The notes under the pieces: model-generated
Databases searched by the model: none
Told to the model about the DNA's origin: nothing
The model's input: the letters and a program-made list of their open reading frames with translations, nothing else
Origin: Escherichia coli
GTDB lineage: Bacteria > Pseudomonadota > Gammaproteobacteria > Enterobacterales > Enterobacteriaceae
NCBI RefSeq assembly: GCF_003334765.1
Contig: NZ_QOWT01000103.1
Strand: one strand, 5' to 3'
Length of the DNA: 729 nucleotides
Shown here: positions 1 through 729 of the stretch, in pieces
Position numbering within the stretch: position 1 is the stretch's first letter
Layout of the letters: the number at the start of each line of letters is the position of its first letter
Translations under genes and position numbers: made by a program

Positions 1-267
1 GTGGATGCCGGGCGACAATTATTATCTTCACAGGGGGATGCAATAAGAAATATTGAGGGATTCGCAGATGGCGGGATCGGCATGTCTTTTGATGCAATCA
101 GAGGGGCTTTTTACGATGCAGGAACACGATCAACGACAATGGCGAATAACACAACTGCTATAGGCAAAACCGATGACCTTGGATTCGACGCCTCTCGTGT
201 CGTGCCAACAGCTAATGAAAACCGTCCACGTAACATCGCCTTTAATTATATTGTGAGGGCTGCATAA
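1..267 (+). CDS. Tail fibre protein, C-terminal (distal tip) fragment; 5' end lies outside the window
   Basis: Frame +1 is open from base 1 to a TAA stop at 265-267. The GTG at 1-3 is most likely an internal Val codon, not a start. The 88 translated residues (…NENRPRNIAFNYIVRAA*) are rich in Gly/Ala/Thr/Asn/Asp and contain no His, Cys or Trp, which suits a fibre tip domain. The main support is context: the stop overlaps the start of a recognisable tfa gene, the canonical fibre-then-chaperone order. Family assignment is from context and composition, not a database hit. Confidence 0.65.
   Translation: MDAGRQLLSSQGDAIRNIEGFADGGIGMSFDAIRGAFYDAGTRSTTMANNTTAIGKTDDLGFDASRVVPTANENRPRNIAFNYIVRAA
254..259 (+). 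promoter_or_regulatory. Shine-Dalgarno-like ribosome binding site for tfa, embedded in the 3' end of the fibre gene
   Basis: TGAGGG at 254-259 (core GAGG 255-258) lies 8 nt upstream of the tfa ATG at 267. With the TAATG overlap this fits translational coupling. Confidence 0.5.
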
Positions 268-729
268 TGAAACCTGTTTTTGATGAAAATGGGCTGGCTA
301 CAGTACCGGGTAATATGCGTTGTTTTTATTATGAGGCAGTTACGTATGAATATACTGGCTGGTCTGATGAATATATTAATACTGGCGTAAGTATGCCCGC
401 CTGTTCCACTGGTATTGACCCGGGCGAATACATTCCGGGAAGAGTGGCAGTATTTACGGGTAAGGGATGGAGCCATGAAGAAGACCATCGCAATGAGACT
501 GTTTACTCAACAGAAAATGGCGCAGCTGTTACAGTGGATTATATCGGTGCCATCAAAGACGGTTATGTCACGCTTTCACCGTTAACGCCATACGATAAAT
601 GGGATGGTGAGAAATGGGTGACGGATACCGAGGCACAGCATAGCGCCGCACTAGACGCGGCAGAAGTAAAGCGCCAGTCGCTGATTGATGCTGCAATGGC
701 TTCCATCAGTCTGATTCAGCTGAAATTAC
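267..729 (+). CDS. tfa: Tail fibre assembly protein (Tfa-type chaperone, Caudovirales tail fibre assembly family); 3' end lies outside the window
   Basis: ATG at 267-269 opens frame +3, which stays open for 154 codons to the window edge (last full codon 726-728). My translation is MKPVFDENGLATVPGNMRCFYYEAVTYEYTGWSDEYINTGVSMPACSTGIDPGEYIPGRVAVFTGKGWSHEEDHRNETVYSTENGAAVTVDYIGAIKDGYVTLSPLTPYDKWDGEKWVTDTEAQHSAALDAAEVKRQSLIDAAMASISLIQLKL. From memory, the stretch …VAVF…W…EDHR..TVY…W.G..WV.DTEA… lines up with lambda Tfa (…[26 protein letters not shown]…YQKWNGTAWVKDTEAEK…KKSLMQ…), and the N-terminal VFDEN motif resembles the IVYDEN motif inside P2 gpG and Mu U. A GAGG at 255-258 sits 8 nt upstream of the ATG. 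Confidence 0.85.
   Translation, partial: MKPVFDENGLATVPGNMRCFYYEAVTYEYTGWSDEYINTGVSMPACSTGIDPGEYIPGRVAVFTGKGWSHEEDHRNETVYSTENGAAVTVDYIGAIKDGYVTLSPLTPYDKWDGEKWVTDTEAQHSAALDAAEVKRQSLIDAAMASISLIQLKL

What the first reader, a model, noticed from the sequence alone, without database searches (positions are those of the whole stretch)
1..729. Fibre tip plus Tfa chaperone: a host-range cassette that may be invertible or mosaic
A fibre C-terminal tip followed directly by tfa is the unit that sets receptor specificity. It is also the unit exchanged between phages and carried in invertible segments (Mu G segment with Gin, P1 C segment with Cin, e14 with Pin). The window is too short to show whether an invertase, an inverted second tip/tfa copy, or crossover sites flank it. 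This is a known architecture, not a new system.
Basis: partly seen in the sequence, partly recalled or inferred. Interest (0 to 1): 0.45.

Follow-up and report, generated by a model that had tools for sequence, protein, structure and literature searches.

The report
Stranded phage tail-fibre tip and chaperone
The window holds the end of a phage tail-fibre gene and most of its assembly-chaperone gene; in other phages and plasmids this unit sits in a DNA-flipping host-range switch, but here it is most likely a stranded, non-flipping leftover in a decayed E. coli prophage, so it is ordinary.

Summary
Bases 1-267 encode the last 88 residues of an e14-type side tail fibre. Bases 267-729 encode the first 154 of 197 residues of its Tfa chaperone; the stop and start overlap (TAATG).

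The exact 729 bases occur in two E. coli assemblies. In both they lie in a 6.6-kb decayed prophage inserted in the 5' end of sbcB. This junction is present in 73 of 5,426 complete E. coli genomes. There the fibre gene is a 5'-truncated pseudogene of 102 codons and tfa is intact. There is no invertase, no second tip/tfa and no crossover site, so the locus cannot invert.

The same cassette at 97-99% identity is one half of real 1.8-kb Pin/Cin/Gin-type invertible segments. These occur in P1-like plasmids, a lambdoid phage with Mu-like tail genes (SKA5) and a P2-like element. Two otherwise identical plasmids carry the segment in opposite orientations, exchanged exactly at the site core.

Mosaicism is clear, with recurrent homology breakpoints at about 214-226, 253/267 and 579.

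"Mosaic" is supported. "Invertible" is true of relatives but not of this locus. Interest is low.

The parts
1..267 (+). 3' end of an e14 StfE-type side tail-fibre gene: the last 88 codons plus stop TAA at 265-267. This is the receptor-binding tip distal to the Collar domain. In the most likely source locus it is part of a 5'-truncated pseudogene with 102 codons left.
   Evidence: Translation; PHROG tail-fibre hits; 98.9% identical to residues 164-251 of the 251-aa fibre in L006; annotated by PGAP as 'incomplete, missing N-terminus' in L001.
2..46 (+). 3' end of a 95-aa chimeric ORF in frame 2. The first 67 residues come from an unrelated phage early gene (phrog_3311), which reads out of frame into fibre DNA and stops at TAA 44-46. 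It marks the deletion junction 43 nt upstream of the window.
   Evidence: ORF at L001 11759-12046; phrog_3311 match over residues 1-67; junction sequence.
214..267 (+). Conserved junction block: the last ~17 fibre codons (..RPRNIAFNYIVRAA) and the tfa ribosome-binding site. Homology with other fibre/tfa pairs recurrently starts or ends here.
   Evidence: Partial hits begin at 214, 219, 226 or 253, or end at 267; the C-terminal motif is shared with e14 stfE.
267..578 (+). tfa codons 1-104, the allele-specific N-terminal domain. By analogy with Mu Tfa this is the domain that binds the cognate fibre tip.
   Evidence: Found only in copies that cover from about 214-253 onwards; most E. coli hits do not extend upstream of 579; domain roles from PMC9608196, which cites North et al. 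2019.
579..729 (+). tfa codons 105-154, the start of the conserved C-terminal (Caudo_TAP) domain. The window ends 43 codons before the tfa stop.
   Evidence: In a 45-row sample spread across the 2,362 matching records (2,290 genomes), 28 rows begin at 577-588 and one at 681, at about 90-98% identity; these include tfaE of e14 in K-12 strains; Pfam Caudo_TAP covers residues 76-193.

Best explanation
The window is the distal half of an e14-type host-range module. It holds the receptor-binding tip of a side tail fibre (an allele of stfE) and its cognate Tfa chaperone (an allele of tfaE).

In active elements this tip+tfa unit is one of two alternative halves of a 1.8-kb segment. A Gin/Pin/Cin-family serine invertase flips the segment between two inverted 26-bp sites. 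One of these sites lies inside the fibre gene, where it encodes ..LENLGLGE.. . Flipping fuses either tip in frame to the constant N-terminal part of the fibre.

The window's own copy is most likely a fossil of that switch. It sits in a 6.6-kb decayed prophage integrated in the 5' end of sbcB. The steps inferred from sequence comparison are:
1. The partner tfa'/tip'/invertase half was replaced by an AT-rich cargo gene, 17 nt before the tfa stop.
2. The tip lost the constant fibre part by recombination exactly at the site core.
3. A 601-bp deletion with 3-nt microhomology removed the half-site and the first ~50 tip codons.

The result is a fibre pseudogene, an intact but orphan tfa, and no capacity to invert. 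The cassette remains a substrate for homologous exchange with active copies.
For: Gene identity.

Source locus:
- The exact 729-nt match is found only in L010 and L011. Both lie in the sbcB-dacD island.
- The only IMG/VR contig carrying the window's tip alleles is that same island.
- The island-specific junction is present in 73 of 5,426 complete genomes.
- The island is a 6,623-bp insertion flanked by a 30-bp duplication, and the K-12 site is empty.
- The island has no invertase by tblastn, no crossover site and no inverted tfa.
- Homology to the invertible copies is limited to window -43..+843.
- The island equals locus L008 minus 601 bp.
- In L008 and in every invertible copy, homology begins at the TT core of the site.

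Active relatives:
- Invertase, tip+tfa and convergent tfa'+tip' occur in L002 (99.3% identical to the window), L004 (99.0%) and L003, phage SKA5 (96.8%).
- The inverted arms are 1,803 nt apart.
- The SKA5 invertase matches Mu Gin (3uj3) at E=1e-56. The four invertases are 55-78% identical to e14 PinE.
- Plasmids pF719-4 and pF801-4 have identical flanks with the 1,836-bp segment inverted at the site core.
- A 1,803-bp 'plasmid' record equals exactly the stretch between the arms.
Against: The real flanks of the window are unknown. Assigning it to the island rests on exact matches in only two assemblies and on one or two SNPs (A133, C401). These separate it from the intact-prophage copy (2 mismatches) and from L008 (1 mismatch). 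L013 shows that SNP patches move between contexts. No complete E. coli genome has a 100% match; the best have 1 mismatch. The order of the decay steps is inferred from present-day sequences, not observed. Expression of the orphan tfa was not tested, and promoter-like hits are no more frequent than chance.
Confidence: 0.8

Rival explanations
1. The window comes from an active invertible segment in a P1-like phage-plasmid, an e14/SKA5-like prophage or a P2-like prophage. In that case it is one switchable half of a working host-range switch.
For: Cassettes 97-99.3% identical sit in such segments. At looser identity, this tfa joined tail-to-tail to a tfa' is found in 533 genomes.
Against: Every invertible copy examined differs from the window at 5-23 positions, including a shared set in the tip (81, 133, 137, 142). 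The exact sequence and the A133 allele were found only in the island.
Confidence: 0.08
2. The window comes from an apparently intact prophage with Mu-like tail genes, integrated next to yfdC. There a complete 251-aa fibre carries this tip permanently fused to the constant part, followed by tfa, the AT-rich gene and an integrase. This would be a functional single fibre/tfa pair that does not invert.
For: L006, L007, L009 and L014 encode the same 197-aa Tfa and differ from the window by only 2-3 bases. They have a full tail gene set and one relic crossover site, with no invertase and no second site.
Against: None of these copies is identical to the window. All carry G133 and T401.
Confidence: 0.09
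3. The orphan tfa, possibly with the tip fragment, is kept in the island because it benefits the host or passing phages. It could act as a trans-acting chaperone or recombination donor, or as a receptor-masking defence like the e14 StfE2 chimera.
For: tfa is intact with its ribosome-binding site in all six island copies examined. One island copy carries a 5-SNP patch identical to the P1-like allele, so exchange does occur. Products of e14 segment inversion have been reported to block T2 adsorption (PMC12529663).
Against: The copies are nearly identical, so intactness may simply reflect recent origin. The tip fragment has no proper start codon and no anchor domain. There are no PADLOC hits. There are no expression or phenotype data.
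Confidence: 0.03

Closest known systems
e14 P segment of E. coli K-12 (stfP-tfaP / tfaE-stfE with pinE)
   Same: Same layout and same crossover site: CTCTCGAAAACCTTGGTTTGGGAGAA is identical in e14 stfP and in the intact-prophage fibre. The constant fibre part is 96% identical to StfP over 105 aa. The window's tip and tfa are positional homologues of stfE and TfaE. Segment sizes are similar: 1,797 bp in e14 according to PMC12529663, against 1,803 nt between the arms here.
   Different: This is a different specificity allele. The tip is only 38% identical to stfE over the window part, and Tfa is 61% identical to TfaE, with the divergence in the N-terminal domain. In the window's likely locus the partner half, the sites and pin are all missing.
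Mu G segment / Gin and P1 C segment / Cin
   Same: Same mechanism class in the active relatives: a serine invertase (Gin match at E=1e-56), a crossover site inside the fibre gene, and two alternative tip+tfa (Sv-U type) units tail to tail. The cassette itself occurs on plasmids of ~93-96 kb that carry phage genes; a related plasmid carrying only the tip is typed IncY.
   Different: The segment is much shorter: 1.8 kb against about 3 kb for G and 4.2 kb for C (from my own knowledge). The fibres are of the e14/collar type. No sequence membership in Mu S/U was shown, and the fibre matches Mu S only weakly (E=0.035).
Cryptic prophage remnants with orphan stf/tfa genes (for example CPS-53/KpLE1 with yfdK, yfdL and tfaS)
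   Same: An integrase-bounded remnant carrying yfdR/yfdT-type early genes, a truncated fibre gene, a tfa, and a cargo gene between tfa and the element end.
   Different: The integration site differs: the sbcB 5' end with a 30-bp att duplication. The cargo is a single orphan 359-aa membrane protein instead of gtrABS. The CPS-53 gene layout is recalled from knowledge and was not tested here.

Membership tests
Tfa / Caudo_TAP tail-fibre assembly chaperones | Sequence match to the family profile | tested here: met
   Pfam PF02413 at E=7e-25 on the 197-aa protein. phrog_105 at E=3.7e-62 on the window's 154 aa. PF28596 Caudo_TAP_N is listed for the same protein.
Tfa / Caudo_TAP tail-fibre assembly chaperones | Encoded immediately downstream of the fibre gene it serves | tested here: met
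   TAATG overlap at 265-269. The same arrangement is present in all 15 further loci where the whole window matches.
Tfa / Caudo_TAP tail-fibre assembly chaperones | Modular build: variable N-terminal fibre-binding domain and conserved C-terminal domain | tested here: met
   DNA conservation splits at window 579, which is codon 105. TfaE and the HK106 Tfa are about 61% identical overall, with near-identical C-terminal halves. Domain roles come from PMC9608196.
Tfa / Caudo_TAP tail-fibre assembly chaperones | Chaperone activity on the cognate fibre | not testable with these tools
   Needs co-expression or phage complementation experiments.
Hin/Gin/Cin/Pin invertible segment (claim about the window's own locus) | Serine invertase gene adjacent to the segment | tested here: not met
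   No recombinase is annotated in the island. tblastn of the SKA5 invertase and PinE against L010 gives nothing better than E=7.8.
Hin/Gin/Cin/Pin invertible segment (claim about the window's own locus) | Two 26-bp crossover sites in inverted orientation | tested here: not met
   No site in L001, L005 or L010-L013. No match with up to 3 mismatches in the 16.6 kb of L010 or in the window. The position where the site should lie (-212..-187) is deleted.
Hin/Gin/Cin/Pin invertible segment (claim about the window's own locus) | A second, oppositely oriented tip/tfa unit | tested here: not met
   tfa is followed by an unrelated gene of ~30% GC. No significant inverted repeat is present.
Hin/Gin/Cin/Pin invertible segment (claim about the window's own locus) | Both orientations present in a population | not testable with these tools
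   No reads are available for the source. In relatives both orientations are seen.
Hin/Gin/Cin/Pin invertible segment (claim about the 97-99% identical relatives) | Invertase, inverted 26-bp sites, two tip/tfa units, and both orientations observed | tested here: met
   Annotation and inverted repeats. Gin homology. Precise inversion between pF719-4 and pF801-4 at the site core.
Functional e14-type side tail fibre (claim about the window's own locus) | Complete ORF with the N-terminal constant (attachment) part and the Collar domain | tested here: not met
   In the island only 102 codons remain. They lack a start codon, the constant part and the Collar domain.

The most novel reading that the evidence does not exclude
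The 6.6-kb sbcB island keeps an intact integrase, intact att repeats and an intact tfa. It might not be inert debris but a small integrative element whose orphan Tfa and tip fragment are used. They could serve as a recombination or complementation reservoir that retargets incoming P1-, P2- or e14-type phages, or as an adsorption-blocking defence comparable to the e14 StfE2 chimera. The neighbouring orphan 359-aa membrane protein could be a surface-modifying cargo that matches the tip's receptor.
Probability: 0.05. Interest if true: 0.5.

Novelty: already known. Interest (0 to 1): 0.15.

Why it matters
The direct importance is small. The window is a textbook tail-fibre tip plus Tfa module, and standard pipelines already annotate it in the E. 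coli genomes that carry it. It does make a neat worked example of how an invertible host-range switch decays, with each step leaving a legible junction. It also shows one specificity cassette circulating at 97-99% identity among at least three elements with unrelated tail gene sets: P1-like plasmids, a lambdoid phage with Mu-like tail genes, and a P2-like element. A chromosomal fossil copy still exchanges sequence patches with them. That is relevant to predicting or engineering phage host range, but it opens no new question.

Tried and rejected
- Rfam scan of the window at E<=1: no match.
- Repeats and crossover-like sites inside the window: none.
- tRNA genes near the island: none, because the att site lies in the sbcB 5' end instead.
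- PDB sequence search with Tfa: no match even at E<=1, so no structural anchor for the N-terminal domain.
- Promoter and terminator scan around the cassette: counts equal to the shuffled expectation, so uninformative.
- PADLOC on Tfa and the island genes: nothing.
- The 359-aa neighbour: no hit in PHROGs, NCBIfam or PADLOC, no phage-record hit by tblastn, and only two clusters among 5.8 billion proteins. I did not model its structure because it lies outside the finding.
- I checked whether the two small ORFs upstream of the tip in L008 are invertase remnants. There is no similarity.
- I did not scan the metagenome or GTDB collections. The context was already settled, and the GTDB set holds one genome per species.

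Full report
**1. What the window contains**

Frame 1 is open from base 1 to TAA at 265-267. It gives 88 residues ending ..ENRPRNIAFNYIVRAA. These match tail-fibre families: phrog_523 at E=1.2e-21, plus eight further families, seven of them annotated as tail or tail-fibre proteins.

An ATG at 267-269 overlaps the stop (TAATG) and is preceded by GAGGG at 256-260. It opens an ORF that runs off the window after 154 codons. This ORF matches phrog_105 'tail fiber assembly' at E=3.7e-62.

The full-length protein recovered from relatives has 197 aa. It matches Pfam Caudo_TAP at E=7e-25 over residues 76-193. The window lacks its last 43 codons.

Nothing else is in the window: no Rfam match, no repeats and no crossover-like site.

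**2. Where this sequence lives**

Distribution in E. coli:
- Megablast against 5,426 complete E. coli genomes finds some match in 2,290 and at least 80% of the window in 147. The best hits have one mismatch.
- I built the Tfa sequence expected for the window and looked it up by exact identity. That returned ten places.
- Two of them, L010 (GCA_013359045.1) and L011 (GCA_946056975.1), contain the window exactly.

Both exact matches, and the one-mismatch hit L001, lie in the same context. It is an insertion between sbcB and dacD with this gene order:
- a 392-aa tyrosine integrase;
- a small helix-turn-helix gene;
- yfdT, a hypothetical gene and yfdR-like early genes;
- a 95-aa ORF;
- a fibre fragment that PGAP flags as 'incomplete, missing N-terminus';
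- tfa;
- a 359-aa membrane-protein gene on the opposite strand.

Comparison with K-12 shows a 6,623-bp insertion flanked by a 30-bp duplication that overlaps the 5' end of sbcB. The K-12 site is empty.

A 400-nt probe across the island-specific junction is covered at 80% or more in 73 complete genomes. The only IMG/VR contig carrying the window's tip alleles is this same island; it carries the same one-base difference from the window (T at 523) as L001.

**3. Why this locus cannot invert**

- The island has no annotated recombinase other than the integrase. tblastn with two invertases finds nothing.
- No 26-bp crossover-like site occurs in any island copy, nor within the 16.6 kb of L010 with up to three mismatches.
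- No inverted duplicate of tfa or the tip is present.
- Homology to the invertible copies described below runs only from window -43 to +843.
- Upstream of -43 lies an unrelated early gene (phrog_3311). Its first 67 codons read out of frame into the fibre DNA and stop at window 44-46.
- The fibre frame has no start codon before the GVG... GTG at window 1 and lacks both the constant N-terminal part and the Collar domain. It is a pseudogene.
- tfa keeps its ORF and its ribosome-binding site.

**4. The same cassette in working switches**

Copies in other elements (identity to the window):

| Locus | Element | Identity | Arrangement |
|---|---|---|---|
| L002 | 95.9-kb plasmid carrying phage genes | 99.3% | Window-type tip fused to an 867-aa fibre, then tfa, a convergent second tfa, and a recombinase |
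| L004 | 40.5-kb element with P2-type tail genes, also chromosomal as L016 | 99.0% | Window-type tip lies next to the invertase, in the silent position; the alternative tip is fused to the fibre |
| L003 | Phage SKA5, with lambdoid early genes and Mu-like tail genes | 96.8% | Same silent position as L004 |

All three have inverted arms exactly 1,803 nt apart. In L004 the arms read TTTCCAAAAACCTTGGTTTGGGAGAA and TTCTCCTAAACCAAGGTTTTTGACAA. These closely resemble the hix/gix consensus as I recall it from the literature.

The SKA5 invertase matches Mu Gin (3uj3) at E=1e-56 over its full length. The four invertases are 55-78% identical to e14 PinE.

There is direct evidence of inversion. Plasmids pF719-4 and pF801-4 are both 92,643 bp, and their cassette is 97.5% identical to the window. 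Their flanks are 100% identical over 3,111 nt on each side. The 1,836-bp segment lies in opposite orientations, and the exchange point is at the central TT/AA of the site.

There is also a 1,803-bp circular 'plasmid' record, NZ_CP148587.1. It equals exactly the stretch between the arms, L004 2971-4773. I interpret this as an assembly-graph artefact of a segment present in both orientations. That is an inference.

**5. Relation to e14 and the path of decay**

A second context (L006, L007, L009 and L014) is an apparently complete prophage with Mu-like tail genes, integrated next to yfdC.
- Its 251-aa fibre has an N-terminal 105 aa that are 96% identical to e14 StfP.
- It has a single site, CTCTCGAAAACCTTGGTTTGGGAGAA, identical to the e14 site.
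- The window-type tip follows, then tfa, the same 359-aa gene and an integrase. There is no invertase and no second site.

The window's tip is 38% identical to e14 stfE, and its Tfa is 61% identical to TfaE. They are therefore different specificity alleles of the same module.

A third context (L008) has the tip beginning exactly at the core TT of the site. The outer half-site is degenerate, of the kind seen next to invertases, but no invertase is present.

The island equals L008 minus 601 bp, with a TTT microhomology at the deletion junction.

On the right side, every non-invertible copy diverges from the invertible ones 17 nt before the tfa stop (..PALYEV against ..PELPEA). At that point GC content falls from about 45-52% to 29-32%.

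The inferred history is:
1. An e14-type switch.
2. Loss of the partner half and pin to an AT-rich insertion.
3. Loss of the constant fibre part by recombination at the site core.
4. A 601-bp illegitimate deletion.

**6. Mosaicism**

Homology with other elements starts or stops at recurrent positions:
- **About 214-226 or 253 through to 729.** This gives tfa with a different fibre tip at 91-95% identity. Examples are O157:H7 EDL933 and the P2-like phage 500465-2, which also has an invertase and a second tfa.
- **Positions 1-267 only.** This gives the same tip at 95-97% with a different downstream gene, on plasmids of ~93-147 kb, one of them typed IncY.
- **Position 579 onwards only.** In a 45-row sample spread across all matching records, 29 rows begin at about 577-588 or later; these include tfaE of K-12 strains.

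Position 579 is codon 105 of tfa. It is the boundary between the variable N-terminal domain and the conserved C-terminal domain. This fits the modular model in which the N-terminal domain binds the fibre and the C-terminal domain drives trimerisation (PMC9608196, citing North et al. 2019).

At a fine scale, one island copy (L013) carries five clustered SNPs at 81-158 that are identical to the P1-like allele. This looks like a gene-conversion patch.

**7. Verdict**

- 'Mosaic' is supported.
- 'Invertible' is true for near-identical relatives but is contradicted for the locus that carries this exact sequence.
- The module is of a long-known kind: e14 P, Mu G and P1 C. Recent work on e14 inversion and phage T2 (PMC12529663) shows that such cryptic cassettes can matter, but nothing here points to a new mechanism.
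- The main uncertainty is provenance. The window's flanks are not given, and the assignment rests on exact matches in two assemblies plus one or two diagnostic SNPs.

Noticed in passing
L010:8713-9792 (- strand), starting about 250 nt beyond the window end; the same gene is in L001, L005-L009 and L011-L014: A 359-aa multi-pass membrane protein gene at 29-32% GC follows tfa in every non-invertible context, where serotype-converting phages carry O-antigen modification genes. It has no Pfam, NCBIfam, PHROG or PADLOC hit and no phage-record hit. Only two clusters exist among 5.8 billion proteins, the second at 60% identity.
   Followed up: partly
NZ_CP148587.1 (L015), whole 1,803-bp record: This record was deposited as a circular plasmid, but it is exactly the inter-arm part of the invertible segment (tip+tfa and tfa'+tip'). 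It is most likely an assembly artefact caused by both orientations being present in the reads.
   Followed up: partly
L005:7615-7768 (window -43..+34, present twice): One island copy has a 77-bp tandem duplication spanning the deletion junction and the first 34 bases of the window.
   Followed up: no
L013, window positions 81-158: An island copy carries five clustered SNPs identical to the P1-like plasmid allele. This suggests gene conversion between the chromosomal fossil and an active cassette.
   Followed up: partly
L010:4119-4148 and 10772-10801: The island is bounded by a 30-bp direct repeat (87% identical) that overlaps the 5' end of sbcB. The integrase ORF (392 aa) is intact, so the 6.6-kb remnant may still be excisable.
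   Followed up: partly
L008:7091-7534: About 445 nt with two small minus-strand ORFs (91 and 53 aa) lie where an invertase would be expected next to the silent-orientation tip. They resemble nothing in any other locus or library searched.
   Followed up: partly
L017:2878-3639: The shaft-coding part of the P1-like plasmid fibre gene contains tandem repeats with a period of 168 nt (56 aa), seen as staggered self-matches.
   Followed up: no
L001:12979-14058: PGAP annotates the AT-rich gene as 271 aa in strain BE2-5, whereas the ORF and other assemblies give 359 aa. The start-codon choice is inconsistent between records.
   Followed up: no

Follow-up and report, generated by a model that had tools for sequence, protein, structure and literature searches.

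Tail fibre assembly (Tfa) proteins follow a published rule (North et al. 2019, as summarised in PMC9608196): binding of the fibre tip falls to an N-terminal domain that is not conserved, and multimerisation to a conserved C-terminal one. Described systems close to the locus studied here are lambda Tfa (orf-194, NP_040605.1), TfaE of the K-12 cryptic prophage e14 (b1156), and the P2 gpG and Mu U / U' proteins. In e14, which carries a P segment invertible by PinE, stfP-tfaP is convergent with tfaE-stfE, and pinE follows. The crossover repeat of this segment, TTGGTTTGGGAGAAG, has been published together with its inversion by PinE, PinQ and PinR (PMC12529663).

The DNA analysed here, called the window throughout, is a stretch of 729 nucleotides from Escherichia coli. 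Its best explanation as a whole, to which we assign a probability of roughly 0.93, is the 3' end of a fibre tip followed by its cognate Tfa of the ordinary lambda/TfaE type, with nothing missing and with an origin in an invertible cassette. The features of the window are as follows.

1..267, + strand: tail-fibre C-terminal (receptor-binding tip) cassette, last 88 codons and TAA (translation, PHROG, tail motif)
217..269, + strand: fibre-tail / Tfa-start junction, conserved (79% identity to e14); second mosaic breakpoint
254..258, + strand: GAGGG, Shine-Dalgarno-like, 8 nt 5' of the Tfa ATG (read from the sequence)
267..729, + strand: tail fibre assembly (Tfa) gene, codons 1-154 of 197, lambda Tfa / e14 TfaE type
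267..434, + strand: N-terminal beta-hairpin region (Caudo_TAP_N part), aa 1-56 (75-sequence alignment, hhalign, PF28596)
435..626, + strand: beta-rich core of the N-terminal domain, aa 57-120, common to P2 gpG / Mu U (hhalign, MAFFT)
579..729, + strand: DNA block with high conservation and wide distribution; mosaic breakpoint at its left edge
627..729, + strand: first long helix of the conserved helical C-terminal domain, aa 121-154 (predicted, AlphaFold2 model)

Two adjacent open reading frames occupy the + strand, and the other frames and the other strand hold short ORFs only. Scans for Rfam families, promoters, terminators and repeats found nothing in the window, and NCBIfam has no family for either window protein. 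The upstream ORF comprises 88 residues ending in ...ENRPRNIAFNYIVRAA, with its TAA at 265-267; the GTG at position 1 is the window edge and not a start codon. It matches PHROG tail-fibre families (e.g. phrog_523, E 1.2e-21), is labelled 'phage tail protein, missing N-terminus' in RefSeq, and has as its counterpart in phage SKA5 the distal cassette of an invertible segment. The tail of the fibre tip includes PRNIAFNYIVRAA and the ending ...RPRNIAFNYIVRAA, the latter common to the window fibre, e14 StfE, lambda Stf and the fibre of phage 500465-2.

The Tfa gene lies directly downstream on the same strand, an arrangement also found in SKA5, 500465-2, e14 and lambda. Its ATG (267-269) shares the A with the fibre TAA (TAATG, a 1-nt overlap), and the GAGGG at 254-258 could plausibly serve as its ribosome-binding site. 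The frame stays open from 267 to the window end, 154 codons, and the first residues are MKPVFDENGLATV / MKPVFDENGLATVPGNMRCFYYEAV..., that is, MKPVFDEN, as the first-pass annotation of this DNA had read them. The same annotation had excluded a start further upstream in this frame; both RefSeq (in strain BE2-5) and GenBank (in SKA5) annotators picked the same start.

The downstream sequence, which the first-pass annotation had proposed to obtain, comes from E. coli genomes. By megablast, the window is present in full in many complete E. coli chromosomes at 99.9% identity, differing from them by one base and with no 100% match found, and in Escherichia phage SKA5 at 96.8% identity. The full gene in E. 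coli BE2-5 (L001:8267-8860) encodes a protein of 197 aa, RefSeq WP_000805577.1, named 'tail fiber assembly protein'. The earlier suggestion of a compact Tfa therefore fails on length: the protein is longer than P2 gpG and Mu U (175 aa each) and close to lambda Tfa (194 aa) and e14 TfaE (200 aa). The gene is a standard, already annotated tail-fibre assembly chaperone and an abundant member of a known family, and nothing about the gene itself is therefore new.

Sequence, profile and context together place the window Tfa in the lambda Tfa / e14 TfaE subfamily (Caudo_TAP_N plus Caudo_TAP), as an ordinary member. The HMMER comparison with Caudo_TAP (PF02413), another check suggested earlier, matches aa 76-193 of the full-length protein (model positions 2-128 of 131, E 7e-25) and the part inside the window at E 8.6e-11. 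The phrog_105 profile, 'tail fiber assembly', matches aa 1-194 (E 1.6e-80). By BLASTP, aa 10-194 align with lambda Tfa 5-190 at 35% identity (E 1e-32), and the match to e14 TfaE runs end to end at 61% (E 3e-81). The motifs EDHR..TVY and W.G..WV.DTEA, in which a resemblance to lambda Tfa had been seen, do match lambda Tfa, and the likeness had if anything been understated: the protein is collinear with the lambda Tfa subfamily over its full length, the finding that, by the first-pass annotation's own account, would remove its observation. Pfam annotation points the same way. PF28596 (Caudo_TAP_N) and PF02413 occur together on full-length family members and lambda Tfa; members missing the first ~45 aa have no PF28596, and in the P2 gpG family PF02413 stands alone. 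These assignments come from the precomputed annotation available for relatives, among them representative P0001 (96% identical).

We found 2077 relatives at E<=1e-5; among those listed, most full-length proteins measure 195-197 aa and begin with MKPVFDENG or a close variant. A further search returned 1077 cluster representatives at E<=0.001, many of 190-210 aa and collinear from residue 2-5. A family alignment was built from 75 full-length relatives (27-62% identical, 188-218 aa), and their consensus N-terminus reads x[FL][DN]E[ND]G[FL]A...G.[IV].VY.Y...T.EY.G with 0-12 residues ahead, which places FDENG within the first 5-15 residues. Because the consensus of these relatives starts alike, MKPVFDENGLA is the family norm.

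Set beside its two nearest described systems, the locus differs from each in particular points. Lambda Tfa is of the same length class, collinear, and built of the same Caudo_TAP_N and Caudo_TAP; it has the same 1-nt stop/start overlap with the fibre gene, and its fibre tail is NIAFNYIVR. It differs in that four residues are absent in lambda at the FDENG turn (MAFR----MSEQ) and in that the fibre/Tfa pair of lambda lies outside any invertible segment. With e14 the locus has in common a stfE-type tip followed by tfa, a convergent arrangement with a short TfaP-type gene and, in intact relatives, an adjoining invertase; the genomes closest to the window, in contrast, hold only a fragment of the segment, at another chromosomal site (sbcB-dacD).

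The first-pass annotation had interpreted the gene differently, as a Tfa without the long N-terminal extension of P2 gpG and Mu U, in effect a compact protein of that type which lost about 50 residues and starts directly at (I/M)V(Y/F)DEN. Its statement that these proteins have roughly 50-60 residues ahead of the motif was accurate (50 precede IVYDEN, at residues 51-56). Some resemblance is present: in the direct match of MKPVFDEN to IKIVYDEN, KPVFDENGL and KIVYDENNI have 5 of 10 identities, and only 27 of 2000 shuffles reach the score of the N-terminal 15-mer against P2 gpG, a marginal figure; BLASTP gives this match a non-significant E of 0.4. The pairwise alignment of aa 59-125 of the window Tfa with P2 gpG is equalled by 137 of 500 shuffles and is by itself not significant; the relation was resolved only by profile comparison. 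When the 75-sequence alignment was compared with an alignment of P2 gpG, Mu U and U', hhalign returned 98.9% probability (E 2.6e-17) and paired window Tfa aa 57-196 with P2 gpG aa 24-175, leaving P2 residues 1-23 and window residues 1-56 unaligned. Because of this pairing, the P2 IVYDEN falls at about aa 70-84 of the window protein and not at 1-8; hhalign lands it at ~aa 70-76 (EEDHRN) and MAFFT at aa 78-84 (TVYSTEN), and the placement is claimed for that region rather than for an exact register, as hhalign gives no per-column confidence there. By these alignments the MKPVFDEN start is not a homologue of the internal IVYDEN, and nothing is missing.

Ahead of the shared core the window protein thus carries 56 residues and P2 gpG 23, the reverse of what a truncation would give. 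The start of Caudo_TAP lies at residue 76 in the window protein and at 72 in lambda Tfa, against 40 in P2 gpG. The length of the protein, its collinearity with lambda Tfa, the presence of FDENG near the start of the lambda-type consensus and a partner fibre tail of the lambda/e14 class rather than the P2/Mu class all count against a lost extension as well, and we regard that reading as scarcely credible. For membership of the P2 gpG / Mu U subfamily we looked for significant similarity over the full length, with IVYDEN at residues 51-56 and, at the N-terminus, an M(Q/M)HLKNI... segment; there was no such match, BLASTP aligning only 10 residues and hhalign only the core. A P2/Mu-type partner fibre was likewise rejected, the window fibre lacking an ...INGTWYN... 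end.

Real likeness to P2 gpG and Mu U / U' (175-177 aa) lies elsewhere, in the Caudo_TAP core, the conserved helical C-terminal domain and the position of the gene directly downstream of a fibre gene; Mu U/U' also sit inside an invertible segment. The differences are that the P2/Mu proteins have their own 23-residue N-terminus and no Caudo_TAP_N, and that their fibres end in INGTWYN whereas window-type fibres end in NIAFNYIVR. The N-terminal domain of Mu Tfa contains helices (PMC9608196), whereas the window Tfa is predicted to be all-beta up to residue 120.

The ordinary lambda-type Tfa is predicted to consist of two modules. Residues 1-56 are specific to the lambda-type subfamily and have no counterpart in P2 gpG / Mu U; residues 57-120 include the invariant W68, D73, R75, P105, W112 and W117; and the helical C-terminal domain continues past the window to aa 197. 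An AlphaFold2 model made with the 75-sequence alignment (pLDDT 97.5) has strands only in aa 1-120 and helices at 121-146, 148-155 and 162-179. The two modules, a variable N-terminal beta module and a conserved C-terminal helical one, fit the plan of the Caudo_TAP family, as judged from the alignments and this model. A PDB sequence search with the full protein gave no match at E<=1, and a Foldseek search of the full-length model against the PDB gave nothing at E<=0.001 and did not recover Mu Tfa (5YVQ_B). The cyanophage Pam3 gp25 tail fibre chaperone (PDB 7YPX), at 3% sequence identity and with a weak structural score, offers an analogy of plan and not a demonstrated homology of the N-terminal domain.

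Could the FDENG hairpin instead have arisen by duplication of the later TVYSTENG hairpin (aa 78-85) within the protein, making Caudo_TAP_N a product of repeat expansion of the core? By eye VFDENGLATV resembles VYSTENGVAVTV, and both segments are predicted beta-hairpins. When residues 2-16 are aligned locally with the remainder of the protein, however, the best score is 22, and 235 of 2000 shuffles equal it, which is chance level; we consider such a duplication very improbable.

The gene is modular at the DNA level, and its neighbours in sequence space fall into match classes. Among phages, megablast matches the whole window (1-729) in SKA5 only, positions 226-729 in several E. coli phages, and positions 579-729 in HK97, pro483 and Klebsiella, Salmonella and Citrobacter phages. 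Among E. coli genomes, 2362 records match the window and 149 of them span at least 80% of it. Over the block at 579-729, identity is 92-97% to e14 tfaE, to HK97 tfa and to phages of Klebsiella, Salmonella and Citrobacter, and upstream of 579 identity to tfaE falls to 42-64%. More specifically, codon-aligned nucleotide identity to tfaE changes from 42-64% to 93% at codons ~105-108 (window nt ~579). This sharp break is a difference from e14 TfaE: the N-terminal 104 residues are just 35% identical and the C-terminal 93 residues 91%. The representative search returned proteins of 100-160 aa with only the C-terminal ~80-100 residues in common, at ~90% identity, and others with only the N-terminal ~105-125 residues in common.

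Divergence from lambda Tfa is by comparison uniform (N half 32%, C half 37%), with no mosaic boundary; the protein is therefore a plain homologue of lambda Tfa and not a chimera of subfamilies. A mosaic Tfa with a variable N-terminal and a conserved C-terminal part had been proposed at the outset. By these identity profiles the mosaicism is real, but it is a published rule for Tfa proteins in general.

The class of the fibre tail appears to co-vary with the class of the Tfa, three tail classes going with three N-terminal classes. Tails of the form NIAFN(Y/F)(I/L)VR pair with lambda-type Tfa proteins (the window, the SKA5 cassette, lambda, e14 StfE and 500465-2), a correlation drawn here from four pairs and not a curated definition. 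INGTWYN tails pair with P2 gpG, Mu U and Mu U', and tails ending in ...SYISIGR or ...WIAIGY pair with short TfaP-type proteins.

Phage SKA5 has the same fibre-tip/Tfa pair in an intact setting. There the pair adjoins a DNA invertase gene and is convergent with a short second Tfa and the active side tail fibre gene. Inverted repeats at 5796-5815 and 7619-7638 of the SKA5 locus (L002) contain the e14 crossover sequence and bound a segment of 1.8 kb. In a simulated inversion of SKA5, the constant fibre N-terminus joins the window-type tip in frame and gives a 251-aa fibre ending in NIAFNYIVRAA. The e14 layout in K-12 is alike. These crossover sites are seen in relatives, and the site positions fall outside the window.

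Phage 500465-2, a P2-like phage, carries a Tfa 91% identical to that of the window; it follows a complete fibre of 501 aa, in the expressed position, with an alternate cassette and an invertase downstream. The last ~75 residues of this fibre are ~40% identical to the window fibre, though the Tfa is 91% identical; the specificity of the N-domain for the tip is therefore looser than lock-and-key, or directed mainly at the conserved PRNIAFN..VRA tail. As a separate observation, this P2-like phage uses a lambda-type Tfa instead of a gpG-type one.

From work on Mu Tfa and on Pam3 gp25 we infer how such a pair would function. The fibre and Tfa genes would be translationally coupled through the TAATG overlap. 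The all-beta N-terminal domain (aa 1-~120) would bind the C-terminal tip of the upstream-encoded fibre, and the conserved helical C-terminal domain (aa 121-197) would multimerise; together the two domains would bring three fibre C-termini into register, and folding of the trimer would start at the distal end. In the intact phages (SKA5, 500465-2, and e14 in K-12) the pair belongs to a segment of ~1.8 kb that holds two such cassettes in convergent orientation; a serine invertase of the Pin/Gin type flips it, so that only one pair at a time is joined to the constant N-terminal part of the fibre. All that is left of this segment in the E. coli genomes nearest the window is an 886-bp fragment inside a decayed prophage.

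We looked more closely at these genomes. In three unrelated E. coli strains the window sequence is part of one shared prophage remnant, which is ~6.7 kb long, is flanked by sbcB and dacD, and holds an integrase and yfdT/yfdR-like genes. Homology to the SKA5 segment at the BE2-5 locus is limited to L001 7958-8843 (886 bp), no crossover site was found at that locus with up to 3 mismatches, and neither an invertase nor an intact fibre is present at any of the three 99.9%-identical loci examined. At the right-hand junction of the deletion the last residues of the Tfa are altered (WPALYEV instead of WPELPEA). With the gene an orphan in its nearest genomes, its function may therefore no longer be exercised there.

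Whether the gene in this genome is a non-functional relic in a decayed prophage, kept only through recent common descent, stands in our judgement at even odds. The shared remnant with its truncated fibre, the missing invertase, the lack of a crossover site at BE2-5 (the locus searched), the restricted SKA5 homology and the C-terminal residues changed at the deletion junction all argue for it, as does the report that overproduction of TfaE, its homologue, did not defend cells against phage T2 (PMC12529663). On the other hand, the ORF is intact, the window is one base off these genomes with no exact match, and in phage 500465-2 a complete fibre gene precedes the same gene, which is there in an expressed position. 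Should the window stem from an E. coli genome with the sbcB-dacD remnant, its gene is probably a relic. This concerns present activity only and leaves the identity of the gene unaffected. A quite improbable alternative is that the intact orphan, present at 99.9% identity in the decayed prophage of many E. coli strains, has been retained and is more than a relic, acting in trans on the fibres of co-resident prophages or serving as a recombination donor, since other Tfa genes have nearly the same C-terminal block. As a donor, an orphan Tfa would re-pair N-terminal domains with new fibre tips.

Beyond the correct annotation of an ordinary lambda/TfaE-type Tfa and its fibre tip, the importance of these results is slight. 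The sequence-level observations made at first pass are right, and the likeness to lambda Tfa and the modular mosaicism that it described are right and already known; its interpretation of a missing extension is wrong. The lesson is that a short motif taken from P2/Mu Tfa proteins (IVYDEN), mis-registered onto another subfamily, can produce an apparent truncation. The by-products, namely the three Tfa/tail classes, the mosaic junctions at nt ~226 and ~579 and the swap in 500465-2, restate the known exchange of tail-fibre modules.

In phage SKA5, inverted repeats of 20 nt (5796-5815 and 7619-7638; complementarity 90%) lie at the ends of a 1.8 kb segment that carries two convergent fibre-tip/Tfa pairs. 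Within these repeats is found TTGGTTTGGGAGAAG, the crossover repeat published for the Pin-invertible P segment of e14 (PMC12529663). When inversion of the SKA5 segment was simulated, the constant N-terminus of the side tail fibre (Stf) was joined in frame to a tip of the window type, giving a product of 251 aa. The two convergent Tfa genes have the same 29-bp overlap at their 3' ends in phages SKA5 and 500465-2 and in e14, so that a single stretch of DNA codes for both C-terminal tails, ..DVIWPELPEA on one strand and ..DIEWPTPPAVQAR on the other. The features concerned are as follows.

SKA5 5166-5729, invertase coding sequence
SKA5 6832-6860, 3' overlap of the convergent Tfa genes
K-12 e14 5518-5546, 3' overlap of the convergent Tfa genes
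500465-2 4107-4135, 3' overlap of the convergent Tfa genes

The 99.9%-identical copies in E. coli genomes belong to a single conserved decayed prophage in the sbcB-dacD interval (4612-9794 of the BE2-5 locus, L001, and likewise at loci L007 and L008). This remnant contains an integrase and yfdT/yfdR-like genes, and at these three loci it is without tail genes and without an invertase. The invertible segment is reduced in it to 886 bp (L001 7958-8843). At the 3' end of the Tfa gene, beyond the window (L001 8843-8860), the match to the phage copies ends 17 nt ahead of the stop codon, which places a deletion junction within the final Tfa codons; because homology breaks off there, the BE2-5 protein ends in WPALYEV, the usual form being WPELPEA. 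The left deletion junction is crossed by an annotated reading frame:

L001 7759-8046, 95-aa 'hypothetical protein' WP_000141754.1 (RefSeq annotation)

This frame overlaps the fibre fragment in another frame, reaching window positions 1-46, and is probably an ORF made by the deletion junction and not a real gene.

The window differs from the E. coli genomes only at position 523 (Tfa codon 86), where it has GCA (Ala) and the genomes have GTA (Val); Ala at this codon is common to the window, SKA5 and the cluster representative P0001. Plasmids account for 161 of the 3375 places matched across E. coli genomes overall, and these may be P1-like phage-plasmids with an invertible C segment of their own.

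The P2-like phage 500465-2 (Peduoviridae; 2037-4135) has a lambda-type Tfa in place of the gpG type. Its Tfa is 91% identical to that of the window over 196 aa, whereas the final ~75 residues of its fibre are only ~40% identical to the window tip, the PRNIAFN..VRA tail excepted; Tfa N-terminal domains that are almost the same thus work with fibre tips that differ considerably. In lambda, orf-314 and tfa share a 1-nt stop/start overlap (L003 3474), as does the window pair (265-269), and 12 of 16 residues match in the NIAFNYIVR region of the fibre tail. The junction of fibre tail and Tfa start is a conserved unit in lambdoid, Mu-like and P2-like phages.

Follow-up and report, generated by a model that had tools for sequence, protein, structure and literature searches.

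A conserved 1-nt stop/start overlap with an internal Shine-Dalgarno motif at a lambda-type fibre/tfa junction, probably carried as a prophage relic in Escherichia coli

Here, we describe the junction between two co-directional phage tail genes in a stretch of 729 nucleotides of Escherichia coli DNA, which in its full length we refer to as the window. The first gene, at 1..267 on the + strand, is the 3' remnant of a tail-fibre gene for a collar-type receptor-binding tip, of which the last 88 codons and the TAA remain; window base 1 opens a GTG, the first possible start codon left in the fibre frame. The 88 residues align with the C-terminal end of tail collar fibres (phrog_523, E 1.2e-21; positions 546-638 of the 673 in the profile) and also match several further fibre profiles. 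In locus L004, where the fibre is intact and 251 aa long, they make up residues 164-251; in intact relatives, this fibre comes after Mu-like baseplate genes. The second gene, at 267..729 on the + strand, is represented by the 5' 154 codons of tfa, which encodes 197 aa in full. Its product is a Caudo_TAP protein (PF02413, E 7e-25, residues 76-193), matches phrog_105, "tail fiber assembly" (E 1.6e-80), and carries precomputed domain matches to PF28596 (Caudo_TAP_N) and PF02413. An earlier note on this DNA had named the pair as a fibre gene followed by the chaperone gene tfa, and these matches bear out both identities.

Homology to other phages is mosaic along the window. In megablast searches, breakpoints lie at 226, 253 and 579: matches H2-H7 begin at 226 or 253, and matches H8-H25 cover 579-729 only. 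Position 579 is where the C-terminal domain of Tfa begins (579..729, + strand), a widely shared block matched from there on by many unrelated phages; those that match 579-729 only include HK97, Klebsiella and Salmonella phages, and pro483. According to a published account, which cites North et al. 2019 on this point, Tfa binds the fibre tip via a variable N-terminal domain and trimerises via a conserved C-terminal domain (PMC9608196). The mosaic pattern fits a putative division of the present Tfa, with an N-domain that varies and binds the fibre and a C-terminal domain that is shared.

The geometry of the junction was read directly from the sequence, in which window positions 251-270 are ttgtgagggc tgcataatga and the junction stretch as a whole is ...attgtgagggctgcaTAATGaaacct... 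First, the fibre stop codon TAA lies at 265-267 (+ strand), where it ends the frame-1 ORF 1-267 of the ORF list, and the fibre pseudogene annotated by PGAP ends at the same base. Second, the tfa ATG lies at 267-269 in frame 3, which is open from there through the window end. A267 is common to both codons, and the two genes thus have a 1-nt overlap (TAATG, 265-269), one of the −1/−4 stop/start overlaps of co-directional genes. Third, a Shine-Dalgarno (SD)-like GAGG at 255-258 (GAGGG to 259; + strand) lies within the upstream ORF at a functional distance from the tfa ATG, i.e., with an 8-nt spacer formed by bases 259-266 (GCTGCATA), and its duplex with the 16S 3' end (the anti-SD) has a computed energy of −6.1 kcal/mol. 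This GAGG covers the end of a Val codon, GTG, and the Arg codon AGG, which is a rare Arg codon. The tfa initiation region is contained within the final four fibre codons, in an island, GTGAGGGCTGCATAATG (253..269, + strand), whose conservation is considered below. The earlier note had placed the stop codon, the start codon and the GAGG 8 nt upstream at these same positions, and all of its coordinates are right.

The tfa ATG is the first start codon past an in-frame TAA at 243-245, and it is also the PGAP start of WP_000805577.1 (CDS 9267-9860 in L001, a 728/729-identical copy); the tfa start codon is thereby confirmed. An alternative tfa start was rejected because of the in-frame TAA at 243-245, because the next ATG lies 16 codons downstream, and because the phrog_105 match begins at residue 1. 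Similarly, a programmed frameshift or read-through giving a fibre-Tfa fusion was rejected, since no slippery heptamer precedes TAATG and homologues are annotated as two proteins. For ~10% of window positions, an equally good anti-SD match is found at −20 to −4, and the motif by itself is thus weak evidence. The strongest anti-SD match in the window, at 27-40 (CAGGGGGA, −9.4 kcal/mol), is not above chance expectation; it is followed by an ATG at 38-40 with a stop two codons on, and it is overlapped by a 9/12 sigma-70-like match, TTCACA-16-AATATT (27-54), that is not above chance either.

By sequence likeness, we identify bases 253-269 as a lambda-type stf/tfa junction. In lambda, stf (orf-314) and tfa (orf-194) meet in GTGAGGCTTGCATAATG, with the end of orf-314 and the start of tfa both at 21973 (NC_001416), and the stf/tfa junction of HK97 is GTAAGGGCAGTATAATG at position 20204. 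Both phages share with the window the TAATG 1-nt overlap and a GTGAGG or GTAAGG 8 nt upstream. Moreover, in all three, a fibre tip ending in ...NIAFNYIVRxx* is followed by a Caudo_TAP Tfa (fibre C-termini: window, NRPRNIAFNYIVRAA; lambda, NTVKNIAFNYIVRLA; HK97, NRPRNIAFNYIVRAV), and the downstream protein of the window, a member of Caudo_TAP (PF02413)/phrog_105, is the one expected of a lambda-type Stf/Tfa cassette. By contrast, the Tfa N-termini differ (MKPVFDENG... in the window versus MAFRMSEQ... in lambda and MTTKEITL... in HK97), and the fibre tip of the window comes from a short 251-aa fibre of a Mu-like tail rather than from a long lambda Stf. The window also differs from lambda in that the fibre in its locus is truncated by a deletion. 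In lambda PaPa, stf is split by a frameshift; lambda PaPa and the window are thus alike in that the upstream fibre is not intact. The junction is accordingly an already known arrangement, an ordinary −1 overlap with an internal SD. The earlier note had called it common and well understood, and rightly so: lambda and HK97 share it, and co-directional genes are most commonly spaced at −4 or −1, overlaps for which coupling is the usual case in E. coli (PMC6728339, PMC10666635).

Conservation was assessed in a related set made up of the IMG/VR relatives of three Tfa proteins (those of the window, lambda and HK97) and other loci gathered; it comprises 253 loci, in which the junction occurs as 60 different haplotypes and the N-terminus of Tfa is of at least eight unrelated kinds. 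Of the 253 loci, 250 have retained an overlap of −1 or −4, in 221 as TAATG or TGATG (1-nt overlap) and in 29 as ATGA(TG) (4-nt overlap); in one locus, TAA and ATG abut, and in two, the junction is damaged. Among the 44 distinct haplotypes with a −1 overlap, positions −14 to +3 are nearly invariant, and third-position entropy is 0.27-0.53 in the island versus 1.5-1.8 a few codons upstream. At the Arg codon −3, which forms the motif, 42 of these 44 haplotypes have AGG, two have AGA and none has CGN, whereas the Arg codons at −12 and −14 (9 and 11 codons upstream) make use of CGT, CGA, CGC, CGG and AGA. At the last two fibre positions, the residues A, K, L, V and S all occur while the motif nucleotides stay constant, and Tfa codons 2-4 vary as well. 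A low-variability island between variable flanks, together with the rare codon, indicates constraint at the RNA level, and the rare AGG at the third-from-last codon of the fibre is thus kept for RNA-level reasons. Judged from the compared sequences, the arrangement is more than chance, with its conservation as strong evidence, and the island points to a translation initiation region embedded in the end of the fibre gene. Thus, the overlap and the internal SD that the earlier note had described are real, conserved and under nucleotide-level constraint. For the recoding or swapping of fibre tips, e.g., in receptor-binding protein engineering, this means that GTGAGGGCTGCATAATG should be kept or tfa given a new ribosome-binding site.

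Two variants in IMG/VR may serve as natural tests. One is a lambda-type locus in which a premature TAA precedes the junction by eight codons and tfa is intact. In the other, of the window type, the first in-frame ATG of tfa is displaced to an internal Met (MRCFYY...), following an apparent extra T within the first tfa codons. The junction offsets of the two are −24 and −51.

The constraint could also be sought in the protein or in recombination, with the conserved island being kept for the structure of the fibre C-terminal peptide (...NIAFNYIVRAA) or as a homology linker for the shuffling of fibre tips and tfa modules. The peptide NIAFN(Y/F)(I/L)VR is indeed kept at the protein level in all haplotypes, megablast homology breaks at 226 and 253, and stf/tfa regions of defective prophages recombine with lambda (PMC3945230). 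However, constraint on the protein leaves unexplained the exclusive use of AGG/AGA, as neighbouring Arg codons use five synonyms, and it also leaves unexplained the invariant stop/start overlap, as the last two residues vary; a 17-nt island, in turn, is short for homologous recombination. We consider it highly improbable that either of these accounts for the conserved stretch.

For intact phages, translational coupling of tfa to the fibre gene is the most likely mechanism, because the geometry is like that of gene pairs proven to be coupled and because Tfa binds the fibre. In E. coli, four of five overlapping pairs tested were coupled, and removal of the SD lowered reinitiation in four of five (PMC6728339). 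For coupling to occur, the two genes must overlap or lie very close together, and it collapses at ~20 nt; coupled or overlapping pairs are enriched among the subunits of heteromeric complexes (PMC10666635). The window resembles the coupled pairs of Huber et al. 2019, 2023 (PMC6728339, PMC10666635) in its −1 overlap, U[A/G]AUG, and in having an SD within the upstream ORF; it also resembles them in that the products form a complex, given the binding of Tfa to the fibre tip (PMC9608196). It differs from them in that the tested E. coli pairs had a 4-nt ATGA overlap (PMC6728339), whereas the window has a −1 overlap and an upstream ORF that is a relic.

Altogether, we favour, with somewhat better than even confidence, a model whereby the window holds a lambda-type stf/tfa junction at which tfa is likely coupled by reinitiation in the intact phage and which persists in this copy as an inherited relic. 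In the intact phage, fibre and tfa would be carried on one late transcript, often within a Gin/Pin-type invertible segment, and the tfa ribosome-binding site, consisting of the GAGG, the 8-nt spacer and the ATG, sits in the final four fibre codons. Ribosomes ending the fibre would most likely reinitiate on tfa by SD-aided termination-reinitiation, and some de novo initiation on tfa would occur from the same SD. The outcome would be that Tfa is made in step with its client fibre. Both the co-transcription and the actual coupling of the pair are what we infer from this arrangement; in a literature search on tail fibre assembly and translational coupling, no expression data on the pair were found.

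As a possible coupling element, we considered a weak hairpin predicted by the MFE fold at 238..260 (+ strand; seven pairs, two of them G-U) that would sequester the GAGG. As a coupling switch, this hairpin (238-244 with 254-260) was rejected as unsupported. It is no stabler than shuffles (z = −0.25). All seven pairs are kept in only seven of the 44 haplotypes, with no compensatory changes, and the accessibility of the GAGG is 0.28 at the junction versus 0.35 at control GAGG sites, a comparison in which the haplotypes are non-independent. Across the 44 haplotypes, no conserved SD-sequestering structure was found that would enforce dependence on upstream translation, and Rfam gave no match at the junction even at E <= 1.

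Alternatively, ribosomes might bind de novo at the internal GAGG/ATG, in which case the 1-nt overlap would reflect only the compact packing of a phage late operon. In line with such independent initiation, the SD is conserved at the nucleotide level, and an SD can drive de novo initiation in E. coli, as in the case of bioBF, the one of the five tested overlapping pairs that was not coupled (PMC6728339). Likewise, the tfa AUG is unpaired in the predicted fold, a conserved sequestering hairpin is lacking among the haplotypes, and the 197-aa ORF of tfa has remained whole in relic loci in which the fibre is truncated. Close packing is also the rule in the tail operon of the intact relative L004, where most tail-gene junctions overlap (five of eight), three of them by 1 nt; the overlap therefore belongs to general operon packing and is not specific to the chaperone. 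Against independent initiation, the exact −1/−4 overlap is kept in nearly all of the related loci despite variable flanking codons, pure compaction would permit small gaps such as those in Mu and P2, and the overlapping E. coli pairs tested were mostly coupled (PMC6728339). On balance, we regard initiation on tfa that is wholly independent of the fibre as unlikely. The junction distances in the intact Mu-like tail module of L004 (3570-8594) are +24, −4, −1, −1, −14, −10, +3 and −1.

An overlap is not a general property of fibre/chaperone pairs. Unlike the window, Mu S/U and P2 H/G have gaps of 2-3 nt between the fibre and chaperone genes, and in most of the GpG/U-type cassettes that invertible segments carry opposite the window-type cassette, the two genes are 1-3 or 20-26 nt apart. 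Because of these gaps, the overlap cannot be a requirement for such pairs. The earlier note had interpreted the junction as coupling that ties chaperone synthesis to fibre synthesis; the gene pair, the overlap and the internal SD on which this interpretation was built stand, while the specificity for a chaperone does not, and the tie to fibre output fails for this copy, as set out below. A further idea is that the 17-nt island, beyond operon packing, is kept so that chaperoning works in cis, the ribosome that releases a fibre tip starting at once on Tfa, whose N-terminal domain binds that tip. This would explain why the exact overlap is kept in the lambda-type lineage while the flanking codons change and, if true, would mean that each fibre chain gets its chaperone from the same mRNA. 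We put it forward tentatively and hold it to be decidedly unlikely.

Invertible tail-fibre cassettes are known from the G segment of Mu (S/U, S'/U'), the C segment of P1 and the P segment of e14, with the invertases Gin, Cin and Pin. Among 80 IMG/VR relatives of the present cassette, a second, convergent tfa is present in 71, and a Pin/Gin-like serine invertase lies within the retrieved stretch in 55. In SKA5 (L002), a window-like cassette lies in silent orientation between 20-nt inverted crossover sites, adjoining an invertase. The likeness to Mu G-type segments is a feature of these relatives; by contrast, the window's own locus does not qualify as a Gin/Pin-type segment, whose hallmarks are an adjacent serine invertase gene, inverted crossover sites and two convergent fibre-tip/tfa cassettes. 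Neither an invertase nor a second tfa was found at the window's locus or in L003-L010. In segments of the SKA5 type, expression of the fibre tip and tfa depends first on orientation, that is, on transcription from outside the segment. The complete invertible segment of SKA5 spans 5166-7638 and comprises the serine invertase and two convergent fibre-tip/tfa cassettes; its crossover sites are AAAGGTTGGTTTGGGAGAAG at 5796-5815 and the complement at 7619-7638, and the conserved 3' ends of both tfa genes contain a second inverted repeat (6779-6794 and 6907-6922).

The copy in the window is identical over 729/729 positions only to loci L008 and L009, which were found by look-up of the exact Tfa protein sequence and from which the source locus of the window was deduced; the complete E. 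coli genome set held no perfect match, the best being 728/729. Most likely, the window copy stems from a cryptic prophage that resembles CPS-53 and lies between sbcB and dacD. This island contains an integrase, yfdR/yfdS/yfdT homologues, a 95-aa ORF, the fibre fragment, tfa and, on the other strand, a 359-aa ORF, and no other tail genes, late regulators or invertase were found in L008 and L009. A complete fibre gene upstream of tfa is absent in these two loci. Of the gene, the 5' 60%, including the start, is missing, and what is left is a stretch of 102 3'-terminal codons preceded by an in-frame stop; in L008, this stop lies 13 codons upstream of window base 1, and the fibre frame reads "...*CSSSATLRGEFIRGWDDGRG-V(GTG)...", the GTG being window base 1. 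The part homologous to the intact fibre starts ~41 nt upstream of the window, and PGAP treats the fragment as a pseudogene whose N-terminus is missing. The relic has no ATG, and its sole start, the GTG at window base 1, is served by a weak SD of −4.0 kcal/mol; the fibre of intact relatives starts with an ATG that has an SD of −6.1 kcal/mol. By contrast, the near-identical copies in L004, L005 and L007, with 2-3 mismatches to the window, follow complete 251-aa fibres in prophages with Mu-like tails, which suggests that the junction was inherited from a working phage.

Two consequences follow for this copy. First, tfa probably has little translation upstream of it to which it could be coupled. 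Because the fibre is a truncated relic without an ATG, the rationale of the earlier note, in which the amount of chaperone follows the output of fibre, is probably moot here; arguments from fibre/chaperone stoichiometry do not apply to a copy in a decayed prophage. Second, any Tfa made from the relic would need de novo initiation at the internal SD. A related but unlikely reading is that this SD keeps the orphan tfa expressible, as a helper or as a recombination reservoir for superinfecting phages.

A more austere view is that the fibre fragment and tfa are unexpressed debris of a decayed prophage and that the junction has no current function here. The lack of other tail genes, late regulators and an invertase in the exact-match loci, the pseudogene annotation of the fibre and the even more decayed copy that K-12 CPS-53 holds in the tfaS pseudogene all agree with such silence, as does the number of promoter-like matches, which is not above shuffle expectation (three found versus 3.4 expected). 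On the other hand, tfa is still a full-length ORF, and the relic, intact-prophage and metagenome copies differ by few substitutions, of which those in tfa are three at third positions (401, 500, 512) and one Ala/Val change (523); read-through transcription may also occur. In our judgement, the chances of the copy being silent are evenly balanced. An internal tfa promoter in the relic was rejected, as the matches reach only 9/12 of the consensus and are no more frequent than in shuffles.

The neighbouring ORFs bear on the history of the island. The 95-aa hypothetical ORF WP_000141754.1 (window 1-46; 7493-7780 in L008; 8759-9046 in L001) stops at TAA 44-46. It spans the deletion joint and reads the fibre fragment in another frame, and it is apparently a chimera that arose through the deletion that truncated the fibre gene. 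The 359-aa ORF lies just downstream of tfa on the minus strand (8713-9792 in L008), has no Pfam match on record and is found at a site that often holds accessory genes in phages; some copies are shorter, with 271 aa in L001 and 307 aa in L005. For both ORFs, an identity as a defence system was rejected, as neither has PADLOC matches.

Finally, the window's island shares the yfdR-yfdS-yfdT block with CPS-53 (KpLE1) of K-12, at 95.6% identity, but lies between sbcB and dacD, whereas CPS-53 lies at argW. The K-12 tfaS pseudogene (4804-5106 in L255) is a 3' fragment of the same tfa type, 93% identical to the 3' part of the window's tfa, which it matches from position 579 on; both loci are decayed fibre/tfa remnants. 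They differ in that K-12 keeps ~300 bp of this tfa type without the junction, whereas the island of the window has the full tfa and the junction. In CPS-53, tfaS is convergent with yfdK and the yfdL pseudogene, an orientation that suggests that an invertible segment of this kind has decayed even further in K-12.

What the first reader, a model, noticed from the sequence alone, without database searches (positions are those of the whole stretch)
261..286. Weak resemblance to a Hin/Gin-type crossover half-site at the tfa start
TGTTTTTGATGA (275-286) matches 10 of 12 positions of the hixL half-site GGTTTTTGATAA as I remember it. The expected partner half-site (261-272) matches poorly (about 5 of 12), and the central dinucleotide is CC rather than AA. 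The VFDE codons at the tfa N-terminus can account for the match without any recombination role. I flag it only because inversion systems are associated with this kind of locus.
Basis: partly seen in the sequence, partly recalled or inferred. Interest (0 to 1): 0.15.

Follow-up and report, generated by a model that had tools for sequence, protein, structure and literature searches.

The report
Chance look-alike at tfa gene start
The flagged 26 bases are the ordinary junction between a phage tail-fibre gene and its assembly-chaperone gene; they resemble one half of a DNA-inversion site by coding coincidence, and the real inversion sites of this gene cassette lie about 470 bp upstream (outside the window) and about 1.3 kb downstream of the tfa start in intact relatives.

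Summary
It is not more than chance or coding would give. 6.5% of shuffled windows match that one half-site equally well, and 64% match one of the 19 published Din-family half-sites. The peptide P-V-F-D-E forces 7 of the 12 matches. As a 26-bp site it scores -12 bits, against 22-35 for published sites. In phage SKA5, other phages and 119 viral contigs with the same junction, the cassette sits inside a Pin-type invertible segment. The true 26-bp sites (pixL-identical in several) lie 466-544 bp upstream of the tfa ATG, with an inverted partner 1.28-1.8 kb downstream, often next to an invertase. No locus has a site at the tfa start, an inverted copy of the junction or a hybrid junction. The window's closest matches (one mismatch) are an E. 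coli sbcB-dacD prophage remnant that keeps only an internal 886-bp piece of the segment, with no site and no invertase. Verdict: ordinary, not a recombination site.

The parts
1..267 (+). 3' end (88 codons plus stop TAA at 265-267) of a tail-fibre variable C-terminal, receptor-binding cassette (Sv type)
   Evidence: ORF listed. PHROG phrog_523 'tail collar fiber protein', E = 1.2e-21. Homologous to the SKA5 'tail fiber protein' at L002 7806-8267.
255..259 (+). Shine-Dalgarno-like GAGGG for tfa, ending 7-8 nt before the ATG
   Evidence: Read directly from the sequence. Invariant in the five-sequence alignment.
265..269 (+). TAATG stop/start overlap: stf stop TAA at 265-267, tfa start ATG at 267-269
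   Evidence: The same arrangement is annotated in L001, L002 and L003. Translational coupling is inferred from the overlap.
267..729 (+). 5' 463 nt (154 codons) of tfa, the tail fibre assembly chaperone; it runs off the window
   Evidence: Translation. For the full-length homolog: Pfam PF02413 Caudo_TAP, E = 7e-25; phrog_105 'tail fiber assembly', E = 1.6e-80, covering residues 1-194.
261..286 (+). The flagged 26-mer: last stf codon and stop, tfa ATG, then codons K-P-V-F-D-E. Not a recombination site.
   Evidence: Matrix score -12.2/-11.5 bits against 22-35 for real sites. No inverted copy in any locus.
275..286 (+). Half-site look-alike TGTTTTTGATGA (10/12 to the hix half-site): third base of the Pro codon, Val, Phe and Asp codons, and the first two bases of the Glu codon
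   Evidence: 13/200 shuffles match as well; 7/12 positions are forced by the peptide.

Best explanation
Window 261-286 is the translationally coupled junction between a tail-fibre receptor-binding cassette and its chaperone gene tfa. It consists of a Shine-Dalgarno GAGGG, a stop/start overlap TAATG, and the first codons Lys-Pro-Val-Phe-Asp-Glu. The T-run followed by GAT, which looks like the outer part of a hix half-site, is simply GTT-TTT-GAT-GA (Val-Phe-Asp-Glu). It has no role in site-specific recombination. The cassette does belong to a family that is switched by DNA inversion. In intact phages a Pin-type serine invertase acts on two canonical 26-bp sites of the form TTCTCCCAAACC-AA-(G/C)GTTT.... 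One lies at the constant/variable boundary of stf, about 470 bp upstream of the tfa ATG, which would be near window coordinate -211. The other lies in inverted orientation about 1.3-1.8 kb downstream of the ATG, beside the invertase gene. The window's tfa start sits in the interior of that segment. In the window's closest genomic matches, only an internal 886-bp piece of the segment survives in a decayed prophage, so no inversion can occur there. Shown here: gene identities, site positions, absence of a partner site and of hybrid junctions, and the chance statistics. Inferred: translational coupling, and that the raised nucleotide conservation of codons 1-7 reflects translation-initiation constraint.
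For: Gene identities. Chance level of the half-site and weakness of the full site. The peptide forces 7/12 matches, and 14% of synonymous encodings reach 10/12 or better. Allele ATGACCCCAATTTTTGATGAA (M-T-P-I-F-D-E) in 611R5, 606R2 and L031 destroys AAAC and GTTT but keeps F-D-E, within otherwise intact pixL/pixR segments. More distant Tfa proteins keep the motif as protein with other codons: ST405 A-V-F-D as GCA GTA TTT GAT, HK97 L-D-E-N-G. True sites: SKA5 L002 9620-9645 is identical to published pixL over 26/26 bases, with a partner at 7789-7814 and the invertase at 7166-7729. The same architecture is found in 500465-2, 611R5, 606R2 and four E. coli chromosomes. Among 119 viral contigs with the native junction, 102 of 108 with enough flank have an upstream site, at -466 to -544 in 101 and at -1250 in one; 70 of 82 have an inverted partner at +1277 to +1803; 65 have an invertase homolog; none has a Din site of 20 bits or more within -40/+20 of the ATG; none has an inverted copy of the junction. 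Hybrid-junction scans of 2.9 million viral contigs gave 0, 0 and 4 unrelated chance hits. Remnant context: L001 and L139 share only 7958-8843 with SKA5's segment, have no Din site above 8.1 bits in 16.7 kb, and give no invertase tblastn hit. A single core-base mismatch already prevents ligation of Hin recombinants (PMC4817059); the flagged core CC differs from AA at both bases.
Against: hixR shows that a functional site can have one very poor half-site (leave-one-out score 9.6), so the poor left half alone does not exclude function. Codons 2-10 of tfa are more conserved at synonymous positions than the rest of the gene in three diverged relatives: 18/22 identical codons against 66/149. Some nucleotide-level constraint therefore exists whose cause I did not establish; the local RNA fold is unremarkable (z = -1.24) and shows no covariation. 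The exact source genome of the window was not found, since the best matches differ at one base, so its flanks are inferred from near-identical loci.
Confidence: 0.93

Rival explanations
1. The tfa start is a secondary (quasi) crossover site. A Pin/Hin-type invertase binds the good half-site TCATCAAAAACA and occasionally recombines it with a canonical pix site, producing rare deletions or inversions that uncouple stf from tfa.
For: The half-site is 10/12 to the best hix half. A functional site can have one poor half, as hixR does. Intact relatives carry an invertase within about 1-2 kb. Quasi-sites used by Cin at low frequency are described in the older literature (Iida and Hiestand-Nauer, 1980s; recalled from memory, not checked here).
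Against: The core CC differs at both bases from the AA core of all pix-type partners, and one core mismatch already blocks ligation of recombinants (PMC4817059). The full-site score is -12 bits, about 20 bits below even hixR. The inner AAAC/GTTT spacing is 2 bp instead of 4. No true hybrid junction was found in 2.9 million viral contigs, against 119 native junctions. The TPIF allele loses the inner motifs with no change in architecture.
Confidence: 0.02
2. The junction is a decayed, non-functional relic of a Min-type (mix) crossover site. In Min-like multi-cassette arrays a crossover site directly follows each tail-fibre cassette and overlaps its stop codon, and the tfa start may have replaced or overwritten such a site.
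For: In plasmid pKOr024_2 (L032) the cassette homologous to window 150-267 ends ...AGGGCGGCATAA. Against it, window 261-272 matches 7/12 and 275-286 matches 6/12.
Against: All 7 left-half matches come from the shared stf 3' end (GCATAA and neighbouring bases), so they reflect homology of the coding end rather than of a site. Past the stop, two indels are needed to align AAAC and GTTT, the core matches 0/2, and the matrix score is -11.5. Short 4-mer matches with free gaps are expected by chance. The tfa start sequence is explained by a protein motif conserved across Tfa relatives.
Confidence: 0.03
3. The near-invariance of ATGAAACCTGTTTTTGATGAA across diverged tfa genes reflects a conserved nucleic-acid element other than a recombination site, such as a regulatory RNA hairpin or a protein-binding site controlling tfa translation.
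For: Identical codons in positions 2-10 are 18/22, against 66/149 in codons 11-101, in three relatives of 49-56% protein identity. The adjacent stf end is less conserved. A hairpin at 273-293 is predicted.
Against: The fold z-score is -1.24, with 24/200 shuffles folding as well. The consensus hairpin energy is -3.9 kcal/mol with 0 compensatory pairs. The three lineages are not independent and the sample is small. The TPIF allele shows the sequence can change. General selection on the first ~10 codons for efficient initiation (established knowledge) is a sufficient explanation.
Confidence: 0.05

Closest known systems
Pin / P-segment inversion system of the E. coli e14 element (pixL, pixR)
   Same: Intact relatives of the window's cassette have exactly this architecture: two opposed Sv-tfa cassettes between inverted 26-bp sites, next to a serine invertase annotated pinE. 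Several loci carry sites identical to published pixL (TTCTCCCAAACCAAGGTTTTCGAGAG) and pixR (TTCTCCCAAACCAACGTTTATGAAAA).
   Different: The flagged 26-mer is not one of these sites. It lies in the interior of the segment, about 470 bp from the nearer end. The window's closest genomic matches have lost both sites and the invertase.
Hin / hixL-hixR of the Salmonella flagellar phase-variation switch
   Same: 275-286 matches the shared hix half-site GGTTTTTGATAA at 10/12.
   Different: The left half matches only 5/12. The core is CC rather than AA. There is no partner. The full-site score is -12 bits, against 30.9 for hixL and 9.6 for hixR. The locus is a phage tail-fibre region, not a flagellin promoter switch.
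Gin / G segment of phage Mu and Cin / C segment of phage P1
   Same: The same logic of host-range switching by inversion of Sv-tfa (U/U') cassettes, with crossover sites at the Sc/Sv boundary inside the tail-fibre gene. The true sites found here occupy that position.
   Different: In none of these systems is the tfa (U) start a crossover site, and it is not one here either.
Min multiple-inversion system of plasmid p15B (mix sites)
   Same: In the Min-like plasmid pKOr024_2, a mix-type site directly follows the stop codon of a cassette homologous to window 150-267 and overlaps it, in the same register as the flagged 26-mer.
   Different: In the window that position is occupied by the tfa start. 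Only the shared stf 3' end (GCATAA) aligns, and the sequence past the stop does not score as a site (-11.5 bits).
Translationally coupled stf-tfa gene pairs of lambdoid, P2-like and Mu-like phages
   Same: A TAATG overlap, an SD inside the stf 3' end, and a Tfa of the Caudo_TAP family. The same junction is present in HK97-like, P2-like and Mu-tail-like relatives.
   Different: Nothing of note; this is what the flagged region is.

Membership tests
Din-family (Hin/Gin/Cin/Pin/Min) 26-bp crossover site | Two 12-bp imperfectly inverted half-sites matching TTNTCNNAAACC, flanking a 2-bp core | tested here: not met
   The right half matches 10/12 and the left half 5/12 (hixL) or 4/12 (consensus half). 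The inner AAAC and GTTT are 2 bp apart instead of 4. Matrix score is -12.2/-11.5 bits, against 22-35 for published sites.
Din-family (Hin/Gin/Cin/Pin/Min) 26-bp crossover site | Core dinucleotide AA (or GA), identical in both partner sites | tested here: not met
   The core at 273-274 is CC. All 20 sites in PMC3241671 Table 3 have AA or GA. One core mismatch blocks ligation of recombinants (PMC4817059).
Din-family (Hin/Gin/Cin/Pin/Min) 26-bp crossover site | A partner site in inverted orientation within a few kb | tested here: not met
   No inverted copy of the 26-mer at up to 7 mismatches in L001, L002 or 22 viral loci. None of the 21-mer at up to 4 mismatches in 119 loci.
Din-family (Hin/Gin/Cin/Pin/Min) 26-bp crossover site | Lies at an end of the invertible segment (the constant/variable boundary) | tested here: not met
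   Segment ends lie 466-544 bp upstream and 1277-1803 bp downstream of the tfa ATG. The flagged site is interior to the segment.
Din-family (Hin/Gin/Cin/Pin/Min) 26-bp crossover site | Serine invertase gene adjacent | tested here: inconclusive
   Absent from the window's closest matches L001 and L139. Present in 65 of 119 related loci and in SKA5, but there it is paired with the canonical sites, not with the flagged one.
Din-family (Hin/Gin/Cin/Pin/Min) 26-bp crossover site | Recombination products: both orientations, or hybrid junctions, with a breakpoint at the core | tested here: not met
   Three hybrid-junction patterns were scanned in 2.9 million viral contigs, giving 0, 0 and 4 unrelated chance hits, against 119 native junctions.
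Din-family (Hin/Gin/Cin/Pin/Min) 26-bp crossover site | Bound and cleaved by the invertase, with a Fis-bound enhancer in cis | not testable with these tools
   This needs gel-shift and cleavage assays. The enhancer was not searched for.
Pin-type invertible tail-fibre segment (the cassette as a whole) | Two opposed Sv-tfa cassettes between inverted 26-bp sites beside an invertase | tested here: met
   Met in intact relatives: SKA5, 500465-2, 611R5, 606R2, four E. coli chromosomes and most of the 119 viral loci. Not met in the window's closest matches, which keep only an internal fragment.
Tail fibre assembly protein gene (Caudo_TAP) with coupled start | An ORF matching PF02413 / phrog_105 from residue 1, with an SD and a start overlapping the upstream stop | tested here: met
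   PF02413 E = 7e-25. phrog_105 E = 1.6e-80 over residues 1-194. GAGGG at 255-259 and TAATG at 265-269.

The most novel reading that the evidence does not exclude
The almost invariant first 21 nt of tfa (ATGAAACCTGTTTTTGATGAA), kept even between Tfa proteins of about 50% identity, might be more than a translation-initiation constraint. It could be a vestige of, or a weak binding site derived from, the mix-type crossover sites that directly follow tail-fibre cassettes in Min-like arrays. That would link the origin of stf-tfa cassettes to multi-cassette inversion arrays, or give invertases a rarely used secondary site.
Probability: 0.03. Interest if true: 0.35.

Novelty: not a real feature. Interest (0 to 1): 0.04.

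Why it matters
It matters little. The result removes a false lead and places the window correctly. The window is an internal fragment of a well-known kind of host-range switch, a Pin-type invertible tail-fibre segment, and in its closest matches it survives in a decayed E. coli prophage that can no longer invert. The practical lesson for scanning is that one 10/12 half-site match is uninformative for Din-family sites. Real sites are recognisable by the full 26-bp pattern, an AA/GA core, an inverted partner, and a position at the constant/variable boundary of the fibre gene. Had the quasi-site reading been true, it would have been a modest addition to the biology of secondary crossover sites.

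Tried and rejected
(1) Finding the exact source of the window. No complete E. coli genome matches at 100%; the best differ by one base, at window 523. Two exact-pattern scans of the species-representative genomes found nothing, so context was taken from the near-identical loci L001 and L139.

(2) Quasi-site use. Scans for three kinds of hybrid junction in viral contigs gave 0, 0 and 4 hits. The four hits were low-GC environmental contigs with no similarity to the stf/tfa region.

(3) Decayed mix site. The register coincidence with L032 is real, but it is explained by the shared stf 3' end.

(4) Whether invertase action at cryptic sites made the remnant's deletion endpoints. The best matrix scores near the breakpoints (SKA5 coordinates 615, 7958 and 8843) range from -7.6 to -1.8 bits, so there is no sign of it.

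(5) A conserved RNA structure at the junction. The z-score is -1.24 and there is no covariation.

(6) The two contigs with the junction duplicated in direct orientation, considered as a possible multi-site system. L027 is a tandem duplication of the whole segment whose middle joint contains an ambiguous base inside a back-to-back fusion of inner half-sites, so it is most likely an assembly artefact.

(7) A wide protein-database search for Tfa N-termini was not run. A tblastn search of the phage collection gave enough diverged relatives.

Full report
WHAT THE WINDOW IS. The 729-base window holds the last 88 codons of a tail-fibre receptor-binding cassette (1-267, stop TAA at 265-267). It also holds the first 154 codons of a tail fibre assembly gene, tfa, which starts at ATG 267-269 and runs off the window. 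The upstream ORF matches PHROG 'tail collar fiber protein' (E = 1.2e-21). The full-length tfa homolog matches phrog_105 from residue 1 (E = 1.6e-80) and Pfam Caudo_TAP (E = 7e-25). The two genes overlap by one base (TAATG), with a GAGGG Shine-Dalgarno at 255-259. The flagged 26-mer (261-286) is exactly this junction...GCA TAA / ATG AAA CCT GTT TTT GAT GA.

CHECKING THE OBSERVATION. PMC3241671 Table 3 lists hixL as TTCTTGAAAACC-AA-GGTTTTTGATAA. Window 275-286 matches its right half at 10/12, 261-272 matches the left half at 5/12, and the core is CC.

The match is not more than chance. 13 of 200 dinucleotide-preserving shuffles of the window have an equally good match to this single 12-mer. If any of the 19 distinct published Din-family half-sites is allowed, 320 of 500 shuffles have one.

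I built a position weight matrix from the 13 unique enteric sites in that table. It scores published sites at 22-33 bits leave-one-out, with hixR an outlier at 9.6. The flagged 26-mer scores -12.2/-11.5 bits, the best neighbouring register scores -1.1, and every one of 500 shuffled windows reaches that. The inner AAAC and GTTT blocks are 2 bp apart in the window (270-273 and 276-279), against 4 bp in real sites. That is why each half aligns only in its own register.

The peptide P-V-F-D-E fixes 7 of the 12 matching positions, and 14% of its synonymous encodings reach 10/12 or better.

WHERE THE REAL SITES ARE. The window is 96.8% identical to part of phage SKA5. There it lies between a DNA invertase (L002 7166-7729) and a second, opposed tfa-stf pair. 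The strongest inverted repeat in that region is 7796-7815 / 9619-9638. The site at 9620-9645 is identical over 26/26 bases to published pixL, and its partner at 7789-7814 shares the inner half TTCTCCCAAACC-AA. The scores are 35.3 and 22.2 bits.

The same layout, with 30-35-bit sites that include exact pixL and pixR, is found in phages 500465-2, 611R5 and 606R2 and in four E. coli chromosomes annotated with pinE.

An exact scan for the junction found 119 viral contigs. Of 108 with enough upstream flank, 102 have a site of 20 bits or more upstream of the tfa ATG. It lies at -466 to -544 in 101 of them (modes -469, -478 and -544) and at -1250 in one. Of 82 with enough downstream flank, 70 have an inverted partner at +1277 to +1803. 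65 carry an invertase homolog in the DNA held. None has a Din-type site within -40/+20 of the ATG, and none has an inverted copy of the junction.

For the window, the nearer true site would lie near coordinate -211, outside the window.

THE WINDOW'S OWN CONTEXT. No exact source was found. The best matches differ only at window position 523. They are a prophage remnant between sbcB and dacD, present in many E. coli strains. That remnant shares only 7958-8843 of L001 with SKA5's segment, an 886-bp internal piece. It has no Din-type site above 8.1 bits in 16.7 kb and gives no invertase hit.

TESTS OF THE MORE INTERESTING READINGS.

(a) Quasi-site. Recombination at the flagged core with a pix site would leave hybrid junctions. 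Three such patterns gave 0, 0 and 4 hits in 2.9 million viral contigs, and the four hits are unrelated low-GC environmental sequences. A single core-base difference already prevents ligation of Hin recombinants (PMC4817059), and CC differs from AA at both bases.

(b) Relic mix site. In the Min-like plasmid pKOr024_2, eight mix-type sites (25.9-30.6 bits) separate short tail-fibre cassettes. The site after the cassette homologous to window 150-267 overlaps its stop codon in the same register as the flagged 26-mer. The 7/12 left-half match comes entirely from the shared stf 3' end. Past the stop the sequences do not align without two indels, and the score is -11.5 bits.

(c) Sequence variation. 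The allele ATGACCCCAATTTTTGATGAA (M-T-P-I-F-D-E) in 611R5, 606R2 and L031 loses both AAAC and GTTT while the segment's pixL and pixR sites are intact. More distant Tfa proteins keep V-F-D or L-D-E-N-G with other codons.

A LOOSE END. In three relatives of 49-56% protein identity, codons 2-10 are identical to the window's in 18 of 22 conserved-residue codons, against 66 of 149 in codons 11-101. The stf end just upstream is less conserved. I attribute this to the general constraint on translation-initiation regions (established knowledge; an inference here). The local RNA fold is unremarkable, with z = -1.24. A weak hairpin at 273-293 shows no compensatory changes. The sample is small and the lineages are not independent.

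VERDICT. The locus type does belong to a known Pin-type inversion system, whose real sites lie elsewhere and are lost in the window's closest matches. Novelty: not a real feature. Interest: very low.

Noticed in passing
L027 2071-5750 (middle joint 3902-3930); L021 tfa ATGs at 2834 and 4412: Two short viral contigs carry the stf-end/tfa-start junction twice in direct orientation. L027 is a tandem duplication of the whole ~1.83-kb invertible segment at 99.7% identity. Its middle joint reads TTCTCCCAAACCAAnTTGGTTTGGGAGAA, two inner half-sites fused around an ambiguous base. L021 has four Din-type sites and a partial duplication. This is most likely an assembly artefact caused by mixed segment orientations.
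   Followed up: partly
L032 (plasmid pKOr024_2, NZ_CP147095.1) 2123-5635: A Min-like multiple-inversion region: eight mix-type sites (25.9-30.6 bits) in the same orientation, spaced about 430-545 bp, each overlapping the stop codon of the preceding short tail-fibre cassette, beside a recombinase gene. One cassette is homologous to window 150-267.
   Followed up: partly
L137 (HK97) 1978-2003 and L135 (mEp043) 2032-2057: The stf genes of HK97 and mEp043 carry a 27.1-bit Din-type site (TTCTCCCAAACCAAGGTTTGTGCGAG) about 470-500 bp upstream of tfa, although no invertase or opposed cassette is annotated nearby. It looks like a relic crossover site kept as coding sequence.
   Followed up: no
window 267-296 (tfa codons 1-10): The first 21 nt of tfa are nearly invariant at the DNA level in Tfa relatives of about 50% protein identity (MLG42 21/21, YP3 20/21, mEp043 19/21), and synonymous identity is higher here than in the rest of the gene. 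No RNA structure support was found. A translation-initiation constraint is assumed but untested.
   Followed up: partly
L001 6239-7960 and 7958-8843 (window = L001 8001-8729): The sbcB-dacD prophage remnant joins an inverted early-region block (97.5% identical to SKA5 L002 615-2336) directly to the middle of the Sv cassette. This creates an annotated chimeric 'hypothetical protein' ORF (L001 7759-8046) that overlaps the first 46 bases of the window. The breakpoints show no Din-like sequence.
   Followed up: partly
window 253-267 and 579-729: These are mosaic boundaries. Many E. coli and phage hits begin at window ~226-253 (the conserved stf C-terminal end plus SD). Some plasmid hits end exactly at the stf stop (267). 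A large set of Klebsiella, Salmonella and Citrobacter phages share only 579-729, the conserved Tfa C-terminal part, at 94-97% identity. The stf/tfa junction and the Tfa domain boundary therefore behave as module boundaries.
   Followed up: no
L004 5475-5789, L005 5448-5762, L031 4448-4714, L028 4522-5078: Several otherwise intact pixL/pixR segments have truncated or frameshifted invertase genes, so the segment is probably frozen in one orientation in those prophages.
   Followed up: no
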